In this document: positions 1-64,000 of the stretch, one piece after another | How positions within the stretch are numbered: the stretch's first letter is position 1 | Layout: each line of letters opens with the position of its first letter | Assembly: GCA_014685065.1 (NCBI GenBank) | Contig: GCA_014685065.1_3930.1 | Source of the DNA: a phage | Reading direction: 5' to 3' (one strand) | Length of the DNA: 64,000 bases | Notes under the pieces: generated by a model | Seen by the model: only the letters and a program-made list of their open reading frames with translations | Databases searched by the model: none | Told to the model about the DNA's origin: nothing | Made by a program: the position numbers and the translations under genes

Positions 1-516
1 AATGGTGAGTTTGGTACTCCAACTGGTATGCCGTGGCCTCGACATAAACAGGACATGCAAGAGTTTAAGAGACTCACTAAAAATAACTTAGTAGTGATGG
101 GTAATGAGACTTTTAAGACTCTGGGTAGTAAACCTCTACCAGAACGTGCAAACCTAATCTTAACAAATTCTGTACCATACTTAGGCATAGACTTTGGCAA
201 AGATGATGTAATGTATGCTAAAGCCAGTAAAGAGTCATTTGGAGCATTTTTGAAGTATCTTGATAGCTCTATTGATGAAGATGTCTTTGTAATTGGTGGT
301 GCAGGTGTCCTTGTCAATGCTTTACCGTATGCTGGTGTGGTATTCCATACAGTCTTCCATAAAGTTACTGAAGAGGCCACTGTGCATTTACCTTTTGAAA
401 ACTTCTTTGAGAAGCTGTATGATAGCCGTGTATTTGCAAAGGTACAGTCAAGGCCATCGGATGATGGTAAAGCAACCTTTGAAATTTATGTTCCACAAGT
501 AAAAGGACACTTTTGA
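1..516 (+). CDS. frd: dihydrofolate reductase (5' end outside window)
   Basis: Frame is open from nt 1 upstream of the first ATG (28); product has DHFR-like motifs (LPW..., VIGGA); sits directly upstream of thymidylate synthase as in T4-type phages. Confidence 0.7.
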   Translation, partial: NGEFGTPTGMPWPRHKQDMQEFKRLTKNNLVVMGNETFKTLGSKPLPERANLILTNSVPYLGIDFGKDDVMYAKASKESFGAFLKYLDSSIDEDVFVIGGAGVLVNALPYAGVVFHTVFHKVTEEATVHLPFENFFEKLYDSRVFAKVQSRPSDDGKATFEIYVPQVKGHF

Positions 517-517
517 T

Positions 518-1417
518 ATGTCACAAGCTGATTTGAGTTACAAAAATATCCTGAACCATGTTTTATCCGTTGGTGAACTGCGTACTACACGAACTGGAGA
601 TGTTATCTCTGCATTTGCTCCACCACAGTTTCGTTTTGATATGCGAACTGGTTTCCCACTCTTAACATCTAAACAGGTGTTTACACGGCAAGTTATTGGG
701 GAAGCTTTATGGTTCCTGAATGGTGAGAATAAACTTGGTGAACTTCGTTACCGTACTTGGGGTGAAAATGATGGGGAACGCTGGACTATCTGGTCAGATG
801 ATTTTAAACGCTGGTTAAGCTCTAATTATTCCTCTGAACAAGACTGGTTAGAGGATGCAGGTGGTAGAATCTACGGGGTTCAGTGGAGAAACTTTGAGGG
901 TCATGATGGTTGTGTTGTAGACCAGTTAGAGACCTTAGTAGCGAAGATGAAGGGTGATATCACAGACCGTTACATGCTTGTTAACGCTTGGAATGCAGCA
1001 GATATTGCAGCAAACTCAATGGCTTTAGCACCTTGTCATGTTCTGTTTCAGATTTATATCACCAACGAGGGTGAAGTTGACTTACAATGGTATCAGCGTT
1101 CTGTAGACACCTTTTTAGGACTTCCGTTTAACATTGCATCTTATGGTTTTATTCTGGAAGTTCTTTGCAAGATGACTGGATACACTCCACGGTACTTGAT
1201 AGGTGTCTTTGGAGATACTCAGATTTATCAGAACCATATGAAGCAGGTCTATGAACTGATGAACAATGAAGAGTTCCATGCACCAACTTTTGAGATTGGT
1301 ATCCCACTTAACACTTTAAGTGACCTAAAACATCTCACTGCAAGTGACTTTATCGGTGGAATTAACAACTACCAACATGCAGGAAAGATTGAAGCGCCTT
1401 TGTCAGTAGGTAAGTAA
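518..1417 (+). CDS. thyA: thymidylate synthase
   Basis: 299 aa; conserved TS motifs including active-site LAPCH and folate-binding region; ORF contiguous (no intron). Confidence 0.9.
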   Translation: MSQADLSYKNILNHVLSVGELRTTRTGDVISAFAPPQFRFDMRTGFPLLTSKQVFTRQVIGEALWFLNGENKLGELRYRTWGENDGERWTIWSDDFKRWLSSNYSSEQDWLEDAGGRIYGVQWRNFEGHDGCVVDQLETLVAKMKGDITDRYMLVNAWNAADIAANSMALAPCHVLFQIYITNEGEVDLQWYQRSVDTFLGLPFNIASYGFILEVLCKMTGYTPRYLIGVFGDTQIYQNHMKQVYELMNNEEFHAPTFEIGIPLNTLSDLKHLTASDFIGGINNYQHAGKIEAPLSVGK

Positions 1418-1419
1418 AA

Positions 1420-1460
1420 ACAAAAAAGGCTCCCGTCAAAAGGAGCCTTAAAATTTTATT
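1420..1460. terminator. bidirectional rho-independent terminator between convergent thyA and minus-strand genes
   Basis: Hairpin GGCTCC-CGTCAAAA-GGAGCC flanked by A-run upstream and T-run downstream, so a U-tract follows the stem on both strands. Confidence 0.6.
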
Positions 1461-1827
1461 TTTCAGTATTCTTTGTGTTCTTCTCAGTAATAGCTTGGAG
1501 GGCTGATACTGATTGAGCCAGATTATTCACACTGTCAGAGAATTTATCAAGAGTTTTGGTAAGTTTTGCGTTTTCACCCTTAACATTCTCTAACTGAACT
1601 TTCTGGTTCTCCATCCCTAGCTGAATCAGTCTCATGTCAGACTGTAAATCACGAATAGCTGAATAGTTACTTTTGGAATAATTATCTAGCTGCTGTAACT
1701 TTGTTGTGACAGACACTTCTTGTTTACCACTTGAAACTTGCATAGTGGTATACATCCCAATAACACTAAAAATACCAACTACAATTGCACCAATATTATT
1801 TTTAAAAGCTTCCTCTAGCCACTTCAT
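1456..1827 (-). CDS. membrane-anchored coiled-coil protein (possible lysis-timing/holin-like, uncertain)
   Basis: 123 aa; strong SD AGGGGGAGAAATAA before ATG; N-terminal TM segment then heptad-rich region; lies just after tail fibre genes. Confidence 0.5.
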   Translation of the reverse strand: MKWLEEAFKNNIGAIVVGIFSVIGMYTTMQVSSGKQEVSVTTKLQQLDNYSKSNYSAIRDLQSDMRLIQLGMENQKVQLENVKGENAKLTKTLDKFSDSVNNLAQSVSALQAITEKNTKNTEK

Positions 1828-2022
1828 TTATTTCTCCCCCTTAAAAGCTTTTTCTAAGTTATCTACGAACTCATCATCAATAGGTGTGTCTGTTTTACTC
1901 GCAAGGTATCTTGCAAGCTTAAAGAACACTTTCTCAATCATGTATTCACTTAGAAGGGATAAAATGAGTTTCCAGAAGAAGCTACCTAGATTTTTTAGAA
2001 GAATTGCTAGGATTGTAGGCAT
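1828..2022 (-). CDS. small membrane protein
   Basis: 64 aa; SD GAGGTGA before ATG; one hydrophobic helix and charged C-terminus. Confidence 0.45.
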   Translation of the reverse strand: MPTILAILLKNLGSFFWKLILSLLSEYMIEKVFFKLARYLASKTDTPIDDEFVDNLEKAFKGEK

Positions 2023-2101
2023 TTAATCACCTCATCAGCCAAGATGGTGAGAATACCCATAAAGAATATTAACACCATCTTAACAATCAGTCAACAAGGG
2101 A

Positions 2102-4486
2102 TTAAGCAGTTCTTACCCAAGCCATTAACTTGTAGAACTGGTTAGTAACACTAAATGCTGACCCAGAACCTGTACCACCAGTGTTACCACTGACTGTGTG
2201 GCTGTGAGCACCAATACCTACAGAGTGGGAATGGTCGCCAGCACCGCTTGTAGTACCAGACCATGTATGTGTATGGTTACCAGTTGTGTTAGTGTTAGGG
2301 AATTTATTGTCCCTTCTGTCAAGCCAGTCAAGTGTTCTAGGGAGACTGTTACCAACTGTTGTATAACCGTACAAAGCATCACCACCATTAACTAATAACA
2401 AACCTAAGTGGTGAGCGTGGTTACCAGCAGCACTTGTTGTACCACTTACAGAGTGAGCATGACCACCAGTACTGTTAGTTCCCTTCGTACCATAATCAAA
2501 AGATGAAGTGGTAGCAGAGAAACTATGGGTGTGTGATGGTAAGTTACCAACAGCTAACGTCACAGAATCTGAACCACCTGTTGTAGCAACATCTGAACCG
2601 TTTGCTGCTGCAATTCTGATAGTTCTACCAACACCATTGTTCAGGTACGTCCAAGTTAACCCAGGAAGTGCTGTATTAGGGTCAACATTGCTGTTAAACC
2701 ATGTCACAATACCTACTGGATAGATTTTATTAAGGTCTGTAGAGTCACTAATTGCTTCTGCAATCTTCTGGTCAGTCTCTGCTTTAGTATATGCACCAAG
2801 CTCATCAGGGGTTGGTTTCTGAGCTTCGTTGTAAACCTTAGACCATCCAGCCTCAAAACCAAGTCTGTCTCTGGCTGTTCTGTACCACATCCCACCATTT
2901 TTGTAATCAAACATTAATTGTGCAGCAGGTGTTGATGACAATGAATTAACGAACATGTGCGAAACTAAACGGCTTGCCCCACCACCTTTGATTGTCTCAA
3001 TATAGATTCCTGAAGGTTGATTCCAAGCTACGCCACCATCTTCTTCTCTTACTGTGCCTCTGGCTGCTGACCAGATATACTTCGCATCTGTTGCAGATTG
3101 AACGTAGTATCTAGCATCTAAGTTAGAGAAATCAGATGGTTGAACTTGACCAGTGATAGCAAGACTCTTGTTAGCCACAATTACTGATGGTTCAAGGGCA
3201 ATTTGAGTGCCAGAGTAGCTGTTGTTCCAAGTAACCACGTTGGAATTGTTTCCTCCTACACCAATCCACCATCTAGAGGTGTTTGCGGTGTCAACACCAC
3301 GGATATACAAAGGTTGATTTTGTGTTAAATTCTTTACAATCAACCCTTCATTGTTAGCAACAATAGTTTGTGTATTCGTGAAAGTATTAGACACATTAAG
3401 TTTAGGGAGATTACTCAAAGTTCCTGCTGGGATATATCTAGAATCTATATTAGTCCAATCAGACGGTTGAACTTGACCAGTGATTTGGACTGTTCTGCTC
3501 ATGGCAATGGTGTTACCTAGTGAGATTTGTGTGTTTGCTAAGTAGTTATAGATGTTTACAGTGTTTTCATCGGTATCATTACCAATATACCACTTACGAG
3601 TTCCATCTGATTTTTTTGCTTGGATATACAAAGCAGCAGTTGTATCTACATTTTGCAGAGTGATAGCATTAGCATTCTTCTTAACAACAAAGTTAGTGAA
3701 AATATTAGAGCCACTAAAAGTATTATCACCAGCCAACTGTGCAAATTTCTGATTAGCCACTGTCTGAGTAAAATATCTAGCATCTAAGTTAGAGAAATCC
3801 GAAGGTTGAACTTGACCCATAACTCTCAGTGTCTTATTAAACGATGCTGTTGCATCAAGTGTCAACATTGAGCCAGTGGCGTGATTGTACAAATAAACAT
3901 TAGTATTGTTTGCATTTCCTTGCCCAACATACCAAGTTTGCTGGTTATTAGCATCCCTACCTTGAATATATGAAGCACCTGCATTGGTTGCTTTCTTAAG
4001 GGTTAACTGCTCACCATCAGTTACAATTGCTTGCCTAATGCTGAAGTTATTTGTAACAGCAAGCCTTGCATATCTTGCATCATTCTCTTCATTAGTTCTC
4101 ATCCCAAGCTCATTAGGACTTGGCTTATTCAGAGTGTGGTAAACAGTTGCTGACCTTGAAGCATCTGCAATAGTTAGTTTAAGACCGTTTGCGTTAATTT
4201 TAAAAGTCTTTAAAACATCCCCGATAGTAATCTCAGAAGAACCTGTTGGGTCAAATACTGCCTTACCGCCATAGAGTAACTTAACAATCCCTAAGTCACC
4301 TGTCATAGTACTACCAGCAATCTGAACAAATCTCTCAAGTTTAAAAGATGCTAAGAAGTCTTGATAGGTCATTCGACGGTCTTCATCACCCAGCATTTCA
4401 GGTCTCTTTTTAACTCTGACATGAAGAAGGTCATCTGAACGGATTGTGTCGATTGAGTTTAATTGACTCAATTTGTAATCTGCCAT
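2102..4486 (-). CDS. long tail fibre protein (receptor-binding) with His-x-His metal-binding-type repeats
   Basis: 794 aa; three internal ~90-aa repeats (ITGQVQPSD[WF]xN[IL]D[SA]RY); C-terminal GNHTHTWSG...[18 protein letters not shown] HxH motifs; ends ...AWVRTA like the neighbouring fibre. Confidence 0.7.
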
Positions 4487-4499
4487 TATAAATTTTCCT

Positions 4500-4524
4500 C
4501 TTAAAAGGGGCTATAAAGCCCCTG
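4500..4524 (-). terminator. rho-independent terminator between the two tail fibre genes
   Basis: Minus-sense hairpin GGGGCT-TTAT-AGCCCC followed by UUUU, then SD AAGAGG of the next gene. Confidence 0.45.
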
Positions 4525-4532
4525 TAAAGAAA

Positions 4533-5720
4533 TTAAGCTGTTCTCTGCCATACATACAGTACGAAGGATGGCTGTTCAATGTTGAAAGCTTGTCCACCAC
4601 CAACACTGTTCGTGTTTCCACTATGCGTATGCTCAGAAGAAGAAACTGTCACAGTACCATTGTGCGTATGCGAACCAATACCAACTGTGTGACTGTGAGC
4701 ACCAATACCCACCATATGGTTGTGGTCACCAGTTGTGTTAGTGGTAACACTGAAAGAGTGGGTGTGCGCACCAGCGACTTCACAGACAACATCTGCTGAG
4801 TACCACGATTGGTCATTCCTTGAAGACCAGACCATTGCAGGTCTCTCCGACAGACCACCACCTGCTTCATAAGTCAATCTGTGGTTGTGAGCACCAGCAG
4901 CACTTGTTGACCCACTACCAACGTGATTGTGGTTACCAGTTGTGTTAGTGGTCTTTGTTCCATAGTCAAAAGAGTTGGTAGTCTTAGTTCCATAATCAAA
5001 AGCTGAGATTGAAACAGTTGCATTATGAGTATGACCACCACCACTAAGAGACACAGAGTGTGAGTGTTGAGGCATGTTATTAACTGACAAAGTGACAGTT
5101 GAAGCACCAAATACAGAACCTGCTGGCCTTGTATCAGAGTCATAACCAACCAACGCCCTACCTTTTGAAACTAACTCCCAAGTACCTCCACAAATTAAGT
5201 ATGTAGAAGGGTTTGCAGAGTTCATAGAAAGATGGATAGTACCTACTGGATAAGAAGCCTGAACAGCCTTGTACAAGTTATTTACTGCTCTTGCTGTAGC
5301 ATACTTATCTGCATCTTCATTATACAGGTTAGATGTTGTCCAGTTCTGAACATTACTTAAACCAACCTGTGCCTTAGTTGTATTGTGTGGGTTACTCTTG
5401 TCCTTGATATGTTGCTGGACAAGGTTATTAACCTCTTCTGAAGACATAATCTGTAGATTTGCTCTTGCCTCAGCTACATTAACAATATCTGATAAGTTAT
5501 TTGCAGCGACTAACTGAAGAGCATTAATAACATTATCTAAACCAATTTGTGTTTTAGTAACACCATGAGGGTTATTTTTTAGGCTTGAGTGTGGGGCAAG
5601 TAATTGCTCAAGAGTACATCTCTTATCCTCAATACCCTGCTTAAGATGGAAGATATCACTAAGGTCAATTGGTAAGGCTGCTTGAGGCAAGGCACTAATT
5701 TGAATTTCACCTACTGCCAT
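4533..5720 (-). CDS. tail fibre protein (second receptor-binding paralogue) with HxH repeats
   Basis: 395 aa; duplicated SAFDYGTKTTN unit; HSHSV, GNHNH, GAHNH, GAHTH, GDHNH, GAHSH, GSHTH motifs; C-terminus ...VWQRTA shared with the 794-aa fibre. Confidence 0.65.
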   Translation of the reverse strand: MAVGEIQISALPQAALPIDLSDIFHLKQGIEDKRCTLEQLLAPHSSLKNNPHGVTKTQIGLDNVINALQLVAANNLSDIVNVAEARANLQIMSSEEVNNLVQQHIKDKSNPHNTTKAQVGLSNVQNWTTSNLYNEDADKYATARAVNNLYKAVQASYPVGTIHLSMNSANPSTYLICGGTWELVSKGRALVGYDSDTRPAGSVFGASTVTLSVNNMPQHSHSVSLSGGGHTHNATVSISAFDYGTKTTNSFDYGTKTTNTTGNHNHVGSGSTSAAGAHNHRLTYEAGGGLSERPAMVWSSRNDQSWYSADVVCEVAGAHTHSFSVTTNTTGDHNHMVGIGAHSHTVGIGSHTHNGTVTVSSSEHTHSGNTNSVGGGQAFNIEQPSFVLYVWQRTA

Positions 5721-5722
5721 TA

Positions 5723-13738
<8,016 letters not shown>

Positions 13739-13739
<1 letters not shown>

Positions 13740-13978
13740 TACATTTTTCCTGCTCTTCTAAGTTCGTTGTAAGCAATTTCCTCTTTATACGACCTCTGAA
13801 TCTCAAGAAATTGTCTCAATGATAGTAAATCAGAGAATGTCATAGCAAAGAGTTGGTCAAGTGTTTCTTTACACCCTTCCATACCATAAATAGCAAGCAC
13901 AAATTTCATCTCGTCTGCTTCTTCATAGGTTGCCTCTACAGCAGCATCAGTTAGTGGTGTCTGTAGAGTGTTACCCAT
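13739..13978 (-). CDS. tail assembly chaperone C-terminal extension (reached by -1 frameshift from upstream ORF)
   Basis: 79-aa ORF in -1 frame relative to 13981-14379; no stop between slippery site and this ORF. Confidence 0.45.
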
Positions 13979-13980
13979 GT

Positions 13981-14379
13981 TTACTGAGAAGTTAGGCTTT
14001 TGAAAATGCTTGCTTCGAAAAAACTTCCGAAGTTTGCCTCCAGCGCAAATGCTAAGTAATCAATAAATTCACCGTAGTTTGCTTGGAAGTACGTATCAAT
14101 ATTAAGTGGGAAGTCGTCAACAGTTGCCCCTTGAAATAATAAGGTAGCCATCTCTTCAAGGTTAATTTCTTCAATTCTGTCAAAACAAGCTTCAACAAGC
14201 TCTTTAAATGGAACCATTGGAGCTTCCTTCTTACCCTTGTCAGTCAGACTTGATAGCATCTGTGCAAAGGTTGGAACAACAATTTTACCCAACTTCATAG
14301 ACATCTTAATACCATCTCTTGCCCCAAGCAGAACGATATTTACTTTCTTACCATTAATTACTCTAGATTCTGTTTTCAT
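13981..14379 (-). CDS. tail assembly chaperone
   Basis: 132 aa; between tube and tape measure genes; contains slippery heptamer near its 3' end. Confidence 0.5.
   Translation of the reverse strand: MKTESRVINGKKVNIVLLGARDGIKMSMKLGKIVVPTFAQMLSSLTDKGKKEAPMVPFKELVEACFDRIEEINLEEMATLLFQGATVDDFPLNIDTYFQANYGEFIDYLAFALEANFGSFFEASIFKSLTSQ
14017..14023 (-). other. candidate -1 programmed ribosomal frameshift site (U UUU UUC)
   Basis: Minus-sense AGT TTT TTC in frame of 13981-14379; -1 frame stays open into 13739-13978. Confidence 0.45.
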
Positions 14380-14402
14380 TGTGATTCCTTAATACTTTTA
14401 AA

Positions 14403-14441
14403 AGAAACAAAAAAGGGGAAGACCTTTTAAAGTCTCCCCCT
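14403..14441 (-). terminator. rho-independent terminator after tail tube gene
   Basis: Minus-sense hairpin GGGGGAGAC-TTTAAAAG-GTCTTCCCC followed by UUUUUUGUUUCUUU. Confidence 0.6.
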
Positions 14442-14452
14442 TATAGGATTTA

Positions 14453-14899
14453 TTAAACACTTGACGCTGGAATTGTAGAAGTGTAGTCTAGCTTCTCACA
14501 ACCAAAAATCCAAGTTTTAGAGTTCTGGTCACGACCAAGTTCAATCTGTGGTAATTCCTGCAACCAAGCATTAATACCAGTTGCCAGAACAGAGCCTGAT
14601 GGGTCGTAGATTACGAAGTTAGAAGAGATATCTTCTTCAAGTTCCATATTGTCTTGTTTAGCTTGAATTGCAGAAAGCATCTGGTTAGAGAGAGAAGTCT
14701 GCATTAACTCAATCTCAATAGTACCTGTCTTGTCTGCATTTCTTGTCAGAGCAACTTGACCACCTGCACCAACAACTGGTGTCACAAGCGGTGATGTTCT
14801 CTGTAGACGCAAGAATGAATCTGGGGCAAAGCCTTCAATGGCAATACCATTCCAGCTACATACAACGTCTTTAGGGGAATATTGCTGATACATAGCCAT
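14453..14899 (-). CDS. tail tube protein
   Basis: 148 aa; directly downstream of sheath gene, followed by strong terminator. Confidence 0.5.
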   Translation of the reverse strand: MAMYQQYSPKDVVCSWNGIAIEGFAPDSFLRLQRTSPLVTPVVGAGGQVALTRNADKTGTIEIELMQTSLSNQMLSAIQAKQDNMELEEDISSNFVIYDPSGSVLATGINAWLQELPQIELGRDQNSKTWIFGCEKLDYTSTIPASSV

Positions 14900-14914
14900 T
14901 CCAATTTACCTCTA

Positions 14915-16267
14915 TTATTCGTAAGCCACTGTACCTTTCAAGTCAACATCCAAGATAGCCCCTGCTAAGATACCTGCGAAGGTAACATCTTTCAGGATAC
15001 GAGCTTTCTTGTCTGCCAAAGCAACTTGAGAGGCTTTAGGAACATTAACTGTGTAAGATGACAGGAAGTTTCTGTTGACTGCTCTTTGTAGAGAGGTTTC
15101 AATGACTTGACGAATACGGGTAATACCAGTATCATCATAAGTAATCTTACCACCCTTCTGGTTAATTAGCAAGTCTCTCAGAGAAGTTTTCAGGTCTGAT
15201 TCTAACCAGTCAACGCCACGGACGATATCAATCCATTCCCCACCAGAAGTAATCCCTCTACGAACCACTGGAACACCACCATCAAGGTCAATAAAGTTAC
15301 AGTGACGTACATCTAAAGCAGACTTCTGAATACTTGTCAGAGGTCTCTGATTAGATGGTTGTAGAGAAGCTGCTACACCAGTTAGCTGAGCATTACCCCA
15401 AGCAATTGAACCTGCATCATATGGAGCACCATAAGCAATGTATGCCATCTCTGGGTAGTCTTCTGCTGCTGCGTGATGCCACAAGCAAACTGTACGAGTG
15501 TACATACTCTTAGCAAGCTGTGCTGGAACATCATTTGCACTGGCTAATTCTGTACCTTGCAGGGCTGTTACATCGGAGTTAGCTGTAAAGAAGATTTTCT
15601 TGCGAGCCTGAATCTCAGAAGCCATTGCTAAGACAAACTGTTGAGTTCTGTCTTCTGCTGCAATGAAATACCAGTCAGTAGAGTAAGCTTCGATAGCTGC
15701 CAGAGCAGTTGATGCTGTATCGGCAGTTGTACTTGCAATATACACAGTCTGTGCTGTAGTTGTTACTTTCACAAAGTCATTATCACCAGCTTTGGTAATA
15801 ATCATTGTGGCAGAGCCATTGCTACCAGTTACGTTCACAGAAACCTTATCTTTGATTGTTGGGTCAGCTTCAATCTGTGTTTTAAACTGTTGCAACACGT
15901 TTTCAGCAGTGTCTTCAGCTTGCGCTGTATACTGATATGGTTGAGAAATTCCACCGCCAGCAGCTACAGTAATTGAGTAGTCTGTACTTTCAGCAACGGC
16001 ATTAGGAATTGATACAGTGTACTGCATAGCACGTCTACCAATATAAAGCTGAGTTACTTTAGGAGTCTGACTCCAAAGTTGTTTAGCAGCCTTATATGCA
16101 GCAGAGTTTTCATCGAAATCTTCAGCAACTTCAGTTAAGGAAGTGTAACCACGGACTCTTTCTTCAAAGTTATCTGTTGAAGCTAAGAATAGTGGCAAAC
16201 CAAAACCTTCTCTTGTAGTTCCTGCGGTGTTCAATGTAATATCTACATTAACAATTGGATTCCACAT
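14915..16267 (-). CDS. tail sheath protein
   Basis: 450 aa; sheath-like C-terminal region (GGEWIDIVRGVDWL); sheath-tube-chaperone-tape measure order. Confidence 0.6.
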   Translation of the reverse strand: MWNPIVNVDITLNTAGTTREGFGLPLFLASTDNFEERVRGYTSLTEVAEDFDENSAAYKAAKQLWSQTPKVTQLYIGRRAMQYTVSIPNAVAESTDYSITVAAGGGISQPYQYTAQAEDTAENVLQQFKTQIEADPTIKDKVSVNVTGSNGSATMIITKAGDNDFVKVTTTAQTVYIASTTADTASTALAAIEAYSTDWYFIAAEDRTQQFVLAMASEIQARKKIFFTANSDVTALQGTELASANDVPAQLAKSMYTRTVCLWHHAAAEDYPEMAYIAYGAPYDAGSIAWGNAQLTGVAASLQPSNQRPLTSIQKSALDVRHCNFIDLDGGVPVVRRGITSGGEWIDIVRGVDWLESDLKTSLRDLLINQKGGKITYDDTGITRIRQVIETSLQRAVNRNFLSSYTVNVPKASQVALADKKARILKDVTFAGILAGAILDVDLKGTVAYE

Positions 16268-16867
16268 TTATTTTACCCCTTTGGAGTCTACATCTAGATG
16301 GATAGTATATTCTGGTGGCTCTTGTCCTTCTTCATAAACCAACTCACCATCAACAATGACACGCTCAATAATACTTCCACGTTCATCTTTCAGGACTGAA
16401 TTTTTTACAAGAGTTACAACAAGAGGCGCAGAATTTTCGAAATCTGTATTGAGATAAGTGTAGTCATTTGGGATGGCTCCAGTGTCTAGTACTGTAGCTC
16501 CTGTCTCTTCAAGAATTAAATCCCTGACTGAACTCATCTCTAATCGTTGTTTAAGCTCAAGCATAATACTGTGAGCACCTTTACCATTCACCGTAATTAA
16601 TACTGGAATCTGAAAAGCAATTCTGTAGCAAACTACATCATCCTCGACAAACTTATCAAGAACCCAACCATAAGGTGTTGCAGCATCTTGACAATATACG
16701 GTAATAAATGGCTGGTCAGGTTTTAAACCTTTGTCATTTGAGTTATCAGAAGGGTAAGCTCTAATTACATTCGGTCTATTATTTTTATCACGAGCTAGTC
16801 TGTGACCAATAACATCCACTAAGGTTCTAACTAGACCTTTTTCAAGTTCTGCTGTTTCTAACTGCAT
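16268..16867 (-). CDS. neck / tail completion protein (positional)
   Basis: 199 aa ORF between capsid and sheath genes. Confidence 0.4.
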   Translation of the reverse strand: MQLETAELEKGLVRTLVDVIGHRLARDKNNRPNVIRAYPSDNSNDKGLKPDQPFITVYCQDAATPYGWVLDKFVEDDVVCYRIAFQIPVLITVNGKGAHSIMLELKQRLEMSSVRDLILEETGATVLDTGAIPNDYTYLNTDFENSAPLVVTLVKNSVLKDERGSIIERVIVDGELVYEEGQEPPEYTIHLDVDSKGVK

Positions 16868-17243
16868 TCATTTTATCCCTTCTAATAATGATATATTCAT
16901 AATGGGACGTATGGGCTAATTGCTGTGACCAATCCATAGTCATAAATACTTCATACTCATGACCATCAATCATAACAATATCAGACTCATTCCACTCTAC
17001 ATCATCTGAAGTTCTAAGTTTATATGTGGTATACAGGATTCTTGTATCGGTAAGCCTAATACCTTCCGGTAAAGCAATCTGTGTACCATTCTTTACAGAA
17101 CCTTTGATATATGGCTGGATATTACCTTTACAGTTAACCTCTACAATATCTTGTGAAGCTACCCAATCACCATCATCATTGTAATAACCGTCTTCAGAGA
17201 CTTTACGCTTTACTACAAAGCTGTGTCTGTTTAAGAGTCTCAT
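16842..17243 (-). CDS. neck / tail completion protein (positional)
   Basis: 133 aa ORF overlapping neighbours. Confidence 0.4.
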   Translation of the reverse strand: MRLLNRHSFVVKRKVSEDGYYNDDGDWVASQDIVEVNCKGNIQPYIKGSVKNGTQIALPEGIRLTDTRILYTTYKLRTSDDVEWNESDIVMIDGHEYEVFMTMDWSQQLAHTSHYEYIIIRRDKMNAVRNSRT

Positions 17244-17722
17244 TTCTTAATACCCTTCTTAGTAGAAATTTTATAAGCAAGGTTATCTCTTAAGTCACCT
17301 GTCTCAACAAGAGGTGCGTTAAAGCCTTTTTTCTTGACTGTGGAAGGTGCGTTAGGAGGGAGGATAGCAGAATTACCAAAACCCCTTTTAATTGCCTTTT
17401 GAGTATTCTTTGCAAATGCTTCTAAGGTATTTGAAGGGTCTGTATTGAGACTGCTAAGTTGCTTATATAGATTCTTCTTAGTCTGCTCTAACAAGGTCTG
17501 TTTGTTTAGCATCATAGTGATTTCAAACAACCTACGATATACTTTACCAGAAGCTGAAGGAACCCCAATAACTTCTTGTAAATACATTAAAGCAGGATAA
17601 GAAAAACCAGAGCTATGTTGACCTTGTTCTTGAAAATACCCAACTTGAGCATTAGCCGTTTGCAAGTTCTTCATAGCCCCGACTAATTTTGCTCTCGCGG
17701 GGTGAATAACCCTTTTAACCAT
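17240..17722 (-). CDS. head-tail connector protein (positional)
   Basis: 160 aa ORF; ATGA start/stop overlap. Confidence 0.4.
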   Translation of the reverse strand: MVKRVIHPARAKLVGAMKNLQTANAQVGYFQEQGQHSSGFSYPALMYLQEVIGVPSASGKVYRRLFEITMMLNKQTLLEQTKKNLYKQLSSLNTDPSNTLEAFAKNTQKAIKRGFGNSAILPPNAPSTVKKKGFNAPLVETGDLRDNLAYKISTKKGIKK

Positions 17723-18171
17723 TATTCATCTCGCTCGATAATAAATACGCCATTAACACGGTTGCAGTAATCTCTGCCTTCGTATCTGGCAGCATCACCA
17801 TATTCTGTGTATTTCTTGACAGAGCAAGGATTTTGACGACGCATGTCAATATCACACTGATTAATACCACCTGCATAGGGTAGTCCTGAAACAGAGCTTT
17901 TAACAAGGTCGTCATAAACAGCTTTCAGAGATTTGAATCTGGAAGAGTTACGTAAATAAACACCACCAACCTTCTCATCTCCCATCTTGGCTACTTGAAA
18001 GAGTAAATATTTAAGAGCTTTGATGGCTGCTTTCTTTTCATCCTTTCCAGATTCTAGATAGAACCACTCTAGCACAGACTGTTCAATAAGAATTTCATCA
18101 TTATTGGTGTCTGTGCAGAGGATTCTTACTCTATCAAGAGGGTTATTGGCTGGGTCGCCTGTATAACACAT
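17722..18171 (-). CDS. head completion protein (positional)
   Basis: 149 aa ORF just downstream of major capsid gene. Confidence 0.4.
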   Translation of the reverse strand: MCYTGDPANNPLDRVRILCTDTNNDEILIEQSVLEWFYLESGKDEKKAAIKALKYLLFQVAKMGDEKVGGVYLRNSSRFKSLKAVYDDLVKSSVSGLPYAGGINQCDIDMRRQNPCSVKKYTEYGDAARYEGRDYCNRVNGVFIIERDE

Positions 18172-18192
18172 TAATAACCCTCCTTAAGAATA

Positions 18193-19296
18193 TTAGCCTT
18201 GAGCGTCAGCACGAACATCTACCAGCAACTGAGGACGAGTACAGTATGGCAGCATGTAAGAGTGAGCTTCGAAGTCAATACCTTCGTCACGGTCTTTTTC
18301 GTATTCGAATACGTATAGTTCCTGACCAAGTGTATTTGCATAACCCATCTTAGGACATGGGCCGTATGCAACTTCAAAGATGTTGTTAGCTTCACCCAAC
18401 ATAGATACGTTAGGGAAAGCGTGCCCTACACCAACGTCTGCACCAGCACCATCAATGCTAACCAGAGTATGAACCTTACCACGCTTGTCTTTAAACTTAC
18501 CGTTATACTGGACAAACTTAACGCCACCGTAGTAGAAAGTGTTCATGTGAGCCTGAACGCCGTCGGCACCACCAGTTCTCAGAGAACCAGTAATCTGTTG
18601 CCAAGCCAGCGGAGTCTGCTGTGCAAGATAAGCATCACGAATCTTAGGGTGCTTAGTCAGTTTGCTGAAGAATACACGGTCAACAACTACGTGAATTTCT
18701 TCACCGTTGATTACAGTGCCAGTCTTAGCTTCATCTTCCATGTGCATACGCAGTTCTTCAATAGAAGCGTCGATGTCAGCATTAGGGTTGTCAAGGTCGA
18801 AGTAAATAGTCTTCTTCTCAACGTCGAACTGCTTGTACAGGTCAGCGTACAGAGTACCACGAGCATCAACAACTTTACCCTTCAGAGCTTGCATAAACAG
18901 GAACTCACGAGTAATATCGAACTTGGTACGAATCTTCATCAGCTTCTTGGCACGTACTACAGCTTCAGTAGTCAGTTCGTTTGCAGTGCCTGGCTGACGT
19001 ACACCCTGAATCTCATCAGGAGTAATGCTTTCAACTTCTTTGAAGTACATCATTGGGAAGCTGATTTGACGAACACGCTCAGGTGCGCTAGTCTCTGCTT
19101 TACGGCTATCACGGTCTACCGCATCAAGCAAGCTAACATCCCAATCAGTCAAGTCCATAAGGAAAGTAGTTTGGGTGATTGGTGCTGAACGGAATAGACC
19201 TAAGTTGGAAATATACCCATAAGTATTTGGAATAGACTGGACTTCACCAGTCAGGTCAGCAAGGAAAAATCTGCTTTTTTCAGAATTAGTCAACAT
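18193..19296 (-). CDS. major capsid protein
   Basis: 367 aa; follows protease/scaffold gene; antisense 255-aa ORF inside it judged spurious. Confidence 0.6.
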   Translation of the reverse strand: MLTNSEKSRFFLADLTGEVQSIPNTYGYISNLGLFRSAPITQTTFLMDLTDWDVSLLDAVDRDSRKAETSAPERVRQISFPMMYFKEVESITPDEIQGVRQPGTANELTTEAVVRAKKLMKIRTKFDITREFLFMQALKGKVVDARGTLYADLYKQFDVEKKTIYFDLDNPNADIDASIEELRMHMEDEAKTGTVINGEEIHVVVDRVFFSKLTKHPKIRDAYLAQQTPLAWQQITGSLRTGGADGVQAHMNTFYYGGVKFVQYNGKFKDKRGKVHTLVSIDGAGADVGVGHAFPNVSMLGEANNIFEVAYGPCPKMGYANTLGQELYVFEYEKDRDEGIDFEAHSYMLPYCTRPQLLVDVRADAQG

Positions 19297-19329
19297 TGTA
19301 AAATTCTCCAGAATGTCTTATTATTGTTA

Positions 19330-19707
19330 TTACAGGCCAGTTGGTACGAAATCAATACCTTTAGCAGCCAGAGCTGTCTTGACTGCATCAGCATCAACAC
19401 CTGATTCAAGAGTAAGCAGGTCTTTTAGTTCTGCGTCACGGTAAATACCAACAACTTTCAACTGACCGTGGTAAGACAGTTGTAGGTCTGCGTAAAAGTT
19501 AACGATACATACAGAATCAGCCTGAGCTTCTTCCCCTGCTGCAACTTTAGTACCATCTGCTTTCAGGACTTCACCTACACGGTATTCTATTGAAGCAACT
19601 GGAGTGTACTCTTTGCGAGAGTGACCTGTTGGGGTAACCTGTTCCCAAAGAATGATATCATTCAGAGGTTCTCTTTTACCTAAGTGAGTAAAACCTTCAT
19701 ATGCCAT
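19330..19707 (-). CDS. hypothetical head protein (decoration/scaffold-associated)
   Basis: 125 aa ORF between protease/scaffold and capsid genes. Confidence 0.4.
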   Translation of the reverse strand: MAYEGFTHLGKREPLNDIILWEQVTPTGHSRKEYTPVASIEYRVGEVLKADGTKVAAGEEAQADSVCIVNFYADLQLSYHGQLKVVGIYRDAELKDLLTLESGVDADAVKTALAAKGIDFVPTGL

Positions 19708-19718
19708 TATTGTGTTCC

Positions 19719-21065
19719 TTATTTGATAAGAGATTTTAGAGCATTCTGGAGAGCCAGTTTGCGTTGTTCAGCGGTGTCTTCGGAAGCATTCTTAGCTGGT
19801 TCTTTTTCTTCTTCAACCAAATCAGCTTCGCCGTCATTACCCATTTCTTCCATAGCATTAGAATGTTCAAGAACAGCACCAGCAGTTTCTTTCAGCTTGG
19901 TAATTTCTGATTCTTTTTCTTCCATTGCAGAAGCATGGGACGCGATAGTTTCATTAAGTTTCTGGTTAGCACCTTCCATAGCATTCATAAACAGAACGCT
20001 CAGAGGGTTATCAAGACCAGCACCTAAAATAGTCGTTGCAGCTTCTTTTGCATCAAACCCAAAAGCTTCAGCAGAAGCAGAAATCTTATTAGTCAAATCT
20101 GACAAAGCAGCTTCCTGTTCTTTAGCTTTCATTTGAGCAACCTGAAGACGCAAAGCTTCTAGTTCTTGCTTTTCTTGTTCAGTCATTTCTTCACCTGAAT
20201 TGTTAACGTTTAAACTTACAGGAGCCTCTTCAGAACCTTGTAAGTAATTTAAGAAATCATCTTGAGACATGATTGAGTTAATTAAACCAAGTTCAAGAGC
20301 TTCCTGAGCAGAATAAACATTCGCCTCAGTATTCTTTACAGCTTCTTCAGAGAGATTACGAGATTCAGCTACAAAACCTGTAAAGGTTGCGTAGGTATCA
20401 TTAATTCTCTTTTGAAGTCTTTCTTTGCTTTCTTCTGAAAGTGCTTGGAATGGTGAACCCATACCTTTAAACTCACCAGCTTTGATGACGTTAATTGTTA
20501 CGCCATTCTTTTCAAATGCCTTAGTTAATTCCTGATGAACCATGATTACACCAATAGAACCAACATCTGCATCTGGTGATGCAATAATTTCTTCAGCAGA
20601 AGATGCAAGAGCGTATGCAGCGGAACAAGCGAACTCATCTACATAAGCAATAATTTTCTTTTGGCCTCTTGAAGCCATAATGTGACGTGCTAATTCAAAG
20701 CAACCTGAAGCTTCACCACCACCAGAATCGATGTGCAGAACAATAGTCTTGATTGACTCATCTGCTAAAGCTTCGTCAAAGCCTCTACGCAAACCTTCAT
20801 AAGAGCTTAATCCACCTGTACACATTGCATCAATGAATGTCATACGATGGGTTAAACCACCCATAATAGGGATAATAGCAATGTCATCTTTCACTTTTAA
20901 AAGACTTCTTGCTTCACCTTTGGGTTTATCAAAGTTTACTGCTGCTTGGACATCACCCAGCAATCTGTTATTCACATAAGTTGCTGCTGAGTGAGCTAAT
21001 GATTCAGTGGCTAGTAAAGGTTGGTTGAATAATCTATCAGCAAGTCTGAAGATATTCGAACTCAT
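19719..21065 (-). CDS. prohead protease (ClpP/S49 family) fused to scaffold-like coiled-coil domain
   Basis: 448 aa; N-terminal serine-protease motifs (LHIDSGGGEASG, IAYVDEFACSAAYALAS); C-terminal Glu/Lys/Ala-rich helical region. Confidence 0.65.
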   Translation of the reverse strand: MSSNIFRLADRLFNQPLLATESLAHSAATYVNNRLLGDVQAAVNFDKPKGEARSLLKVKDDIAIIPIMGGLTHRMTFIDAMCTGGLSSYEGLRRGFDEALADESIKTIVLHIDSGGGEASGCFELARHIMASRGQKKIIAYVDEFACSAAYALASSAEEIIASPDADVGSIGVIMVHQELTKAFEKNGVTINVIKAGEFKGMGSPFQALSEESKERLQKRINDTYATFTGFVAESRNLSEEAVKNTEANVYSAQEALELGLINSIMSQDDFLNYLQGSEEAPVSLNVNNSGEEMTEQEKQELEALRLQVAQMKAKEQEAALSDLTNKISASAEAFGFDAKEAATTILGAGLDNPLSVLFMNAMEGANQKLNETIASHASAMEEKESEITKLKETAGAVLEHSNAMEEMGNDGEADLVEEEKEPAKNASEDTAEQRKLALQNALKSLIK

Positions 21066-21076
21066 TTTTACTCACC

Positions 21077-21409
21077 CTATTTGTTTAAATCTACAGAGAC
21101 TGAAGAGATAACATAGATACCTTCTTCAGCGAAGAATTGAGGTTTGCTAAGAGCACCAGTTGCCACGCATTTATCGTTAGCATCCCACAAGCTATAGTGT
21201 GAGACCGTTGCAGAAGCTGGAACAGTAATATTAACTGTATCTTCTGAGGCAATTAAGCCATTATCCGGTTCAGAAAAATAAATAGCCACTGGCTGAGTAA
21301 CCTTATTTGCTGTAGGGTCTGCCGTTGGGTCTACATTGTGTAAAATAATAGTCGTTGGGGTTAGCGTGGCGAGGATTTTATTCTTACCATCAATAGTTAA
21401 TGTTCCCAT
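21077..21409 (-). CDS. hypothetical head-associated protein
   Basis: 110 aa ORF. Confidence 0.4.
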   Translation of the reverse strand: MGTLTIDGKNKILATLTPTTIILHNVDPTADPTANKVTQPVAIYFSEPDNGLIASEDTVNITVPASATVSHYSLWDANDKCVATGALSKPQFFAEEGIYVISSVSVDLNK

Positions 21410-21909
21410 TAATTAAACCTTACTTTTTGTTTAAGGACTGTTGAATGGTTACCAGATTCATCTACCACATTTACAATCATATCATATACTTTGCCTTTGA
21501 CAAGTACTTTGTAATCATTTTGTGAAAAAATGTATTCAAGTCTGTTTGTTTCTTTATTAACTGTCATTGGAGATTGAAATGCAGTGTCGAGGGTAATGAA
21601 AGCGGCTTCAATGCTATTAACATTGATACGTTTATTCTCGCAGTTATATAACTTTACACCCAAAAGGCATGAACTGTCAAATGGAATTTTAACAATTTCA
21701 CTACAATTTCCTAAAATAAACGGTTTTCCACTCATTGGTGCATCAAGTAACCTGCAAATAGTGAAAACGTCAGAGGTTCCACCATCACTTACATAACCTG
21801 AAAGGCTGACCCTTGAGCCAGCCTCTACAGATAATTTGTCAGTGATAATAAGAACACCTCTATACGAATGCACTCGTGTAGCATTTGAAATAGAGATAAC
21901 TTCAGCCAT
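21409..21909 (-). CDS. hypothetical head-associated protein
   Basis: 166 aa ORF; start overlaps portal stop. Confidence 0.4.
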   Translation of the reverse strand: MAEVISISNATRVHSYRGVLIITDKLSVEAGSRVSLSGYVSDGGTSDVFTICRLLDAPMSGKPFILGNCSEIVKIPFDSSCLLGVKLYNCENKRINVNSIEAAFITLDTAFQSPMTVNKETNRLEYIFSQNDYKVLVKGKVYDMIVNVVDESGNHSTVLKQKVRFN

Positions 21910-23384
21910 TATTTATTTGCCTTATTTGCTGTGCTTGGGTCTTTCGCTGAAGGTGTCTTTGCAGTACCTTCTCCAGCGGTCTTATAACCATCTCCTGAAC
22001 GGCTTTGACTATTTGGAGAAAGCTTTTCAGATACTGGCTGAGACTCATCAGCAGGAGGAAGACCAATATGCTCTCTAAGCTTGTTAGATAGCTCTTTGTC
22101 AACTTCCAAAGCACCTACTGCAACAGTCTTCTGGATATAAGAACCAATTGCTTCAAGGTCTGGAGTTTCGATATCATCATATGTGATTTGTACATGTTCT
22201 TCATCATCCCACATATTAAGAGCATAAGTCTGTGCAACTAAATCACGGTTAATTACGTTCTTAATTTGCTTCAGCAGAATATCCACTGACATTGCTAGTA
22301 AGCTTGTCTTAGAATCTGCAAGAGAGAATGAACCGTATTTTGACTGACCCATAGCAAGAACATCTGACATGAATGCCATCATAATCTGCTTGGAATATCT
22401 GTCAATAATAGAACCTGTATCATATGCTTTAGCACCCTGTCTAGAAACTAATGAGAACTCGAAAATATCCTCTTTAGTATCTGGGTCGATATATCTAGGC
22501 CAGATTAAACCTGCTCTATCATTAGCAATCATATCGTTAACAACAGTTTTGCAGTATTGTACGAAAGCTTTCTTTTCAGGTTCTGCATTTTCATCCAGAT
22601 AATCTGGTGGTAAACCAATCTTTGGCATACCTACCAAGTCTCTTGAAACACCAACGGCTTCGTACTCTTCAATCTGAACTTTATACTTCCACGGTACATA
22701 GGCATTAAGTAATGGTGAACGACCTTCTGGGTTTCCATATTCATCATCATACTTAAACAGCATGAATTTAGCTCGTGGAAGTTTTCTTGTTAGTGGCCTT
22801 TCTCCGAGATTAATTGCCCCAGCAATATGTGAAACATTTCTCAGATTCTGTCTAACACCAGTAACTTTTCTAAAGTCTTCGTCAAAATACCACTTATCAA
22901 GTGTTGATTGGTTTCTGATTGGTAATTTAGCCCATCCAATTAGACCATCATCAAATTTTGACTGGTACTTTCCTTTTTTACCCTGTCGCTTCTTATAAAC
23001 TTTCTCGTTAACACAGAACCCATAAGTGCAGAATGACATTACAGAATTAATAAAATCTGCCCAATCATGCTCCATGTCATCCATTAAAGAATTAAAGAAG
23101 TCTGCTCTTTCAAGCATTTTAGGGTCTTGCTCTTTTCCCTTTGGAGGTACGAATCTCCAGTTGACTTTTCTGACAAACATCTTAATAATATTTACAGATG
23201 CTGCTACAGCAGGGTCACGCATCATTAATTGGAAAGTTTTAATACTTTCAGGGAACCTTAGTGCCTGACGAGGTTCTTCATAGATTCTTCCATTCTTAAC
23301 CTTCAGACCCAAAGAACCTACTTCACCCATTCTAAATGGTGGTAAGCTTTCTTGTGTTTCTGTAATATCTGCCATTCTTCTCAC
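21909..23384 (-). CDS. portal protein
   Basis: 491 aa; immediately downstream of large terminase; acidic/basic C-terminal tail. Confidence 0.6.
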   Translation of the reverse strand: MRRMADITETQESLPPFRMGEVGSLGLKVKNGRIYEEPRQALRFPESIKTFQLMMRDPAVAASVNIIKMFVRKVNWRFVPPKGKEQDPKMLERADFFNSLMDDMEHDWADFINSVMSFCTYGFCVNEKVYKKRQGKKGKYQSKFDDGLIGWAKLPIRNQSTLDKWYFDEDFRKVTGVRQNLRNVSHIAGAINLGERPLTRKLPRAKFMLFKYDDEYGNPEGRSPLLNAYVPWKYKVQIEEYEAVGVSRDLVGMPKIGLPPDYLDENAEPEKKAFVQYCKTVVNDMIANDRAGLIWPRYIDPDTKEDIFEFSLVSRQGAKAYDTGSIIDRYSKQIMMAFMSDVLAMGQSKYGSFSLADSKTSLLAMSVDILLKQIKNVINRDLVAQTYALNMWDDEEHVQITYDDIETPDLEAIGSYIQKTVAVGALEVDKELSNKLREHIGLPPADESQPVSEKLSPNSQSRSGDGYKTAGEGTAKTPSAKDPSTANKANK

Positions 23385-23391
23385 CTAGCTA

Positions 23392-25008
23392 TCAACGTCT
23401 AAGCCCCTCATATGGGTTTCCTCTCACTAAATCTGTGTGAGCACCCATTGATGGTGGCTTGAATAATTTAACTTCGTTAAGACTGTTGAAAGCATCACTG
23501 GTAGCATCCACTTGGTCATCTTTAGTTTTACCGTCACCACAAAAGCCTTCAAGTTCTTGAAAGTAAGCTTCATTCCAACTACCTCTCAAGACTTTTACAA
23601 GTCCAGCTTCAGAAGCAGCAGAAAATCCCGCAAAGCGGGTAACTTTATCTTTATTTGTTGGTTTGGCTCTTGCTCGATAACCTTTCTCGGCAAGTTTCCT
23701 GATGAGGGATGTTGCGTAGGATTTACCAGCAGCGCCTGGGTCTTGAGGGATAAAAATACCAGTTCGCTTACCGTCACTTTCAGCAGTCAAATTAATTTGT
23801 GTTTCGACTCCAGAGGGTCTATCTCTAAATCTTACTACATCAATGATATAATAGCAACCGTCTTTTTTAGATTTACCCATCTTAACACCTGCTGTCCAGT
23901 CTGGATTAGGGTTAATCTCAGATGGTAAAGTTGCTGCTAAGTCCCATGCTCTAACATCAAATACATCTTCTGGGAGTGAATCAACAATTTCACACCATTG
24001 TCTTTGCCAATAGTTTGAACCTTCTGCACGAGCCTTCCAGTTACCGAAACGAAGTCTTGCAACGTTTACAGGAGTGTTGTTTTCCAACTTACCACGGTAC
24101 TTAGGCTCTAAGAAGTCAAGGATTGGGTTATCATCAATCGTACCAGAAATAAAGGTGTATGTTTGAGGAATCTCAAGGGGGAACATTTCAAGAATCTTGT
24201 CTCTCTCCCAATCAGAAACCATCACGCCATCGTGCATTACATACCAACGAATACGACCACATTTTTCAGGGTCTGGGTAGCCTTCTTCATCTAAGAATGG
24301 CTCTACCCAATCGTAAATAAAGTGGTCTCTGTCTGGGTTCATGGAAATCTTCATGTATGAATCGCCTTCAGCACCAGAACGTAGACGGGTTTGTAGGTAT
24401 GAAATCTGTGAAGCAGAGAAGTGTGTACCTTCGTCAAAGTAAATAGCTGAGTATTCAATACCCTGATGACCTTCAGCGTGCTTTTCAAGTTCTAGGTAGG
24501 TAAACTTGATAGTTGCCCCAGAAGGGAATGTGATAGTCATTTTCTGCTCGTGAGGAATCCCACCAAACTTACCAAATAGTTTCTTTGCAGCAGGCCATAA
24601 ACCACCTTGTAACTGTGTTGTATTTCGACGGAAATATACAGCATTATAGTTAGGGTCTTCAATAAATCTTAAAGAGTCCATTAACAATGCGGCAGTCTTA
24701 CCAGCACCAGCAGCACCACCATAGAGAACCAAGTCAGCATTAGTATTTAAAAAGACCTCTTGAGAACCCGGCTGAGGGGCTACATAGTTCTTATCAGTCA
24801 TCAATTTAAAGATAAGGCGAACTTGGTCTGGTGTGTATCTTAATAAAGTCAGAATTTGAGTTGGAAGGAATTTAGAGGGGTCTTTACCGAATGATTTAAT
24901 AATTTCTTTTACTTCATCAGAAAGCCCCAACTCTCCAGCTAGGACTTTCCTAACATCTTCCACTCGCTTCTGCTTAACAGCATTTAAGTCCATTAAGCGC
25001 CTCCGCAA
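23392..25008 (-). CDS. terminase large subunit
   Basis: 538 aa; Walker A (LVLYGGAAGAGKTAALL), Walker B-like (IYFDEGTHF) and C-terminal nuclease acidic motifs. Confidence 0.85.
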   Translation of the reverse strand: MRRRLMDLNAVKQKRVEDVRKVLAGELGLSDEVKEIIKSFGKDPSKFLPTQILTLLRYTPDQVRLIFKLMTDKNYVAPQPGSQEVFLNTNADLVLYGGAAGAGKTAALLMDSLRFIEDPNYNAVYFRRNTTQLQGGLWPAAKKLFGKFGGIPHEQKMTITFPSGATIKFTYLELEKHAEGHQGIEYSAIYFDEGTHFSASQISYLQTRLRSGAEGDSYMKISMNPDRDHFIYDWVEPFLDEEGYPDPEKCGRIRWYVMHDGVMVSDWERDKILEMFPLEIPQTYTFISGTIDDNPILDFLEPKYRGKLENNTPVNVARLRFGNWKARAEGSNYWQRQWCEIVDSLPEDVFDVRAWDLAATLPSEINPNPDWTAGVKMGKSKKDGCYYIIDVVRFRDRPSGVETQINLTAESDGKRTGIFIPQDPGAAGKSYATSLIRKLAEKGYRARAKPTNKDKVTRFAGFSAASEAGLVKVLRGSWNEAYFQELEGFCGDGKTKDDQVDATSDAFNSLNEVKLFKPPSMGAHTDLVRGNPYEGLRR

Positions 25009-25014
25009 ATAGAA

Positions 25015-25215
25015 TTATTCAGAGTCTGTAGCAGTCTCTTCTTTCTTAACTTCGAATTTAGCATCAACAGCATCAAGAAGTGCATCCATAGATGCCTCTT
25101 TAATATCAATACCTGTTGCTACAGATAATCTGTCTGCAATTGCCATGATAGTGTTCTGCATAAATTCCAGCTTTTTGTTAGCTTCATAAAGTTCTTTATA
25201 AACGGTCTCGCTCAT
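25015..25215 (-). CDS. hypothetical protein upstream of terminase (small-terminase candidate is unproven)
   Basis: 66 aa acidic ORF; SD GGAGAAAACATA before ATG. Confidence 0.4.
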   Translation of the reverse strand: MSETVYKELYEANKKLEFMQNTIMAIADRLSVATGIDIKEASMDALLDAVDAKFEVKKEETATDSE

Positions 25216-25249
25216 TATGTTTTCTCCAAATAATTAACCATGTTTCCCC

Positions 25250-25276
25250 TTAAAAAAGACGGCACAGAGACCGTCA
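25250..25276 (-). terminator. rho-independent terminator downstream of tRNA cluster
   Basis: Minus-sense hairpin GACGG-TCTCTGTG-CCGTC followed by UUUUUU. Confidence 0.5.
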
Positions 25277-25338
25277 AGGAGAAACCACAATGTACGTCAG
25301 AGACATACTGTATAAGTCTTCCTATAAAGTATAACTCT

Positions 25339-25401
25339 GTAAAAAAGCCCTGTCTAAAAATACTCTTCGGTAGCGAAAGGAAGAATACTTATAGCAGGGC
25401 A
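25339..25401 (-). terminator. long imperfect hairpin plus U-tract (terminator or processing site) after first tRNA
   Basis: Minus-sense GCCCTG...CAGGGC arms with internal AAGTATTCTTC/GAAGAGTATTT pairing, followed by UUUUUU. Confidence 0.45.
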
Positions 25402-25437
25402 TTATTATTATTTTAATTGAGAGAGAGTAAAATAACT

Positions 25438-25513
25438 TGGAGAATCCGAAGGGACTCGAACCCTTATAAACCTGTTTTGCAGACAGGCACATAGCCATTT
25501 CTGTCACGGATTC
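25438..25513 (-). tRNA. tRNA-Cys (anticodon GCA)
   Basis: Hand-folded cloverleaf: acceptor GAATCCG/CGGATTC, anticodon loop CTGCAAA, T-loop TTCGAGT, CCA encoded. Confidence 0.65.
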
Positions 25514-25517
25514 AAAT

Positions 25518-25610
25518 TGGAGGAAGATACCAGACTTGAACTGGTACACCGATTTCTCAGCTACTGGCAGTTTAGCAAACTGCTCCCTTACCTTTTAGGG
25601 TTAATCTTCC
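25518..25610 (-). tRNA. tRNA-Ser (anticodon GCU), class II
   Basis: 93 nt; acceptor GGAAGAT/ATCTTCC, anticodon loop TTGCTAA, long variable arm, T-loop TTCAAGT, CCA encoded. Confidence 0.6.
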
Positions 25611-25611
25611 A

Positions 25612-26346
25612 TTATTTCTGTAATGCGTTCTTCATTTCTGGTGTTGCAATAGTGTCAATTACACCAGTTTTACAGGCATCATCAAACCAGTCTGGTAAGA
25701 TACCTGCTAAGAACCCATTGATATTCGTTTTAAGGTACTCTGCAATAAGGGCAGCTTCTTCTTCAATCATCTGCACAACTTCATCTGCATAAGCTGTAAT
25801 CTTTGAGATACCTTCATTAATCTTACTGACAGCTTGGTTAGCTAAATCAGAAACAGTATCAAGACCCTTGTCAATAGCGTCTTGTAAGTCACTTAATACA
25901 TCGTTAACACTCTCTAGTGTACTGTTAATCGTATCAATAGCTTTTTGACCATATTCTGTAGCAACACCCATAATACCACTGAACGGTGTACAACCAACTT
26001 GTTCTCCTGCTGCACCCATAACATTGGAATATCCATTTGCTACCTGCATACGTGATGAAAACTCATCAATAGATTTTTGACCGTAGTCTGTCAGGGTCTT
26101 AGTAGTTGCTGTAGTGCTTGTAAGGCTTGTTGTAAAGCTGTTTAGAAGGACTGTTGTAAGTCCAGCAGCAACAAGTTTCTCCTGCATTGTAGGGTCTGTT
26201 ACAGAACTAATAGAGCTTACAAGTGATGTAGAAGCAGCTACGGTTCCACCGAGAACTGCTGCACCAGTAATAAGTGGGTTAGAAAACCCTTTACCGGTTT
26301 TTAAGAGATTAAAAATCTCCTTACCTTGTTCTGTCATCTCTTTCAT
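25612..26346 (-). CDS. hypothetical protein within tRNA cluster
   Basis: ORF track start 26409 overlaps tRNA-Phe; start moved to internal ATG (MKEMTEQ...); Ser/Thr-rich middle, helical C-terminus. Confidence 0.45.
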   Translation of the reverse strand: MKEMTEQGKEIFNLLKTGKGFSNPLITGAAVLGGTVAASTSLVSSISSVTDPTMQEKLVAAGLTTVLLNSFTTSLTSTTATTKTLTDYGQKSIDEFSSRMQVANGYSNVMGAAGEQVGCTPFSGIMGVATEYGQKAIDTINSTLESVNDVLSDLQDAIDKGLDTVSDLANQAVSKINEGISKITAYADEVVQMIEEEAALIAEYLKTNINGFLAGILPDWFDDACKTGVIDTIATPEMKNALQK

Positions 26347-26362
26347 TAAGCACCTTTGAAAT

Positions 26363-26439
26363 TGGTAGTCCAGTGGGATTTGAACCCTCTTCTCATGTTT
26401 TTCAGACACGCGCTTTAACCATATAAGCTACTTGGACTA
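26363..26439 (-). tRNA. tRNA-Phe (anticodon GAA)
   Basis: Acceptor TAGTCCA/TGGACTA, anticodon stem CGTGT/ACATG with loop CTGAAAA, T-loop TTCAAAT. Confidence 0.55.
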
Positions 26440-26444
26440 TAAAT

Positions 26445-26520
26445 TGGGGTGACCTACGGGATTTGAACCCGTATAGACCATGTTCACAGCATGGGTCATT
26501 GCCATTTATGATAAGGCCAC
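26445..26520 (-). tRNA. tRNA-His (anticodon GUG)
   Basis: Acceptor GTGGCCT/AGGTCAC, anticodon loop CTGTGAA, T-loop TTCAAAT, CCA encoded. Confidence 0.65.
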
Positions 26521-26551
26521 ATTTAAGGACTCTCGTAAGAACCCTTAGAAG

Positions 26552-26627
26552 TGGCAGCGGCATAAGGATTTGAACCTTAATAGGACAGCTTCAGAGACTG
26601 TTGCATTGCCAGTTATGCTATACCGCT
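26552..26627 (-). tRNA. tRNA-Gln (anticodon CUG)
   Basis: Acceptor AGCGGTA/TGCCGCT, D-stem GCAT/ATGC, anticodon loop CTCTGAA, T-stem TAAGG/CCTTA, CCA encoded. Confidence 0.6.
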
Positions 26628-26632
26628 AAATT

Positions 26633-26711
26633 TGGTACTCCATATCGGATTCGAACCGATACATAACACAGATTTTAAGTCTGGCCTCTCTGCCAATTGG
26701 AGTAATGGAGC
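26633..26711 (-). tRNA. tRNA with anticodon UAA (Leu-type) but class I architecture
   Basis: Acceptor GCTCCAT/ATGGAGT, A73, anticodon loop CTTAAAA, perfect T-arm ATCGG-TTCGAAT-CCGAT; short variable region. Confidence 0.45.
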
Positions 26712-26713
26712 AT

Positions 26714-26788
26714 TGGCGGGGGATGTTGGAATTGAACCAACTTCTTCGATTTCAAAGACCGAGGTTTTAACCTTGTAAACTAATCCCC
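26714..26788 (-). tRNA. tRNA-Gln (anticodon UUG)
   Basis: Anticodon stem TCGGT/ATCGA, loop CTTTGAA, T-arm GTTGG-TTCAATT-CCAAC, CCA encoded. Confidence 0.55.
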
Positions 26789-26797
26789 TTTAAATCT

Positions 26798-27355
26798 TTA
26801 CTTTCTCAGTGGATGAATAAAGAATGCCAACATAACTCTTTCCCTTGAGAATGCTCTTTCTTCTGGGACAACACTTTTTAGTTTCCATCCAATATAAATT
26901 CTCCAGTAAAACTGTTTACCAAAGACTTTAATTGATGGGATAAAAGCGAATAATCCCCAAGCATTACTGTTCCACATTAGGAGATAACCTGTCTGATTAT
27001 CTTCAGGGTCAGAACTTACGTTGATATTACCTTTCCACTTAGTAACATCTTTTACATCTCTTCCTAATACATGGTAAGAGAAGTTATAAGCTTTGTTTCT
27101 CCAGAGCCATCCGACTCTCTGCATGTAGACACCCAGCTTACCAATCTTTCTAATCTTAGCCCATCGTTCGATATGACCTTCGTCACCATCAATTGGATTG
27201 TCATATGTCTCCATCCATCTAAATCCGAAAGGTAAGTGGCCTTTCTTCTCACTGTAAAATGGAACTACGAAAGGTGCTAAGATAACTGCTAAGGTTGCTG
27301 CTAATGGTTCTAGCAAAGCTAGGAAAATCCATGAAGCATATTTTAAATATCTCAT
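26798..27355 (-). CDS. hypothetical membrane protein within tRNA cluster
   Basis: 185 aa; N-terminal hydrophobic segments, Trp-rich; sits exactly between two tRNAs. Confidence 0.5.
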   Translation of the reverse strand: MRYLKYASWIFLALLEPLAATLAVILAPFVVPFYSEKKGHLPFGFRWMETYDNPIDGDEGHIERWAKIRKIGKLGVYMQRVGWLWRNKAYNFSYHVLGRDVKDVTKWKGNINVSSDPEDNQTGYLLMWNSNAWGLFAFIPSIKVFGKQFYWRIYIGWKLKSVVPEERAFSRERVMLAFFIHPLRK

Positions 27356-27364
27356 CTAAATAGC

Positions 27365-27440
27365 CTCTTTAAATTGGCGCAGGATAAGGGATTCGAACCC
27401 CTATTAACAGCTTCGTAGACTGTTGCTCTATCCATTTGAA
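27365..27440 (-). tRNA. tRNA-Arg (anticodon ACG)
   Basis: Acceptor GCAGGAT/ATCCTGC, anticodon stem ACAGT/GCTGT, loop CTACGAA, T-loop TTCGAAT, CCA encoded. Confidence 0.65.
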
Positions 27441-27445
27441 CTAAT

Positions 27446-27523
27446 CCTGCAAAATTGGTGTTCCAAGACGGATTCGAACCGTCACTAGTACAAGGTTTGA
27501 GCTTGCATCCTCTGCCAATTGGG
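27446..27523 (-). tRNA. tRNA with anticodon CAA (Leu-type), class I architecture
   Basis: Acceptor GTTCCAG/TTGGAAC, A73, anticodon stem GCAAG/CTTGT, loop CTCAAAC, T-arm GACGG-TTCGAAT-CCGTC. Confidence 0.45.
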
Positions 27524-27524
27524 A

Positions 27525-27599
27525 TACTGGAACATGGTACTCACTAAAGGACTTGAACCTTTTTCTTCATCTTGTAAGGGTGGTGTTTTACCATATAAA
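27525..27599 (-). tRNA. tRNA, probable Val (anticodon UAC); weak anticodon stem
   Basis: Good acceptor, D and T arms (AAAGG-TTCAAGT-CCTTT); loop CTTACAA but anticodon stem has two C/A mismatches. Confidence 0.35.
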
Positions 27600-27604
27600 C
27601 TAAG

Positions 27605-27690
27605 CGAGTATGAAAGAGGTCTGAAGTTGTGCCGCTAACTCAACTCCGTGGAATTTGTTACGGTCTTCAGTTGACACCAGCGGTCTTTCA
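27605..27690 (-). repeat. structured spacer element (CUGAAGACCG family, copy e)
   Basis: Closing inverted repeat AGAGGTC...GACCTCT; internal CTGAAG...CTTCAG stem; contains ACGGTCTTCAG box shared with the other spacers. Confidence 0.4.
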
Positions 27691-27694
27691 CTTG

Positions 27695-27771
27695 ACCTCT
27701 GAATTGGTGCTGCTCACAGGACTCGAACCTGCATTTCCATCCTTACAAGGGATGTGTAATAGCCAATTATA
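27695..27771 (-). tRNA. tRNA-Thr (anticodon UGU)
   Basis: Acceptor GCTGCTT/GAGCAGC, anticodon stem CATCC/GGATG, loop CTTGTAA, CCA encoded. Confidence 0.65.
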
Positions 27772-27777
27772 CGAAAG

Positions 27778-27852
27778 CAGCATTGTTTGGAGCATCCAGA
27801 GGGAATCGAACCCTCAACCTCAGTTTGGAAGACTGTAATTTTCCCGTTTAAA
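27778..27852 (-). tRNA. tRNA-Gly (anticodon UCC)
   Basis: Acceptor GCATCCA/TGGATGC, anticodon loop CTTCCAA, T-arm GAGGG-TTCGATT-CCCTC. Confidence 0.6.
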
Positions 27853-27858
27853 CTATGG

Positions 27859-27934
27859 ATGCACTAATTGGTGGAGAAGCAGGGAATTGAACCCTGTACT
27901 TAAGTTTGCAAAACTTATGTTTTAACCATGTAAA
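27859..27934 (-). tRNA. tRNA-Ala (anticodon UGC)
   Basis: Anticodon stem TAAGT/ACTTA, loop TTTGCAA, T-arm CAGGG-TTCAATT-CCCTG, CCA encoded. Confidence 0.6.
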
Positions 27935-27940
27935 CTACAT

Positions 27941-28016
27941 CCCCAATGTTTGGTACAGGTGGAGGGAATTGAACCCATCGTCTTACTGATTAAGAGTCAG
28001 CCGCATAACCATTTTG
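27941..28016 (-). tRNA. tRNA-Lys (anticodon CUU)
   Basis: Acceptor GCAGGTG/CACCTGT, anticodon stem GCTGA/TCAGT, loop CTCTTAA, CCA encoded. Confidence 0.55.
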
Positions 28017-28023
28017 CTACACC

Positions 28024-28100
28024 TGCATTAATTTGGTACACCTAGAGAGATTCGAACTCACACTGAGCAGATTCTAAGTCTGCTGCCTCTACCAATTGGG
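28024..28100 (-). tRNA. tRNA with anticodon UAG (Leu-type), class I architecture
   Basis: Acceptor GCACCTA/TAGGTGT, A73, anticodon stem GCAGA/TCTGC, loop CTTAGAA, T-loop TTCGAAT. Confidence 0.45.
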
Positions 28101-28356
28101 CTATAGGTGCATTAAATCTTTTTAGAGAACTTCTAAGAACCTAAGCAACAAGGTTCCACAACAAGCTGTAATAACCTTAGAAGCCCTCTAAAAAGACCTA
28201 ATTTGGTCTTTGCATAGTCTTGTTTAATCCGGTGACTAGAACCTTTGGAGAGCTTGATATTATCTCTTCTCCGTGACACCTACTAGGTGCTTTACTGTGC
28301 GTGTACGACAATACACGAGGGATACCAAAGCAACATCCGAATGAAGCTTGGCTTTA

Positions 28357-28446
28357 AATCTTATTAGGCGGTAAGTAAAGGAGTCGAACCCTCACCGTAT
28401 CTCTACAGTGGCAACTGTTTTCAAGACAGTTTGGCTACCATTAGCC
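28357..28446 (-). tRNA. tRNA-Ser (anticodon UGA), class II
   Basis: ~90 nt; acceptor GGTAGGT/ACTTACC, perfect anticodon stem ACTGT/ACAGT, loop CTTGAAA, long variable arm; only CC of CCA encoded. Confidence 0.55.
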
Positions 28447-28459
28447 GCTACCTACCCCT

Positions 28460-28542
28460 AATAAGACTTTGGCATGGGACGGAGGAGTTGAACCACTTTG
28501 AAACGGTTTTGGAGGCCGTTGCTCATGCCTTAGAGTCTTAAC
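28460..28542 (-). tRNA. tRNA-like gene, possible Trp (anticodon CCA); atypical D-region and T-stem
   Basis: Perfect acceptor GTGGGAC/GTCCCAT with CCA; loop CTCCAAA; D-loop over-long and T-stem with mismatches, may be degenerate. Confidence 0.35.
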
Positions 28543-28684
28543 ATCGTCCCACACTATAATTCGAAGCTTACCGTATTTTCACAACACTGTAAAGCCCCTT
28601 CTCAGATTATTTACATGTTCTGGAAAACATGAGATACAGACCACCTCCTTACACGGAGACCCGATAAGGTCGTCTAAGCAATCT

Positions 28685-28761
28685 GCTAACTATTTGGCAC
28701 ACCCTACAGGATTCGAACCTGTAACTAACGATTTAGAAGACCGTTGCTCTATCCAATTGAA
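28685..28761 (-). tRNA. tRNA-Arg (anticodon UCU)
   Basis: Acceptor GCACCCT/AGGGTGT, anticodon stem ACGGT/ATCGT, loop CTTCTAA; D-arm near-identical to tRNA-Arg(ACG). Confidence 0.65.
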
Positions 28762-29008
28762 CTAAGGGTGCATTAATCTTTAAAGACTCTCTTAGAAAGC
28801 CCTTAAAGATGCCCACCTTATTAATCATACCGTGGGCGAGTACGCCAAATTCTTTGATGAGGGATTGGAAGACCTCACTGGTGTTTAGCCTATCAAGCTA
28901 CTGCCAGAAAAACATTGTCGTTTGCATTTATTTTAAATTTGCAAAATAGACGCTACGCAACGAAAACTAAGGTTACTATAAAGTGGTCACATCTCAATGT
29001 CAACAACT

Positions 29009-29084
29009 TTATTGAAATTGGTACTGTGAGAAGGATTCGAACCTTCTGCCTTTCGGTTATCAGCCGAATGCACATCCATATGTG
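29009..29084 (-). tRNA. tRNA-Ile (anticodon GAU)
   Basis: Acceptor GCTGTGA/TCACAGT, D-stem GCAC/GTGC, anticodon stem TTCGG/CCGAA, loop CTGATAA, CCA encoded. Confidence 0.65.
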
Positions 29085-29087
29085 CTT

Positions 29088-29573
29088 TCACAGCATTGTT
29101 ACCCCTTCGTGTACCTCTCTGTGGCAATTTGCACACAGTAATACACACTTATCAACTTCAGACTTCATTACCTCTATAGAGAAGTGTTTTTGTCCTACTG
29201 TGAAGTCCTTTGTATTAGGGTCTAAGTGGTGAAACTCTAAAGCCTTTATGCACTTATTGTATCCACAAATTGAGCAACAACCACCTTTGTAATCAACTAA
29301 AACCCTCTTAAGTTTGTCACGAGACTTTTTAACGTGTTGTGACTTCGCTTTCTTTTCTTCATCGGGGTTTTTGTATTGTTTCAGAATACCATTTGAAATA
29401 CATTCATCACAATACTTTCTTGATTTTGGTGTTTGTTTTCCACATGAATGACAAGAGCCTTCTTGTCTTCTTTTTGGATGACTCTTGTTGTTTACCCTTG
29501 CAGCACAAGAGCGTGAACAATATTTTCCGCCTTTAACGGCTTTGTTGTCACAATCTTTATTAGCACAAAACAT
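29088..29573 (-). CDS. HNH homing endonuclease with N-terminal Cys-rich zinc-finger repeats
   Basis: C-terminal HNH motif (CCSICGYN...LEFHHLDP...CVLLCANCHREVH); four CxxC-type pairs N-terminally; ORF-track start at 29732 would overlap tRNA-Met so start set at MFCANKDC. Confidence 0.7.
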   Translation of the reverse strand: MFCANKDCDNKAVKGGKYCSRSCAARVNNKSHPKRRQEGSCHSCGKQTPKSRKYCDECISNGILKQYKNPDEEKKAKSQHVKKSRDKLKRVLVDYKGGCCSICGYNKCIKALEFHHLDPNTKDFTVGQKHFSIEVMKSEVDKCVLLCANCHREVHEGVTML

Positions 29574-29589
29574 AATATCACCAACGAAT

Positions 29590-29666
29590 TGGAGGTTCAG
29601 ATGGGAATCGAACCCACATTCATAGGGCTTATGAGACCCCTGCATTACCTTATCTGCGACTGAACC
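29590..29666 (-). tRNA. tRNA-Met (anticodon CAU; elongator vs initiator vs Ile2 unresolved)
   Basis: Acceptor GGTTCAG/CTGAACC, anticodon stem GGGGT/GCCCT with G-U ends, loop CTCATAA, T-loop TTCGATT. Confidence 0.6.
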
Positions 29667-29670
29667 ATAT

Positions 29671-29746
29671 TGGTAGAAGTGGAGGGATTCGAACCCATCG
29701 CCTGTCAGATTAAAAGTCTGCCGCATCACCATTCTGCTACACTTCC
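29671..29746 (-). tRNA. tRNA-Lys (anticodon UUU)
   Basis: Anticodon loop CTTTTAA, T-arm similar to tRNA-Lys(CUU), CCA encoded. Confidence 0.6.
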
Positions 29747-29752
29747 ATTAAA

Positions 29753-29894
29753 ATTATCTTTGTAGATAAGCTATCCAGACTTGCTTAAGGTCTGTAGCGA
29801 TGTGCCTTGTTGGGTTTAAATCTAGAATTTACCCTTTCACTCTTTGTGGTCGCATACTCACAGGTAAGCTTAATAACTTATCTACAAAGATAAT
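29753..29894 (-). repeat. perfect 18-bp inverted repeat pair flanking a 106-bp core (hairpin RNA or MITE-like insertion)
   Basis: ATTATCTTTGTAGATAAG at 29753-29770 and exact reverse complement at 29877-29894; core holds CAGAC-TTGCTTAAG-GTCTG hairpin. Confidence 0.5.
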
Positions 29895-29895
29895 T

Positions 29896-30028
29896 ACCAG
29901 ACCGTTGTTTATCATCTTAAGTGCTACCATTACACCAACTCGACATCTGCCGAGTGAAGGAATCGAACCTTCGCCTTTTCTTTACCGGAGAAATAGATTG
30001 TTTAAGTTTTGCTGTAAACGGTCTTCTG
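29896..30028 (-). repeat. spacer element copy a (CCAGACC...GGTCTTCTG family) containing tRNA-like T-arm and D-arm in permuted order
   Basis: Closing stem AGACCGTT/AACGGTCT; internal GGCGAAGG-TTCGATT-CCTTC T-arm-like hairpin followed by GAGTTGGTGTAATGGTAGCAC D-arm-like segment. Confidence 0.4.
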
Positions 30029-30040
30029 TAAATTTGTTGA

Positions 30041-30116
30041 GCCAGACCAAGTTTTAAATTTTCAAAATTAAATTGGCTTGAAATTTCATACATTCTTGCT
30101 GTATTTGGTCTTCTGC
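30041..30116 (-). repeat. spacer element copy b (CCAGACC...GGTCTTCTG family)
   Basis: GCCAGACCAAG...TTGGTCTTCTG closing inverted repeat; conserved ACAGCAAG box in minus sense. Confidence 0.4.
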
Positions 30117-30202
30117 TCCTTTAAAGAATACTCGTAAGAACCCTTTAAGGGAGGGGCTAAATAGCCCTCTCAAAACATCATCTTGAAATACTTATTATAA
30201 TT

Positions 30203-30279
30203 TGGCGGTTACGAAGGGATTTGAACCCTCATCATCTCCCGTGACAGGGGAGTATTTTAACCAGTTAAACTACATAACC
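30203..30279 (-). tRNA. tRNA-Asp (anticodon GUC)
   Basis: Anticodon stem CTCCC/GGGAG, loop CTGTCAC, T-arm GAGGG-TTCAAAT-CCCTT, CCA encoded. Confidence 0.65.
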
Positions 30280-30285
30280 TTTATT

Positions 30286-30373
30286 TGGTGTGCCGTGTAG
30301 GAGTCGAACCTACCGAGTCTCAATGACAAGGGATTTACAGTCCCCACCGCTACCATCTACGGGATAACGACAC
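30286..30373 (-). tRNA. tRNA-Tyr (anticodon GUA), class II
   Basis: 88 nt; acceptor GTGTCGT/ACGGCAC, anticodon stem GGGGA/TCCCT, loop CTGTAAA, long variable arm, T-arm GTAGG-TTCGACT-CCTAC. Confidence 0.6.
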
Positions 30374-30442
30374 ATTTAATTTCTATTCAGGCTAAGGACT
30401 TGCACCTTACAAATCGGTGAGCAATCGCTTCTCTCCTAAATT

Positions 30443-30519
30443 TGGCGGTTAGTCAGGGATTCGAACCCTGTGCCATTCGCTTAACAGGCGACCGCACATA
30501 CCTTATGTGCTTCCTAACC
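30443..30519 (-). tRNA. tRNA-Asn (anticodon GUU)
   Basis: D-stem GCAC/GTGC, anticodon loop CTGTTAA, T-arm CAGGG-TTCGAAT-CCCTG, CCA encoded. Confidence 0.6.
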
Positions 30520-30529
30520 TTAATACATT

Positions 30530-30591
30530 GCCAGACCGTGTTTTTTCTTTTATCCGCAAAAAGTATTTTGTTGCTGAATACGGTCTTCTGC
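30530..30591 (-). repeat. spacer element copy c (CCAGACC...GGTCTTCTG family)
   Basis: GCCAGACCGTG...ATACGGTCTTCTG closing inverted repeat with ~45-nt structured loop. Confidence 0.4.
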
Positions 30592-30596
30592 AAAAT

Positions 30597-30672
30597 TGGA
30601 GGCGGGTGCAGGAGTCGAACCTGCCGATACCATGCTAATGAGACATGTGAGACGCCCTTTCTCTATACCCGC
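30597..30672 (-). tRNA. second CAU-anticodon tRNA (Met/fMet/Ile2 candidate)
   Basis: D-stem GAGA/TCTC, anticodon stem CATGT/GCATG, loop CTCATTA (unusual U at position 37), T-arm GCAGG-TTCGACT-CCTGC. Confidence 0.5.
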
Positions 30673-30683
30673 AATTCTTAATG

Positions 30684-30759
30684 ACCAGACCAAATCTCTT
30701 CTTTGTCCGATTTACCTTCAGATGAATAAGATTAAGTTTGCTGTAATTGGTCTTCTGTC
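30684..30759 (-). repeat. spacer element copy d (CCAGACC...GGTCTTCTG family)
   Basis: GACCAGACCAAA...ATTGGTCTTCTG closing inverted repeat; conserved ACAGCAAACTTAA box in minus sense. Confidence 0.4.
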
Positions 30760-30764
30760 AAAAC

Positions 30765-30842
30765 TGGCGTTCCAGAAGGGATTTGAACCCTCAAATATCC
30801 ACTTTGAAAGAGTGGTGACTTTACCATTTTGTCTACTGGAAC
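30765..30842 (-). tRNA. tRNA-Glu (anticodon UUC)
   Basis: Perfect acceptor GTTCCAG/CTGGAAC and anticodon stem CCACT/AGTGG, loop CTTTCAA, CCA encoded. Confidence 0.65.
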
Positions 30843-30849
30843 ATTAATT

Positions 30850-30929
30850 TGGTCTCCGTTGAAGGATTTGAACCCTCGACCCCTTGCTCCCAAAGCAAGT
30901 GCTGCTAAACCAAACTGAGCTAAACGGAG
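30850..30929 (-). tRNA. tRNA-Pro (anticodon UGG)
   Basis: Anticodon stem CTTGC/GCAAG, loop TTTGGGA; 3' half resembles bacterial tRNA-Pro (GGGGTCGAGGGTTCAAATCC); CCA encoded. Confidence 0.6.
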
Positions 30930-30954
30930 ATAAACTTTTCAAACTCTATGTAAC

Positions 30955-30986
30955 CACTTTAACATTATTTTTTAGTGGTTGTCAAG
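30955..30986 (-). promoter_or_regulatory. candidate sigma70-type promoter for the tRNA operon
   Basis: Minus-sense TTGACA-N17-TTAAAG with AT-rich upstream tract, ~25 nt before tRNA-Pro 5' end; AACCACT/AGTGGTT inverted repeat overlaps it. Confidence 0.35.
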
Positions 30987-31042
30987 AACTTTTTTAAAAT
31001 ATTTTTCAGTATCTTAGAAAAGCTCTCATTTCGTTTCTATGT

Positions 31043-31082
31043 AGAACATATTAAAGGGTATCAAACACATTGTCAATACCCT
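31043..31082. terminator. hairpin AAAGGGTAT...ATACCCTTT (terminator-like on plus strand)
   Basis: 9-bp perfect arms, T-run follows on plus strand; lies just downstream of the vWA gene stop. Confidence 0.3.
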
Positions 31083-31094
31083 TTTTAAAACTTT

Positions 31095-32510
31095 TTACCA
31101 GATGTAACGGTCAATCATTACTGCTTTGAGCATTACGCTGATTGGGTCAAACTTCTCACCACCAAGCAGAGCTTTTAAAGTGGCTGGAGAGAACCCTGAT
31201 ACCATTGCTACACCATTATCCTTAACAGATACTTCGCAAGTACCATTACGGTTTGCTAAGTACCAGAATACCAGTTGTGGCATTTTGTATCCAGCTTTTT
31301 TGTACTTACTACGAATCGCTTCAAAGTTTGTACGACCATTAGCTCCATCAACCTGATTGAACTCCATATCAGAGAAGATAATAAGCTTACTTGGCATATC
31401 TTTCTGAGTCAAGTTGTTTCTCTTACCTGTTTCAAGAATGCGGTCAAAAGCTGCTTGTAAGTTAGTTGAGCCATATTCAACGTGTCGCATCACCTGACGA
31501 TGACGGTTTCGTAAATCACCACTCAGTTCGATGAAGTGAGGGTTTGTCGAATAAACCATCAACTCATTCTTAAAGCAACCTGTATTGCGTTCTGCTACAT
31601 ACAAGGCAAGTGATACACCAATATCCAGAGCAGTAATGGAGCCAAAATTCACCCAAGACATTGAACTTGATACATCAGACATACACAAGATGTTTTCACC
31701 TTCTGCCATCCAGTTTGGTAGTGCTTTCCACTGCTCATTAGCAACATCTGCATTACCATACTTGACAGATTTAATCACATCGTATGGGTAAACAGCACCA
31801 GCGTTAATCTTAGTCTCACCTTTTGATAAGGACTCGATGTAAGCTTTGTAACGCTCTCCATCTTTACGGTTAAACAGTTTTTGGTAACGTGCAGCAGCAA
31901 GTGAAGGAATCTTACTGTAGTCAATCTTACCAAACTCATTAGCAGAGATTTTTTGCTCAACTGTATCAGATAGTGCAGACAACAGTGTGCGATACTCTTT
32001 CTCACTCAAGTTTGCAAACTTGCAGAAACGTTTTACAAACTGTTTGTGACGTGGTTTTACTCGTGGTAACCACTTAGCTGCTAAACCTGCTGTTGCAGGG
32101 TCTAGTAAAGCTGCTTCTAAATGTTTGAAGGCATCTGTCTCGAAACGAGTACCTACAAAGATTTTGAAGTCATCAAAGCGACCAAGCTCTGCAATCTTAT
32201 CCATAATGCGAAGAACCTGCGTAGGCTCTAAAACTTTATCTTCAATCGCTTGAAGTAAAACAGTTCGGAAAGCTTTACGCTCACCCATACCTTCTCGTAC
32301 ATCTCGCATATGCAGTAAAATACGAACTGCAACATCAACATCCTCATGCAAAGCTTTGTAGAACAAGTCTGGTAAGATTTCTACATTGCTACGGCTGGAA
32401 CCAGCAGCTTTGTAAAAGTCCACAAGAGCAGACATTGATGAAGTATGGTTTACAGCACCATTTTCAGTTCGACCTGCATGAAGGTGCGCATGTTTAAATA
32501 ATTCGCTCAT
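31095..32510 (-). CDS. von Willebrand factor A (vWA) domain protein with helical N-terminal domain
   Basis: 471 aa; MIDAS-like DxSxS motif (MSDVSSSMS) and downstream Thr/Asp positions (GSTNL, IIFSDMEF) typical of vWA. Confidence 0.55.
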   Translation of the reverse strand: MSELFKHAHLHAGRTENGAVNHTSSMSALVDFYKAAGSSRSNVEILPDLFYKALHEDVDVAVRILLHMRDVREGMGERKAFRTVLLQAIEDKVLEPTQVLRIMDKIAELGRFDDFKIFVGTRFETDAFKHLEAALLDPATAGLAAKWLPRVKPRHKQFVKRFCKFANLSEKEYRTLLSALSDTVEQKISANEFGKIDYSKIPSLAAARYQKLFNRKDGERYKAYIESLSKGETKINAGAVYPYDVIKSVKYGNADVANEQWKALPNWMAEGENILCMSDVSSSMSWVNFGSITALDIGVSLALYVAERNTGCFKNELMVYSTNPHFIELSGDLRNRHRQVMRHVEYGSTNLQAAFDRILETGKRNNLTQKDMPSKLIIFSDMEFNQVDGANGRTNFEAIRSKYKKAGYKMPQLVFWYLANRNGTCEVSVKDNGVAMVSGFSPATLKALLGGEKFDPISVMLKAVMIDRYIW

Positions 32511-32522
32511 ATTTTACTCTCT

Positions 32523-32560
32523 TCTCTCATTGTTGTTTGATGTGACAGACTTTAGAGCAA
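32523..32560 (-). promoter_or_regulatory. operator-like palindrome overlapping a TTGACA box upstream of the vWA gene
   Basis: TGACAGACT...AGTCTGTCA 9-bp perfect inverted repeat around CTATAAAGTTGCTCTAAAG; no U-tract. Confidence 0.35.
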
Positions 32561-32590
32561 CTTTATAGAGTCTGTCAACACCTTTTAAAA

Positions 32591-32962
32591 TTATTTTTTG
32601 AGGGTTGCAACAGCAGAGAACGTTGGTTTGTTATCTGTCTGAGACTGACCGCCGTTATCAGGGGTCTTCTTAGTGTCTGCTGCAATTGCTTTCATCTCAC
32701 CTGCTGAGTGAGTCATGATAGTTTTACCGACCTCAATCATACTCTTGATGGTTACGTCATCTGTGTTTAACCCGAACTCTGCAAGCTTAGCCGCGTCCCT
32801 TGTAACAATCGCCTCAAACAGCTTTGCAGCGAACTCAGCAGAATTATCAATGGTCAGTTGAGCTTTTACGAGTGAGCTTTTGTTACGAGAGCCTTTTGGT
32901 CTTCCAGATGGGTTTCCAGACTGGCCTTTTTTAAACTGGCCTTTGTTTGTTCTGTTTTTCAT
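32591..32962 (-). CDS. hypothetical protein with Gly/Pro-rich basic N-terminus
   Basis: 123 aa; SD AAGAGG before ATG; N-terminal GQSGNPSGRPKGSRNK motif. Confidence 0.5.
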   Translation of the reverse strand: MKNRTNKGQFKKGQSGNPSGRPKGSRNKSSLVKAQLTIDNSAEFAAKLFEAIVTRDAAKLAEFGLNTDDVTIKSMIEVGKTIMTHSAGEMKAIAADTKKTPDNGGQSQTDNKPTFSAVATLKK

Positions 32963-33190
32963 TGGTATGCCTCTTATAAGACCTCTTAAAAGGCTTTTAA
33001 GATAAAAGATAGATATCCAGAAAGATATCTGTTTAAATAGCCTTTTTAGAGGAACCTTTTAAGTTATCTTCTAAGTATTTATAAGCCTACACCTTGTCAA
33101 GTACTTTGTCAACAACTTTTTTAACTTGCAATAGTTCTTGACTTGTTGTATGGATTACTGTACCATCTTACTTAAAGCTGTAGGTCTGCC
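32963..33190. promoter_or_regulatory. divergent intergenic control region with two palindromes
   Basis: CTTAAAAG-G-CTTTTAAG and AGATATC-cagaaa-GATATCT inverted repeats; TTGTCA/TTGACT -35-like boxes on both strands. Confidence 0.35.
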
Positions 33191-33211
33191 TTGTTCTACA
33201 AAGGAGACTTA

Positions 33212-33373
33212 ATGAGAAAATCAAATAAACCGAAGAAAGGTAAGAATACCAATCACTGTAAGGAATCAAAAAGGGTAGAATTAATCTACTATTCGTCCTC
33301 TGAAATTGGTCTGTACCTGTTCTTTCAAAATTACAGAAGACAAGAGGATTATCTATGTGTAGTTCCCAATTAG
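33212..33373 (+). CDS. hypothetical small basic protein
   Basis: Start set at ATG preceded by SD AAAGGAGAC (track start 33191 lacks an RBS). Confidence 0.35.
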   Translation: MRKSNKPKKGKNTNHCKESKRVELIYYSSSEIGLYLFFQNYRRQEDYLCVVPN

Positions 33374-33588
33374 AAATCGCAGATATTATAGATTTATATC
33401 AAACTGCAAAGAGTCATGGCTATATAACCTCAATTGGAAAGAATAGTCACTATGATGCTTTGACTGGAATGTATTTCAGGGCAATGGCTCAATCTAGTGA
33501 ACAACACTTAATGGTTTCTTCCAGTGAGTTTACTTCGTTTCTCTATTGCAGCAAAATTATAAACCGCAGGAGAACTGAAAAATGTTAA
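33355..33588 (+). CDS. hypothetical protein
   Basis: 77 aa ORF overlapping neighbours on the plus-strand operon. Confidence 0.4.
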   Translation: MCSSQLEIADIIDLYQTAKSHGYITSIGKNSHYDALTGMYFRAMAQSSEQHLMVSSSEFTSFLYCSKIINRRRTEKC

Positions 33589-34172
33589 CAGTAAGTTTTA
33601 ATTACAATAGTGATGGCTCTGTATCAATTAATTCACCATATGCAAATGACCTGCTTAAAGAGCTAGTCAATCAGTGTGATAGAGGTCTTCACTATGTTCA
33701 AAATTCTTTTAAACAGAAGACTATTGCTAATAACTTGATGCGTGTAACAGTAACGGCATCGAATCAAAATTATGACTTTGATAGTGAAAGTCCGTACTCA
33801 TTAGTTGCGCTTGGAGAGAGCAGCCAATTCAAACTTGTTTGCCACGACTCAGAAACATTCCTTAAGGTATTTTCCAACCTTATCCATAATAATAAGTACA
33901 GCTACGTTGATGGTAGTGTAAATTTCTATCCAGCAAACTATACATGTTTGTTGGTTGATAATATGAGAAAAAGTAAGCAAGAGCCTACGGAAATTTCATT
34001 TGATGTGAACTCTAGTCCAGACGCAGAAACAAGTAAGAACTTTGATATGAGTTACGCATTGTCACTCAGTAAGAAATCCGAGTTCATTGATTATGTCAAT
34101 GGATTTGGTTTTAAGTTTGATGAGAGTATGAATCTTAAAAAACTTAAGAACCTACTTAAGACCAAAGCTTAA
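33582..34172 (+). CDS. hypothetical protein
   Basis: 196 aa ORF; start overlaps upstream stop. Confidence 0.5.
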   Translation: MLTVSFNYNSDGSVSINSPYANDLLKELVNQCDRGLHYVQNSFKQKTIANNLMRVTVTASNQNYDFDSESPYSLVALGESSQFKLVCHDSETFLKVFSNLIHNNKYSYVDGSVNFYPANYTCLLVDNMRKSKQEPTEISFDVNSSPDAETSKNFDMSYALSLSKKSEFIDYVNGFGFKFDESMNLKKLKNLLKTKA

Positions 34173-34219
34173 GTGTGAATAGGGGCTGATGCCCCTTTAA
34201 CTATTTATAAGGATATTTA

Positions 34220-34591
34220 ATGAAAGCTAAGAGTGCAAAAGACTTTTATTGCTTCCTACAATCCTATATCAATTCCGTGCAAAATGGTGAAAGATACAAC
34301 CTTAATGATGTTATCCCAACACCTTTGACATGGAGACTCAGTAAATGGCCTGAAGAAGACATTACACCAACAAGCAAACAACACACCTACAAACCTGAAA
34401 TCAATATTCCAGACTCTGAGAACCTATTATATCCAATGTTCCATATTGTTGGTCTTGGGAGATTCCTTATGGATATTCAGTATGTAATTGGTAAAGGTTA
34501 TAAGGTTAAAGGCATTGTTGTTGGTGATGTATCTCCACACCACAAAGGTTATTTTAGACTAAACGCACATTTAGAGGCTAAAAAGAAATGA
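34220..34591 (+). CDS. hypothetical protein (paralogue of N-terminal domain of next gene)
   Basis: 123 aa; shares motifs with 34588-35472 N-terminus (YKP, ELLY, FMDLQY.I..GK). Confidence 0.5.
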   Translation: MKAKSAKDFYCFLQSYINSVQNGERYNLNDVIPTPLTWRLSKWPEEDITPTSKQHTYKPEINIPDSENLLYPMFHIVGLGRFLMDIQYVIGKGYKVKGIVVGDVSPHHKGYFRLNAHLEAKKK

Positions 34592-35472
34592 TTAAAGCAA
34601 AGACTTACCCAGACTTTAAAGAGTTTGTGAAGGGCTTCATTGCAAACGTAAAGGCTGGTAAGAGATATGATTTTAGAACATATCAAGAGGCTATTTTACC
34701 ACTTACCTATAGTTCATATTGGCCTGAAGCTGATATTGCAGAAGTTGAGAAGTTTGACTATAAACCAGACTACAAAGTTCCATTTAGTGATGAATTGCTT
34801 TACAGTGTTGGTGCACAGATGAGAACTGCTGATTTCTTCATGGATTTGCAGTATGCAATCATCAATGGTAAAGATGTTGACACAATTTACTGTGAATGGT
34901 TGGCAAGAGTTAAGCCGTTCTCAATGTTGAATGCTAAGTTGAAAGATGTCATCACACCACCATCAATCACTCAGCAACCAACAAACCAAACAGTTAATGA
35001 GGGTGATACACTCACTCTAAGTGTTCTCGCAACTAACGCCACTGGATATCAGTGGAAGAAGGATGATGAGGATATCTCAAGTGCCACTTCTGCAACTTAC
35101 ACAAAACAGTCAGTAGCACCTTCTGATGCTGGCTCATACACTTGTGTTGTATCTGGAGAGGCTGGAACAAGTGTTACCTCAGATGCGGCAACAGTTACTG
35201 TGAATGCACTTCCAGTAATCACTCAACAGCCAGCAAATCAAGAAATCACTGAAGGTGAGACCTTAACGCTGAATGTTGTGGCTACTGGTGCAACAGGTTA
35301 TCAGTGGAAGAAAGGTGAGGAAGTCATCCCAGACGCAACTGCTGCAACTTACACCAAAGAAGGTGCAACCGCTGCTGATGCAGGAAGCTACACCTGTGTA
35401 GTTACTGGTGCAGGTGGCTCTGTAACATCTAATGCAGCAACAGTTACTGTTAACCCAGCAGGGGAGGCATAA
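34588..35472 (+). CDS. paralogue-domain protein fused to two tandem Ig-like domains
   Basis: 294 aa; C-terminal half has two ~85-aa repeats (ITQQP.NQ...GYQWKK...DAGSYTCVV.G..G.VTS.AATVTVN) with Ig I-set-like pattern. Confidence 0.55.
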   Translation: MIKAKTYPDFKEFVKGFIANVKAGKRYDFRTYQEAILPLTYSSYWPEADIAEVEKFDYKPDYKVPFSDELLYSVGAQMRTADFFMDLQYAIINGKDVDTIYCEWLARVKPFSMLNAKLKDVITPPSITQQPTNQTVNEGDTLTLSVLATNATGYQWKKDDEDISSATSATYTKQSVAPSDAGSYTCVVSGEAGTSVTSDAATVTVNALPVITQQPANQEITEGETLTLNVVATGATGYQWKKGEEVIPDATAATYTKEGATAADAGSYTCVVTGAGGSVTSNAATVTVNPAGEA

Positions 35473-35936
35473 TGCAACTCTCAAGAAAAGGTTTAGAAGC
35501 TATTAAGTTCTTTGAAGGTCTGAAGTTAGAGGCTTACGAAGACTCTGCCGGAATCCCAACAATCGGGTATGGTACAATCCGTATTGACGGAAAACCTGTT
35601 AAGATGGGTATGAAAATTACTGCTGAACAAGCTGAACAGTATCTTCTTGCAGATGTTGAAAAATTCGTTGCAGCAGTGAATAAAGCCATCAAGGTTCCAA
35701 CTTCTCAGAACGAGTTTGATGCACTTGTAAGTGAAACATACAACATTGGTATCACAGCTATGCAGGACTCTACATTTATCAAGCGCCACAACGCTGGTAA
35801 TAAGGTAGGTTGTGCAGAAGCTATGCAGTGGTGGAACAAGGTTACAGTCAAAGGTCAGAAGGTCACTTCAAACGGCCTGAAAAACAGACGTAGAATGGAA
35901 GCTGACATTTATCTTGACAGTGTATATCCAAAGTAA
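35472..35936 (+). CDS. endolysin, T4-lysozyme-like (GH24)
   Basis: 154 aa; N-terminal EG..L.AY.D..G..TIGYG catalytic motif of phage lysozymes. Confidence 0.75.
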   Translation: MQLSRKGLEAIKFFEGLKLEAYEDSAGIPTIGYGTIRIDGKPVKMGMKITAEQAEQYLLADVEKFVAAVNKAIKVPTSQNEFDALVSETYNIGITAMQDSTFIKRHNAGNKVGCAEAMQWWNKVTVKGQKVTSNGLKNRRRMEADIYLDSVYPK

Positions 35937-35944
35937 TATCTTCA

Positions 35945-35972
35945 TAGGCTCCTTCGGGAGCCTTTTTTATTT
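35945..35972 (+). terminator. rho-independent terminator after endolysin
   Basis: GGCTCC-TTCG-GGAGCC hairpin followed by TTTTTTATTTT. Confidence 0.65.
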
Positions 35973-35987
35973 TCTAAGGAGAAAACT

Positions 35988-36386
35988 ATGAAACTTTGGG
36001 CTAGTGACTTTGGAACTTTTAAGTACACTCGTAATGGCTCGCTTGTACGCATTGTCGGAAACAATGTGGTTTCAAGAGGTGACAAGGTGTATACACGGTT
36101 TACTGTAGAGCTTGTTGAGCTGTCTCCTATTGAGTCTGTTAACAATGGTCTGTTCAAGTTTGAGACTTACAATGTCAATGAACATGGACAATTCAACCCT
36201 CTTGGTGAAAGTGGACTTGATATTATTTCAGAACACCCATTGACAAAAGAGCAACTTGCAGGTTACTATAAAACTGTTCTGGAAAGGCAGTTAGCAACAC
36301 ATGAACAAGAAGCTAACTACCATCTACATCATTGCGAAACTTTAAGAGCAAAAATCGAACAAGCAGAGAGAGGTTTTTATGAATAA
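35988..36386 (+). CDS. hypothetical protein
   Basis: 132 aa; SD AAGGAGAAAA before ATG. Confidence 0.5.
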   Translation: MKLWASDFGTFKYTRNGSLVRIVGNNVVSRGDKVYTRFTVELVELSPIESVNNGLFKFETYNVNEHGQFNPLGESGLDIISEHPLTKEQLAGYYKTVLERQLATHEQEANYHLHHCETLRAKIEQAERGFYE

Positions 36387-36777
36387 AGATGTTAGAGATA
36401 TCCAAGTAAAAGTTGACACGTTTGGCCATGATGGTCGAGAAGATATAGGTTTTGCCGATGCAGTAATATACAAGTGCAACGGAGATTTATTCCTTCAGTT
36501 TACAGGGTCTGGAAGCACACTTCATCGAGTACGAGATGATGAAGATGGTTGTCCTGTATTTGGTTGGTTTGACAGGGAGTTCCCTCTTTACGCAATCCAC
36601 TACCCAGATGGTGGAGAAGACTGGACAACCCAATCCATCTTTGATGAGCTTAATGGTGTTCCAGTTGAGCAAGAAGAGCAAGAGCCTGTTGAACTTACCT
36701 TCACTTTTATCAAAGAAGAGAAAGTAGGTGACTTGTCAGTAACTGAAGCAATTCAAGTCTCACAGGTGATTCGTTAA
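36379..36777 (+). CDS. hypothetical acidic protein
   Basis: 132 aa ORF overlapping upstream stop. Confidence 0.5.
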   Translation: MNKDVRDIQVKVDTFGHDGREDIGFADAVIYKCNGDLFLQFTGSGSTLHRVRDDEDGCPVFGWFDREFPLYAIHYPDGGEDWTTQSIFDELNGVPVEQEEQEPVELTFTFIKEEKVGDLSVTEAIQVSQVIR

Positions 36778-37070
36778 TGAGTAAAGTGCAGGTTATTTTC
36801 CCTATTTGTGACTTCTCACTAGAGCGTGAACTTGACCTGTACGAAGAGATTACTGACGAAATTATCTGGTCGGTTGTAGAAGAGGCTATCAAGAAACTGT
36901 ATGGTGGCCTATTAAATCCATCAAGTAAAAAGCTCACTACTAAGCAAGTAGCTGATACGTACACTTCATATGATGCCTACAACAAGCCTTTTGAGAACAC
37001 CTGCTTTGACCTTATGGTAGGTAATAATAAAGTCAACTATTTCTTCGTCAGAGAGTTTAACGATGAGTAA
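36777..37070 (+). CDS. hypothetical protein
   Basis: 97 aa ORF, coupled starts/stops. Confidence 0.45.
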   Translation: MSKVQVIFPICDFSLERELDLYEEITDEIIWSVVEEAIKKLYGGLLNPSSKKLTTKQVADTYTSYDAYNKPFENTCFDLMVGNNKVNYFFVREFNDE

Positions 37071-37407
37071 GCTCCACGTCATAGTGTACAAAAACTTCTC
37101 AGATATCAAAGAGTCTTTAACAAATAAGCTTGACATGCAACGGAAAAGACTCTTTTTAATGTACGATATCGACAACTACGACCATCCTAAAGAGTTTAAC
37201 TACAAAGATGGTACAAAGGTTGTTGAGTTTGAAGACTCTGTAACGGTGTATGTCAAGCATGACTTACCAGCAAAGTATATAGGGATGTTAGAGTACTACA
37301 TATTCAAACATACTGGTATGCGTGGTGAATCTGTTAAGATATCTTCTATAGAAGTTTTTGAGAAACCTAACACACAACTTAAAAAGTATTTAATGAGGAA
37401 ACTGTAA
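37063..37407 (+). CDS. hypothetical protein
   Basis: 114 aa ORF. Confidence 0.45.
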   Translation: MSKLHVIVYKNFSDIKESLTNKLDMQRKRLFLMYDIDNYDHPKEFNYKDGTKVVEFEDSVTVYVKHDLPAKYIGMLEYYIFKHTGMRGESVKISSIEVFEKPNTQLKKYLMRKL

Positions 37408-37988
37408 TGTCCGAAGAGCAACAGAATATCACTCCACAAGTTACACTAGTCCAACACTTTGGAAACATTGAAGGGTGTGTTGCACTTTTTCAACCAAGTA
37501 TCAACTCTCCTGCAAAAGTTTGTAAGTTGACTATGAATATCAACAATATCAGTGTTTGTCTTGTTGATGAAGTTCAGTACTTCAAGTTCAATGACAGAGA
37601 AGTTGATGCAGCTTTGTTGAAGTATCGTGCAAATCTCGAAAAAGACATTGACCACAAAGAGCTTGTAACACTGTTTGGTGACCTTCACAAGCTTCTTGAA
37701 AAGGTTATGAAACGAACATACTACATGAACAATGGTTCAATCATCACCACTTTGATTTCACCATGTATTTCAGAGCCAATTTTAACTGATGACGGTGGAT
37801 ACTACGTGGTAGCATCAGCAGATTCTGATTGGTGGATGAAGAACACAGCACTTAAAACAGTGATTGAGGCTATCCGCGAACATATCCCTTCATTCAGCCC
37901 GTGGAAAGGTAAAAGTGATGATTTCATTGCACTGTTGAGTGAAGAGAGTAACAAGCGCAGTGCATTGCTGCCTAAAAAATACTCTTGA
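37407..37988 (+). CDS. hypothetical protein
   Basis: 193 aa ORF followed by terminator. Confidence 0.5.
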   Translation: MSEEQQNITPQVTLVQHFGNIEGCVALFQPSINSPAKVCKLTMNINNISVCLVDEVQYFKFNDREVDAALLKYRANLEKDIDHKELVTLFGDLHKLLEKVMKRTYYMNNGSIITTLISPCISEPILTDDGGYYVVASADSDWWMKNTALKTVIEAIREHIPSFSPWKGKSDDFIALLSEESNKRSALLPKKYS

Positions 37989-38011
37989 CCAAGTATACAA
38001 CACTTATTATG

Positions 38012-38045
38012 ATGGGAGCTATCGAGAGGTAGTTCCCTTTTTAGT
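38012..38045 (+). terminator. rho-independent terminator
   Basis: GGGAGCTA-TCGAGAGG-TAGTTCCC hairpin followed by TTTTTAG. Confidence 0.55.
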
Positions 38046-38071
38046 TTCTAGATAAGAGACATGGTGAAAGA

Positions 38072-38290
38072 ATGAAAAAGTTAACTACAGTTGAAGATTA
38101 CTACAAACTATCCCTGTTAGAGCAGTATCGCAGAAGCCAGAGTATCAGAAAATGCTATGGTAAAAACGCTGAAGGTGACTTTTACCGTTGCTATGATGCA
38201 GATTTAAATGGTGTAACACCTAGAGGGAAAGTCCTGCAAAGACTTGTTGACCTTGAGTGGAACAAAAGATTGAGAGGGGTTGGGAAATGA
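38072..38290 (+). CDS. hypothetical protein
   Basis: 72 aa; SD region GGTGAAAGA before ATG. Confidence 0.45.
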   Translation: MKKLTTVEDYYKLSLLEQYRRSQSIRKCYGKNAEGDFYRCYDADLNGVTPRGKVLQRLVDLEWNKRLRGVGK

Positions 38291-38790
38291 TTTACGAAGA
38301 AAGATACAAGATAGATTTTCAGGATACTCGCCATCACACTTCTTTAAGAGTGACGAAACCAAATGGAGAGACTGGTATCATAGCACATTTCGGTGGTGAT
38401 TATTGGTATGGTACAGGCTGCTTTGAAGGCTACACTCAAGAATACTTGAAAGCTTTCTACAGAGACTTTACAAATGACTACAACAGGGTTGTTGACGAAA
38501 AGAATAAGTGCATTAAGCATGAACACCATGCCAGAGGTTGTTTAAGTACGGTAATGGTACTGGCATTTTTCCTAGCAACATTACTAGCTGTATCAACAAT
38601 CAGTTCCATAGCTCAAGACTTAACCATTACACAGATTAATGCAAAGGTATATGATGTTTGGTACTTGTATGCTGTTCCTTTAGCTGGTATCATTATCTCA
38701 CTACTAAGATTCAGAGTTCATAAGAAACGACTTAAGGACTCGGAGATTAAACTTGAAGAGGTAAGTAAAGAATGCAACCTACAATTATAG
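38287..38790 (+). CDS. hypothetical membrane-anchored protein
   Basis: Start set at ATG overlapping upstream TGA (ATGA); two C-terminal hydrophobic helices. Confidence 0.45.
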   Translation: MIYEERYKIDFQDTRHHTSLRVTKPNGETGIIAHFGGDYWYGTGCFEGYTQEYLKAFYRDFTNDYNRVVDEKNKCIKHEHHARGCLSTVMVLAFFLATLLAVSTISSIAQDLTITQINAKVYDVWYLYAVPLAGIIISLLRFRVHKKRLKDSEIKLEEVSKECNLQL

Positions 38791-38866
38791 CTGTATGTGT
38801 TCGTTTTGCAATCGCTGAAATGATTAACAAGGCAATCTTGAAAGATGCCTATGGAGAGACTAAGTA

Positions 38867-39091
38867 ATGATTAAGACACCTGTACCAATTTTTGGATTTC
38901 CTTCTATTGAAGAGTTCAAAGTTTATCTTGACAAAAACTTCTACAATGAGCAACCTGTTACTCTGCTGAAGAGTGATTTATCAGAGCTTCTTGATATGGT
39001 TATCAAGGCAACTTCTGAGAAGGAACCTGAGCAGAAAGCTGAGAAGAAGACTAGTAAGAAATCCGATAAGAAGACTGAAAAGTCTGAGTAG
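38867..39091 (+). CDS. hypothetical protein with Lys/Glu-rich C-terminal tail
   Basis: 74 aa ORF. Confidence 0.45.
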   Translation: MIKTPVPIFGFPSIEEFKVYLDKNFYNEQPVTLLKSDLSELLDMVIKATSEKEPEQKAEKKTSKKSDKKTEKSE

Positions 39092-39144
39092 TAGCTTGAG
39101 GGGTTACTTGATAGCCCCTTTGTAGAAACTTAGAAGGTAGCGAA

Positions 39145-39573
39145 ATGAAAGAACTTATAGGTAAAGAGCTTGACGTTGTAGATGCAAAGACACAGAGGTA
39201 TATAGCTACTGTTAAGTTTCTTGGAATGAATGATGCAAGTGATGATTACCCTCTCAACTGCATAGTTTTAGATAAGTTTAAGGTTTGTGGTATTAATTTT
39301 AATGAGGATAACTTTATAAGCTTTGATAAGGACGGTTTCTGGCGTGGTAAGAACCATCCTCAAGCAAATGAGTTTGATATGCGTCTAGTGATACCACAAA
39401 AAGGTAAATCACAAAATGTAAAAGATATCCTTGTAGAAGCCTATGCAGAAGGTATAATAGATGTTGTGCATGATGTTGAAAAAGCTTTAAAGCTTGTTAT
39501 GCCACATTTAGAATCTGGAAAGCTGACTTTAGAGATGCTTAATAGGGTTATTCGGAGAGCTTATGAAAATTAA
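39145..39573 (+). CDS. hypothetical protein
   Basis: 142 aa; SD AAGGTAGCGAA before ATG. Confidence 0.5.
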   Translation: MKELIGKELDVVDAKTQRYIATVKFLGMNDASDDYPLNCIVLDKFKVCGINFNEDNFISFDKDGFWRGKNHPQANEFDMRLVIPQKGKSQNVKDILVEAYAEGIIDVVHDVEKALKLVMPHLESGKLTLEMLNRVIRRAYEN

Positions 39574-40027
39574 AGAAGTAGTGCAAAGAGCAATGCTTGA
39601 CAACTCAACTAAAGATGAGATGTACAAAGAGATTTGTGATAAGTTGAATTGCTCAAGACATGCTGCTAAGGTTCTTGTACATTGTTTTATCTGGGAATGC
39701 TCAGAAGCTTATATGAAACACGTAGCTTTTGAGAGTTCTCATTTACTCGGTGATGCAAAAATAGGTGTAGCACTAAAAGAGCCTGAGATGAAAACAGTAC
39801 CTAAAGTTGGTAATGTGTATAAACTAAAAAATTTTATTACAGGCGAGATTGTTGCAGAAGGTGAAGTGCAACAGGTTTATCATGATGGTAAATATCTGTT
39901 TAAGATATTCGAGTATGATAGTCGTTACAGACACTTATGTGGTATTACATTTTTAGTTTCAGAGGATGACATCATCAAGAACAATAGTAATAAATTCGCA
40001 GTACCAGAATATCAAGTTTTACGATAA
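39563..40027 (+). CDS. hypothetical protein
   Basis: 154 aa ORF overlapping upstream gene end. Confidence 0.5.
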   Translation: MKIKEVVQRAMLDNSTKDEMYKEICDKLNCSRHAAKVLVHCFIWECSEAYMKHVAFESSHLLGDAKIGVALKEPEMKTVPKVGNVYKLKNFITGEIVAEGEVQQVYHDGKYLFKIFEYDSRYRHLCGITFLVSEDDIIKNNSNKFAVPEYQVLR

Positions 40028-40589
40028 TGGTGTGATAGATATGGAAAAAGATAACTTAAAAGAAGTTGAAGGTAACTACTTAGTACTTGACTGGAAGGAT
40101 GTTCGGGAAGCACTCTCCGAAGAAAATCTTGACTGGTTCGAACAAATTATCTTTGCAGTACGGCATAACCGAGAAGTTGAAAATGGTAAAGAGCCACTTG
40201 AAGGAATCTTTGTAGAAAGGTCTTATCCATTCTATGAAGACACTTTGCAGAAAGTTAAAATGTACTTTAAACAGAAGAACCGTAAAGTGGTCACTATGGT
40301 ATCTCTTGGTGGACAGAGTATGTCTGTGATGGAAGATATCAACCCTAAGAGACCGAGTAAAGGCGTTTGTATAAAAATCACAGGTCATGAAGAGTATATC
40401 TCAGTGAATGACTTTAGTGCATTCTGTAATGGTTCTGCTGTCTTTAATGGGTTTCACTATGATATCCGAGTGTACCCAATCAAGGGAGATGATATCATGA
40501 TGCAGATATTCGATAACAATAATGGATTTACTCATTTTTATCAGACAACTAAGTCATCCCTAAAAACAGTTCTGGAAACACTGATTTAA
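39966..40589 (+). CDS. hypothetical protein (start uncertain; alternative ATG near 40041)
   Basis: 207 aa by ORF track, but first 25 codons overlap upstream gene; last gene of plus-strand operon. Confidence 0.45.
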   Translation: MTSSRTIVINSQYQNIKFYDNGVIDMEKDNLKEVEGNYLVLDWKDVREALSEENLDWFEQIIFAVRHNREVENGKEPLEGIFVERSYPFYEDTLQKVKMYFKQKNRKVVTMVSLGGQSMSVMEDINPKRPSKGVCIKITGHEEYISVNDFSAFCNGSAVFNGFHYDIRVYPIKGDDIMMQIFDNNNGFTHFYQTTKSSLKTVLETLI

Positions 40590-40597
40590 AATATCTT

Positions 40598-40632
40598 AAG
40601 AGCCTCCTTAATTGGGGGCTTTTTAATTTTTT
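40598..40632 (+). terminator. rho-independent terminator ending the plus-strand operon
   Basis: AGCCTCC-TTAATT-GGGGGCT hairpin followed by TTTTTAATTTTTT. Confidence 0.6.
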
Positions 40633-40639
40633 ATAAAAT

Positions 40640-42200
40640 TTTATCGGTTGTCCCAACCTCTGGGTCACCATCATATGTGAACAAAATATCTATCCTTCTT
40701 AACAACCTTTTTAATCTTACTCTCTATATAGTTATATAGTACTATATAGTATCTTAGTATCTATCTAGTGGTCTTAATAGCCCTCTATATAACCCTTCTA
40801 ACTAGCCTTCTAACAAGCCTTCTTAACAACCTATACAATCACCTTAACCATCTCTCTATACCCTCTTAGAAGCTCCTATACACCTCTTAATCTCTAGGTT
40901 AGATATGTTACCCTCTATAGGTGTTCACTAGGTATTACTAAGCCTCTATATAGACTGTTTTAACAAACTTAACAGGAATATCTTTACAGGCCTTATCTCA
41001 CAAGGTCTAACACGGTACTAACAAGGTATCTTATAAGCCTGTTTCTACCTGTATTTTTAAAAGACTGTATAGGTAATTATTCAGATTTTTAAAATTTTTA
41101 TAAAATAGGACTATCAAGTCATTTTTTAGGGTCTTTGAAGGAACTCAAAAATATCTGATTAGGATGTATATCTGCTTGGTAGCCCTTAACATCCCTGTAA
41201 CATCCCCTTTGCAGAATTTTAAAATATCCTTAACAATCTCTTAACAACTCTCTCAATCTCTTAACATCTCTTCAGAGGTCTTAACAGATTCTTAACATAA
41301 CTAACAAGGGCTTAACAGTTTCTTAACAGACGATACATGGTCTTTATAGTCTCTTAACAGATGACTAACAAGAGCTAACAAGTTAATTTTTAAGAGTTAT
41401 TTTGTTAAGATAATTAACAAGTTCCTAACAAGTGTTTAATCTTTTTAACAAGCTATTAACATGGTCACTATCTCTTTTCTTATCGTTCCCTTTCCTTTCT
41501 TAGTGAACTCTTAAACATACCTCTTAAAAGCTCTCTATAGCTCTGTATAGCCCCTTTTAAGCCTCTTCCTAGTAATTACACCCCAACTGTACAGATAGCT
41601 CTTTATAGGGCTTTACAGGAGCTTTTAAGGCTATGTCAAAGACTCTTACAAGGCTTTTACGTGGTCTTAACAGAGATTTAACAAGGGGCTAACAAGTTGC
41701 TAACAAGTGCCTTAAAAGCATAACTATGTAGGGATTGTTAAGAAATTGTTAAGAGAATGTTAAGGGGGCTAGCATTTACGTAACTTTGAAGATACATTTA
41801 CGTAACTTTTAAGCTACTTCAAAGTAACTTTATAACCCCTATAACATACTTTTTAGACACTATCAAGCCTTTTTAGATATTCACAAGAATACTAACGAGA
41901 CGATAAAGCTTACACCCTTATAAGATTCTTTTAAGTCTCTGGGAAGCTTTATAAAGGGCTTTTTAGGGTGAGTTAATGCAATCCCTTAAGTTAGGTTGAT
42001 AAGGCTGTTATAGAGCTTTATAGAGCGTTTAAACGGTTGCCCTTCCCTTTCGGGTTATGGGCTTATATTTAAGTTGATTTGATAAAAGGTTATAGAGTAG
42101 ACTATAGAGTTATTGCTTTTAAGGTATGAGATAGGTTCTATCGAATCAGTGGGAAGATTCTGGAAAGGAAAGGAAAGGGATTGTATAAGGATTCAATAGA
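40640..42200. repeat. ORF-free repeat-dense region (iteron-like CTTAACA arrays, TATAGAG boxes, tandem 15-mer)
   Basis: No ORF of 60 aa or more in 1.6 kb; at least 14 CTTAACA/CTAACAAG heptamers in 41221-41460, several ~11 bp apart; CCTCTATA(T)AG boxes; CATTTACGTAACTTT tandem at 41773/41795. Confidence 0.6.
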
Positions 42201-42202
42201 CG

Positions 42203-42230
42203 TAAAAAAGCCCCTTTAAATAGGGGCTGT
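42203..42230 (-). terminator. rho-independent terminator ending the minus-strand early cluster
   Basis: Perfect palindrome AGCCCCT-ATTTAA-AGGGGCT followed on minus strand by UUUUUU. Confidence 0.6.
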
Positions 42231-42266
42231 TCAGGTATCTGGGGCTATTTAGCCCCGTTGCGTCGA

Positions 42267-42515
42267 TTAGTTGTAACCTTGTTTATTGTAGTACAGGGAA
42301 ACAATCAAGTCACCCCAGTAATGATAGTGATGCTCGTCGTTTAATGCCTCTTTTACAGCATCTTTCCAGAAGTCATCAGTAGGGTTATAATCTGGAATAA
42401 CTTGTTTGATAACTGTCTTCACTAATGAAAAACACTCATCAGTTCCACCAATATCGAATTTAACGTCCAGAGTATAACAGCCATAGGCATTGACAGTTGC
42501 GCGGATAGTTGCCAT
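42267..42515 (-). CDS. hypothetical small protein (early cluster)
   Basis: 82 aa; preceded by type-A promoter/leader cassette and SD TAGGAGAT. Confidence 0.55.
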   Translation of the reverse strand: MATIRATVNAYGCYTLDVKFDIGGTDECFSLVKTVIKQVIPDYNPTDDFWKDAVKEALNDEHHYHYWGDLIVSLYYNKQGYN

Positions 42516-42607
42516 TTTAGAATCTCCTAGTTTAAGGGTTTTATTTAGTGGGGAGGTTATCGCCTCCCGTTGATTAGTAATTTACTGCATATTGGCGTAT
42601 GTTGCAA
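42516..42607 (-). promoter_or_regulatory. type-A cassette: promoter TTGCAA-N17-TAAATT plus conserved leader hairpin and SD
   Basis: Minus-sense -35/-10 at exact 17-bp spacing; transcribed hairpin CAACGGGAGG...CCTCCC; SD AGGAGAT. Confidence 0.55.
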
Positions 42608-42845
42608 GCCTTTTTTCGTTGTATTTTGTAAGAATCTCACAAGATACAACATCATACTTTGTGACAGCGTTGCCTTTGTCGAGGTCAAAAAAGCCAAACG
42701 CTTTACCATCTTTGAATCCGACAACTTCATAAGATTCTTTGATGATTTCACCATTGAATAAATCGCTTTCGATACGGTGAAACAGTGCTACATCTTCTTT
42801 GTCAGTTGCAATTTGTAAAAGTGTGGTTAATTCTACGTTTTCCAT
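42582..42845 (-). CDS. hypothetical small protein (early cluster)
   Basis: 87 aa; SD GGAG before ATG; type-A cassette upstream. Confidence 0.55.
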   Translation of the reverse strand: MENVELTTLLQIATDKEDVALFHRIESDLFNGEIIKESYEVVGFKDGKAFGFFDLDKGNAVTKYDVVSCEILTKYNEKRLATYANMQ

Positions 42846-42937
42846 CTTGATAACTCCAGTTTAGGACTTTATTTAGTGGGGAAGGTCATTCCCTCCCCGT
42901 TGATTGACAATTTACAGACTTTTTATTGTCTCGTCAA
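42846..42937 (-). promoter_or_regulatory. type-A cassette: promoter TTGACG-N17-TAAATT plus leader hairpin and SD
   Basis: Hairpin GGGGAGGGAATGACCTTCCCC in leader; same layout as other type-A copies. Confidence 0.55.
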
Positions 42938-43442
42938 TATCTTTTTCAATGTCTTTTAAAGTTTTTTCTAAGTTCTTGATATTGAAGGATAAACCTTCAC
43001 CGAGAGTCTTAGAGTAACCACTAGGACGTAAATTATACAGTTTAATTTCTTCCACTTTAAAGAGACTAACTAACTCACCGTTTACATCATAAGCCATTGA
43101 AACAGTATTTGCAGGTGCATTGTAAAACTTGTTTAGTGACTTGATAGAACGTTCATAAGCCATTTTATAACCGTTTAAAAGGCTTTTAACGTGGTTGTGA
43201 ACGTTTTTACACTCATCTAAGTAAATCTCTAAGAATAACGGTAATAATTCCGCTACAGCTTGCATAAAGTGAGAGACTACAACGGTTGAAACATTACGAC
43301 GATGAACGTAATAAGCCCCGTTTTCTGATTTGGTGATTGTTGCGAAATGTACCCCATTACAACGGAATTCGTATGTATCTTTTACAGGCTTAGACATTAC
43401 AGCATTTGAACGAATGAAGTTGATAGCTTGAAATTTGTTCAT
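42912..43442 (-). CDS. hypothetical protein (early cluster)
   Basis: 176 aa; type-A cassette upstream. Confidence 0.55.
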   Translation of the reverse strand: MNKFQAINFIRSNAVMSKPVKDTYEFRCNGVHFATITKSENGAYYVHRRNVSTVVVSHFMQAVAELLPLFLEIYLDECKNVHNHVKSLLNGYKMAYERSIKSLNKFYNAPANTVSMAYDVNGELVSLFKVEEIKLYNLRPSGYSKTLGEGLSFNIKNLEKTLKDIEKDIDETIKSL

Positions 43443-43530
43443 TTTAGAATCTCCAGTTTAGGACTTTATTTAGTGGGGAGGTTATTGCCTTCCCGTTGAT
43501 TAGTAATTTACTTGTTTTGATAGTTGATTG
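43443..43530 (-). promoter_or_regulatory. type-A cassette: promoter TTGCAA-N17-TAAATT plus leader hairpin and SD
   Basis: Conserved ACTAATCAACGGGAAGG...CCTCCCCACTAAATAAAG leader. Confidence 0.55.
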
Positions 43531-43662
43531 CAAGTAATTTTTTGAGCTTATCTATAAAGAATCTTTTAAGTGAATCCCTTTTAGATAAACCCCCTCGAAC
43601 AAAGTTACCAATGTCAAGGGGTATTGTCAACATTTTTTTAAAAGTTTTTTGTAAGTTATTGA

Positions 43663-44004
43663 TTAACTGATGAATATTTTTTCAGGTTTTACATAGCTGA
43701 TACGTTGGTTTTTTAGCAGGTCATCCCAGATTAACGCGGCGATATGGGCATAACCGGATTCACGTAAAAGCTTCATTGTTTTACTTCTCGTTTCAAAACG
43801 GCTTGCGTAGTACTCACTATTTAAAACCGTTTTATTCCCTTCGTTATCTACATGGATAATCTGCATCACTTGAAAGGGGCTTGTGTCCTCGCCTTTGTTC
43901 CACTGTTCAAAGTATTTTAGGCACTGCATAGGTGACATCTTATCACTTACTTGAGTTGACCAAGATGCGCCAGCTTTATCGGTAATTACGGTTACATAAG
44001 CCAT
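43663..44004 (-). CDS. hypothetical protein (early cluster)
   Basis: 113 aa; type-A cassette upstream; followed downstream by 160-bp spacer with tandem TTGACA boxes. Confidence 0.55.
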   Translation of the reverse strand: MAYVTVITDKAGASWSTQVSDKMSPMQCLKYFEQWNKGEDTSPFQVMQIIHVDNEGNKTVLNSEYYASRFETRSKTMKLLRESGYAHIAALIWDDLLKNQRISYVKPEKIFIS

Positions 44005-44100
44005 TTTTGAATCTCCTAGTTTAAGGACTTTATTTAGTGGGGAAGGTCATTCCCTCCCCGTTGATTGACAATTTACAGACTTTTATCAGGCTTGTCTAGT
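44005..44100 (-). promoter_or_regulatory. type-A cassette: promoter TAGACA-N17-TAAATT plus leader hairpin and SD
   Basis: Same conserved leader as other type-A copies. Confidence 0.5.
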
Positions 44101-44329
44101 CTTTTTCAATGATAATTTCATATTGACCGTCAACACTGTCGAAATAGATTCCGTCGTCATCTTCTGTCTTAAAGTAACATTGTATATCATCACTAGCGGG
44201 ATAGTCTTGTCTTGCTATCTGGCAAACTTGAATAGCATTTTCTTTACTTCCTGTAAACTCTTCAAGCCCTTTAAAATCGCATGAATGACCGTTACAAATA
44301 GAAAGGATGAGGTAAACGGTTGTAAGCAT
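44096..44329 (-). CDS. hypothetical small Cys-containing protein (early cluster)
   Basis: 77 aa; preceded by hairpin AGCCCCTTACAGGGGCT + UUUU and GGGAGG SD. Confidence 0.5.
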   Translation of the reverse strand: MLTTVYLILSICNGHSCDFKGLEEFTGSKENAIQVCQIARQDYPASDDIQCYFKTEDDDGIYFDSVDGQYEIIIEKD

Positions 44330-44339
44330 GATTTAAGCC

Positions 44340-44365
44340 TCCCAAAAGCCCCTGTAAGGGGCTAA
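44340..44365 (-). terminator. weak terminator/attenuator hairpin
   Basis: Minus-sense AGCCCCT-TACA-GGGGCT then UUUUGGGAGG (short U-tract). Confidence 0.35.
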
Positions 44366-44395
44366 ATAGTGTTTATAAGGTGATTGCATAGGTTT

Positions 44396-44938
44396 TTAGA
44401 AAAAGCTCTTTAAATCCTCTTCTGCGATGTTTCCTGTCAGTGTATCCATGATGTCACAAAAAACCTGAATATTGTCCGACTGTTGAACACTTTTAGCAAG
44501 TAGTTCTAATGTCTCATCAAGATAGTTCATATTTGGGTTATCCAGTGAAGGAAGACAAAAAGGCGAATACATAGCGTTAAACTCTGTTGTATAGACCTTT
44601 TTAATCCAGTTTACATCAAAGTACTCTGTAAAACTTGCTACACTCGACATATTATCACAAGAATAATCATCATTTAGCTCATCATCTGGAATATCGAGTT
44701 CTAAGATAACAATATTTTGGGTTTTCATCTGGAAGGCCGCCGTAATAGTGGCGTTCCCTAGAGCTTGCTGAATGCCCTCCGATGTTATCTCTTCATCATC
44801 GTCGCCATAGATTTTATTTTCTGGATACACGTAAAAATTGCCGTCCATATCCGAACAATTCCATGCGCCTGATGGTTTATCACCGTTATTAATCAGGTTG
44901 AGGAAATTTTCTTGAGTAGTTCCGTGATAACATTTCAT
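44396..44938 (-). CDS. hypothetical acidic protein (early cluster)
   Basis: 180 aa; type-B cassette upstream. Confidence 0.55.
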   Translation of the reverse strand: MKCYHGTTQENFLNLINNGDKPSGAWNCSDMDGNFYVYPENKIYGDDDEEITSEGIQQALGNATITAAFQMKTQNIVILELDIPDDELNDDYSCDNMSSVASFTEYFDVNWIKKVYTTEFNAMYSPFCLPSLDNPNMNYLDETLELLAKSVQQSDNIQVFCDIMDTLTGNIAEEDLKSFF

Positions 44939-45023
44939 TTTTGAATCTCCAGTTTAGGATTTAGTGGTAAAGCTCTTTATCTGAGGCTTAAGTTATCAAC
45001 TTTTAAGCCCCTTGTAAAGTACT
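44939..45023 (-). promoter_or_regulatory. type-B cassette: conserved palindrome + AGATAAAGAGCTTTACC box + SD
   Basis: GGGGCTTAA...TTAAGCC(T)C inverted repeat with variable loop, then conserved box and TGGAGATTC SD; TTTACA -35-like hexamer upstream. Confidence 0.45.
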
Positions 45024-45227
45024 TTATTTGTTATTTTTGACAACTTTTAAAACTGCAAGATAGCCTAAGCAATAAGAATCACCGAAGAGAGTCCTACCCA
45101 TGAAAGAATCCTCTTTGATATCCTTTGCAGTGACAGTTTTTTCTACGCCGTGGGAAAGGACTATATCACCAACTTTGATATCTTTGATGTGTGTAGTTTC
45201 AATGGTTAAACCATTAATAATATCCAT
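45024..45227 (-). CDS. hypothetical small protein (early cluster)
   Basis: 67 aa; type-A cassette upstream. Confidence 0.5.
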   Translation of the reverse strand: MDIINGLTIETTHIKDIKVGDIVLSHGVEKTVTAKDIKEDSFMGRTLFGDSYCLGYLAVLKVVKNNK

Positions 45228-45330
45228 TTTCAGAATCTCCAGTTTAGGACTTTATTTAGTGGGGGAGGTCATTCCCTCCCCGTTGATGTGTAATTTAGAC
45301 TATCTAAAAATCAGTGTCAACAAAAATTTT
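45228..45330 (-). promoter_or_regulatory. type-A cassette: consensus promoter TTGACA-N17-TAAATT plus leader hairpin and SD
   Basis: Exact TTGACA -35; leader hairpin GGGGAGGGAATGACCTCCCCC. Confidence 0.6.
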
Positions 45331-45735
45331 TTATAGTTCTGCATAAATTGCATCGCAGATATTACGGAAATCGTGATTTGCCAAATTACGCTGCAACCAA
45401 GTGGCGAAAAAGTCAGCGATTGCAAAGTTAGCATCATACTCGACAGATAACCACACTTTAACAGCAAATCGGAACATTTTCAAATCTAACTCTTTATTCA
45501 TTACCTTAGATTTGCCTAACATGTCGGCCATTTCATGTTGTGCACCGTCTAGCGTGATACCTGCTGCAACGTCAGTCAATGAGTTTTTTACGCTTTCAAC
45601 GTCTAAGATAACACTTTGAATCTTCCCAATAATGTTTTGCAGTGTTTCATCTGGTGCTGATGACGTGATAACATTAATCCGGTTAACGGTCAAACGTGCT
45701 TTTAAAATTGATAATTCACGGTTATTAATAGCCAT
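45331..45735 (-). CDS. hypothetical protein (early cluster)
   Basis: Start set at ATG (MAINN...) after SD TTGGAGAAC; ORF-track start is a TTG inside the SD. Confidence 0.5.
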   Translation of the reverse strand: MAINNRELSILKARLTVNRINVITSSAPDETLQNIIGKIQSVILDVESVKNSLTDVAAGITLDGAQHEMADMLGKSKVMNKELDLKMFRFAVKVWLSVEYDANFAIADFFATWLQRNLANHDFRNICDAIYAEL

Positions 45736-45821
45736 TTTTAAGTTCTCCAATTTAGGATTTAGTGGTAAAGCTCTTTATCTGGGGCTTACTTTATCGAACT
45801 ATAAGCCCCTTGTAAAGTACT
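45736..45821 (-). promoter_or_regulatory. type-B cassette
   Basis: GGGGCTTATAGTTCGATAAAGTAAGCCCC palindrome + AGATAAAGAGCTTTACC + SD. Confidence 0.45.
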
Positions 45822-46094
45822 TTACATTAAATGCAGTTTTTTGCCTTTTACTATAATGTAACTCGATGCGCTATTGCTTTGCAAATCTTGATAAATTCTG
45901 CGTAAACGTCCTTCGTAGTATACTTTCCAACTGGTTGGAATCTTTTTCCCGTATCCTGTAGCAGTTTTTTGGAGTCCTGCAACTTGCCAATTTAAGATGT
46001 GTTGCTCAGCCCGTAAATCTTCAAAGCACATCACACCGTCTACATAGTGACGCAAGGTGACATTTAAGGTGCGACCATTGTTAGTAGTGTACAT
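45822..46094 (-). CDS. hypothetical protein (early cluster)
   Basis: Start set at ATG (MYTTNNG...) after SD AGGAGC; track start is GTG overlapping upstream small ORF. Confidence 0.5.
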   Translation of the reverse strand: MYTTNNGRTLNVTLRHYVDGVMCFEDLRAEQHILNWQVAGLQKTATGYGKKIPTSWKVYYEGRLRRIYQDLQSNSASSYIIVKGKKLHLM

Positions 46095-46119
46095 TTTAAA
46101 AGCTCCTAGTTTAAGGGTT

Positions 46120-46278
46120 TTATTTTGACAGTTCACTAATTAAGACATCAAAGATTATATCATTATCTGCTACAGTTGCAACACCAGTGATATAATCAAT
46201 TTCTAGGATAACAACAACTTTCGTACATAAACCGTCATCTATATCATTCCAGACAACTTTATCACCTGCACAAAACAT
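46120..46278 (-). CDS. unlisted small ORF (~52 aa) with its own type-A cassette
   Basis: ATG preceded by TGGAGATTCTGAAA leader and full type-A promoter; below the 60-aa track cutoff. Confidence 0.45.
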   Translation of the reverse strand: MFCAGDKVVWNDIDDGLCTKVVVILEIDYITGVATVADNDIIFDVLISELSK

Positions 46279-46375
46279 TTTCAGAATCTCCAGTTTAGGA
46301 CTTTATTTAGTGGGGAAGGTCATTCCCTCCCCGTTGATGTGTAATTTAATCTATCTAAAAATCAGTGTCAACAGT
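46279..46375 (-). promoter_or_regulatory. type-A cassette: consensus promoter TTGACA-N17-TAAATT plus leader hairpin and SD
   Basis: Near-identical to cassette at 45228-45330. Confidence 0.6.
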
Positions 46376-46700
46376 TTTGTTTTCGTTTGCTCAATTCTTG
46401 AACAATTACAACGTAGTAGTCTTTTAAGTCACTGACATTTAAAGCATTTATCAGAGAATTATAATCATCAACTAACTGAAAATTATCTTTGAAGATGTCA
46501 CTTATCTGATAGGTTTTCGCTTTATATCTGAAGCTCATCTCTAGCCGCTTTATTTGCTCATCACTTAAACGCCCTAGAAAGCTTTCTACAAGGCTATTGC
46601 TAACCTGCTGGGTGGTTGCCTTATTTGCTAGATTATAGGCTTTATATGCCTTATATAGAGCGAAAATGGCAATGATTGCAGTGATACCAGTCATTAACAT
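46368..46700 (-). CDS. hypothetical membrane-anchored protein (early cluster)
   Basis: 110 aa; N-terminal hydrophobic helix. Confidence 0.5.
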   Translation of the reverse strand: MLMTGITAIIAIFALYKAYKAYNLANKATTQQVSNSLVESFLGRLSDEQIKRLEMSFRYKAKTYQISDIFKDNFQLVDDYNSLINALNVSDLKDYYVVIVQELSKRKQNC

Positions 46701-46990
46701 GGTGTTTCCTCTTTACGTGATACTTTGCCACTTACAGATATCTCATAAGATTCTAATAAATCGCTTTTAGACTTTACAGGACTTTTAAAAGTATCATCGT
46801 ATATATTAACTTGCAATACAGGTTTTTTATACTCCCTGCAACTATTCCATAAGCAAATTACTACACGACGGCCTTTTATTTTGCCATGTAACCATTCCAT
46901 AACATCATGACTATTTCTTGATGTCTCGATAAAATCAATTTTATTGAGTAATTTGCTAAGGTTTTCCCTAACTTTATTTGATAATTTCAT
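46694..46990 (-). CDS. hypothetical basic protein (early cluster)
   Basis: 98 aa; type-B cassette upstream. Confidence 0.5.
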   Translation of the reverse strand: MKLSNKVRENLSKLLNKIDFIETSRNSHDVMEWLHGKIKGRRVVICLWNSCREYKKPVLQVNIYDDTFKSPVKSKSDLLESYEISVSGKVSRKEETPC

Positions 46991-47081
46991 TTTTGAATCT
47001 CCTAGTTTAAGGGTTAATTTGATAAATCTCTTTATCTGGGGCTATCATATCCGCTTGTTAGCCCCGTGTAAAGAAATCTAT
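46991..47081 (-). promoter_or_regulatory. type-B cassette (variant)
   Basis: GGGGCTAACAAGCGGATATGATAGCCCC palindrome + AGATAAAGAGATTTATC + SD TAGGAGATTC. Confidence 0.4.
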
Positions 47082-47594
47082 TTAGTTCTTAAAGATATTC
47101 ATCACTGAATCTTTTAATGCTTCCAAGCGCTCTAATACTTCAGATTCTGCGTCTGCGTTGTTCACTTCCTCTTTTAGCCTGTCATCTAAATCATCGCCGT
47201 CACTGTAGCACCAATCGAAAGCGTAACCAATATAAAAACTTTCTAAAACAGTGCTGCCATTTGCATCTACAACTTTCGCGGCAATGTTATATTCTGAAGC
47301 CTCTAAATCTCTTTCTAGTTCTTTCTGTAAGCTGATGTAAGCCTCTTTTGATGGATTTGCCCGGCCTTGTTTTGCATAGTCACTTGAAAGCTGTTTAAGG
47401 CTGTAATGTAAAGGGATTGCATATTTAAATTCATTACGCTGACAGCTAGGATTTTTAATCGTCACACCGCCTTGATGGTCATCTGTAAATTCCCAATTAT
47501 CAAGATTATGGCTTGCTTCAAAGCAATTGACAGCTTCATAAATAATAGTGAATTTTTCTTTTACAACTTCAAAGGTAGCGTCTACAGTTTTCAT
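47082..47594 (-). CDS. hypothetical acidic protein (early cluster)
   Basis: 170 aa, Asp/Glu-rich C-terminus; type-B cassette upstream. Confidence 0.55.
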   Translation of the reverse strand: MKTVDATFEVVKEKFTIIYEAVNCFEASHNLDNWEFTDDHQGGVTIKNPSCQRNEFKYAIPLHYSLKQLSSDYAKQGRANPSKEAYISLQKELERDLEASEYNIAAKVVDANGSTVLESFYIGYAFDWCYSDGDDLDDRLKEEVNNADAESEVLERLEALKDSVMNIFKN

Positions 47595-47679
47595 TTTTGA
47601 ATCTCCAGTTTAGGATTGATTGGTAAAGCTCTTTATCTGGGGCTTAAGGTATCAGCTTTTAAGCCCCCTGTAAAGTACT
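47595..47679 (-). promoter_or_regulatory. type-B cassette
   Basis: GGGGGCTTAAAAGCTGATACCTTAAGCCCC palindrome + AGATAAAGAGCTTTACC + SD. Confidence 0.45.
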
Positions 47680-47973
47680 TTATTTGTTAATTTTCAGCTT
47701 TGCATAACTTCTCATTGTACGAATGGGGGATGTTAATGCTACGCGTCTAATGTATGCCTTTTTCGTGTATACATTTGTCTTCCCGATAGTGTTTACACAT
47801 GTAAAAAGGTTTATCGGTGAATTTTTTAACTTCAACTGTTTATCAACCTTCACGCCCCACCTTACAGCAGATTGTTTTCCATTGTCAACCACTTTCCCGC
47901 ATAACTTTTTAGCCATAACGCGAGCGTCATCACGAGTCTTTGCAGTAATTACAACGTTTTTGATAATAGCCAT
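47680..47973 (-). CDS. hypothetical basic protein (early cluster)
   Basis: Start set at ATG (MAIIKN...) after SD TTGGAGAAC; track start is a TTG inside the SD. Confidence 0.5.
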   Translation of the reverse strand: MAIIKNVVITAKTRDDARVMAKKLCGKVVDNGKQSAVRWGVKVDKQLKLKNSPINLFTCVNTIGKTNVYTKKAYIRRVALTSPIRTMRSYAKLKINK

Positions 47974-48058
47974 TTTTAAGTTCTCCAATTTAGGATTTAG
48001 TGGTAAAGCTCTTTATCTGGGCTTACTTTATCGAACTATAAGCCCCTTGTAAAGTTCT
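47974..48058 (-). promoter_or_regulatory. type-B cassette
   Basis: Near-identical to copy at 45736-45821. Confidence 0.45.
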
Positions 48059-48442
48059 TTATTTGTTAATTTTGAAGATAGTTACATAACCATCGCTGCC
48101 GATGATTTGTGATGCTCCAGCTTTTTCTACTTGATAGCCCATATTTTCAAGATGATAAACAGCATCATCATAACCATATGCGCCACCCTGATAACGTCTC
48201 TTATCGCATTTTATCAGGTTTTTACCACGTCCAGCAAGTGCATTCAGTACAGCTTTTTCACTTGATAGTGTGCCATCTAACATGGTTGCCGTGTAATGGT
48301 TGATTCTATTCCCGTTTACATCATACTTAAAATTGAATGCGTGAACAACGATAATGTTACCTTTAAAATTTTCATCAAGTGACTTCTCCAGTGCGTTGCG
48401 AAAGTTGTCTTTGTTGATGAATTTAGGTGCACGATATGCCAT
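48059..48442 (-). CDS. hypothetical protein (early cluster)
   Basis: 127 aa; type-B cassette upstream. Confidence 0.55.
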   Translation of the reverse strand: MAYRAPKFINKDNFRNALEKSLDENFKGNIIVVHAFNFKYDVNGNRINHYTATMLDGTLSSEKAVLNALAGRGKNLIKCDKRRYQGGAYGYDDAVYHLENMGYQVEKAGASQIIGSDGYVTIFKINK

Positions 48443-48532
48443 TTTTGAATCTCCTAGTTTAAGGGTTAATTTGGTAAAGCTCTTTATCTGGGGCTTACTT
48501 TATCGAACTATAAGCCCCATGTAAAGTACTTT
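48443..48532 (-). promoter_or_regulatory. type-B cassette
   Basis: GGGGCTTATAGTTCGATAAAGTAAGCCCC palindrome + AGATAAAGAGCTTTACC + SD TAGGAGATTC. Confidence 0.45.
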
Positions 48533-48754
48533 TTATTTATCGTAATAGTAAATCGCTGTTTGCCTTGTAAAATTCTTAGTATTTCTTGTAAGGTAGCAAT
48601 TAGAGTTTATAGCTGTTTCTACATAGTTGCAATAGTCAGCTTCTGATATTCTAGACCATACGCCACAAATTTGCATGTAAAAACGTTTTACCTTTGTGTT
48701 AACGTTAGTTGTAACCATCAATTCACGACTGTAAAGCATTATTTCGCGCTCCAT
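48533..48754 (-). CDS. hypothetical small protein (early cluster)
   Basis: 73 aa; overlaps upstream ORF by 16 nt; weak SD. Confidence 0.35.
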   Translation of the reverse strand: MEREIMLYSRELMVTTNVNTKVKRFYMQICGVWSRISEADYCNYVETAINSNCYLTRNTKNFTRQTAIYYYDK

Positions 48755-48927
48755 TTCTCAAAGAGTTCAGCAGGGAAACGTTCGCTATACCCTTTTAAGG
48801 AAAAAGTATTATCTTTGTGGATAGCTTCCACCTGATAAACCTTATAAGAGCGTATAGTTAGCATTTTGTAAGAGTATTCGTGCTTAATGTTAACCTCATC
48901 GCCAACTTTAATTTTTCTTGATGCCAT
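48739..48927 (-). CDS. hypothetical small protein, first gene of early cluster
   Basis: 62 aa; type-A cassette upstream. Confidence 0.5.
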   Translation of the reverse strand: MASRKIKVGDEVNIKHEYSYKMLTIRSYKVYQVEAIHKDNTFSLKGYSERFPAELFEKWSAK

Positions 48928-49035
48928 TTTTGAATCTCCAGTTTAGGATTTTATTTAGTGGGGAAGGTCATTCCCTCCCCGTTGATGTAAATATTAGATA
49001 ACCACGTTCAAAGAGTCAATAAAAATTTTAAAAAT
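48928..49035 (-). promoter_or_regulatory. type-A cassette: promoter TTGACT-N17-TAATAT plus leader hairpin and SD
   Basis: First cassette of the cluster; leader CAACGGGGAGGGAATGACCTTCCCC. Confidence 0.55.
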
Positions 49036-49129
49036 ATTTTTGGCAAAACTGTAATGAAACGGGTGCGCACGACTACCACAAAACAGAACGCAAATCAAGA
49101 ATTATTTTTCAATCCGCTACAAATTTTTC

Positions 49130-49400
49130 TCTTGACTTTTGGGGAGAGGGGGAGTAAGAGGGGGAGAGGGGTTGGGCTGGCTGTCTATAAAAACCTACCT
49201 GCACAATTCTAAAATGATTTTTCTTGCCCGACCTGAGCGGGGTCTGCACGTTTTGAAAATGAAAAAGCTCTTTGGAGATTACCTGCACAGTTTGAAAATG
49301 AATTTTCTCTTTGGAGTTCAAAATTTTCTCTATAGATTTCTCTACAGAACTCTACCTGCACAAATCTGAAATGAAAAAGCCCTCCTTACCTGAAAAATTT
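49130..49400. repeat. G-rich polypurine tract followed by four direct repeats of a ~22-bp box
   Basis: GGGGAGAGGGGGAGTAAGAGGGGGAGAGGGG at ~49142-49172; ACCTGCACA..T.TGAAAATGA-type box at ~49197, 49239, 49282, 49353. Confidence 0.5.
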
Positions 49401-49447
49401 ACCAGATAAGAAAGGCTTAGGCTATTGTGAATATCCTACAGAGTTTC

Positions 49448-50233
49448 TTAGTTCTTTGCGTCTAAGAAGGTAACTTCTGGTGAAGAGAAGATTGCCTCAA
49501 TACCCTCATCAGTTCTTGCATAGATATAAGCTTCTGCATCACTACCAAATGTTACAGCAATTCTGTGATTGCTCTTTGACAGGTGGGTAACTAGAGCGTT
49601 ACTTAGAGACATCTTTTCAACCGGAGGGTTACTTTGATGTGTCTTACCTTTTCTTCGTCTGAAGAGGGTAACTGCGTTATCTGTGAACACTGCTACACCT
49701 GCAAAGTATTCTGGTTCACAGTAGTTCTTCCAACCTGAGAGTAACTTGTGGTACATCTCTCCTTCATAGACATATAGATAAACATCTACACTCTTCATCA
49801 CCTGATTGATGATAACTGTGACGGCTTGAGGGTCAAGTCCACCGATACCTGCACCAATCATAGGTAAACCAACTTTCTTCAACTGATTAACTTCACAGTA
49901 TCTGTTAAGTTGCTTCAAAGACGACTCTAAAGCACTGTATCGGGCATCTTTACCAGTCTTAAGCTGAGTGTAAAGGTTAGCTATACGACCTTGTTTTAAG
50001 CGTGCTACAGAGAAATTACCTAGTAAATTCTCACAGGGTTTGTGACCTATACCACCTGCATAGAGATAAACTTCTGTATCGGTCTCATATGCTTTTGGGT
50101 AAAGTTTAGAAATCTTGTCAGCGATACCTGCACCCATTAGGTTCATGCAGTTACAACCATGACCAATGATGTCAAACTTACCTTTATCAAATGCAGCAAA
50201 GATATCACCATTGATGATTTTTACAATACCCAT
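49448..50233 (-). CDS. macro-domain protein (TARG1/DarG-like ADP-ribose hydrolase fold) with C-terminal extension
   Basis: 261 aa; N-terminal 150 aa has macro-domain signatures (IINGDIF, DIIGHGCNCMNLMGAGIA, LPMIGAGIGGLD) resembling TARG1-type macrodomains. Confidence 0.55.
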   Translation of the reverse strand: MGIVKIINGDIFAAFDKGKFDIIGHGCNCMNLMGAGIADKISKLYPKAYETDTEVYLYAGGIGHKPCENLLGNFSVARLKQGRIANLYTQLKTGKDARYSALESSLKQLNRYCEVNQLKKVGLPMIGAGIGGLDPQAVTVIINQVMKSVDVYLYVYEGEMYHKLLSGWKNYCEPEYFAGVAVFTDNAVTLFRRRKGKTHQSNPPVEKMSLSNALVTHLSKSNHRIAVTFGSDAEAYIYARTDEGIEAIFSSPEVTFLDAKN

Positions 50234-50434
50234 TTAGCATCTCTCCCAAGATTCTTTATCTTCTGAAGGTTTTACACGTTGCCCCTCATGGTCTACCCAG
50301 ATGCACCCACAACCTTCACAGATTACTGGCATTGCATAACCAGCTTTAAAATCATCTTCAGTGATAAGACCTTTTAAGTCACCTGTATCACGTCCGAACA
50401 TTTCGATAGAACAGTCTTTACAGAAGTCAGCCAT
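50234..50434 (-). CDS. small Cys-rich (zinc-binding-like) protein
   Basis: Start set at MADFCKDC... after SD AAGAGG; CxxC ... CEGCGC pattern. Confidence 0.4.
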   Translation of the reverse strand: MADFCKDCSIEMFGRDTGDLKGLITEDDFKAGYAMPVICEGCGCIWVDHEGQRVKPSEDKESWERC

Positions 50435-50654
50435 GAATAATTGCCTCTTGAATGATGATACCTTTACCACAACGACTTTTAAAGTCTTCCAATGGTTCAG
50501 AGATGAAGCCACGTAAGCAGTCAGTGAATACTAAGTTCTTCCTGTAAGCTATCACATCATTTGCTGTAAATGGGATGACCTCATTTCGTCCAATGAATAC
50601 TGCTGACCTTATAAGTTTTCGTGTCTTTTTATCTCTGGCTAGTATTACTTTCAT
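50427..50654 (-). CDS. hypothetical small protein
   Basis: 75 aa ORF coupled to neighbours. Confidence 0.4.
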   Translation of the reverse strand: MKVILARDKKTRKLIRSAVFIGRNEVIPFTANDVIAYRKNLVFTDCLRGFISEPLEDFKSRCGKGIIIQEAIIHG

Positions 50655-50955
50655 AGTTTACCTTCTCAGTTAGTTCATATAAATCAACATGCTCAATACT
50701 GTCAATGTTGATATCAATCTTTTTGAAACGCTCCATCACTTCGTTATCAGTCATCCATATCAGACACCAATGATTCTGGATGGATTCTTCAAGAAGGTCA
50801 ACACAATCTTTAAAGGTTTTTGTATCACTCCTTGTTCCTACTACTGCGATTGTTCCATATAGCCACTTACCATTGCCATAAGATACTTGTGCTACGCCAA
50901 CTTCTTTACCTTTCTCATAGTAAACGGCTACAAAGTCTCTTCCATTAATCTGCAT
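50629..50955 (-). CDS. hypothetical protein
   Basis: 108 aa ORF. Confidence 0.45.
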   Translation of the reverse strand: MQINGRDFVAVYYEKGKEVGVAQVSYGNGKWLYGTIAVVGTRSDTKTFKDCVDLLEESIQNHWCLIWMTDNEVMERFKKIDINIDSIEHVDLYELTEKVNYESNTSQR

Positions 50956-50957
50956 AG

Positions 50958-51227
50958 TTACTTCCTCGTTTTAAGAACTGCTAAGATTTCTTTAGAATCT
51001 GGTAAGAACCATGTGTAGTGATTCTCTTTGATTTCTGGATGAGTGTCAACCTTTATTTTGCAATCTTTACCAACATGTTTAAGCTGTGCTGTGACACCTT
51101 GCATAAAGATATGGCACATCACATTATCCATAATGGTTGGTGAGAAATCAATTCGCATATAAGTCTCTTTTGGTCGTGGTAACAGTAAGTACCCTTCTAC
51201 GTAAAAAGTATCTTGATTCTCTGTCAT
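50958..51227 (-). CDS. hypothetical protein
   Basis: 89 aa ORF. Confidence 0.45.
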   Translation of the reverse strand: MTENQDTFYVEGYLLLPRPKETYMRIDFSPTIMDNVMCHIFMQGVTAQLKHVGKDCKIKVDTHPEIKENHYTWFLPDSKEILAVLKTRK

Positions 51228-51493
51228 TGCTGCTTATTCCCTAATAAAATCATGTCAATAAGGTTGTTAGCTTTGATTGTGCACTGGTAAAAGCCGTCAC
51301 GATAGAACTCAAGGGCTGCTGCTACATCGCTGCCTGTGTTGCCTTTGATGATATACCGTGATTCTTCTTGGGTGTACTTATCACCCTCACTTACTTGGGA
51401 GTTTTTGAATGTACTGCTCACTTTGTTCGTTGAACACCCTGACATAGTTATCAGTAACACAAACATTATAAAACTCTGGCTTAGTTTTTTCAT
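51224..51493 (-). CDS. putative outer-membrane lipoprotein (o-spanin candidate)
   Basis: 89 aa; signal peptide with lipobox-like ITMSGC; starts inside the preceding TM-protein gene in another frame (overlapped spanin layout). Confidence 0.4.
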   Translation of the reverse strand: MKKLSQSFIMFVLLITMSGCSTNKVSSTFKNSQVSEGDKYTQEESRYIIKGNTGSDVAAALEFYRDGFYQCTIKANNLIDMILLGNKQQ

Positions 51494-51734
51494 ATGTTAG
51501 TACCTCTTTTGTATGCTTATTCTTAGCAAGCACATCTTTCAAATCATTTTTGTAATTGGTGCTGAGTGTGGCTAAACCTTCCTGATAAGCATCTTTAGCA
51601 ACACTTATTAGTTTCTCATTATTTAGCTCAGTTTCAGCAACTTGATAGTCTCTGTAAGAGTATCCTCCCCAGACACCTGCACCAACTAAGAAAACAATTA
51701 TGAAAGTAGCTTGACAGAACTCTTTAAATGTCAT
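51387..51734 (-). CDS. putative i-spanin (N-terminal TM helix plus helical periplasmic domain)
   Basis: 115 aa; TM segment FIIVFLVGAGVWGGY then coiled-coil-like sequence; overlaps lipoprotein ORF. Confidence 0.4.
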   Translation of the reverse strand: MTFKEFCQATFIIVFLVGAGVWGGYSYRDYQVAETELNNEKLISVAKDAYQEGLATLSTNYKNDLKDVLAKNKHTKEVLTYEKTKPEFYNVCVTDNYVRVFNEQSEQYIQKLPSK

Positions 51735-51749
51735 TTAACAATCTCCTAA

Positions 51750-51776
51750 AATGAAAAAGGCTCCCGAAGGAGCCTG
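51750..51776 (-). terminator. rho-independent terminator
   Basis: Minus-sense GGCTCC-TTCG-GGAGCC followed by UUUUUCAUUUU. Confidence 0.6.
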
Positions 51777-51786
51777 TATCTTAACC

Positions 51787-52251
51787 TTAACCGAGGACTT
51801 TAGCAAGGATATTCGCAGCCATCGAAGAAGCTTTTGCAGCAGCAACTACGCCAGCTTTGACAGTGCTATCCTTAATAGCAGATACCGTTGCAGCATCAGT
51901 AAAGAGATAAGTGATTGTTTTAGAACCACTTGTAAAGGAAAGCATAAGAGTAGTTTCCAGATTGAAAGAGCGATACGGAGCACCTTCTTTAACGATACCT
52001 TCAGCACCTAACTCTGAAGCCTTGCCCATATCATAGATAGTCATCAGGTTTTCTTTGTGTGCAGTAGTTGAACCAGCACCTTTTACGTGTTTTTTAACAT
52101 TCAATAATGCACGATATTCACGAATGCTGCCATCAGCTTTTACATTAACAGCACGAAAAATTTTACCTTCAAAGTTACCTTGAATCATTTTACGAACTAT
52201 TGCAGATTTGTTTACCGTATCGTCCAGTGCTACCGTAATGATATTGTTCAT
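51787..52251 (-). CDS. hypothetical protein
   Basis: 154 aa; followed by terminator. Confidence 0.5.
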   Translation of the reverse strand: MNNIITVALDDTVNKSAIVRKMIQGNFEGKIFRAVNVKADGSIREYRALLNVKKHVKGAGSTTAHKENLMTIYDMGKASELGAEGIVKEGAPYRSFNLETTLMLSFTSGSKTITYLFTDAATVSAIKDSTVKAGVVAAAKASSMAANILAKVLG

Positions 52252-52261
52252 AAGTTTTCTC

Positions 52262-52957
52262 TCAATGTTTAACTAACATGGTTTTAATGTGTGGAAGGAT
52301 TCTGTTCACCTTCTGCACATTCTTCTCTGTGTCTTCTATAAAACATACTATATTAAAGTAAGGCAGGATGCAAGACTGAATCATCCTCACTTTCAAACTT
52401 TCTGCACTTATAGAGTTAGTTCCAAAACCACGCATAAAAAGCATGTAGTCATGCTCTATGTTATGCCTTAAAAACATCTCAGTAGGTATTCTCTGAGATT
52501 CACCTCTCGCTGTCAAGAGTCCAATGGCAGCATGATTAGCAATTGCATCAATAATACTAAAAACATACGTTGGTTTTGCTCTTACAGAGTCAAGAAGATT
52601 AGTGTACTGTGAGAATGACCCATCAGTCAATTCCGTTGAGCAATCTTCGTGATTAAAATTTGTAAGAACACCATCAATATCTGCTAAGATGAGGTTACCT
52701 TTTTCTACAAGGTCTTTATTGACTATGACTAAACTATCACGACTTACCCCTATAGCTTGCCCAGTCTCTTTATCTACAGCATTCACAATTGGCTCTGATG
52801 TGTGGAACTCTTCAAGTGAACATACAACTTCTCTTGCAGTGTCTTCAAAATCCCTACACTGTTCTGGAGTCCATACACAGGAATCAAGACCTAACTCATG
52901 AGGATGTAAGTCATAAGCATGACACAGTACTTCATCAGACTTTCTTAATTTTTTCAT
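52262..52957 (-). CDS. HAD-superfamily phosphatase-like protein
   Basis: 231 aa; motif ILADIDGVLTNF resembles HAD motif I (DxDG[VT]). Confidence 0.4.
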   Translation of the reverse strand: MKKLRKSDEVLCHAYDLHPHELGLDSCVWTPEQCRDFEDTAREVVCSLEEFHTSEPIVNAVDKETGQAIGVSRDSLVIVNKDLVEKGNLILADIDGVLTNFNHEDCSTELTDGSFSQYTNLLDSVRAKPTYVFSIIDAIANHAAIGLLTARGESQRIPTEMFLRHNIEHDYMLFMRGFGTNSISAESLKVRMIQSCILPYFNIVCFIEDTEKNVQKVNRILPHIKTMLVKH

Positions 52958-53483
52958 GATTTACCTTAGAAATGTTTGTTGCAAATTCACATTGAGCAAT
53001 TACTTTCATGTTGTTATAGACATCTTGAGAATACTTCTTAGCTTTAGGGATTCTGTACGAATACCCAGCATTATATGATGCTAAAACTTTTTGTAAAGTC
53101 TTCTTTGACTTTGGCTGACCATGCACCTTTGTCCAAAACTCAAGCTCTTTGTGAGTTTCCTTCGCAGCATAATCAAAGTCTCTTAAGAGTTTCTTTTTAG
53201 CCACATTAGGGCTAATTTTGTTACGCTTTACAACAGTCTTCAAGTGATTCTGGAAAATACCATAATCATGTGTCTTTTTATTCTCTACCTTCAGACCTAA
53301 CTCTGACTCTTGTAAGGCTATAGCAGCTAGAGTGATACCCCAACCTTTACCCATGTTGTTCTCACCATACTGGTAAGCTTTTAACATGTTTACTTTTTGG
53401 CTAATTGATAGCTCTGGGCAGTCAACTGCATAAGATAAGTGTGCTGTAAACATTAAGCACAAACCTAGAATCAATTTCTTCAT
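52935..53483 (-). CDS. secreted lytic transglycosylase-like (lysozyme-like fold) protein
   Basis: 182 aa; N-terminal signal peptide; catalytic-type ALQESELG and DYGIFQ motifs typical of SLT domains. Confidence 0.45.
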   Translation of the reverse strand: MKKLILGLCLMFTAHLSYAVDCPELSISQKVNMLKAYQYGENNMGKGWGITLAAIALQESELGLKVENKKTHDYGIFQNHLKTVVKRNKISPNVAKKKLLRDFDYAAKETHKELEFWTKVHGQPKSKKTLQKVLASYNAGYSYRIPKAKKYSQDVYNNMKVIAQCEFATNISKVNHEKIKKV

Positions 53484-53583
53484 TGGTTCTCCTGTTTAGT
53501 TTATCGTGACAACAATTATACAGCACTCTGCACAAAATACAAATAAAAAAGGCCGCCGAAGCAGCCTTTTAAGAAATTACTTA

Positions 53584-54693
53584 TTAGATTTCACGTTTAC
53601 GCTGAGAGATAAGTTCACCAGCAGTGCCAACGATGACATGCAAAGCTTCAGTCTTGCCATTCCATGCTTTCAGTACTTTACGTTGATTATCAACGATTGC
53701 TGCAACTTCATAACGAGACGAGCGCATCTTCATATCGTTGTAATCAGTTGGTACGGATACAACGTCTCGTGGATGGACACGAACCTTCAGAATTGTATCA
53801 CCTGAGAAGTAACGAACATAATCCCAAGCACCAACGTGAAGACCTTGAGAGCAAGTCACGTTACGGTTATTATCAACCATCCAACGTGGCATTTCTACAA
53901 TGTTACCCAAATCATTAGGTACTTTGCAGGTGCGGGAGTCAACCAGCTTGCCTTCACGAGTAGAGACTTTCTTCCAACCAATGATGTAGCCTTCTTCATC
54001 AATTTCAACATCAAGGTGAGATATGAATCCCCAAAGTTGTTCTACAGAATCTTTAGATGGGTTTTCCATCAGTTTTTCGAAGAACATTACAAGTCGTTCA
54101 AAACCTTTATCACCAGTCTTCATCATGTGAAGGATACGGTCAACCAGAGTAGAACGCATCTCAACAGCACCGTAGAATAGCTTATCACCTTTGATTGTGA
54201 TAGCTCCCTGCGTGAAGTTTTCGATAGACTTACGAATGTTCATCAGTTCAAAGGCTTTCTTGAACTCACCTTTCACAACATGAACTACAATCTCTTGATA
54301 GTTCGGATGAGTAGACTCAACAATTTCAGATTCTGGACCGTAAGTCATAATTACAGAGTCGCCAGTAATCATGTACTCAATCTTGTCATCTTTCTGCATA
54401 GCTTCGTGCAGTTTATTTACTGGAGCTTTCTGTACAGAATCTTTAACAACCTTTTTAACTGGCTTGTCAGCTTTCTTTTTAAAGGTCTTAGCAACTTGCT
54501 TCAAAGTCTTCGTAGCTGGTTTAGAAGCTACCTTTTTCTTACCTTTTAAGGTTGCTTCATGACGCTCTACAGCACGACCAACTGAACGGGTTGAAGTATT
54601 GAACTTCTGTGCGATAGCTGTTTTAGTCAGCTTACCTTCTTTAACCAGTTCGTAAATTTCTGCGTCAATCTGTGCTTTAGTTTTAGTAGTCAT
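53584..54693 (-). CDS. rIIB: rIIB-like protein
   Basis: 369 aa directly downstream of rIIA-like gene; Lys-rich N-terminal region; assignment mainly by synteny. Confidence 0.4.
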   Translation of the reverse strand: MTTKTKAQIDAEIYELVKEGKLTKTAIAQKFNTSTRSVGRAVERHEATLKGKKKVASKPATKTLKQVAKTFKKKADKPVKKVVKDSVQKAPVNKLHEAMQKDDKIEYMITGDSVIMTYGPESEIVESTHPNYQEIVVHVVKGEFKKAFELMNIRKSIENFTQGAITIKGDKLFYGAVEMRSTLVDRILHMMKTGDKGFERLVMFFEKLMENPSKDSVEQLWGFISHLDVEIDEEGYIIGWKKVSTREGKLVDSRTCKVPNDLGNIVEMPRWMVDNNRNVTCSQGLHVGAWDYVRYFSGDTILKVRVHPRDVVSVPTDYNDMKMRSSRYEVAAIVDNQRKVLKAWNGKTEALHVIVGTAGELISQRKREI

Positions 54694-54772
54694 CTTATTA
54701 CTCTCTCTTGTTAGTTAATAAATCATTTTGTGAGGTTATTCTAAGGGGCTTTGAAGCCCCTTGTCAAATACT
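54694..54772 (-). promoter_or_regulatory. candidate promoter with hairpin in the spacer (TTGACA-N17-TTAGAAT)
   Basis: Minus-sense TTGACA, then AGGGGCTTCAAAGCCCC palindrome as 17-bp spacer, then TTAGAAT; upstream of rIIB-like gene. Confidence 0.4.
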
Positions 54773-57139
54773 TTAATCGTAAATTGTAGTCCCTTCTGGA
54801 ACACACTTCACATCAAAGCCTAAGAACTTACTCACTTCAATAGGTGACACTTTATTCCAATCTAAATGAGAAAGCAAGAAGTTCTCTTGTTTTCTTTTTG
54901 AAAGGTAGTTTGTCACCTTAATGACCATGCGGTCACCAGCTTTCTTAATTTTCTTGTACAGCTTTGTATCATTGTCAAGGCATTCTTTCAAAGTTTGCAA
55001 TCTACTAACAGTGTAAGTGTATGCAAACGGTGCAGCAACGTATTGGATTTTACCGAACATTGCCTCTACAGCCTCTTCATTACCTTCTAGGAAGATAGTT
55101 TTGTTTGTATCCCGTGAATAGCAATAACCACGAGAAATCTTCCTATTATTGAATGTAAAGTTTCTGGCAATAATCCAGCTACTTGTAAGGTCAAGAACAC
55201 CATTCATGTAGATGCGTGTCATATACCTGTTATGATTAATCCAATGAACATCAGTTAAGCTGTCATTCAAGAGCTTCTCATCTACTTCAATCCAGTCTTC
55301 TGGTATCTTTTTCCAATTTGCTTTTCGGAAAACATAGACTGTCTTTCCAATAACATTAGCAACTGACTTAGCTACATCTTCTGGGGATGAGCAAAAACAT
55401 CTACCATCAACTGTGTCGCCTACTGCCTTGATATAAAGCTGAGACTCTTCAATTGTGTCTAAGTCCTCTGACACCTCTTTGTAGGAGGCTACACCTTCTG
55501 CTGGAACAGCTTTCCAGAGTTTTACAACACCTCTTACAGCTTCTTTACGCTGGTAATGGTGTTCCTTATCAGACATTTTCACAATCTTTAACAAGCTTTT
55601 ATCAAGTTTGTGCAGATTGATTAAGTCATCTAACTCTTTTTCAGTCGAGAATACAAAGACAATACCATTGTATCTGTGAAACAGACTAGACTCACTTGCA
55701 TAGTCTCGACATGCACCACGCAAGATTTGGTTACGCCCAACAGTCTTCTCAGTGCCATTTTTATTTCGACGGTCATTAATCACGAACAAAAACTGTCCAA
55801 TCTGGCTTTTGCGCATTGCACCAAAGATGTTGAACATGCTTGCCTCTTGAGTGTAGGATAGTGCTGTTGCACGAATCTTACTCTCTAAAGAGTTAAACTT
55901 GACATAAGCAACTGGGTCATAAAGATAATCTACTTTAGGGATATTGTTCCCGTTCCTATCAACCTTAATATTACCTTTACCGTCACGTTCGTAAATGACT
56001 GAGCCGTCTTCTGCGTAGATAATTCCACGACGAATGTTTAGCAATTCTTCTTCCAGAGAATCAAGCTTAACGCCACCCCACTCTAGCTTTGGACACACAG
56101 CATTAAACATCTCTCGTGAGTTCAAACGTAACTCAGCATAAGCCTGTGCAGCATCCATGAGTGTAGGTTGGCTATTAACTTTCTTGATAACATCCTTTGT
56201 AATGGCTTCAGTTATCTTTTTAGTAGCCTCAATGATAACATTTTTTGTCGTGTCATTCATCTGCAATGCTTCACGAGAAGCTGCAATAGCAACTGAACCA
56301 ATAGGCATGTAGATGTTTACAAGGTCTACGCTCCTACGGAAAAACTCTGGCAAGACTTTGAAGAAATCATCACCAAGTAACGCTTCCATGTTCACTGGAT
56401 AGGCAATGTTACCCATCACCACATTAAACTCTGTCCTGTTATCACTAGAACGCCAGCTGTGCTTATGAATCATGGCATCATAAACACCTTCTTCACGGGC
56501 AATTACGTTCATATCTGCTAATACATCGTCGTACTCAATATTACTTTCTGGTTTTACAGTGAAGTATGAGTACACATTCCCAGCTTCTTCAAAGAACTTT
56601 GAGATACGGTGGTCAGCAACTGCCACACGTACAGCTAAACCATTAGGTTCTTTTGTTTGGTTAGTTGTCAGCTTAGTTACTTGAGGGATACCATTCTCAA
56701 GATAAACAGAGTACTTATTAACAACACCGTCAACATAACTAGATACTGTGAATGACTGAGCAATTGCAAATGGTGACTTTGAGCCGATACCCATTGCACC
56801 AATGTAGTCATTAGAGTCATTCTTCGTAGAAGCTCCATAGTTTAGGTACAAACTCATAACTTTATCATGAGTCAATCCAGTTCCAAAATCACGAACTTCG
56901 AAGTAAGGCTCAAAACGAGTAGGTAAATGCACATGGAATGGGATGTTCTCTTTTCCAGCTTCTTTCTGAGCATCTACTGCGTTACATGACAGTTCACGAA
57001 TCACTGCCCTTTCTTTAAAGGTATATACACCAGAACTCAAAAGGCTGAACATCTCAGGTGTCATTGTAATCTGTGCTTGAGACGTCTCTAAAGAAGTTGA
57101 ACTCTTAATCACTTCTGCGTGGTCATTTACCATGCGCAT
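54773..57139 (-). CDS. rIIA: rIIA-like protein with GHKL-type ATPase N-terminus
   Basis: 788 aa; N-terminal Bergerat-fold N-box-like motif (VIRELSCNAVDA) and G-rich loop (GAMGIGSKSPF). Confidence 0.55.
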   Translation of the reverse strand: MRMVNDHAEVIKSSTSLETSQAQITMTPEMFSLLSSGVYTFKERAVIRELSCNAVDAQKEAGKENIPFHVHLPTRFEPYFEVRDFGTGLTHDKVMSLYLNYGASTKNDSNDYIGAMGIGSKSPFAIAQSFTVSSYVDGVVNKYSVYLENGIPQVTKLTTNQTKEPNGLAVRVAVADHRISKFFEEAGNVYSYFTVKPESNIEYDDVLADMNVIAREEGVYDAMIHKHSWRSSDNRTEFNVVMGNIAYPVNMEALLGDDFFKVLPEFFRRSVDLVNIYMPIGSVAIAASREALQMNDTTKNVIIEATKKITEAITKDVIKKVNSQPTLMDAAQAYAELRLNSREMFNAVCPKLEWGGVKLDSLEEELLNIRRGIIYAEDGSVIYERDGKGNIKVDRNGNNIPKVDYLYDPVAYVKFNSLESKIRATALSYTQEASMFNIFGAMRKSQIGQFLFVINDRRNKNGTEKTVGRNQILRGACRDYASESSLFHRYNGIVFVFSTEKELDDLINLHKLDKSLLKIVKMSDKEHHYQRKEAVRGVVKLWKAVPAEGVASYKEVSEDLDTIEESQLYIKAVGDTVDGRCFCSSPEDVAKSVANVIGKTVYVFRKANWKKIPEDWIEVDEKLLNDSLTDVHWINHNRYMTRIYMNGVLDLTSSWIIARNFTFNNRKISRGYCYSRDTNKTIFLEGNEEAVEAMFGKIQYVAAPFAYTYTVSRLQTLKECLDNDTKLYKKIKKAGDRMVIKVTNYLSKRKQENFLLSHLDWNKVSPIEVSKFLGFDVKCVPEGTTIYD

Positions 57140-57167
57140 AATACTTTCCTCTCAGTTTACTGTTAAA

Positions 57168-57344
57168 TTACTTATTAAACATTTTACCAGAACCACCACA
57201 CATAGGGCAACATCCTGCCCTTATGTACCCCTCTCCATTACAGTAGTCACATTTTTTGTGCTCTGCAAAGTACTTACAAAGGAGGTAAACAAATACTGCT
57301 ACACTACCAAGTGACAGCAAAATTTCTATCCAATATGCTTGCAT
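57168..57344 (-). CDS. unlisted small membrane-anchored zinc-ribbon protein (~58 aa)
   Basis: Minus-strand ATG after SD GAGAGGTGA; N-terminal TM helix, then CDYCNGEG ... CCPMCGGSG (CxxCxGxG x2); antisense to track ORF 57132-57314. Confidence 0.4.
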   Translation of the reverse strand: MQAYWIEILLSLGSVAVFVYLLCKYFAEHKKCDYCNGEGYIRAGCCPMCGGSGKMFNK

Positions 57345-57673
57345 GACTCACCTCTCATATTCTTGTAAAGGATAAAGCTTCTGTCATGAACGATACTTGT
57401 AGACACTGCAAAGTTACTTTCAAGCATCTGTTTGTTTGGATTGTAGAAGCTTCCTTTAAACTCGTCAAGTGCAAATTGGTGATTGTCTGGAAGACCTTTT
57501 ACGCAGACCTTTATTGTGATTGCTGCTGCAATCTTACCAGTCAGTTCTTCTTTAGCTGCTACTAAAATTTTGTTAAGGAACTTATGACCATTTTCAGGTT
57601 TCTTAATATTCTCCCAACGTTCTTCTAAGACAATGTTGATATTCATCTCTTTGATTTTCATAGTTTTCACCAA
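57326..57673 (-). CDS. hypothetical protein
   Basis: 115 aa ORF. Confidence 0.45.
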   Translation of the reverse strand: MVKTMKIKEMNINIVLEERWENIKKPENGHKFLNKILVAAKEELTGKIAAAITIKVCVKGLPDNHQFALDEFKGSFYNPNKQMLESNFAVSTSIVHDRSFILYKNMRGESCKHIG

Positions 57674-58014
57674 GTCCAGTTAACGAGTATACCATCAAAA
57701 CCTTTTGCTAAAGGTACACCCTCATGTTCATAAAACTCAGGATTAACTTCGAATCCACGATTTTCAATATACTCTATCATGTATTTCATTACAAAGCTAA
57801 TCTCTTCATAGTCATCTGGGTCTCTGCCAAAGAATTGTTCTATGACAAACATACCTTCTTTTGTAGCAAATTGGCAGTGGTGATTGTAGATACCTTCACA
57901 AAACTTTTCAAACTTTTCTTTACCGAGAACTTCAAGGATGTCTGTATAGGCAACTTGTAAGTATTTTGGTTGCACAGGTTTCTTGTTAAACCATATAGAA
58001 AGGCTATCCATCAT
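57667..58014 (-). CDS. hypothetical protein
   Basis: 115 aa ORF. Confidence 0.45.
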   Translation of the reverse strand: MMDSLSIWFNKKPVQPKYLQVAYTDILEVLGKEKFEKFCEGIYNHHCQFATKEGMFVIEQFFGRDPDDYEEISFVMKYMIEYIENRGFEVNPEFYEHEGVPLAKGFDGILVNWTW

Positions 58015-58024
58015 CTTCTCCAGA

Positions 58025-58050
58025 AATTAAAAAGGCTCCCGTAGGAGCCT
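58025..58050 (-). terminator. rho-independent terminator after nadV
   Basis: Minus-sense GGCTCC-TACG-GGAGCC followed by UUUUUAAUUU. Confidence 0.6.
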
Positions 58051-58064
58051 CTTATCATATACTT

Positions 58065-59846
58065 TTAAAGCTGCTTGTCAATATTATTTCGAATATCACC
58101 AAGCGTTGTGTAACCGAACTGCTCAGAGTCACTAAAGACTAAACGTAAAGCACAAGCTGGGTGGTCAAGTGCATCTGCAAAACTCTGGAATCCATAGCCA
58201 TCTACAGCTTTCAGCTTATCACCATCCCACATAGGTGCTACACCACCAAAGGCAGATTTCTTAACACCACTATCTGTTTTAGGGTCTTTTGCAAGCATAA
58301 TCTCTTTACCACCAATGCTTGCAAGAGTTGCTTTGACAGCAAATGCAAAGGTGTCACGAGTCATGTACTGGTAAGTGTAAGAGCCTACACCAAACACTAC
58401 GTTAGAGCTTGCAAAACCCATTTCATACAGACGCTTCAGGATTTCGTTTGCACGTTCCAGCGTGATAGAGTCGCCATAGATAAGTCCGATATGCTCATCC
58501 AGTACCTTAAACCCTTTAGAGTTAATAGTTCCCCCAAAGATGCTGTACAGTGTCTTAATAGTTCCATCAATCTCCGCTACAGGGCGTGTTACAACGTTTG
58601 CAGAGCCAACCATATAAGCATTCTTCAACATCACTGTATCAGCAACTTCAAAGTCTTCTCTGTCAACAACCATTTCGTAGCCTTCTGACAGTAGCCATCC
58701 AGCAATACCATAGTTGACGTTTTCAAGCTTCATGTTCAGAACAGCATTCAACATTGTGTCACTGGCTTCCAGCTTGCTTAGGTGCTCGTAATAAGCCTTC
58801 TTAGCACATTCTAAGTGGATTGCTTTATAACCTGTGACAATATGTACAGGGTCTCCAGAGTCAGGACGAATTACCAGTTTACCGTCACGTTCCATAATTT
58901 CTTTACGAAGTGCTGGTAAGATTTCTGACACAGTTCTCCAGAAGTTATAAGTATCTGAAACAATACTTGCAATACCAGTTGGGTAAGTTTCTGTTAAGAA
59001 ACGACGGAAGGTTTGTAACTCACCTTTAAAGCGTCTTTCTTCTTCAATCAACTCATTACCACCTTCCCAAGCAATGTTTGCACACATTACAGAGTGCTCA
59101 GTGGCTGGTACAGAGCTACCAATATCAGAGATTGGGTAAGACTGTCCATAGATTCGTTTAGCCGTATACACAGCAGGGAAGCTATCAGTTCCTTTAAAGC
59201 TGGTTAAGTGACCTACAGCATTAAATGCGTCATCAGTAAAGCCGGACATACCACGCATAGCAAAGTCGTGGCACTGATAAGGTAAATGTAGGTCGTTGTC
59301 ACAAGTAAGGTCAGCCCACTTCTTACAGATGCGTTTGTAATGCAATGCAATAGTTGCAATGGTACAAGCTTTCCAAATCTCAGCAGAGAAAGCATCTTCC
59401 AGATAACCTGCTACCCAATGGAAACCTGAAACAGTGTTCTGGAAAACAATCATCGGAACACGCATAGGGACAACTGTGCCTTCTTCTACAGCGTATACTT
59501 CAACTGGTAGATAACCTAAGTCGTGAAGTGCTTCCCAATGCTCTCGACCGATAGCATCTTTGCCCAGAACACCATTCATGACTTCTAAGATTTCGTCAAT
59601 TGCTTCTTTTTTGTCACGTTCAAAGAACGTAGCATTCCAGTGGTCTATCAAGTAATCTTTAACGAAACGTTGAATACCAAAAGCTACTACACCATCAATT
59701 GCTAAGGGGCTGTTAAACCATTTGTCACTACGTGGTGTCAGGTTGAACATCAAGTACTCTGTTGCACTAGGGTACTGGTAAACATGACCAGATTTGTAAG
59801 CATCCGCGTTTAAACCTGCTGGTACTGCATAAAGTGATTTAGTCAT
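58065..59846 (-). CDS. nadV: nicotinamide phosphoribosyltransferase (NAMPT/NadV family)
   Basis: 593 aa; N-terminal DAYKSGH...YP motif and length typical of NAMPT; adjacent to PRPP synthetase. Confidence 0.7.
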   Translation of the reverse strand: MTKSLYAVPAGLNADAYKSGHVYQYPSATEYLMFNLTPRSDKWFNSPLAIDGVVAFGIQRFVKDYLIDHWNATFFERDKKEAIDEILEVMNGVLGKDAIGREHWEALHDLGYLPVEVYAVEEGTVVPMRVPMIVFQNTVSGFHWVAGYLEDAFSAEIWKACTIATIALHYKRICKKWADLTCDNDLHLPYQCHDFAMRGMSGFTDDAFNAVGHLTSFKGTDSFPAVYTAKRIYGQSYPISDIGSSVPATEHSVMCANIAWEGGNELIEEERRFKGELQTFRRFLTETYPTGIASIVSDTYNFWRTVSEILPALRKEIMERDGKLVIRPDSGDPVHIVTGYKAIHLECAKKAYYEHLSKLEASDTMLNAVLNMKLENVNYGIAGWLLSEGYEMVVDREDFEVADTVMLKNAYMVGSANVVTRPVAEIDGTIKTLYSIFGGTINSKGFKVLDEHIGLIYGDSITLERANEILKRLYEMGFASSNVVFGVGSYTYQYMTRDTFAFAVKATLASIGGKEIMLAKDPKTDSGVKKSAFGGVAPMWDGDKLKAVDGYGFQSFADALDHPACALRLVFSDSEQFGYTTLGDIRNNIDKQL

Positions 59847-59891
59847 CTTTTAATCTCTCTCAAAATGGGGCTTTTAAGCCCCTATAAACTC

Positions 59892-60788
59892 TCAATCAAG
59901 GTTTGCTACAGTAACTTGACTGTAATGTGTTAAGCCACGTTCTTTAGCTTCGCCTAAAGAGTTTGTAGTGTAAATATGGTCGATACCATTGTCAAGAAGG
60001 TTTTCAACATCTTTAGAGAAGATACCATGTGTTACATAAAGCTCTACACGTTTTGCACCTGCTTCACGTAGGTGTTTAGCTGCCTCTACGAAGGTTCGAC
60101 CACCATCACAGATATCATCAAGAATCATGACGGTTTTATCGGTCAAATCAACATCGTCAAGGATTCGCATACCAGTGATTTCTCCAGTCTTAAGATTTCG
60201 CACCTTAGACATTGTGATATATGGTTTATCAACCTCTTTAGCAGTCTCTGCAATCTTCTTAGAAGCACCTGCATCTGGGGCTACTAAGTAATCAATCAGA
60301 GGGTCATTTGCGTAATGGACTGCAATCTCCTTTTGAGGAATACTCTGGAAGCAATTGAAAAGGTTATCTGGAACGTAACTATGAGGGTCAACTGCACAGA
60401 CTGCATCAAAACCCATTGCATTAACCTGTTGTGCAAACACTTTCAAAGCTGCTGCATCACCTTTAAACATGTGACGGTCGTAACGTGCATTTGGCAAATA
60501 GTAAAAGATAGCAGTCTTCATAGCAAACTTATGAGGTACTAAATCATCAATTGCCTCTTTAGCAAGTGCCACAGCAAATAATGTGTCTTTGTCATAACCC
60601 TTTATAATCATAATCACGTTGTTGATGGATGATGCAGCATAAGCAGTAAAATCAACAAACTCTGGTGAAAAATGTCCACCAATCTCACCAGAAGGAAATT
60701 GGACGATGTTAAACTCTTCTTCGTGAGTCCCTTTAGTTGGTGAATGAACTGTAACACGGATAGATGTTTTCATAGTTTTCTCTCTCAA
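59892..60788 (-). CDS. prs: ribose-phosphate pyrophosphokinase (PRPP synthetase)
   Basis: 298 aa; PRPP-binding motif ILDDICDGGRT and VAPDAGASKK loop aligned to Prs family. Confidence 0.7.
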   Translation of the reverse strand: MREKTMKTSIRVTVHSPTKGTHEEEFNIVQFPSGEIGGHFSPEFVDFTAYAASSINNVIMIIKGYDKDTLFAVALAKEAIDDLVPHKFAMKTAIFYYLPNARYDRHMFKGDAAALKVFAQQVNAMGFDAVCAVDPHSYVPDNLFNCFQSIPQKEIAVHYANDPLIDYLVAPDAGASKKIAETAKEVDKPYITMSKVRNLKTGEITGMRILDDVDLTDKTVMILDDICDGGRTFVEAAKHLREAGAKRVELYVTHGIFSKDVENLLDNGIDHIYTTNSLGEAKERGLTHYSQVTVANLD

Positions 60789-61063
60789 TCAAAAGTTACG
60801 TTTGTTACTGCCATTGCAGATTTGCATTTTACAGGGTCTACAACGTGGTAAAGTACACTACAGTTACCTGTGCTGTCTGGTACAGGCTTTACCCATTGAT
60901 GCTTTATAGTTGGCTCTCCTAAGTCTTTGTAAGAACCATCTGTAAAGTTGTTTACCATCTCAAGTGCAATTGGTTCTGGAACATGACTACGTATCATGTA
61001 CATCTCACAACCGTTACCACCTTCACTGACTAATGGTAAAATCTCCCACTTTTCTTTAGCCAT
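60785..61063 (-). CDS. hypothetical protein
   Basis: 92 aa ORF coupled to prs. Confidence 0.45.
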   Translation of the reverse strand: MAKEKWEILPLVSEGGNGCEMYMIRSHVPEPIALEMVNNFTDGSYKDLGEPTIKHQWVKPVPDSTGNCSVLYHVVDPVKCKSAMAVTNVTFD

Positions 61064-61571
61064 TGTAAGTTGCCCTATAAACTGTCTCGAATTTCAACAG
61101 GAGAGATATTGCCAAATCTGTATAGTTATTGTCAAGCACATCTGGCATATTATTTTTGATATATTTCTCTTGCTCTTCGTAGGTCATCTTAGGGGTGCTT
61201 AGAAGGTTATCCCCTTGCTTCTGGTTATCAAGTTTAGTCTGAATAAACCAGTTTGCACAGTGATGCTCACCACCCTTTGTAACAGGTTTGTGGTGGCCTA
61301 ATGTGAAGGATTGACTACCTGTGTATCTGCAAAGTTTATTGAGCACTGCAATGGTGTTCTTAACAACAAAACATTCATACAGGTTATCTATAGTGTAGTG
61401 TGGGTAATAACGGAATAGTGCTCTTTCACGAGTACTTTCACGATTCCAGAGAATCATGTGATTGGAGTTTGAGGGGTCGTATTGGTGGGAGTCAATGAAC
61501 TCTTGACGTTCCTCAAAGCTGAGTCTTAGCACTGACATTGCAGCAGAACGTTTCAGGTTTGACAGATACAT
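61056..61571 (-). CDS. HNH-family endonuclease-like protein
   Basis: 171 aa; HNH-like core LGHHKPVTKGGEHHCANWFIQTKLDNQKQGD. Confidence 0.4.
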   Translation of the reverse strand: MYLSNLKRSAAMSVLRLSFEERQEFIDSHQYDPSNSNHMILWNRESTRERALFRYYPHYTIDNLYECFVVKNTIAVLNKLCRYTGSQSFTLGHHKPVTKGGEHHCANWFIQTKLDNQKQGDNLLSTPKMTYEEQEKYIKNNMPDVLDNNYTDLAISLLLKFETVYRATYNG

Positions 61572-61623
61572 ATTATCTCCAAAATAAAAAAGGGAACCTT
61601 TACAGTTCCCCTATAGTATCTGT

Positions 61624-61944
61624 TTACTGAGCTACTTTCAAGATGCTTGTGAATGAAATCTCACTCTCATCCATAAACTCTTTTGCTTCTCCAGTCACTT
61701 TTACAAAGTTATCTAGGCAGATAATCTTCTTATCTTTCTTGCTGTAAGTTAGCTTAACCTTTTCAATATCTTTCTTAGAGCTTTTCTCTTCATTAAAGAG
61801 CTTTACAGCTTCTTTGAATGGAAGGTATGAGCCATCATCATCACTAATAAAACCTGTGCCGCAATAGTAGAAGTTGTATTCTTTAGCCATAAACTGGCAC
61901 AGTACGAAAATCTGTAATTTGCGAGTGTTATAAACTTTGCTCAT
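61624..61944 (-). CDS. hypothetical protein
   Basis: 106 aa ORF. Confidence 0.45.
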   Translation of the reverse strand: MSKVYNTRKLQIFVLCQFMAKEYNFYYCGTGFISDDDGSYLPFKEAVKLFNEEKSSKKDIEKVKLTYSKKDKKIICLDNFVKVTGEAKEFMDESEISFTSILKVAQ

Positions 61945-61946
61945 GA

Positions 61947-62228
61947 TTATTTAGCCTTCTTATTACGTTTACGGTTACGAGCTTTTTTAGCTGCACGTTT
62001 AATTGCTGCTGCACCAGTTGGTCGATGTGCTTGTTTTTTACCACCTTTGCCACGGCCTACGTAGATGTAAGGTTGCTGTTCAATTTGGCTTGTAAGAACT
62101 TGTGCAACTGCTGAAGCATCTACACCAACCTGCTTTCCAGTCATAGAAATAATTGCTGCTGCTTTTGCCAGTGCCTTCAAGAAGCCAGCTTTCATATTAC
62201 CTAAAATTCCCATTTTAGTCTCTCTCAT
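61947..62228 (-). CDS. hypothetical protein with highly basic C-terminal tail
   Basis: 93 aa; C-terminus KRAAKKARNRKRNKKAK. Confidence 0.45.
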   Translation of the reverse strand: MRETKMGILGNMKAGFLKALAKAAAIISMTGKQVGVDASAVAQVLTSQIEQQPYIYVGRGKGGKKQAHRPTGAAAIKRAAKKARNRKRNKKAK

Positions 62229-62548
62229 TAAAGTTTAATACAGAACTTATGAAGTTCTTCTTCAGTAACTGCGACAACTTTATCATCAACACGTAAGTTT
62301 GTCGCGTAAAAATTTGAGAAATGTGCTTTGTGTTTTACTTTAAATACTCCAGCAGCCTCAATACATTTCAATGCTTCCATACCAGTGGAGTCAAACAGAC
62401 TTTTAGTATAGACTTTCCACTCTTCAATGGTTTCTGGATTTACTTTGTAACTACCAAATAGTGACATGTTACAGTACGACATAACAAACTCACAGCGTTT
62501 GAATCCACCGCTACTCTGCTCTCCATTGACAGTCACCTTGCCAGCCAT
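62228..62548 (-). CDS. hypothetical protein (start set at MAGKV...)
   Basis: Track ORF 62228-62629 overlaps nrdG; shorter start reduces overlap to ~38 nt. Confidence 0.35.
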   Translation of the reverse strand: MAGKVTVNGEQSSGGFKRCEFVMSYCNMSLFGSYKVNPETIEEWKVYTKSLFDSTGMEALKCIEAAGVFKVKHKAHFSNFYATNLRVDDKVVAVTEEELHKFCIKL

Positions 62549-62996
62549 ATTCTTTTCTCCACAAGTTTTGGTTGTCTGAACCACGATATGGTTTATTCGT
62601 TGGTTTAGAAGCATCATACTTACCATCAATCACCACGTCAACATATTTCATAACATCTAAGTGGATTTTTTCGTGCAGTTGAAAACCTGTCCAAAGCCAT
62701 ATAGACTTTTCTGGATAAACAGTTTTAATACGCTTGCATATGTTGGTAACCTCTTGAATATTTCTATCATCCAGAGGCTCTCCACCGAGTATTGACAACC
62801 CACTGATGGCCTCATCATCCATTAACTTAATAATACCGTAGAGGTTTGCATAAGTAAACTCTTTACCAGCATTAAACTTCCAAGACTCCCTATTAAAGCA
62901 GCCTTCACAGTGATGCTTACAACCAGCTACGAAGAGGCTTACACGAACCCCTTCACCATTAGCTGTGTCAAATGGTCGAATCTCCATGTAATTCAT
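62511..62996 (-). CDS. nrdG: anaerobic ribonucleotide reductase activating protein (radical SAM)
   Basis: 161 aa; CxxxCxxC-type cluster region (GCKHHCEGC) and glycine-rich SAM motif (ILGGEP). Confidence 0.7.
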   Translation of the reverse strand: MNYMEIRPFDTANGEGVRVSLFVAGCKHHCEGCFNRESWKFNAGKEFTYANLYGIIKLMDDEAISGLSILGGEPLDDRNIQEVTNICKRIKTVYPEKSIWLWTGFQLHEKIHLDVMKYVDVVIDGKYDASKPTNKPYRGSDNQNLWRKEYGWQGDCQWRAE

Positions 62997-63005
62997 CTAG
63001 TTACC

Positions 63006-63305
63006 TCACCAATACATATAAGTGTTCTTAGCAGCTTTCTTCGGAGACTTACTGTCAATGTCAAAGTCTTCATCTAAGAAGGATGTCTTAGAAAGCTGCC
63101 TTATTTGTGTTCTTGTAAGACGTTTAGTAGCCTTCTTAATCTCTCTACAAGGCTGACTTGTGAAGTCGTAAAAGCCACCTTTTCTGGACATCATATCAGA
63201 GTGGTAGTAGACCTCTGAAGCATTTTCTCTGTTACGTACCTCATTTCTCCACTCATAAAATCCATGAACGTTCTTTAAACCTTTTCTTCGAATTGTTTTA
63301 CTCAT
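63006..63305 (-). CDS. hypothetical protein
   Basis: 99 aa ORF. Confidence 0.45.
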   Translation of the reverse strand: MSKTIRRKGLKNVHGFYEWRNEVRNRENASEVYYHSDMMSRKGGFYDFTSQPCREIKKATKRLTRTQIRQLSKTSFLDEDFDIDSKSPKKAAKNTYMYW

Positions 63306-63697
63306 TCAAACACCACCTGACAAGGAACCTGTTTAGTAATAAATTCTTCACAGTGCTCTTTAATGAAGTTTTGTAATGGTACACAATCTTGTGCGCAAGT
63401 CATTAGCATAATGTACTCTGGATTCATGATGTTTTCAAGACTGTAGAAGACAATATCGTTAGATAGTTCATGACCGTCTTCTTCAGACCAAGTTCCAGTG
63501 ACTACAGCTAATTTGTCAAGCAATTCATTAGGCAATGCTACACCATCTTCTACAGAATCACTTAGAACGTTGTCGTCTATATACAATGTGAAGACCGTGT
63601 GGAATGTTGAATATCTTACGTGATTCTTTTCACAAGAGCCACACTCTGAGGCATAGTCTTTAATCCACTCTAACTGTTTTTGACTCAACTTAATCAT
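63302..63697 (-). CDS. hypothetical Cys-containing protein
   Basis: 131 aa ORF, ATGA coupling. Confidence 0.45.
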   Translation of the reverse strand: MIKLSQKQLEWIKDYASECGSCEKNHVRYSTFHTVFTLYIDDNVLSDSVEDGVALPNELLDKLAVVTGTWSEEDGHELSNDIVFYSLENIMNPEYIMLMTCAQDCVPLQNFIKEHCEEFITKQVPCQVVFE

Positions 63698-63894
63698 AAT
63701 TTCACCTTAGTTGGTAATGCACTGAATGCTATAGCTAACCCTAAAAATGGTTTGAAGCATGACCATAAATCCATCTGACCATGATATGATAAACTCCATT
63801 GTGGGTCTGAAAAACCCCATACCATAACACTAACCCCAAAGAAGAAGACTAGAATATGGAGTATGTATATCAACGCTTTTGATATCTTAAGCAT
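63694..63894 (-). CDS. small membrane protein
   Basis: 66 aa; two hydrophobic helices. Confidence 0.4.
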   Translation of the reverse strand: MLKISKALIYILHILVFFFGVSVMVWGFSDPQWSLSYHGQMDLWSCFKPFLGLAIAFSALPTKVKL

Positions 63895-64000
63895 TTTAAC
63901 TTACCTTTCAATTCACAATAAGAGAGTCCTAAAAAGAACCCTAGTAAGACAGAACCTATGAACAACCCAATAATACTCTCTGCCATATCTAACATCCAAT

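Follow-up and report, generated by a model that had tools for sequence, protein, structure and literature searches.

Repeated stem-loops in the tRNA cluster

The analysed stretch of DNA (64,000 nucleotides; hereafter, the window) comes from a Felix O1-like phage (Felixounavirus) and has a cluster of 26 tRNA genes on the minus strand. An element repeated before several of these genes is a family of transcribed RNA stem-loops, not a promoter. All four copies in the window (c1 to c4) are RNA hairpins on the transcribed strand. Their AU-rich stems measure 10-28 bp and mostly end in a UACG loop (UNCG-type tetraloop), and the imperfect positions in them are G·U, not A·C. The positions of the hairpins and of the adjoining elements are summarized in Table 1.

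Table 1. Positions in the window of the four hairpins, the elements next to them and a nearby promoter
Feature	Positions	Strand	Sequence and remarks
c1 hairpin	26524..26547	(-)	UAAGGGUUCU(UACG)AGAGUCCUUA; 10 bp, 2 G·U pairs
c2 long hairpin	28111..28202	(-)	5' arm (AUUA)GGUCUUUUUAGAGGGCUUCUAAGG, 3' arm CUUAGAAGUUCUCUAAAAAGAUUU(AAU); 24-28 bp
Intrinsic terminator	28190..28210	(-)	AAGACC-AAAUUA-GGUCUU-UUU; immediately upstream of c2 and overlapping it; read from sequence
c3 hairpin	28777..28809	(-)	UCUUUAAGGGCUUUC(UAA)GAGAGUCUUUAAAGA; 15 bp, 3 G·U pairs
GC-rich hairpin	28811..28837	(-)	GCCCAC...GUGGGC, then AUCUUU; directly upstream of c3; read from sequence
Sigma-70 promoter (Felix O1 P45)	28975..29003	(-)	TTGACA-N17-TATAGT; 11/12 consensus matches; PMC3185647 section 2.5
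c4 hairpin	30116..30153	(-)	core 30121-30148, UUAAAGGGU.CU(UACG)AG.AUUCUUUAA, plus CUCC/GGAG extension; ~15 bp, U·U mismatch
GC-rich hairpin	30151..30171	(-)	GAGAGGGC-UAUUUA-GCCCCUC; directly upstream of c4; read from sequence

The c1 hairpin (fold of -16.4 kcal/mol, z = -3.8) sits in the 31-nt spacer from tRNA-Gln(CUG) to tRNA-His, where it is followed by AAU (3 nt) and then by G-1 of tRNA-His; hundreds of Ounavirinae records contain it unchanged or nearly so. The arms of c2 (-39 kcal/mol, z = -6.05) enclose a variable insert of roughly 38 nt; its 5' arm overlaps the 3' half and the U-tract of the preceding terminator, which is kept in relatives with varying loops, and its 3' end abuts the UAG tRNA, with (UU)UAAU as the linker. 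The c3 hairpin (-19.9 kcal/mol, z = -5.1) precedes tRNA-Arg(UCU) by 5 nt (UUAAU) and ends a promoter-driven tmRNA-tag-like RNA. The GC-rich hairpin upstream of c3 is also kept in relatives, with CCCGU...ACGGG in phiEa104. Just 5' of the spacer element CAGAAGACC...GGUCUGG lies c4, which by itself was no stabler than shuffled sequence (z = -0.75) and whose extended stem is overlapped by the 3' arm of the preceding GC-rich hairpin.

The initial annotation had described the element by a consensus sequence at four sites. A search with this consensus, allowing up to three mismatches, gave only two matches, at 30119-30143 (c4, no mismatches) and 26520-26544 (c1, two mismatches), where 0.00 matches were expected in shuffled sequence. 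The consensus thus describes c1 and c4 well, but c2 and c3 are degenerate relatives (more than three mismatches or indels), whose kinship to c1 and c4 is seen in the structure and in the sequence of the arms. The copy originally aligned at c2 is a real relative, although it represents just the 3' arm of the 24-28-bp hairpin, the 5' arm of which lies about 60 nt upstream, and the position given for c3 (28762-28795) has to be corrected by about 15 nt, since it took in the first 10 nt of the tRNA and omitted the 5' arm. A covariance model built from the c1/c4 type scored 52 bits for c1, 51 bits for c4 and 12.8 bits (E about 2) for c3, and did not find c2. It detected no further copy in the 64-kb window and, when run on the complete genome of Felix O1, none beyond the tRNA cluster.

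Conservation of base pairing

The stem of c2 was 97.5% paired over 24 pairs in alignment A1, two pairs being changed on both sides and six on one side through G·U, compared with 37-65% when the 3' partner was slid. For the hairpins of the UACG family within Ounavirinae, 91.7% pairing was found over 12 pairs, five of which were changed on both sides; when the three phage lineages that carry the hairpin (Felix O1-like, T5-like and phiEco32-like) were aligned together, 94.6% of the cells were paired and 7/12 pairs were changed on both sides. Neither result was reached by any of 500 shuffles. The non-Watson-Crick cells in the three-lineage alignment comprised about 27 G·U on the sense strand and about 4 A·C, all at the base of the stem, and the hairpin was always co-oriented with the local genes. 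Because compensatory and G·U-type changes are needed only by RNA, these results indicate selection on the sense-strand RNA, not on promoter DNA.

Individual sites showed the same pattern. At the c3 site, Mordin has C>U and U>C changes with pairing kept, Felix O1 and SUSP1 have a different 16-bp hairpin allele with three compensatory changes, and phiEa104 has a UACG-type hairpin. One pair of c4 occurs across genomes as G·U, A-U and G-C, with an A·C mismatch in the Felix O1 copy. Compensatory maintenance of pairs in independent lineages, by which a conserved structured RNA element is generally recognized, was therefore found for this family.

The loops vary (UACG, UGCG, UAUA, UAA and large inserts) and the stems persist. 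The apical UUCU-UACG-AG is identical in most copies, including those of different lineages, and this identity exceeds the need of a generic structural cap; a recent horizontal transfer or a partner that recognizes the sequence may account for it. If the hairpin were a sequence-specific site for a phage or host RNA-binding factor acting on stable-RNA precursors, for example in their maturation or protection, the same apical sequence in three unrelated lineages would be explained. The apical UUCUUACGAG is invariant in all c1 and c4 copies of Ounavirinae and in the phiEa104 copies and nearly so across lineages, and the 5' strand of c4 has been kept although its partner changed (the U·U mismatch). 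However, other loops and apices are tolerated at the same site (UGCG with swapped pairs in L154, UAUA in S114 and UAA in c3), c2 and the Felix O1 allele take large inserts, and no protein common to all three lineages emerged as a candidate. We regard a dedicated factor site as quite unlikely.

Placement and distribution

The fixed position relative to the following gene, noted in the initial annotation, was confirmed: the hairpin bases lie 0-5 nt from the next RNA gene in the window, and 0-6 nt when phiEa104 and the T5-like phages are considered with tRNA-His, tRNA(UAG) and tRNA-Arg(UCU) of the window. A GC hairpin or a true terminator lies directly upstream at c2, c3, c4, L171 and L154, and the 5' arm of the hairpin absorbs the U-rich tract of the upstream element. 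The exception is c1, which is preceded by a tRNA acceptor stem, not by a terminator-like hairpin. Note that a hairpin tightly adjacent to the preceding tRNA, as at c1, would seem to hinder rather than help the 3' maturation of that tRNA.

The hairpins are found beyond this group of phages. In T5-like phages, the same hairpin precedes tRNA-Arg(UCU) by 6 nt and tRNA-Lys(CUU) by 1-2 nt, the latter as in L171; in phiEa104 it is followed by tRNA-Leu(CAA), and in the phiEco32-like phages (Kuravirus) it occurs near tRNA-Arg(UCU). The homologues in T5-like, Kuravirus and Erwinia phages have the same fold. Only the hairpin of about 26 nt is common to the lineages, not its flanks, and no copy was found in 185,579 bacterial species genomes or in E. 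coli genomes; both the restricted common part and the confinement to phages would also suit a factor site. No family in Rfam was matched by the hairpin or by the T5-like and phiEco32 loci; the matches that overlapped the copies at E <= 5 (microRNA families for c1 and c2, a weak tmRNA match for c3) were far below threshold.

The neighbours of the hairpins have been exchanged. Two different tRNAs follow c2 in different genomes, the hairpin being the unchanged partner of the upstream unit, and at c3 either hairpin allele (A or B) may be joined to either of two downstream sequences; an inserted ORF separates the hairpin from tRNA-Arg in bobsandoy. Because the hairpin keeps with the upstream unit when neighbours swap, it may belong to the upstream RNA as a trailer no less than to the downstream RNA as a leader. 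The same junctions at the 3' edge of the hairpin (either of two tRNAs following c2, and four pairings of allele and neighbour at c3), the paralogous copies within one cluster, and the association with tRNA-Arg(UCU) (linked in Ounavirinae and T5-like phages, nearby in Kuravirus) could also be read as a repeat with no RNA function of its own. Such a boundary, linker or miniature mobile palindrome would have spread with tRNA cassettes (e.g. that of tRNA-Arg(UCU)) by recombination between co-infecting phages and persisted as a hot spot of module exchange, like the PeSL cassettes of T4-type phages. A DNA linker, however, would not need the compensatory and G·U-biased changes, which reveal selection on pairing in the RNA of one strand. 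The constant placement at 0-6 nt from RNA 5' ends also speaks against this explanation, which we consider very unlikely.

Promoters, terminators and antitermination signals

The initial annotation had also raised the possibility of internal promoters of an unfamiliar type. On such a reading, the element would restart transcription after upstream terminators. The copies do follow terminator-like hairpins and just precede genes, how transcription of Felix O1 passes its many terminators is unknown (PMC3185647), and by inspection weak -35/-10-like hexamers are present in some copies, such as TTAAGA-N17-TAAAAA in slur09. This proposal was not borne out: the stems are kept by compensatory and G·U-type changes, with G·U on the sense strand only, and contain no usable -35/-10 pair. 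A sigma-70 promoter would have -35 and -10 hexamers spaced by 16-18 bp, with A2 and T6 in the latter. None of the four copies was among the sigma-70-like matches listed for 25000-31500, promoter-like matches in the cluster were no commoner than in shuffled sequence, and a promoter here would place the start site inside or at the edge of a tRNA. Strong sigma-70 promoters at 31076, 30985 and 29003 already serve these units; the RNA with c3 and tRNA-Arg(UCU) at its end is transcribed from P45, which shows that c3 is not needed as a promoter. Furthermore, neither an RNA polymerase nor a known specificity factor is encoded by Felix O1 (PMC3185647), and the three lineages bearing the hairpin differ in transcription strategy. 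A DNA promoter is thus extremely unlikely.

Other signals were considered and rejected. A promoter for a T7- or N4-type phage RNA polymerase would be expected before many genes genome-wide, but both in the window and in Felix O1 as a whole the copies keep to the tRNA cluster, and no RNA polymerase has been reported for Felix O1 (PMC3185647). Phage polymerase promoters (the 23-bp T7-type and the N4 hairpin) are, like the present element, motifs of about 25 nt that recur directly before transcribed units, but here there is no phage RNA polymerase, selection is on RNA pairing and the motif is confined to the RNA-gene cluster. The hairpins are not intrinsic terminators, as the GC content of their stems is only 22-41% and the sequence after them is AAU, UUAAU or UUAAAC, with no U-run; the terminator scan listed none of them, and the terminator-like hairpin is a separate element just upstream. 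The rrn/lambda boxA antitermination site (a single-stranded, UGCUCUUUAACAA-like element) was not enriched (47 matches versus 41.9 expected), and no hairpin copy matched it within three mismatches.

Possible role in RNA processing

The hairpin is probably an RNA processing or stability signal, as suggested by the occurrence of the same hairpin before stable-RNA genes in unrelated T5-like and phiEco32-like phages. The processing or leader signal offered as the other option in the initial annotation is supported in kind, the element being a transcribed stem-loop 0-6 nt before stable RNAs in three lineages; as for the acting nuclease and a stabilising or insulating role, we infer them from the anatomy of the hairpins. 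On balance, we favour, with moderate confidence, the explanation that the stem-loop family punctuates the polycistronic precursor of the phage tRNA and small-RNA cluster. The candidate roles are a cap against 3'-exonucleases or a folding insulator and, for the long versions, an RNase III site.

Under this explanation, the hairpin would be present only in read-through or long precursors, where it would insulate the folding of the neighbouring RNAs. RNase P would cut at +1 of the downstream tRNA, or RNase E within the short A/U linker, and the hairpin would then stay on the upstream fragment as a 3'-terminal cap, blocking 3'-exonucleases and setting the 3' end of that fragment, analogous to the acceptor stem of the upstream tRNA elsewhere in the cluster. 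The longest versions (c2 and the 15-17-bp versions before tRNA-Arg) would be plausible substrates of RNase III as well.

It is also conceivable, though rather unlikely, that the hairpins are specifically RNase III sites, at which the host enzyme would cut both arms. The tRNA or small RNA would thereby be parted from the RNA before it, with a short leader left to RNase P, in the manner of the T7 early-region sites. RNase III substrates in vivo typically span roughly two helical turns. Against a mark of at least 20 bp of dsRNA, c2 offers 24-28 uninterrupted bp, the hairpins before tRNA-Arg in the window (c3) and in T5-like phages and the Felix O1 allele (a 16-bp outer stem) offer a borderline 15-17 bp, and c1, phiEco32-a, L154-b and phiEa104 have just 9-12 contiguous bp, which is short for RNase III. 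The perfect pairing kept in stems whose loops take large inserts would suit a double-strand-specific recognition indifferent to such inserts, but the hairpins do not have the internal-loop architecture of the T7 sites.

A broader proposal, which we likewise hold to be a minor possibility, would make the terminator-like hairpin and the UNCG-capped AU hairpin together a phage-specific, horizontally exchanged punctuation cassette that licenses stable-RNA expression. The second hairpin would be a surrogate acceptor stem or a recognition site for a host or phage nuclease or factor, so that, in each module, read-through precursors would undergo correct cleavage and maturation at the leading tRNA or small RNA, and the cassette would travel with tRNA-Arg(UCU) and other RNA genes among Felix O1-like, T5-like and phiEco32-like phages.

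Comparison with known systems

The RNase III stem-loops of T7 early genes (R0.3, R0.5, R1.1 and others) are likewise paralogous conserved stem-loops between units of a polycistronic phage transcript made by host RNA polymerase, and act at the RNA level, as putatively here. The T7 sites have two stems of roughly 10 bp around an internal loop, with proven cleavage, whereas the present hairpins, known from sequence, carry UNCG loops on AU-rich stems that run for 10-28 bp with no interruption, and they flank stable RNAs, not mRNAs. T4 intercistronic UNCG (CUUCGG-type) hairpins and the 3' stabiliser hairpins and REP elements of E. coli are similarly very stable, tetraloop-capped intergenic hairpins, thought to block 3'-exonucleases and to define RNA ends. 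The present hairpins differ in having AU-rich stems, a U-A instead of a C-G closing pair, a sequence common to three phage lineages, and a position tied to the 5' edge of a tRNA or small-RNA gene and to a GC hairpin before it. The PeSLs (promoter-early stem-loops) of T4-type phages are also short repeated stem-loop modules that border variable gene modules and are associated with shuffling, but they carry an early promoter and flank small ORFs, while the present hairpins have no promoter, follow terminator-like hairpins and flank RNA genes.

Phage tRNA clusters have received renewed attention as counter-defence and translation-tuning modules, and the expression and maturation of their long, untranslated, terminator-studded transcripts are largely unknown, explicitly so for Felix O1 (PMC3185647). 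If the hairpin is only a generic barrier to exonucleases, it would be ordinary biology, still worth an RNA-family entry. It is a useful annotation marker for module boundaries and adjacent unannotated small RNAs, and a hairpin of about 30 nt that is common to three unrelated groups of enterobacterial phages and always edges a stable-RNA gene provides a concrete, mutable handle on the expression and maturation of these transcripts.

Structure of the motif copies

The window region shares 93-97% identity with Felix O1-like phages (Felixounavirus, Ounavirinae), among them KEP3, Felix O1 and garuso, and ARAGORN predicted 26 tRNA genes in it, among which lie one HNH-type ORF, two conserved ORFs and several non-tRNA spacers. 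The initial annotation had described a motif of ~25 nt immediately 5' of four elements of this cluster. With up to three mismatches allowed, its consensus matched only 30119-30143 (exact; c4, the copy 5' of a spacer element) and 26520-26544 (two mismatches; c1, the copy before tRNA-His), and shuffled sequence gave no match at this threshold. The copies before the UAG tRNA (c2) and tRNA-Arg(UCU) (c3) were far more degenerate; a covariance model of the c1/c4 type scored c1, c4 and c3 at 52, 51 and 12.8 bits, respectively, and missed c2. The initial description is therefore confirmed in part: two copies are solid, and c2 and c3 are distant relatives. The coordinates previously assigned to c3 were displaced into the tRNA, and the stretch aligned for c2 is only the 3' arm of a longer helix. 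The 5' arm of this helix, (AUUA)GGUCUUUUUAGAGGGCUUCUAAGG, lies about 60 nt upstream of the 3' arm and takes in the 3' half and the U-tract of a canonical terminator.

Folding showed that all copies are stem-loops on the transcribed strand (Table), on which their imperfect pairs are G·U; read on the other strand, these would be A·C. A terminator was rejected as an identity for the motif, its stems being AU-rich and followed by no U-run.

Table. Features of the tRNA cluster and of related loci in other phages (loops in parentheses; L-numbers are loci or contigs compared)
Feature	Position	Strand	Structure or size	Remark
c1	26524-26547	minus	UAAGGGUUCU(UACG)AGAGUCCUUA, 10 bp	fold z-score -3.8
c2	28111-28202	minus	24-28 bp	fold z-score -6.05
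c3	28777-28809	minus	UCUUUAAGGGCUUUC(UAA)GAGAGUCUUUAAAGA, 15 bp	fold z-score -5.1
c4	30116-30153	minus	about 15 bp, UACG loop, one U·U mismatch	fold z-score -0.75
c3-site allele, window type
c3-site allele, Felix O1/SUSP1 type			16-bp outer stem, large insert	three compensatory pairs
c3-site allele, UACG type				phiEa104
tRNA genes	25438-30929	minus	26 genes
tRNAs with Leu anticodons UAG, CAA, UAA	28034-28110, 27456-27533, 26633-26711	minus	77-79 nt
Degenerate tRNA-like sequence	28470-28550	minus
Promoter-like site	near 28582-28553			precedes tRNA-like sequence
A-rich leaders	28111-28121, 28772-28781, 30930-30945			also L005, L007 spacers
Strong sigma-70 promoters	31076, 30985, 29003
Tag-encoding RNA	28772-29003	minus	about 190 nt	promoter TTGACA-N17-TATAGT
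Tag frame	28890-28925
Tag-encoding RNA, L143	8520-8640			IMG/VR contig 3300011904_000028
Five spacer elements	30674-30764, 30520-30596, about 30040-30116, about 29895-30035, 27610-27704	minus
DUF2828/DUF7788 gene	31095-32510	minus	471 aa
T5-like hairpin			GUAUUUUUAAGAGUUUU(UACG)AGAGUUCUUAAAAAUAC, 17 bp	6 nt upstream of tRNA-Arg(UCU)
ORF-free stretch, T5-like phages	L155 710-1500; L156 490-1290; L148 2358-3000		650-850 nt
ORF-free segments, phiEco32-like phages	L147 2523-2760 (phiEco32), L154 10040-10120		about 230 nt and about 60 nt

Conservation within Ounavirinae

We compared the clusters of Felix O1 (whole genome), garuso, Mordin (Mooglevirus), SUSP1 (Suspvirus), phiEa104 (Kolesnikvirus) and about 40 IMG/VR contigs. 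The 24 pairs of c2 were 97.5% paired over 10 distinct variants, versus 37-65% when the partner was slid; two pairs were altered on both sides (U-A to G-C and A-U to G-C) and six on one side via G·U. In the alignment of UACG-type hairpins (c1, c4 and the single phiEa104 copy), the 12 pairs were 91.7% paired and five were altered on both sides, which none of 500 shuffles equalled. At the c3 site, each genome has one of three hairpin alleles. Strong covariance-model matches numbered exactly two (c1 and c4) per Felixounavirus, Mooglevirus or Suspvirus genome and one in phiEa104, and the remainder of the Felix O1 genome gave no further match.

The earlier suggestion of an internal promoter of an unfamiliar type fails, because selection acts on the RNA pairing of one strand and because the motif has no usable -35/-10 pair (sigma-70 scan and hexamer inspection). 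Moreover, Felix O1 has no RNA polymerase of its own (PMC3185647), and each transcription unit already starts from a strong sigma-70 promoter (31076, 30985 and 29003); that at 29003, about 190 nt upstream of c3, is Felix O1 P45 (PMC3185647).

Three further candidates were rejected. A boxA (Nus antitermination) site was suspected because the 3' arm holds UCUUUAAA, and neither enrichment nor a match within three mismatches was found. The octamer UACGAGAG of c1 also occurs in the 23S rRNA sarcin-ricin loop; mimicry of this loop was rejected because the octamer is not retained in c4, c3 and L154 (a phiEco32-like phage) and because folding to minimum free energy gives a UACG tetraloop hairpin, not a GAGA loop. 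Mimicry of a T-arm or an anticodon arm was rejected since its registers fail to pair.

The same hairpin in T5-like and phiEco32-like phages

Searched by BLAST, the 32-nt c1 spacer also had matches in phages other than Ounavirinae. In T5-like Demerecviridae, the hairpin stretch was matched in several hundred records (514 match a 181-nt query that includes the hairpin), where it lies at the end of about 800 nt of promoter-driven non-coding sequence. A second T5-like copy belongs to the main T5-type tRNA cluster; a GC hairpin directly precedes it here too, and tRNA-Lys(CUU) begins 1-2 nt downstream of it. In Kuravirus (phiEco32-like), one copy comes after the gene 101 stop codon and opens a conserved 290-nt intergenic region that closes with a terminator. 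In a second copy, from the relative L154, the loop is UGCG and the apical pairs are swapped; a canonical terminator's U6 tract forms its start, and it is followed by a short hairpin-plus-terminator unit.

Between the lineages the hairpin alone is shared and the flanks differ, and in every lineage it lies on the coding strand. When 14 distinct hairpins, drawn from all three lineages, were aligned without gaps, 94.6% of the cells were paired (40-65% in slid controls) and 7 of the 12 pairs were altered on both sides, with no equal among 500 shuffles. G·U cells outnumbered A·C cells by about 27 to 4, the latter lying at the stem base.

No copy was found in E. coli genomes, and the only one in 185,579 bacterial species genomes (one per species) was in a mis-binned phiEco32-like contig; a host origin was rejected. 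Rfam (E <= 5) gave only far-below-threshold matches over the motif copies, and a known RNA family was rejected accordingly. A 14-mer scan of IMG/VR gave mostly chance matches; a recurrent group there (L025, L026, L057 and others) looked hairpin-like and was rejected, lying within a long ORF on the opposite strand.

The promoter-driven, ORF-free stretch that T5-like phages have upstream of the hairpin and tRNA-Arg(UCU) holds a tRNA-like element that lacks a normal anticodon loop (called 'tRNA-???' by ARAGORN) and had no Rfam match; it may be a large unannotated non-coding RNA. The conserved ORF-free segments 3' of the phiEco32-like copies end in strong terminators and look like unannotated small RNAs.

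Other RNAs of the cluster and a protein gene upstream of it

Judged by their length, all three tRNAs bearing Leu anticodons are without the long variable arm that class II tRNA-Leu has. The UAG tRNA of the window (GCACCUAUAGCC...) is similar to the tRNA-Arg(UCU) paralogue and differs from the UAG tRNA (GGGAGAUUGA...) that Felix O1, Mordin and SUSP1 carry after this same hairpin, c2. The degenerate tRNA-like sequence (GGGACGA...CUCCAAA...GGUUCAACUCC...CCGUCCCAUGCCA) was not called by ARAGORN and had an Rfam tRNA-clan match of 21 bits. An A-rich leader ending in GAUU(U)AAU or GUUUAU (e.g. AAAGAUUUAAU, AAAGAUUAAU and AAAAGUUUAU) precedes the first tRNA of each sub-cluster and overlaps the 3' end of the initially described motif. 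By inspection it fits RN/WUU, the sequence preference of RNase E.

The conserved RNA whose 3' end is c3 is transcribed from a strong sigma-70 promoter and carries a tmRNA-like tag frame, GCA AAC GAC AAT GTT TTT CTG GCA GTA GCT TGA TAG (ANDNVFLAVA with two stops; ANDAQFLAVA with two stops in phiEa104). In Mordin, ARAGORN calls a 'permuted tmRNA' with this tag, and an ssrA gene is named in the Moogle genome announcement (PMC4319497). Rfam gave only a weak tmRNA match (15.9 bits), and no adjacent tRNA-like domain was evident. The same RNA (ANDEQFLAVA with one stop) occurs in L143, a GC-richer contig outside Ounavirinae with no tRNAs nearby, suggesting that this element moves independently of the tRNA cluster.

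The five spacer elements have in common CAGAAGACC...CAGCAA...GGUCUGG, the Thr-Val spacer being a variant. That at about 29895-30035 folds into a closing stem with a T-arm, a loop-closed acceptor-like stem and a D-arm, a layout resembling YrlA-type bacterial Y RNAs (PMC4201824); the Mordin spacer has GCCA after the acceptor strand. Rfam gave no Y-RNA match for the spacers in the window. The gene that immediately precedes the cluster encodes a protein with DUF2828 and DUF7788 domains, for which PHROG 850 ('RNA-binding protein') was a match. This protein may partner the Y-RNA-like spacers in a Ro60-like way, which we offer as a lead only since no PDB chain matches it in sequence.

Architecture and likely role of the hairpin

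The copies recur in a common order: an upstream unit, a GC-rich terminator-like hairpin (at c1, a tRNA acceptor stem in its place), the AU-rich hairpin, whose 5' arm includes the U-rich tract, a 0-6 nt A/U linker and a stable RNA. Where neighbours differ among genomes, the hairpin remains with the unit 5' of it: c2 has one or the other of two different tRNAs after it, alleles A and B of c3 combine with two different downstream sequences, and in the T5-like phage bobsandoy an ORF is inserted 3' of the hairpin, between it and tRNA-Arg(UCU). From this architecture and linkage, we therefore infer that the hairpin is most likely a punctuation element of the precursor RNA. It would insulate folding; once RNase P or RNase E had cut in or after the linker, the upstream fragment would keep the hairpin as a 3' cap, and the first tRNA of each module would thereby have the structural context supplied elsewhere in the cluster by an upstream tRNA. 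The long versions (c2 and those before tRNA-Arg) could additionally be RNase III sites, although the 9-12-bp versions are too short for RNase III to be a general explanation.

The apical UUCU-UACG-AG is near-identical in most copies. A recent passage of tRNA cassettes between phages that infect the same hosts may account for this, as may a sequence-specific partner; the tolerated variants (UGCG, UAUA, UAA and large inserts) argue for structure over sequence.

The hairpin sequence was not found in print in the literature searched, nor is it mentioned in the searched parts of the Felix O1 and wV8 genome papers. The family appears undescribed and has no Rfam entry. In kind it resembles known intercistronic processing or stabilising hairpins (T7 RNase III sites, T4 UNCG hairpins and REP elements), but it is phage-specific, limited to the borders of stable-RNA genes and common to three phage lineages.

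Follow-up and report, generated by a model that had tools for sequence, protein, structure and literature searches.

Three tRNA genes of a coliphage carry leucine anticodons on bodies with short variable regions, and the question they raise is whether they are leucine isoacceptors recognised without the long extra arm or are charged with something else. These two alternatives had been set out in an earlier note made from the letters of the window alone (the whole 64,000-nt stretch of DNA analysed here). We identified the window as a Felixounavirus, that is, a Felix O1-like coliphage. Our preferred answer, to which we assign a probability of roughly 0.7, is that the three molecules are functional type I leucine tRNAs, which would be charged by the host LeuRS and would decode codons that the phage prefers.

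Three short tRNA-Leu genes in a 26-gene array

All three genes were located in an array of 26 tRNA genes (25438..30929, -) delimited using ARAGORN and the sequences. ARAGORN, Rfam scoring and a sequence parse defined them as type I tRNA-Leu(UAA) at 26633..26711 (-), tRNA-Leu(CAA) at 27456..27533 (-) and tRNA-Leu(UAG) at 28034..28110 (-); by ARAGORN, the first pair of coordinates in the earlier note was exact, but the second and third pairs were each 10 nt too low. ARAGORN also found CCA encoded in every gene, giving lengths of 79, 78 and 77 nt with CCA and 76, 75 and 74 nt without it for the UAA, CAA and UAG species, respectively. All three belong to the Rfam tRNA family (RF00005, gathering score 29), scoring 47.5, 43.6 and 58.9 bits in the same order (E-values 5e-8, 5.7e-7 and 3.6e-11). 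The anticodon loops CTTAAAA, CTCAAAC and CTTAGAA were read from the sequence just as previously described, and their anticodons UAA, CAA and UAG are all leucine anticodons (NAG or YAA).

The variable regions and core nucleotides were assigned using a position-by-position cloverleaf parse. The variable regions are GUUAUGU (7 nt) in the UAA species, ACUAGU (6 nt) in the CAA species and UCAGU (5 nt) in the UAG species, and therefore no long arm can be folded; the stem-loop of more than 10 nt that characterises canonical bacterial class II tRNA-Leu is absent from all of them. A hidden long arm or mis-folding, which the earlier note had allowed for, was ruled out, as the molecules comprise 74–76 nt without CCA and all stems are accounted for. 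The short, class I variable regions and the A73 that the note had read in all three tRNAs were thus borne out by the parse. Each molecule instead has the make-up of a type I tRNA-Leu, namely a leucine anticodon and a variable loop that is short yet no less than 5 nt long (here 5–7 nt) and ends in U48. The tRNA-Ser (93 and 90 nt) and tRNA-Tyr (88 nt) of the same array retain long variable arms.

Further details of the parse were a stem mismatch in each of two tRNAs, C27·U43 in the anticodon stem of the UAA species and U50·U64 in the T-stem of the UAG species, and the T-loop UUCGAAU in all three. Position 37 of the UAG species is A37, not G37, and the CAA species has C38, so host modifications at position 37 may differ; the sequence requirements of TrmD and MiaA are the basis for this doubt.

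The genes are strongly conserved among related phages. The array was matched by 350 phage records, many of them with the three tRNA-Leu annotated, and the short genes are labelled tRNA-Leu in hundreds of related genomes. Shigella phage Sf14 carries an identical set of 26 tRNAs in identical order, and the Felix O1 array is near-collinear with that of the window. The UAA species is identical in Felix O1 and 1 nt off in Sf14, the CAA species is 1 nt off in both phages and the UAG species is 2 nt off in Sf14; orthologues of Felixounavirus and Mooglevirus are 1–2 nt apart. A DUF2828/DUF7788 protein, annotated as 'RNA-binding protein' in relatives, is encoded beside the array.

A leucine-type D-arm and a wide family of short Leu tRNAs

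The motif CCAATTGGYAGAG is common to the three short tRNA-Leu and absent from every other tRNA of the 26-gene array. Their D-arms read CUCC/AAUUGGCAG/AGAG in the UAA species, UCCC/AAUUGGCAG/AGGA in the CAA species and GCCC/AAUUGGUAG/AGGC in the UAG species. The earlier note was right that this D-arm is shared, but its description as unusual was dropped: the D-loop AAUUGGUAG occurs unchanged in E. coli leuW and is more frequent than any other in a sample of 88 bacterial class II tRNA-Leu, which makes it a normal leucine type. Only A9 and C13 deviate from class II. All three phage tRNAs have A9 and C13·A22 where class II has G9 and a purine13·A22 (G9 in 88/88 and G/A13·A22 in 83/88 of bacterial class II tRNA-Leu sampled). 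As a leucine-specific marker, AATTGGYAG is valid only in part. It also occurs in Thr, Lys and Trp tRNAs with 4-bp D-stems, where it straddles the loop/stem boundary, and this accounts for 11 non-Leu pattern matches. The tRNAs labelled 'Pyl(cta)' among the pattern matches were ruled out as Leu-derived suppressors by their differing D-arm.

Comparison with E. coli leuW (UAG), leuZ (UAA) and leuX (CAA) showed matching anticodons, the same D-loop type (AAUUGGUAG in leuW), a 3-bp D-stem, a non-Watson-Crick 13·22, A15, U48 and A73; the E. coli molecules differ in having variable arms of 13–15 nt, G9, A/G13·A22 and the T-loops UUCAAGU or UUCGAGU. The tRNA-Leu of T4 (UAA, 87 nt) and T5 (UAG, 85 nt) likewise come from coliphage arrays and have A73 and a Leu-type D-loop; however, they retain a 13–15-nt variable arm and G9 and are therefore class II, as the earlier note had correctly stated for T4. 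Recent derivation from a host tRNA-Leu by deletion of the arm is unsupported, with core identity at 47–64% to E. coli Leu and 65–74% to actinobacterial class I Leu; a blastn search with the phage UAG gene found nothing in 5,426 complete genomes of E. coli.

The trio forms part of a family of short Leu tRNAs with at least 217 distinct members, which come from phages of many hosts and from actinobacterial chromosomes and nearly all have leucine anticodons, drawn from both codon boxes. A pattern for the class I Leu body matched at least 120 loci in IMG/VR, and among the matches listed 120 of 131 tRNAs had leucine anticodons (among these matches tag 39, caa 37, taa 31, gag 7, cag 5 and aag 1). When the trio was compared with 1,925 tRNAs spanning all isotypes, leaving the anticodon and variable loop out of account, 27–30 of the 30 nearest neighbours were short Leu tRNAs. 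Moreover, 119 diverse family members showed canonical pairs at 98.4% of stem positions, compared with 41–45% for shifted partners, and double changes in 39% of pair cells. A73 was present in 119/119 and U48 in 117/119 of them, both positions lying outside all search patterns. The family signature comprises U8-A9, C13·A22, a 9-nt AAYYGGYAG D-loop, an NMAGU variable loop, a UUCGAAU T-loop and A73. The UAG species fits it throughout, its 5-nt loop UCAGU being typical for the family, and the CAA and UAA species fit it save for one or two extra variable-loop nucleotides.

The closest matches to the UAG species, gapless and at 76–83%, were short tRNA-Leu of Mycobacterium, Streptomyces, Cronobacter and Synechococcus phages, with partial matches (69–78% of the query) in Enterococcus, Pseudomonas, Lactobacillus and crAss-like phages. 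Actinobacterial chromosomal class I tRNA-Leu(UAA) have up to 80% of core positions in common with it. Class-neutral scans, which used a single anticodon-loop plus T-loop pattern with a UAA anticodon and gave samples, not full counts, found class I in 25/92 viral tRNA-Leu(UAA) among the matches listed, about a quarter of the sample, and in 9/91 genomic tRNA-Leu(UAA) of species-representative genomes among the matches listed (Fisher p = 0.004). Eight of these nine have actinobacterial record names. The nine genomic cases ruled out a phage-only trait, and a trait confined to high-GC actinophages was ruled out by class I viral loci at 23–64% GC (median near 40%). In the viral scan, variable-region length was strictly bimodal. 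Furthermore, there are several class I subfamilies with differing cores, which suggests that the arm may have been lost repeatedly and independently.

Type I tRNA-Leu are already known in Streptomyces (Fan 2019, PMC6614811), where the S. coelicolor tRNA-Leu(CAA) is leucylated by its own LeuRS and the minimal variable loop is 5 nt (PMC6614811). It resembles the phage trio in its leucine anticodon, short variable loop, U8:A14 and A73, and it is found in a cytoplasm that also contains class II tRNA-Leu and has only one LeuRS. Its 5-nt loop, ACAGC (of the form NCAGN), which served for the comparison, ends in C48, in contrast to the U48 that accompanies A15 in the phage tRNAs; in addition, the trio spans three anticodons, and two of its members have 6- and 7-nt loops. 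The S. coelicolor LeuRS has a special leucine-specific domain; the phage tRNAs would serve in Enterobacteria. A short-variable-loop tRNA-Leu(TAG) has also been mentioned in passing in Mycobacterium tRNA gene clusters (Behra et al. 2019, PMC6582537). In these clusters and in cluster C mycobacteriophages the short tRNA-Leu likewise lies in an array containing an HNH endonuclease gene, and tRNA-Leu(CAG) of Mycobacterium phage Cali is 83% identical to the UAG species over positions 8–75 with no gaps; the difference is the actinobacterial host, from a group with native type I tRNA-Leu. Animal mitochondrial tRNA-Leu, such as human mt-tRNA-Leu(UUR), is also class I, armless and identified by A73 and A14 (PMC9976931). 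The likeness goes no further than the short loop and A73/A14; the mitochondrial molecule is organellar, floppy and served by a dedicated mitochondrial LeuRS, whereas the elbow and core of the phage tRNAs are fully canonical.

Proposed charging by the host LeuRS and competing explanations

In the preferred reading, host enterobacterial LeuRS would load the three tRNAs with leucine, ignoring the anticodon and long arm and sensing A73 plus the shape of the core and elbow. The features sensed would be U8:A14, A15-U48, G18G19, A20a and the T-loop pairs, all kept in the trio; A20a would sit in the 9-nt D-loop on a 3-bp D-stem, and A9 and C13·A22 may be the core's adjustment to a 5-nt variable loop. 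The identity set of E. coli LeuRS consists of A73, U8:A14, A15-U48, G18G19, A20a and T-loop contacts (PMC9976931, PMC6614811). By sequence, the full set (A73, U8:A14, A15-U48, G18G19, A20a and U54/U55/C56/A58) is present in all three tRNAs, with 20a numbered according to the 9-nt D-loop, and the parse found the nucleotides of U54:A58, G18:U55 and G19-C56 in each. The long arm itself is reported to be dispensable, armless E. coli tRNA-Leu variants being active (PMC9976931).

Published isotype scores, which belong to the Sf14 orthologues 1–2 nt off the tRNAs of the window, agree with a leucine identity. The tRNAscan-SE 2.0 models put Leu first for all three, by 49.1 vs. 36.1 for the next isotype for the CAA orthologue, 60.2 vs. 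54.2 for the UAA orthologue and a thin margin for the UAG orthologue (Leu 67.4, Ile2 65.7, Lys 63.4) (PMC12482277). No other amino acid was preferred in this comparison, which the earlier note had proposed. Its first alternative, a leucine identity read from A73 and tertiary features in the absence of the arm, is thus favoured, although not all bacterial tRNA-Leu are class II as it had assumed, the Actinobacteria providing exceptions.

Once charged, the tRNAs would decode UUA/UUG (UAA), UUG (CAA), and CUA with further CUN codons by wobble (UAG), codons that the AT-rich phage favours far more than its host does. Leucine codon shares in the window are 30% for TTA, 13% for TTG and 11% for CTA, and the RSCU of TTA is 1.81, compared with 1.06 in Shigella (PMC12482277). 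Leu would be the sole class II tRNA able to shed its arm, since SerRS depends on this feature and bacterial TyrRS makes contact with it; this requirement would explain why Ser and Tyr tRNAs keep their arms in every phage array examined.

Charging of the trio in enterobacteria is likely but unproven, because E. coli LeuRS was unable to charge a Streptomyces type I tRNA. This enzyme failed to leucylate the S. coelicolor type I tRNA-Leu(CAA), the sole natural type I molecule tested, and the authors describe it as charging type II only, with a leucine-specific domain said to favour a large variable region (PMC6614811). This failure may not carry over to the phage tRNAs, because the S. coelicolor tRNA has C48 in place of the U48 that stands opposite A15 here. 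No expression, processing or charging data for Felixounavirus tRNAs were found in the searchable literature.

As for the reason for arm loss, a possible but doubtful explanation, compatible with the preferred one, is anti-defence. The tRNAs would be charged by LeuRS yet evade toxins or nucleases that sense the long variable arm, and leucine decoding would persist when host tRNA-Leu is inactivated. This idea is consistent with the finding that deletion of the loop abolishes modification and its grafting confers modification (PMC11541572), and with the class I subfamilies of distinct cores, the strictly bimodal variable-region lengths and the viral enrichment described above (25/92 vs. 9/91 among the matches listed, p = 0.004); that enrichment could equally arise from relaxed constraint or shared array ancestry. 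Against it, no enterobacterial toxin that hits tRNA-Leu via the arm was found in the literature examined, MenT3 favours Ser above Leu, the Ser and Tyr tRNAs that these phages also encode keep the arm and would still be vulnerable, and T4 and T5 thrive with class II tRNA-Leu. In its broadest form, which we consider unlikely, armless tRNA-Leu would be a common feature of phage arrays that has mostly escaped notice, providing a leucine decoder invisible to host toxins specific for class II tRNAs (AbiE/MenT-type nucleotidyltransferases or nucleases). Such tRNAs would have arisen, perhaps on several occasions, since among class II identities leucine alone tolerates the absence of the arm.

We consider it unlikely that host LeuRS charges the trio poorly or not at all, the molecules being decoys, regulatory or structural RNAs, or dependent on a phage helper. 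The failure of E. coli LeuRS on the S. coelicolor tRNA and domain swaps indicating a LeuRS-side need that involves the leucine-specific domain (PMC6614811) point in this direction, and the DUF2828/DUF7788 gene adjoining the array could encode such a helper. However, the full E. coli identity set is kept, with A73 invariant and U48 nearly so in the family and neither required for folding, armless E. coli tRNA-Leu variants are reported active (PMC9976931), and a decoy would not be expected to have Leu-restricted anticodons that track the phage's most-used codons. A stranger variant would have enterobacterial LeuRS unable to charge the trio, with the phage altering LeuRS specificity or using the RNAs for something beyond decoding.

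Charging with an amino acid other than leucine, with UUR and CUA decoded ambiguously, is very improbable. A73 is also found in several other identities, the Ile2 and Lys isotype scores lie near Leu for the UAG species, and once Leu tRNAs are set aside the CAA species has a mixture of isotypes as its nearest neighbours. Nevertheless, the family anticodons (UAA, CAA, UAG, CAG and GAG) make up exactly the two leucine boxes, which fits an anticodon-blind synthetase. The Ile, Lys, Met, Phe and Val synthetases read the anticodon, and this dependence argues against mischarging by them. Moreover, damage would be expected across the whole proteome, because the trio would read more than half of the phage's leucine codons. 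Least credible is the idea that the genes are pseudogenes in decay whose arm was deleted: the single stem mismatch in each of two tRNAs and two other array tRNAs flagged as pseudogenes in the Felix O1 RefSeq record are outweighed by near-identity across genera (1–2 nt between Felixounavirus and Mooglevirus), 98.4% canonical pairing with abundant compensatory changes in the family, the encoded CCA and Rfam scores well over threshold.

Meaning for leucine identity and phage tRNA arrays

A full-text literature search turned up no description of phage class I tRNA-Leu as such, and here three armless tRNA-Leu are carried by a well-studied family of virulent E. coli and Salmonella phages that is used in typing and therapy. 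For annotation, short Leu tRNAs are probably under-scored by the bacterial Leu isotype model, because that model was presumably built on long-armed tRNA-Leu. The view from Streptomyces work in 2019 that E. coli LeuRS charges type II only, set against a trio conserved across genera, poses a direct experimental question, and A15-U48 versus C48 is the obvious candidate for what would permit charging by an enterobacterial LeuRS. The answer bears on the rules of leucine identity, on the engineering of small or orthogonal Leu-type tRNAs and on why phages carry tRNAs at all, be it to supply codons or to evade defences that target tRNAs.

The window tRNA array and its three leucine tRNAs

ARAGORN identified 26 minus-strand tRNA genes in the window (25438-30929), of which the Rfam tRNA model confirmed 24 at its gathering score; the tRNA-Tyr and one tRNA-Met (30286-30373 and 30597-30673, minus strand) fell below it. 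The tRNA-Ser(UGA) (28367-28456, minus strand) scored only 33 bits and is the sole array tRNA whose ARAGORN call lacks the terminal CCA. The Tyr and His genes of Felix O1 are marked as pseudogenes in RefSeq.

Three minus-strand ARAGORN genes encode tRNA-Leu with CCA included: UAA (26633-26711, Rfam 47.5 bits), CAA (27456-27533, 43.6 bits), and UAG (28034-28110, 58.9 bits). An earlier note, made from the sequence alone, had placed the first exactly and the second and third each 10 nt too low; its anticodon loops (CTTAAAA, CTCAAAC, and CTTAGAA), A73, and common motif CCAATTGGYAGAG all proved correct in the sequence parse. A cloverleaf parse, in which each nucleotide was given a position, yielded variable regions of 7 nt (UAA, GUUAUGU), 6 nt (CAA, ACUAGU), and 5 nt (UAG, UCAGU), confirming the proposed class I (short variable loop) architecture. 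Since the three tRNAs measure only 74–76 nt without CCA, an extra arm is impossible. The tRNA-Ser (93 and 90 nt) and tRNA-Tyr (88 nt) of the same array keep their long arms, and CCAATTGGYAGAG is absent from every other array tRNA.

The D-arm, previously described as unusual, was compared with those of E. coli K-12 leuW, leuZ, and leuX and of the T4 and T5 tRNA-Leu, parsed identically. The D-loop of the trio reads A14 A15 U16 U17 G18 G19 Y20 A20a G21, on a 3-bp D-stem closed by a non-Watson–Crick 13·22. This is the loop of leuW, AAUUGGUAG, the most frequent one in 88 sampled bacterial class II (long-armed) tRNA-Leu, so the D-arm is ordinary for leucine. Class II tRNA-Leu have G9 (88/88), and their 13·22 pair is G·A or A·A (83/88); in the trio and the majority of short Leu tRNAs, position 9 is A and 13·22 is C·A. 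Because positions 9 and 13·22 form the core against which the variable region packs, we infer that A9 and C13·A22 adjust this core to a 5-nt variable loop.

In the anticodon loop, tRNA-Leu(UAG) has A37, and the CUN-reading tRNA-Leu of E. coli has G37, the m1G37 site. MiaA uses an A36-A37-A38 motif, which is disrupted by C38 in tRNA-Leu(CAA). The position-37 modification of these two tRNAs probably differs from that of the host isoacceptors.

A short tRNA-Leu family in phages and actinobacteria

A blastn search with the window UAG species matched 298 phage records. Gapless or near-gapless matches (76–83% identity, 88–97% query cover) were annotated tRNA-Leu of Mycobacterium, Streptomyces, Cronobacter, Klebsiella, Enterobacter, and Synechococcus phages; shorter ones (69–78% query cover) were tRNA-Leu of Enterococcus, Pseudomonas, Acinetobacter, and Lactobacillus phages and one crAss-like phage. 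ARAGORN found 1–3 tRNA-Leu of 74–78 nt in each of eight matched phage loci, where Ser and Tyr tRNAs, if present, measured 82–95 nt. The tRNA-Leu of T4 and T5 are class II, as had been stated for T4 and was confirmed by the parse.

In IMG/VR, a pattern for the short-Leu body (AATTGGYAG, 31–35 nt, GTTCGAATC) matched at least 120 loci. Among the matches listed, 120 of the 131 pattern-bearing tRNAs had an anticodon for Leu, with both leucine boxes represented (tag 39, caa 37, taa 31, gag 7, cag 5, and aag 1); the remaining 11 belonged to other isotypes, where the motif runs across the loop/stem boundary of a 4-bp D-stem. When the anticodon and variable loop were removed and the trio was compared with 1,925 distinct tRNAs of all isotypes, short Leu tRNAs made up 27–30 of the 30 nearest neighbours of each window tRNA. 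A single body with exactly the anticodons of both unrelated leucine boxes is as expected from an anticodon-blind synthetase, and of the indirect signs that the family may accept leucine we regard this association as the strongest. Across 119 members thinned to at most 92% identity, canonical pairs filled 98.4% of stem cells versus 41–45% with shifted partners, the parse itself demanding good stems, and 39% of pair cells had changes on both sides. A73 (119/119) was invariant, and U48 (117/119), A15 (117/119), and A20a (116/119) were nearly so; A73 and U48 lie outside all search patterns, and 94 of the 119 members came from a pattern fixing part of the D- and T-loops.

The tRNA array of Enterococcus phage EFDG1 also contains a tmRNA gene (locus L006, 4301-4648; tag peptide AKNEELLAVA; ARAGORN). 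CUA-anticodon tRNAs (ARAGORN 'Pyl'), which would act as amber suppressors, occur in the arrays of Synechococcus phage BUCT-ZZ01 (L005, 7129-7204) and loci L061 (6309-6388) and L078 (9-86), the latter two with a D-arm other than the Leu type.

A class-neutral tRNA-Leu(UAA) pattern (CTTAAAA, 12–32 nt, GTTCRARTC), which catches both classes, gave 25 class I and 67 class II genes among the 92 IMG/VR matches listed (13 and 24 at loci with at least five tRNAs), versus 9 and 82 among the 91 listed from one genome per GTDB species (class I, Fisher p = 0.004 for the matches listed). In the viral genes (L135–L253), the anticodon loop and T-loop lay either 14 nt or 20–30 nt apart, a strictly bimodal spacing without intermediates; it seems that whole arms were lost, not shortened stepwise. 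The nine genomic class I genes contradict the premise that bacterial tRNA-Leu is class II. All nine are single chromosomal genes, and the eight whose record names were checked (all but L357) are in records named as actinobacterial (two Nocardioides, Gordonia, Arcanobacterium, Herbiconiux, Nonomuraea, Nocardia, and an uncultured Actinomycetes bin). They are very like the phage family, having up to 80% of core positions in common with the window UAG species; E. coli tRNA-Leu have only 47–64%. An actinophage-only trait was excluded because the GC content of class I viral loci spans 23–64%. The window UAG gene had no blastn match among 5,426 complete E. coli genomes.

The class I genes fall into at least three subfamilies with differing cores: A9/C13·A22, A9/U13·U22 (V loop UGGUU; e.g., IMG/VR L107, L118, and L126), and G9/G13·A22 (V loop AUUUU; e.g., L123, L019, and L092). 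These differences suggest more than one origin for short tRNA-Leu, with several independent arm losses. One subfamily has a class II-like core.

Relatives of the array and neighbouring ORFs

The array region shares 93–97% identity with many Felix O1-like phages (Felixounavirus, Ounavirinae), whose hosts are Escherichia, Salmonella, and Shigella; it matched 350 phage records, many with three annotated tRNA-Leu, and all three slots are labelled tRNA-Leu in the Felix O1 RefSeq record. The 26 tRNAs recur in identical order in Shigella phage Sf14 (Mooglevirus), whose Leu genes differ from those of the window by 2 nt (UAG), 1 nt (CAA), and 1 nt (UAA). The Felix O1 UAG slot (L001 3667-3744; NC_005282 26975-27052) holds a quite different short tRNA-Leu(UAG), with G9, D-loop UAAUUGGUAA, and V loop UGUUU, whereas the family-typical gene occupies this slot in the window (28034-28110), in Sf14, and in many related coliphages, indicating that a tRNA cassette has been exchanged between close relatives.

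Adjoining the array, a 471-aa ORF (31095-32510, minus strand) has DUF2828 and DUF7788 domains, and its counterparts in Felix O1 and Sf14 are labelled 'RNA-binding protein'. A 'Ro-like RNA binding protein' also adjoins the array of Streptomyces phage Yaboi (L004 1-262); Ro/TROVE-like proteins and phage tRNA arrays may be recurrently linked. Pfam detected no HNH domain in the three intra-array window ORFs examined, which comprise a DUF7217 ORF (25612-26409), a DUF7338 ORF (26798-27355), and one without a family match (29088-29732). Felix O1 is annotated with three HNH homing-endonuclease ORFs among its tRNA genes; the ORF at 29088-29732 is positioned as its HNH ORF44 and may be a divergent homologue.

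Probable leucine charging, rival explanations, and precedents

E. coli LeuRS requires A73, A14, A15-U48, G18G19, A20a, and D/T-loop tertiary pairs, the anticodon and long arm being dispensable (PMC9976931; PMC6614811). In the parse, the trio has every nucleotide of this list. Isotype covariance models published in 2025 rank Leu first for all three Sf14 counterparts: 67.4 vs. 65.7 for Ile2 (UAG, a thin margin), 49.1 vs. 36.1 for Lys (CAA), and 60.2 vs. 54.2 for Lys (UAA) (PMC12482277). Short tRNA-Leu are probably under-scored, since the bacterial Leu model is presumably built for long-armed ones. In the window ORFs, TTA, TTG, and CTA make up 30%, 13%, and 11% of Leu codons, with a TTA RSCU of 1.81; that in Shigella is 1.06 (PMC12482277).

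We consider it likely (probability about 0.7) that the trio are working leucine tRNAs: host LeuRS would recognise A73 and the Leu-type core, and the charged tRNAs would supply decoding of UUA, UUG, and CUA. Of the two readings first offered, leucine isoacceptors recognised through A73 and tertiary elements or tRNAs charged with something else, the former is the better. The main objection is that E. coli LeuRS gave zero charging of the type I (short-loop) tRNA-Leu(CAA) of Streptomyces coelicolor (PMC6614811). That tRNA has C48, whereas the trio has A15-U48, an element of the E. coli LeuRS identity list; this difference may reconcile the two observations.

Leu is the sole class II tRNA whose bacterial synthetase ignores the arm, which explains the restriction of arm loss to Leu. 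The loss itself could be neutral. Alternatively, but improbably, it could permit escape from toxins that choose class II tRNAs by the arm; MenT3 selects tRNA-Ser in this way (PMC11541572), and AbiEii is suspected of it. A non-decoding role for the trio is somewhat less probable again, mischarging is very improbable, and pseudogenes are the least credible of all.

Charging of a short tRNA-Leu by a bacterial LeuRS has a precedent. Fan et al., 2019 described the S. coelicolor type I tRNA-Leu(CAA), with variable loop ACAGC, as charged by its own LeuRS; the minimal loop is five nucleotides, A14 is important, and whether a type I tRNA can be charged depends on the LeuRS leucine-specific domain (PMC6614811). 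Behra et al., 2019 briefly mentioned that a tRNA gene cluster of Mycobacterium includes a tRNA-Leu(TAG) with a short loop (PMC6582537), and only three M. tuberculosis tRNA-Leu have long loops, by implication (PMC11541572). A 2023 identity review regards tRNA-Leu as long-armed everywhere but animal mitochondria (PMC9976931). Annotations of the trio genes date back years, and tRNA-Leu of type I is a known, though little-known, kind. A full-text literature search of incomplete coverage found no description of arm-less tRNA-Leu in phages or any Enterobacteria phage; that Enterobacteria phages carry type I tRNA-Leu, and that it is common in phage arrays generally, appears undescribed. Its presence there is at odds with the published view of E. 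coli LeuRS as an enzyme that charges type II tRNA-Leu only, a conflict that is apparently also undescribed.

What the first reader, a model, noticed from the sequence alone, without database searches (positions are those of the whole stretch)
27605..30759. Five-copy family of structured spacer elements between tRNA genes, bounded by CCAGACC...GGTCTTC(T/A)G inverted repeats
Copies at about 27605-27690, 29896-30028, 30041-30116, 30530-30591 and 30684-30759 share a closing stem (minus sense CAGAAGACC(G/A)...(T/C)GGTCTGG) and an internal ACAGCAA(A)ACTTAA-like box. They are not tRNAs and are too conserved to be random spacer. They could be small stable RNAs (like the species 1 and 2 RNAs in the T4 tRNA region, as I recall), processing hairpins or regulatory structures.
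Basis: seen in the sequence. Interest (0 to 1): 0.6.

Follow-up and report, generated by a model that had tools for sequence, protein, structure and literature searches.

The report
Phage Y-RNA-like partners of Ro60-like protein
Four small structured RNAs scattered among the tRNA genes of this Felix O1-like phage look like "Y RNAs", partner RNAs for the Ro60-like protein encoded just upstream; one mimics a tRNA, and the same RNA signature sits beside this protein in very different phages.

Summary
The fifth (27610-27704) is a different conserved hairpin.

Each true copy has:
- an outer 4-bp helix that covaries;
- an AGA/G internal loop;
- a 7-bp helix AGACCRN/NYGGUCU;
- an invariant CAGCAA box.

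The gene directly upstream on the same strand (31095-32510; Pfam DUF2828+DUF7788) models with pLDDT 90. Its 12 best PDB matches are all Ro60/TROVE proteins.

The longest copy has the YrlA layout: closing stem, V hairpin, T arm, acceptor-like hairpin, D arm.

The signature AGR-stem / WW-CAGCAA ... stem-YCU-G recurs beside homologues of this protein in phages of mycobacteria, Listeria and Campylobacter and in metagenomic phage contigs. I counted 79 hits on the gene strand, 2 on the other strand and 0-7 in shuffles.

Covariance models built only from those distant phages recover exactly these four elements in the window (65.5, 27.9, 26.4 and 20.7 bits).

Best reading: Y RNA-like partners of a phage Ro60-like protein. 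Binding is inferred, not shown. A 2024 preprint noted the Ro60-like protein in phage Bas63 and only guessed that some tRNA genes might be Y RNAs. I rate this a new variant of a known kind.

The parts
30682..30760 (-). Y-like RNA, short form (79 nt), between tRNA-Glu and tRNA-Met. Outer helix UGAC/GUCA, AGA/G loop, inner helix AGACCAA/UUGGUCU, CAGCAA box at 30743-30738.
   Evidence: Exact pattern match, fold, conserved in all Felix-like loci. Independent model R1 scores 26.4 bits, E 1.6e-4.
30528..30593 (-). Y-like RNA, short form (66 nt), between tRNA-Met and tRNA-Asn. Outer helix UUGC/GCAA, inner helix AGACCGU/ACGGUCU, CAGCAA box at 30576-30571. The interior UUUGCGGAUAAAAGAAAA resembles an element of mycobacteriophage Gabriela.
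   Evidence: R1 scores 27.9 bits, E 6.5e-5. The outer helix switches UUGC/GCAA <-> UUAC/GUAA among orthologues. Interior resemblance seen by eye.
30039..30118 (-). Y-like RNA, short form (80 nt). Outer helix GAGC/GCUC, inner helix AGACCAA/UUGGUCU, CAGCAA box at 30101-30096, internal hairpin UUUCAA-GCCAAUUUAAU-UUUGAAA.
   Evidence: R1 scores 20.7 bits, E 6e-3. A similar internal hairpin occurs in distant locus L096 9345-9411.
29894..30031 (-). Y-like RNA, long tRNA-mimic form (138 nt). Outer helix UUAC/GUAA, inner helix AGACCGUU/AACGGUCU, CAGCAA box at 30014-30009.
   Evidence: Model R2, built only from distant phages, scores 65.5 bits, E 1e-12, full length; this is the best hit in the window.
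29921..29993 (-). tRNA-like domain inside the long form, in permuted order: V/anticodon-like hairpin UUUCU-CCGGUAA-AGAAA; T arm GAAGG-UUCGAUU-CCUUC; acceptor-like hairpin ACUCGGC-AGAU-GUCGAGU; UG; D arm GUGU-AAUGGUA-GCAC.
   Evidence: Read from sequence. The Rfam tRNA model partly matches (22 bits, model positions 7-64). The acceptor-like hairpin covaries among Felix-like variants (ACUCGGC/GUCGAGU, ACACG/CGUGU, ACCCUUC/GAAGGGU). The T arm is 100% paired with 3 pairs changed on both sides.
31095..32510 (-). Ro60-like protein gene (471 aa; HEAT-repeat ring plus vWA/MIDAS), directly upstream of the tRNA/Y-RNA array on the same strand.
   Evidence: Pfam DUF2828+DUF7788. PHROG 850 'RNA-binding protein'. 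AlphaFold pLDDT 90.2. Top 12 Foldseek PDB hits are all Ro60/TROVE, E 4e-8 to 3e-6, TM 0.47-0.66, full length. DxSxS is invariant.
30956..31084 (-). Terminator-like hairpin after the Ro60-like gene (31084-31053) and two sigma-70-like promoter matches (31076-31048, 30985-30956) ahead of tRNA-Pro. These may be the start of the array transcript.
   Evidence: Consensus scan only. The number of promoter-like sites in the region does not exceed shuffles, so this is weak.
27610..27704 (-). The finding's 'copy 1': a conserved 95-nt imperfect long hairpin between tRNA-Val and tRNA-Thr. It is not a family member.
   Evidence: Fold -30.7 kcal/mol, z -3.0. Conserved in 32 Felix-like hits. No CAGCAA box. 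No hit with R1 or R2.

Best explanation
The four elements are small non-coding RNAs of the Y RNA type. They are transcribed with the tRNA array and released by the processing of the flanking tRNAs. They serve as partner RNAs of the phage's Ro60-like protein, which is encoded immediately upstream.

The conserved module is the likely protein-binding site. It consists of a terminal helix starting AGR and ending YCU, an unpaired 3' G, and the single-stranded CAGCAA box right after the 5' strand.

The variable interiors are effector modules. One is a tRNA mimic of the YrlA type, in which the Ro-binding stem takes the place of the anticodon stem. The others are short hairpin or A-rich modules.

By analogy with Ro60/Y RNA particles, the RNAs would gate or tether the ring protein to other factors, such as PNPase or tRNA-recognising enzymes. 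This probably serves RNA or tRNA surveillance or counter-defence during infection.

Shown here: sequence family, helices, tRNA-like architecture, Ro60-like fold, genomic linkage.
Inferred: expression as discrete RNAs, binding to the protein, downstream function.
For: 1. Structure. The outer helix is 100% paired in 23 distinct variants, with 3 of 4 pairs changed on both sides. The inner helix is 7 bp, with positions 6 and 7 covarying. The covariation score is 0.43 against 0.16 in shuffles, with 0/500 shuffles reaching it. G.U pairs (GGGC/GCUC, GAGC/GUUC) exist only in the tRNA-sense strand.

2. Protein. The upstream ORF has a Ro60 fold. All 12 top PDB hits are Ro60/TROVE, including Thermus phage phiLo Ro60, Xenopus Ro60 and Deinococcus Rsr. 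Mycobacteriophage homologues (33% identity, full length) are annotated 'Ro-like RNA binding protein'.

3. Layout. The long copy has the published YrlA order 5' stem - V - T - acceptor-like hairpin - D - 3' stem (PMC4201824; sequence).

4. Linkage. In 75 distant viral contigs encoding 38-47% identical proteins, the stem + CAGCAA + 3' G signature occurs 79 times on the gene's strand, 2 times on the other strand and 0-7 times in shuffles. 51 of 75 loci carry it, and in 42 it lies within 500 nt of the gene. Several of these loci have no tRNA within 5 kb.

5. Breadth. The same signature sits beside the gene in mycobacteriophages Gabriela and Kingsolomon, Listeria phage LP-083-2 and Campylobacter phage CP8.

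6. Independent models. R1 (28 short elements, none Felix-like) ranks the three short copies 1-3 in the whole window. R2 (11 tRNA-like elements, none Felix-like) gives the long copy 65.5 bits, E 1e-12.

7. Rfam. The YrlA model gives significant sub-threshold hits to the distant tRNA-like members: 39.2, 38.9, 37.9 and 36.7 bits, E 4e-5 to 2e-4.

Against: - No expression or binding data exist for these RNAs; everything about the RNP is inferred from linkage and analogy.
- Rfam's YrlA model does not hit the window's long copy at all (E<=10).
- The published Ro60-binding motif GNCGAAN0-1G (or CGAA) is absent; CAGCAA stands in its place.
- The protein matches no TROVE Pfam model, so it is a distant structural relative whose RNA-binding mode could differ.
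- The distant-locus elements used for the statistics were selected by requiring stem complementarity. Their stems are not independent evidence of covariation; only the strand and shuffle controls are.
- I did not verify by sequence that Bas63 gp130 is the orthologue of this ORF. That rests on synteny and genus only.
Confidence: 0.72

Rival explanations
1. They are processing or spacer structures of the polycistronic tRNA transcript. The hairpins would direct RNase III/E/P cleavage or block exonucleases, with no function of their own.
For: They sit in tRNA-sized slots 4-12 nt from flanking tRNAs. Other spacers of the array are also strongly structured. The Felix-specific outer helix with the AGA/G loop could be a processing determinant.
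Against: An invariant single-stranded CAGCAA box and conserved interiors are not needed for a processing hairpin. The same RNAs lie directly beside the Ro60-like gene in loci where no tRNA was found within 5 kb (L039, L041, L043, L046, L051). Mycobacteriophages carry three in a row with no adjacent tRNAs.
Confidence: 0.1
2. They act independently of the Ro60-like protein. For example, they could be tRNA-mimic or decoy RNAs that titrate host tRNA-targeting defence nucleases or tRNA enzymes, or they could bind another phage or host protein.
For: The tRNA-like domain of the long copy keeps U8, A14, G18G19 and the T-loop UUCGA. Phage tRNA arrays are commonly linked to escape from anticodon nucleases (general knowledge). 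Published YrlA RNAs are substrates of tRNA-modifying enzymes (PMC4201824).
Against: Three of the four copies have no tRNA-like part, yet share the terminal module. That module, not the interior, tracks the Ro60-like gene across phyla of hosts.
Confidence: 0.1
3. They are decayed tRNA genes, remnants of tandem tRNAs with no selected function. One GenBank record annotates the long copy this way, as a 131-nt tRNA-Thr(GGT).
For: The order anticodon-like arm - T arm - acceptor 3' strand - short loop - acceptor 5' strand - D arm is exactly a junction between two tandem tRNAs. Model R2 also scores real tandem tRNA junctions at 19-26 bits. This may well be the evolutionary origin.
Against: ARAGORN, with or without introns, and Rfam do not call them tRNAs. 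The acceptor-like hairpin is closed by a 4-nt loop. Helices covary among orthologues, so selection is ongoing. The same layout with the CAGCAA module is kept in phages of unrelated hosts.
Confidence: 0.04
4. They are miniature mobile DNA elements bounded by terminal inverted repeats.
For: The ends are inverted repeats, CCAGACC...GGTCTTCTG, and there are several copies per genome.
Against: There are no target-site duplications. The copies sit at fixed syntenic positions in about 35 relatives. Strand bias is extreme, 79 to 2. G.U pairs would be A.C mismatches at the DNA level or on the other strand. No copies occur elsewhere in the 64-kb window.
Confidence: 0.02

Closest known systems
YrlA (Rfam RF02553), the tRNA-like bacterial Y RNA bound by Rsr/Ro60 (Chen et al. 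2014, PMC4201824)
   Same: The long copy has the same module order: terminal stem, conserved 5' motif just inside it, V hairpin, T arm, acceptor-like hairpin, D arm. It is encoded close to a Ro60-type gene on the same strand and is accompanied by shorter partner RNAs, as YrlB accompanies YrlA in Salmonella.
   Different: The 5' motif is CAGCAA, not GNCGAAN0-1G. The Rfam model does not detect it. The partner protein is a DUF2828-type structural relative, not a Pfam-TROVE Ro60. The RNAs are interleaved with tRNA genes, and an extra 4-bp outer helix with an AGA/G loop is present.
Yrl1/Yrl2 of Thermus phage phiLo with phiRo60 (PMC12135203)
   Same: Phage-encoded Ro60 homologue with two small stem-closed RNAs next to the gene. 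The phiLo protein is the top structural match of the window's protein.
   Different: The phiLo RNAs were picked by a CGAA motif and lie upstream of the gene. For them, binding was shown by EMSA and a cryo-EM structure of the phiRo60-Yrl2 complex was determined. Nothing is shown experimentally here.
Metazoan Y RNAs / Ro60 RNP
   Same: 5' and 3' ends pair into a conserved helix interrupted by bulged nucleotides. This helix is the protein-binding site, and the interiors are variable.
   Different: No sequence similarity. The strand polarity of the conserved helix differs: GGUC is on the 5' strand in Y RNAs, while here AGACC is on the 5' strand.
Bas63 gp130 (PhageMaP preprint, 10.1101/2024.10.10.617714)
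   Same: Same genus and same synteny: a Ro60-like gene directly upstream of the tRNA stretch. The authors suggested partner Y RNAs exist there.
   Different: They proposed that some annotated tRNA genes might be the Y RNAs. The candidates found here are the unannotated non-tRNA elements between the tRNAs.
   Same: Small stable RNAs encoded within a phage tRNA cluster (from memory).
   Different: Not compared here. No evidence of relatedness was sought or found.

Membership tests
YrlA / bacterial Y RNA (Rfam RF02553; Chen et al. 2014) | Scores at or above the Rfam gathering threshold (69 bits) | tested here: not met
   No YrlA hit at E<=10 on the window's long copy. Distant relatives of the family score 25-39 bits.
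YrlA / bacterial Y RNA (Rfam RF02553; Chen et al. 2014) | Module order: terminal stem - V - T arm - acceptor-like stem-loop - D arm | tested here: met
   Copy 29894-30031 only. The three short copies lack it, in the way YrlB does.
YrlA / bacterial Y RNA (Rfam RF02553; Chen et al. 2014) | GNCGAAN0-1G (CGAA) motif near the 5' end | tested here: not met
   The equivalent position carries an invariant CAGCAA.
YrlA / bacterial Y RNA (Rfam RF02553; Chen et al. 2014) | Encoded within about 4 kb of a Ro60 orthologue, on the same strand | tested here: met
   The elements lie 0.3-1.2 kb downstream of ORF 31095-32510 on the same strand. The ORF has a Ro60 fold.
YrlA / bacterial Y RNA (Rfam RF02553; Chen et al. 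2014) | Physically bound by Ro60/Rsr | not testable with these tools
   Needs RIP/CLIP or EMSA.
   AGACCRN/NYGGUCU-G in all four copies. Copy 1 (27610-27704) has a 3' U and is not a member.
   Four copies. Absent from copy 1.
   R1: 27.9, 26.4 and 20.7 bits, ranks 1-3 in 64 kb. R2: 65.5 bits, E 1e-12 for the long copy. Copy 1 is not hit.
Ro60 / TROVE protein family (for the upstream ORF) | HEAT-repeat ring plus C-terminal vWA domain with a MIDAS motif | tested here: met
   AlphaFold pLDDT 90. Full-length Foldseek matches to 9kop, 9l5y, 2i91, 1yvp and 2nvo. D279-x-S281-x-S283 is invariant in 61 homologues.
Ro60 / TROVE protein family (for the upstream ORF) | Match to the Pfam TROVE model or sequence-level similarity to solved Ro60 | tested here: not met
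   Pfam gives only DUF2828 and DUF7788. A profile against PDB sequences gives Ro60 at E 1.1, and only over the MIDAS region.
tRNA | Cloverleaf with an open acceptor stem, detected by ARAGORN or Rfam RF00005 | tested here: not met
   No call with or without introns. RF00005 scores 22 bits, below its 29-bit threshold, and covers only the anticodon-like and T arms.

The most novel reading that the evidence does not exclude
Several hundred phages of Gram-negative, Gram-positive and actinobacterial hosts carry a homologue of this Ro60-like protein (710 records in the phage collection). They include Felix O1-like, Listeria, Campylobacter, Vibrio and cluster-L-type mycobacteriophages; the RNA signature itself was confirmed in mycobacteriophages, a Listeria phage, a Campylobacter phage and metagenomic contigs, and was not checked in Vibrio, Staphylococcus or Enterococcus phages. 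In this reading they share one previously undescribed modular RNP system. A DUF2828-type Ro60-like ring protein would bind a universal RNA handle (AGR-helix / CAGCAA / YCU-G). That handle carries interchangeable cargo modules: tRNA mimics in two topologies, and conserved hairpin classes shared between E. coli phages and mycobacteriophages. The RNP would be the active agent of an anti-defence or tRNA-protection function, such as the reported neutralisation of the Ppl defence system by Bas63 gp130.
Probability: 0.3. Interest if true: 0.8.

Novelty: new variant of a known kind. Interest (0 to 1): 0.62.

Why it matters
Ro60/Y RNA particles are studied from bacteria to humans, where Ro60 is a lupus and Sjogren autoantigen. 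Their roles in phages are barely explored.

Here the partner-RNA candidates of a Ro60-like protein are pinned down to the nucleotide. A preprint has already tied that protein genetically to phage counter-defence in a tractable E. coli phage.

The candidates come with a simple, testable binding signature that differs from the textbook CGAA motif and that current Rfam models miss.

The signature immediately allows annotation of similar RNAs in several hundred phage genomes, including phages used for therapy and biocontrol (Felix O1 and Listeria P100-like phages). It would also correct mis-annotations such as the 131-nt 'tRNA-Thr'.

The location inside a tRNA array and the tandem-tRNA-junction layout of the mimic also offer a concrete picture of how tRNA-like Y RNAs may arise.

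Tried and rejected
- **Circularly permuted functional tRNA needing cut-and-ligate maturation** (first idea on seeing T arm - acceptor 3' - acceptor 5' - D arm). Dropped. The layout is exactly the known YrlA design. The closing helix carries the family handle rather than a bulge-helix-bulge motif. No RNA ligase was looked for or seen in the ORFs I scanned.
- **ARAGORN with introns allowed** on 29701-30800. It gives no call for any element.
- **Rfam at gathering and E-value thresholds** on the window. It finds no Y RNA or YrlA.
- **Single-sequence AlphaFold** of the upstream protein was useless at pLDDT 45. The run with an alignment was needed.
- **First loose motif scan** (7-bp stem with one G.U anywhere within 150 nt of a box) had too high a background: 236, 167 and about 110. 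It was replaced by a stricter definition.
- **MAFFT alignment of tRNA-like members across phages** misaligns the acceptor-like and D arms by one column. The pair counts there (64% and 63%) therefore understate the structure. Only the T arm count is reliable.
- **K-turn reading of the AGA/G loop.** Rejected by inspection: there are no tandem G.A pairs.
- **Supplementary tables of Chen et al. 2014** (list of 22 phages) are not held. I could not check whether any Felix-like phage was listed.
- **The 2020 Annual Review on bacterial Ro60** is not held.

Full report
**What the window is.** The region is 92-98% identical to many Felix O1-like phages (Felixounavirus). A minus-strand array of 26 tRNA genes runs from 30929 down to 25438.

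**Checking the observation.** On the minus (tRNA-sense) strand, CAGAAGACC-N30-60-GGTCTGG occurs three times against zero in 100 shuffles. A fourth, longer element has the same ends. With the outer helix included the elements span:
- 30682-30760 (79 nt)
- 30528-30593 (66 nt)
- 30039-30118 (80 nt)
- 29894-30031 (138 nt)

Folding and inspection show a two-tier closure. There is an outer 4-bp helix (UGAC/GUCA, UUGC/GCAA, GAGC/GCUC, UUAC/GUAA). Next comes an asymmetric loop, 5' AGA opposite 3' G. Then comes a 7-bp helix AGACCRN/NYGGUCU. This is followed after 2-3 nt by an invariant CAGCAA.

All four elements sit at the same slots in about 35 Felix-like loci.

I made an alignment of the 23 distinct end combinations, with 5' and 3' ends joined by an artificial linker. 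On it the outer helix is 100% paired, with three of its four pairs changed on both sides. Positions 6 and 7 of the inner helix switch between A-U/A-U and G-C/U-A. The covariation score is 0.43 against 0.16 in shuffles (0/500), and sliding the partners destroys pairing. The G.U variants (GGGC/GCUC, GAGC/GUUC) pair only in the tRNA-sense transcript.

The finding's first copy (spacer 27610-27704) is something else. It is a 95-nt long hairpin, well conserved in relatives. It has no CAGCAA box, it ends in U rather than G, and neither family model hits it.

**The long copy.** In RNA sense, 29894-30031 reads:
- closing helices, then the CAGCAA box;
- hairpin UUUCU-CCGGUAA-AGAAA;
- T arm GAAGG-UUCGAUU-CCUUC;
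- hairpin ACUCGGC-AGAU-GUCGAGU;
- UG;
- D arm GUGU-AAUGGUA-GCAC;
- an A-rich linker and the closing helix.

The acceptor-like hairpin is 7 bp with one G.U. U8, A14, G18G19, A21 and the T-loop UUCGA are all in place.

ARAGORN does not call it a tRNA, even with introns allowed. Rfam's tRNA model matches only the anticodon-like and T arms, at 22 bits. One GenBank record (REP5) annotates the orthologue as a 131-nt tRNA-Thr(GGT), which I regard as an artefact.

Among Felix-like variants the acceptor-like hairpin is rebuilt with different sequences: ACUCGGC/GUCGAGU, ACACG/CGUGU, ACCCUUC/GAAGGGU.

**The neighbour.** The ORF immediately upstream on the same strand (31095-32510, 471 aa) is Felix O1 ORF42, annotated 'RNA-binding protein'. 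Database matches are Pfam DUF2828+DUF7788, PHROG 850 'RNA-binding protein' and no NCBIfam family.

A single-sequence model was poor. With a 61-sequence alignment the model reaches pLDDT 90.2 and pTM 0.89.

Foldseek against the PDB returns Ro60/TROVE structures as the 12 best hits: 9kop and 9l5y (Thermus phage phiLo Ro60), 2i91/1yvp/1yvr (Xenopus Ro60), 2nvo (Deinococcus Rsr) and recent Ro60 cryo-EM entries. E-values run from 4e-8 to 3e-6 and TM from 0.47 to 0.66 over the full length. The next hits are isolated vWA domains.

The MIDAS residues D279, S281 and S283 are invariant. At sequence level only a marginal Ro60 hit over that motif appears (E 1.1).

**What is published.**
- Chen et al. 2014 (PMC4201824) describe YrlA. 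It has a terminal stem carrying a GNCGAAN0-1G motif, then V, T, an acceptor-like stem-loop and D, and it is encoded within about 4 kb of Ro60 on the same strand. They found it in 254 bacteria and 22 phages annotated as having a TROVE protein. This is the layout of the long copy.
- The phiLo paper (PMC12135203) shows a phage Ro60 binding two adjacent Y-like RNAs chosen by a CGAA motif.
- I found no paper on DUF2828 function or on small RNAs of Felix O1-like phages.

**Does the RNA go with the protein elsewhere?** The protein family is large: 2585 clusters in the metagenomic protein database and 710 phage records. These include Mycobacterium (annotated 'Ro-like RNA binding protein', 33% identical over the full length), Vibrio, Listeria, Staphylococcus, Campylobacter, Enterococcus and Bacillus phages.

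I fetched 75 viral contigs encoding 38-47% identical proteins. Many have tRNA arrays right after the gene.

A scan for T arm - closed acceptor hairpin - D arm found permuted tRNA-like modules in several contigs. Reading their flanks showed the same design as in the window: a 7-bp terminal helix of varying sequence, then WW-CAGCAA, and after the 3' strand a G.

I then applied a strict definition: box [AT]N-C[AC]GCAA, a 7-bp helix with at most one G.U ending 0-1 nt before it, a partner strand 35-150 nt downstream, and a following G. Results:
- 79 hits on the gene's strand, 2 on the opposite strand, and 0-7 in ten shuffles;
- 51 of 75 loci have at least one hit;
- in 42 loci a hit lies within 500 nt of the gene.

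Both short (51-68 nt) and long forms occur. Several loci that carry an element directly after the gene had no tRNA within 5 kb (L039, L041, L043, L046, L051).

The signature is also present next to the gene in named phages:
- three elements, the middle one tRNA-like, after the Ro-like gene of mycobacteriophages Gabriela and Kingsolomon;
- three before the gene of Listeria phage LP-083-2, which also has an RtcB-like ligase 1.3 kb downstream;
- two between the tRNA array and the gene of Campylobacter phage CP8.

Across all of these the helix starts AGR or UGG and ends YCU or CCA, followed by G.

**Independent membership tests.** Model R1 was built from 28 short elements of distant loci only, with just the terminal helix annotated. 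I ran it over the whole window on both strands without filters. It ranks the three short copies first, second and third (27.9 bits, E 6.5e-5; 26.4, 1.6e-4; 20.7, 6e-3). The 5' part of the long copy is fourth.

Model R2 was built from 11 tRNA-like elements of distant loci, including the two mycobacteriophages. It gives the long copy 65.5 bits, E 1e-12, full length. Real tandem tRNA junctions score at most 26.5 bits.

Over the 79 distant loci, R2 finds 25 hits of at least 37 bits, all on the gene's strand.

Rfam's YrlA model (gathering score 69) gives sub-threshold but significant hits to several distant members: 39.2, 38.9, 37.9 and 36.7 bits, E 4e-5 to 2e-4. It gives none to the window's copy.

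**Interpretation.** The four elements are best explained as Y RNA-like partners of the phage's Ro60-like protein.

The part that tracks the protein across hosts is the terminal helix, its 3' G and the CAGCAA box just inside it. This occupies the position of the Ro60-binding region of known Y RNAs. I therefore infer that it is the binding handle.

The interiors differ and fall into classes that seem to recur between very distant phages:
- the interior of 30528-30593 (UUUGCGGAUAAAAGAAAA) resembles Gabriela's first element;
- the hairpin of 30039-30118 resembles one in L096.

These two resemblances were seen by eye and were not tested statistically.

The tRNA-mimic layout equals the junction of two tandem tRNA genes. 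This suggests an origin inside tRNA arrays.

Release from the array transcript by RNase P cleavage of the downstream tRNA and 3' trimming back to the outer helix is plausible but untested. The promoter and terminator matches upstream of tRNA-Pro are weak.

Function is inferred by analogy only. Candidates are gating or tethering of the ring protein to PNPase or tRNA-recognising factors, RNA surveillance, and the Ppl counter-defence reported for Bas63 gp130.

**Rivals.** Pure processing hairpins, protein-independent decoys, decayed tRNAs and miniature mobile elements were considered. Each fails to explain the invariant single-stranded box together with the strand-specific, cross-phylum linkage to the protein gene. 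The tRNA-remnant idea probably describes the origin.

**Novelty.** Phage Ro60 homologues with Y-like RNAs are known, and the Ro60-like nature of the Felixounavirus protein has been noted. Four things appear new in the literature I could search:
- the identification of the actual candidate RNAs, which are not the annotated tRNAs;
- their two-tier closing structure;
- a CAGCAA-type handle in place of the CGAA motif;
- the breadth of this handle across DUF2828-encoding phages.

I could not see the supplementary phage list of Chen et al. 2014, so some mycobacteriophage members may already have been listed there as YrlA-like.

Noticed in passing
window 27610-27704 (-): A conserved 95-nt imperfect long hairpin lies between tRNA-Val and tRNA-Thr (MFE -30.7 kcal/mol, z -3.0). 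It is present in all Felix-like loci examined. Its closing helix AGAGGUC/GACCUCU starts and ends like the family handle, but the box is GUGAAA and the 3' base is U. Its function is unknown.
   Followed up: partly
window 29752-29895: A 23-nt inverted repeat (96% complementary) encloses 98 nt between the long Y-like RNA and tRNA-Lys(UUU). This is a large stem-closed spacer of another kind.
   Followed up: no
window 28111-28202 and 28776-28810: Two further strong spacer hairpins (27-nt arms at 85%; 17-nt arms at 82%) lie next to tRNA-Leu(UAG) and tRNA-Arg(UCU). They share CUUUAAAG/CUUAGAA-like words.
   Followed up: no
window 28356-28368 / 28457-28469: A 13-nt inverted repeat flanks tRNA-Ser(UGA) and would extend its acceptor stem in the precursor.
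   Followed up: no
window 28476-28550 (-): A weak tRNA-Sec-model hit (21 bits) lies in a spacer that ARAGORN leaves empty. It may be a decayed tRNA.
   Followed up: no
window 29088-29732 (-): A 214-aa ORF between tRNA-Ile and tRNA-Met overlaps the tRNA-Met and tRNA-Lys coordinates at its listed 5' end. It has no Pfam hit. The syntenic Felix O1 ORF44 is annotated as an HNH endonuclease, so it is probably a homing endonuclease insertion that varies between relatives.
   Followed up: no
L080 4732-4835: An element with the CAGCAA handle encloses a D arm, anticodon arm and T arm in normal order. Here the handle replaces the acceptor stem rather than the anticodon stem, giving a second tRNA-mimic topology in the same family.
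   Followed up: no
L113 (Listeria phage LP-083-2) 1429-1980 and 5815-7026: A ROOL RNA hit just below threshold (87.4 bits against 99.1; E 2e-16) lies among tRNAs directly upstream of the three CAGCAA elements and the Ro-like gene. An RtcB-like RNA ligase gene lies 1.3 kb downstream. This is reminiscent of the Salmonella rsr-yrlBA-rtcBA operon.
   Followed up: no
L003 (Escherichia phage REP5) 2656-2786: The GenBank record annotates the orthologue of the long Y-like RNA as a 131-nt tRNA-Thr(GGT). This is probably a mis-annotation by a tRNA finder run with introns allowed.
   Followed up: partly
L050 10696-10922: A group I intron (71.5 bits, above threshold) lies in a distant DUF2828-encoding viral contig.
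   Followed up: no

Follow-up and report, generated by a model that had tools for sequence, protein, structure and literature searches.

Homing nucleases encoded within phage tRNA clusters are textbook elements, T4 SegB and the T5 F-Tfl enzymes among them, and because phage tRNAs counter tRNA-targeting defences there is growing interest in how phage tRNA repertoires are reshuffled. In T4, segB is a free-standing gene that lies between tRNA genes and is absent from close relatives, and it is inherited preferentially with co-conversion of the neighbouring tRNAs (PMC2330249). The activity of SegB, its homing and its target (a T-psi-C motif, the favoured site being in tRNA-Asn) have been demonstrated experimentally, and maturation of tRNA-Arg severs the stop codon of the segB mRNA from the last sense codon, which has been proposed to limit expression (PMC2330249). 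SegB also amplifies segments that carry tRNA-Tyr and other anti-defence loci (PMC13096335). In T5, F-TflI, II and IV are described in citing papers as HNH enzymes of the phage tRNA cluster for which processing-controlled expression has been proposed (PMC2330249, PMC5714182). HNH genes are also found in the tRNA clusters of mycobacteriophages and mycobacteria, where a role in the spread of tRNA genes has been suggested (PMC6409571, PMC6582537). In Felix O1 six HNH genes were noted, and their junctions, any linked tRNA allele and their mobility were not analysed (Whichard et al. 2010, PMC3185647).

In this paper we describe an HNH gene from a Felixounavirus (a Felix O1-like myovirus), contained in a stretch of 64,000 nucleotides that we refer to as the window. 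The gene is uncharacterised, belongs to a class of mobile elements that is already familiar, and carries an existing annotation as HNH endonuclease. What is added here is the exact structure of the empty and filled sites, a stop codon borrowed from a tRNA gene, a linked tRNA-Ile allele, a tract of 600-650 bp, and a tendency of the protein family to stop inside tRNAs. Intronless homing within a tRNA array would have here a clean natural example, legible straight from public genomes, and the Felixounaviruses would be a convenient system for asking in what way elements of this kind rearrange the tRNA repertoires of phages.

Felix O1 ORF44 (NP_944863.2, 'HNH endonuclease') occupies the same tRNA-Met/tRNA-Ile locus as the window gene, with an ORF of 486 nt and the same 7-nt overlap, and the two are 85% identical in nucleotides and about 80% identical in amino acids; garuso_99 is annotated at the same place, again with that overlap. 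ORF44 belongs to another sequence clade, however, at a dS of about 0.5, whereas the window copy groups with KEP3, Henu11 and Henu12. Like segB, the window gene encodes a free-standing nuclease between tRNAs, and its stop codon too would be removed by tRNA maturation. SegB, in contrast, is a GIY-YIG enzyme of unrelated sequence and fold that has been assayed, and the stop-in-tRNA likeness of the HNH family to SegB looks convergent. The likeness to the T5 F-Tfl enzymes is drawn from their description in citing papers (PMC2330249, PMC5714182). With the mycobacteriophage and mycobacterial HNH genes the common trait is association with tRNA arrays, the reports of those genes being without stop-in-tRNA geometry or allele linkage (PMC6409571, PMC6582537). 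As an overall explanation we favour, as likely, a free-standing HNH homing gene of the Felix O1 ORF44 lineage, which spreads with co-conversion during co-infection and whose nuclease is limited by tRNA maturation.

Structure of the tRNA-Met/tRNA-Ile junction

A 3-kb query centred on the HNH locus matched 327 phage records, the top matches being Felixounaviruses of Escherichia, Salmonella and Shigella at 90-98% identity. ARAGORN places 26 tRNA genes in the window, all in one array and every one on the minus strand. The two that border the HNH gene, tRNA-Met(CAT) at 29590..29666 and the form of tRNA-Ile(GAT) that we call allele A at 29019..29094, score 54.3 and 60 bits respectively with the Rfam tRNA model, both well above its gathering threshold of 29 bits, and both are intact beside the inserted gene. 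tRNA-Met, the upstream neighbour of the ORF, has the same or almost the same sequence in phages that carry the HNH gene (HNH+) and in those that do not (HNH-).

The ORF itself, 161 amino acids plus a stop codon, occupies 29088..29573, as had been predicted, and the minus strand is to be added to that description. Its ATG (29573-29571) lies 16 nt past the CCA end of tRNA-Met (29592-29590), which forms the left boundary of the insertion, in agreement with the claim of a start close to that tRNA. The intervening leader of 16 nt (29574..29589, minus strand), read directly from the sequence, is confined to HNH+ phages in the multiple alignment and contains a Shine-Dalgarno-like GGTGAT (29582-29577) complementary to the 3' end of 16S rRNA. 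At its other end the ORF stops within tRNA-Ile, again as proposed: the TGA (29090-29088) is formed by nucleotides 5-7 of the tRNA, so that sequence and ARAGORN prediction together give an overlap of 7 nt (29088..29094, minus strand) in which tRNA nucleotides 1-7 serve as one base of an ATG codon, the last sense codon CTG and the stop TGA. A longer, mechanically called ORF of 214 amino acids (29088..29732) was rejected as the gene because its first 53 codons traverse tRNA-Met and tRNA-Lys; its start is also ruled out by the homologs, all of which begin at the MxC...C motif.

In HNH- phages, including ekra, REP5, skuden, LTH02 and SapYZU01, tRNA-Met and tRNA-Ile are separated by only 1-2 nt. Empty sites were read in REP5, skuden, ekra and Wc4; the junction is ...CCTCCA-AA-GCTGTGA... 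in REP5, ...CCTCCA-AT-GCTGTGA... in skuden and ...CCTCCA-A-GCTGGTA... in ekra, and the filled junction of the window is ...CCTCCA-AT-[insert]-AT-GCTGTGA.... Measured against the skuden empty site (CCA-AT-G1), and with the support of the multiple alignment, the inserted segment is 493 nt long and lies at 29095..29587 on the minus strand; 'AT' stands at either end, which leaves the junction ambiguous by 2 nt (alternatively 29097-29589). These comparisons show that the element is an insertion exactly within the inter-tRNA spacer. The insert is itself without a stop codon, and the ATG-CTG-TGA ending of the ORF is built from the spacer and nucleotides 1-7 of tRNA-Ile.

Identity and conservation of the HNH protein

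The window protein matches PHROG 2255, an HNH family, with E=1.6e-33. Pfam PF01844 gives 14.1 bits (E=0.05) against a curated cutoff of 21.4, and the same model gives 21.6 bits with the close homolog P0018, which reaches the cutoff, and 19.7 bits with P0012, which falls short of it. A search of 5.8 billion proteins returned about 2,500 relatives, many of which have a precomputed PF01844 match. NCBIfam yielded no match for the HNH protein or for two other ORFs of the tRNA array, and a sequence search of the PDB was marginal (the HNH domain of a group II intron maturase at E=0.06, McrA at E=0.07).

To assess conservation, 33 sequences with 39-80% (mostly 40-50%) identity to the query were aligned. 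Two N-terminal cysteine clusters, C3/C8/C19/C23 and C41/C44/C55/C58, are invariant in this alignment, as is a core comprising C100/C103, F114-H115-H116, K122, E139, K142-C143, C147/C150-H151 and E153; N149 and H155 are conserved in at least 90% of the sequences. The conservation of the HNH motif residues, which the original prediction had put at stake, is thus borne out. The features that define the HNH superfamily, a catalytic His within an HH/DH motif on the first strand of a beta-hairpin and a downstream Asn/His, are found as H115/H116, N149, H151 and H155, and the CxxC...CxxC zinc site of an HNH subclass is found as the invariant C100/C103/C147/C150. An AlphaFold model built from the alignment (pLDDT 91.9) places a beta-beta-alpha element at residues 112-156, with strands at 112-116 and 143-147 and a helix at 148-156. 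The top Foldseek matches in the PDB are all HNH domains (CBASS Cap5 with probability 0.98, the Gme HNH nicking endonuclease, T4 endonuclease VII, Cas9 HNH and ZRANB3 HNH), at weak E-values of 0.016 or worse.

The protein can accordingly be divided into two N-terminal Cys4 zinc modules (residues 1-60; 29394-29573, minus strand), marked by the invariant cysteines, and an HNH (beta-beta-alpha-metal) domain (residues 96-157; 29103-29288, minus strand), marked by conserved residues and by the model, in which a long helical linker is predicted to join the zinc modules to the zinc-stabilised HNH domain. The N-terminal modules presumably bind DNA. With Pfam the N-terminal 67 residues give sub-threshold hints only, of zinc-ribbon, treble-clef and TRASH type (DZR at 0.015), and in homologs DUF2116, a 'probable treble clef', appears at 0.0025-0.0064, also below threshold; because these hints are sub-threshold we call the regions simply Cys4 zinc modules. 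An 'FCSRSC' motif in this region recalls FCS/TRASH fingers, a likeness that no Pfam match supports at threshold.

The dN/dS of the HNH gene is about 0.15-0.19. Between the window and Felix O1 copies it is 0.18 at a dS of 0.53, and the N-terminal and HNH halves behave alike. The gene is intact and under purifying selection. Judged by its PHROG match, by residues invariant in all 33 homologs and by a modelled fold that matches HNH domains, the product of the ORF is an HNH endonuclease, and the identity first assigned to it therefore stands.

Distribution, linked tRNA-Ile allele and donor-type tract

The HNH gene is found in only 12 of the approximately 327 related phage records. The ORF is not absent or frameshifted in all relatives, an outcome that would have spoken against the original prediction. 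The carriers form two clades. KEP3, Henu11 and Henu12 carry copies 97-99% identical to that of the window, and Felix O1, FO1a, garuso, Sl26, OPT-SAL01, L27, S.Kent 1-2-1 and MET-P1-301 carry copies 83-85% identical to it. Presence and absence at one identical site among close relatives, as is expected of a homing gene, is therefore what is observed.

This pattern bears directly on one possible function. HK97 gp74 is a packaging-associated HNH protein that assists terminase, and the gene for the terminase large subunit (23392-25008) is about 4 kb from the window gene. However, more than 95% of close relatives lack the HNH gene and package normally, tRNA genes intervene between it and terL, the terminase genes not being its neighbours, and its architecture, with two N-terminal zinc modules, is different. 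A gp74-like role in packaging is thus exceedingly improbable, and is effectively refuted by the presence/absence pattern.

At the tRNA-Ile(GAU) locus the genus has two alleles, A and B, which are just 49/77 identical and both of which fold as cloverleaves. Allele A, the window type, was found in 47 records and allele B in about 110, each at 95% identity or more. All of the HNH+ records (12/12) have allele A, and the gene is missing from about 35 allele-A records and from every allele-B record. On allele B the same reading frame would run ATG-CTG-GTA-TAG and stop at tRNA positions 8-10; allele A of the window has A8, and the window ORF ends three bases earlier, on TGA. Target-site immunity through polymorphism of tRNA-Ile was considered and ruled out, the allele-A tRNA-Ile being 100% identical in phages with and without the gene. 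It follows from this identity that carriers would be protected by the splitting of the site, or that the target lies elsewhere.

The history of the locus can be read by comparison with three phages. LTH02 is about 100% identical to the window on either side of the locus, is without the HNH gene and has allele B. Henu11 has a backbone 70-90% identical to the window and an HNH gene 98% identical to it, as seen in an identity profile. A three-way comparison was then limited to those sites at which KEP3 (HNH+) and LTH02 (HNH-) differ. At such informative sites the window is of LTH02 type from 27652 to 29017 (101 of 102), of KEP3 type from 29027 to 29628 (23 consecutive sites) and again of LTH02 type from 29668 onward (33 of the next 34). 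The informative sites and the identity profile together delimit a donor-type, KEP3-like tract around the minus-strand HNH gene that extends minimally over 29027..29628 and maximally over 29018-29667. At 600-650 bp it takes in the HNH gene and nearly all of the tRNA-Ile body, and of tRNA-Met no more than a part. Towards tRNA-Ile, alleles A and B become homologous again only in the T-loop and the 3' acceptor strand, so that the entire tRNA body would have been co-converted.

Two SNPs in tRNA-Met that lengthen the tract may be private to LTH02, other HNH- phages having the same bases as the window.

By these identity comparisons the gene is shown to have been exchanged horizontally between divergent phages. 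The suggestion of a recent insertion is likewise upheld by the precise insert of 493 nt in a 2-nt spacer, by the donor tract of 600-650 bp in an LTH02-like backbone and by the 98% identical copy in Henu11, and the proposed comparison with relatives that lack the insertion, whose empty sites measure 1-2 nt, indicates that the gene arrived recently together with the neighbouring tRNA-Ile. Horizontal movement and a short donor-type tract are further expectations for a homing gene, and they are represented here by the Henu11 copy, the KEP3-type tract and the allele linkage in 12/12 carriers. The tract and the Henu11 copy have the appearance of a signature of homing with co-conversion, although ordinary homologous recombination could also give a short tract. 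In phage-therapy genomics, whether the HNH gene is present and which tRNA-Ile allele a phage has both make poor phylogenetic markers.

Ordinary recombination at conserved tRNA crossovers would be the whole explanation if the gene were an inactive relic or travelled passively, its patchiness and its short tract arising with no homing at all. Felixounavirus genomes are mosaic throughout, and the region has many small patches that have nothing to do with the HNH gene, such as a KEP3-type block at 30857-30926 and the variable blocks of the identity profile; conserved tRNA sequence, moreover, flanks the cassette on either side. On the other hand, the catalytic and zinc residues are all intact, dN/dS remains at 0.15-0.19 over deeply diverged copies, the insertion is precise and its site constant, and in unrelated phages too the family keeps to tRNA boundaries, which hitch-hiking leaves unexplained. 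We regard such a passive origin as unlikely.

It is just as doubtful that the nuclease has been domesticated by the phage, its breaks promoting the duplication, loss or exchange of tRNAs, for instance in escape from tRNA-targeting host defences, and not only its own spread. The amplification of tRNA-Tyr and other anti-defence loci by SegB, which occupies the same niche (PMC13096335), lends this idea some weight, as does the variable tRNA content near HNH genes: in Felix O1 the place of the window's tRNA-Arg is taken by another HNH gene. The purifying selection on the ORF across a dS of about 0.5 would fit as well, but it is equally expected of a selfish element that must be active to spread. 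Retention of the gene in 12 of about 327 records is a better fit to a parasite, and tandem amplification at the tRNA-Met/tRNA-Ile locus was not seen.

We consider it likely that the gene is a mobile HNH homing endonuclease gene. In a co-infection the enzyme would cut or nick an HNH- allele at or near the tRNA-Met/tRNA-Ile junction, and in HNH+ genomes the target would be split and hence protected; that the cleavage target spans this junction we hold to be about an even chance. Repair off an HNH+ genome would copy the gene along with the body of tRNA-Ile next to it, in a co-conversion tract about 600-650 bp long, and double-strand-break repair from such a donor would yield the tract observed.

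Transcription and the stop codon within tRNA

Promoters and terminators were sought across the tRNA-HNH unit. The leader of 16 nt offers no room for a promoter. A search for a promoter internal to the unit gave a single match in the region, 9/12 and within the ORF, and no strong one between tRNA-Met and the ATG; promoter-like sites are not enriched in the region (14, against 14.9 in shuffled sequence). No minus-strand terminator was predicted within the unit. By consensus match, a candidate promoter (TTGACA-18-TAAAGT with TG; 30956..30985, minus strand) stands ahead of tRNA-Pro, and a second candidate is found upstream of the same tRNA at 31048-31076 on the minus strand. The most economical reading is a polycistronic tRNA-HNH transcript from a promoter upstream of tRNA-Pro. 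A further sigma-70-like consensus match (TTGACA-17-TATAGT, 11/12; 28975..29003, minus strand), immediately downstream of tRNA-Ile, probably starts the next transcription unit.

With no room for a promoter and no predicted terminator, the co-transcription with processing dependence that had been suggested for this gene is plausible. The HNH gene would have no promoter of its own and would be transcribed within a tRNA precursor, and RNase P, acting at the 5' end of tRNA-Ile (+1), would cut away the stop together with the two codons before it and leave a non-stop mRNA, so that tRNA maturation would limit the amount of nuclease. That RNase P processing does limit nuclease expression in this way is a tentative reading of the geometry, to which we give somewhat less than an even chance.

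The habit extends beyond the Felixounaviruses. By tblastn, relatives of the protein occur in 437 phage records, and six lineages were inspected: Klebsiella AmPh_EK80, Escherichia GreteKellenberger, Pseudomonas M5.1, Pseudomonas KIL3, Stenotrophomonas Mendera and Hafnia SarahDanielle. Each of the six has its family member inside a tRNA array and on the tRNA strand. Four annotated CDSs among them overlap the next tRNA by 1-39 nt, the unannotated match in AmPh_EK80 ends precisely at the start of tRNA-Ala, and what follows the family member in GreteKellenberger is a further CDS and not a tRNA. Relatives 30-40% identical to the window protein also lie within the tRNA arrays of T5-like phages, in keeping with the original remark that free-standing HNH genes are known from such clusters.

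For a larger sample the best 80 loci from IMG/VR were taken, which gave 69 non-duplicates. A tRNA follows downstream on the same strand in 53 of these 69 best loci, and in 29 of the 53 (55%) the stop codon falls inside that tRNA, with six more stopping within 10 nt of it. Eight of the best loci have the gene in antisense orientation to its tRNA neighbours, which it abuts nonetheless, and only about seven have no nearby tRNA. As controls we used the non-HNH ORFs of at least 80 amino acids in the same IMG/VR loci (n=99), which mostly end shortly before the tRNA; 19 of them stop 0-10 nt short of a tRNA and 3 (3%) overlap one. The difference in stop-in-tRNA frequency (29/53 vs 3/99) has a Fisher p of 1.7e-13, and at the level of 70%-identity clusters it is 11/41 vs 3/99 (p=8e-5). 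In 15 of the 29 overlapping ORFs the stop is the TAG formed by U8-A9-G10, which are conserved tRNA nucleotides, and in two further overlapping ORFs a TAG occupies positions 9-11 in ARAGORN numbering.

These frequencies, 55% against 3%, suggest a modest generalisation that we have not found described for HNH genes, and they lend support to the older idea that tRNA processing limits expression. No specific account of HNH stop codons within tRNAs came up in a literature search, the equivalent geometry being described for segB and tRNA-Arg (PMC2330249). A bolder proposal is that stopping inside a tRNA is a typical and functional trait of this three-zinc HNH family, with ORFs that end on the conserved U8-A9-G10 and with RNase P throttling the nuclease through non-stop mRNA; we consider this possible and, on balance, rather unlikely. 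If it were true, the family would possess a means of holding back a toxic nuclease that is portable and independent of the host, workable at any tRNA-tRNA junction that it invades. Taken with the bias towards tRNA boundaries, antisense inserts included, and with the frequent tRNA-Asn neighbours, it would also mean that the enzyme recognises generic features of tRNA genes, as SegB does, and that such recognition evolved convergently in a nuclease fold unrelated to that of SegB.

Among the best IMG/VR loci the commonest neighbour is tRNA-Asn, found 16 times downstream and 16 times upstream of the HNH gene. This bias recalls the site that SegB prefers within T2L's tRNA-Asn gene (PMC2330249).

Divergent tRNA-Ile alleles and a candidate promoter

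One and the same tRNA-Ile(GAU) locus carries, in different members of a single phage genus, either of two deeply divergent alleles, identical at 49/77 positions, as seen when the window gene (29019-29094) was compared with its counterparts in two loci of relatives (L002, 1518-1593; L007, 1501-1576). At position 8 the window allele, which is the type linked to the HNH gene, has A where U is near-universal. In its homolog from Pectobacterium phage Wc4 the acceptor and T stems carry compensatory changes, and the window allele therefore looks functional. Directly 3' of tRNA-Ile, on the minus strand, lies a candidate sigma-70 promoter (28975-29003; TTGACA-17-TATAGT, 11/12), a near-consensus match only. 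Its position directly after tRNA-Ile suggests that the HNH gene and tRNA-Ile would form the end of one transcription unit, and that tRNA-Arg would be the start of the next.

HNH genes and their tRNA neighbors

In Felix O1 a second HNH gene, ORF45 (L003, 1192-1584), is found where the window has tRNA-Arg(TCT) (28695-28771, minus strand). No tRNA-Arg was found by ARAGORN at the ORF45 position in either Felix O1 or garuso (region compared in garuso, L001 958-1528), and there therefore appears to be a second HNH-linked presence/absence polymorphism, one that replaces a tRNA gene.

The tRNA neighbors of the HNH family were counted in the best 80 IMG/VR loci (L018-L097), which were reduced to 69 non-duplicates. 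In these 69 loci the tRNA most often found immediately next to the HNH gene is, by a wide margin, tRNA-Asn(GTT), downstream 16 times and upstream 16 times. This resembles the case of SegB, the free-standing GIY-YIG homing endonuclease of T4, which likewise cleaves preferentially within a tRNA-Asn gene (PMC2330249). Seven IMG/VR loci contain ARAGORN-called "tRNA-Asn" genes of unusual length (87-89 nt), mostly directly upstream of the HNH ORF: L019 (1899-1985), L022 (1814-1902), L030 (1734-1820), L038 (1578-1666), L048 (261-349 and 1520-1608), L056 (1247-1334) and L083 (1459-1547). Long variable arms, inserts or mis-calling may account for this length.

Other features of the tRNA array

Between tRNA-Lys(TTT) and tRNA-Asp, 457 nt of the window (29747-30202) are without a tRNA; this stretch has no ORF of at least 70 aa on the minus (tRNA) strand and no Rfam tRNA match at the gathering threshold. 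Possibly this stretch is what is left of a tRNA gene. A T-arm-like sequence, GCGAAGGTTCGATTCCTTCAC, lies within it on the minus strand (29954-29974), and the equivalent place in REP5 carries the odd annotations "tRNA-Thr" (131 nt) and "tRNA-OTHER".

Another small mosaic patch lies in the tRNA-Pro region (30857-30926), where 22 consecutive informative sites are of KEP3 type and not of LTH02 type; the vicinity of this patch is free of nuclease genes. Henu11 (L010) differs from the window and from its other relatives in having ~75 additional nucleotides between tRNA-Lys(TTT) and tRNA-Met.

Two further minus-strand ORFs lie in the array, one of 265 aa (25612-26409) and one of 185 aa (26798-27355), with stops 1 nt and 8 nt, respectively, before the next tRNA. 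Neither has an NCBIfam match; both have conserved counterparts in LTH02 and SapYZU01, annotated there as hypothetical or membrane proteins.
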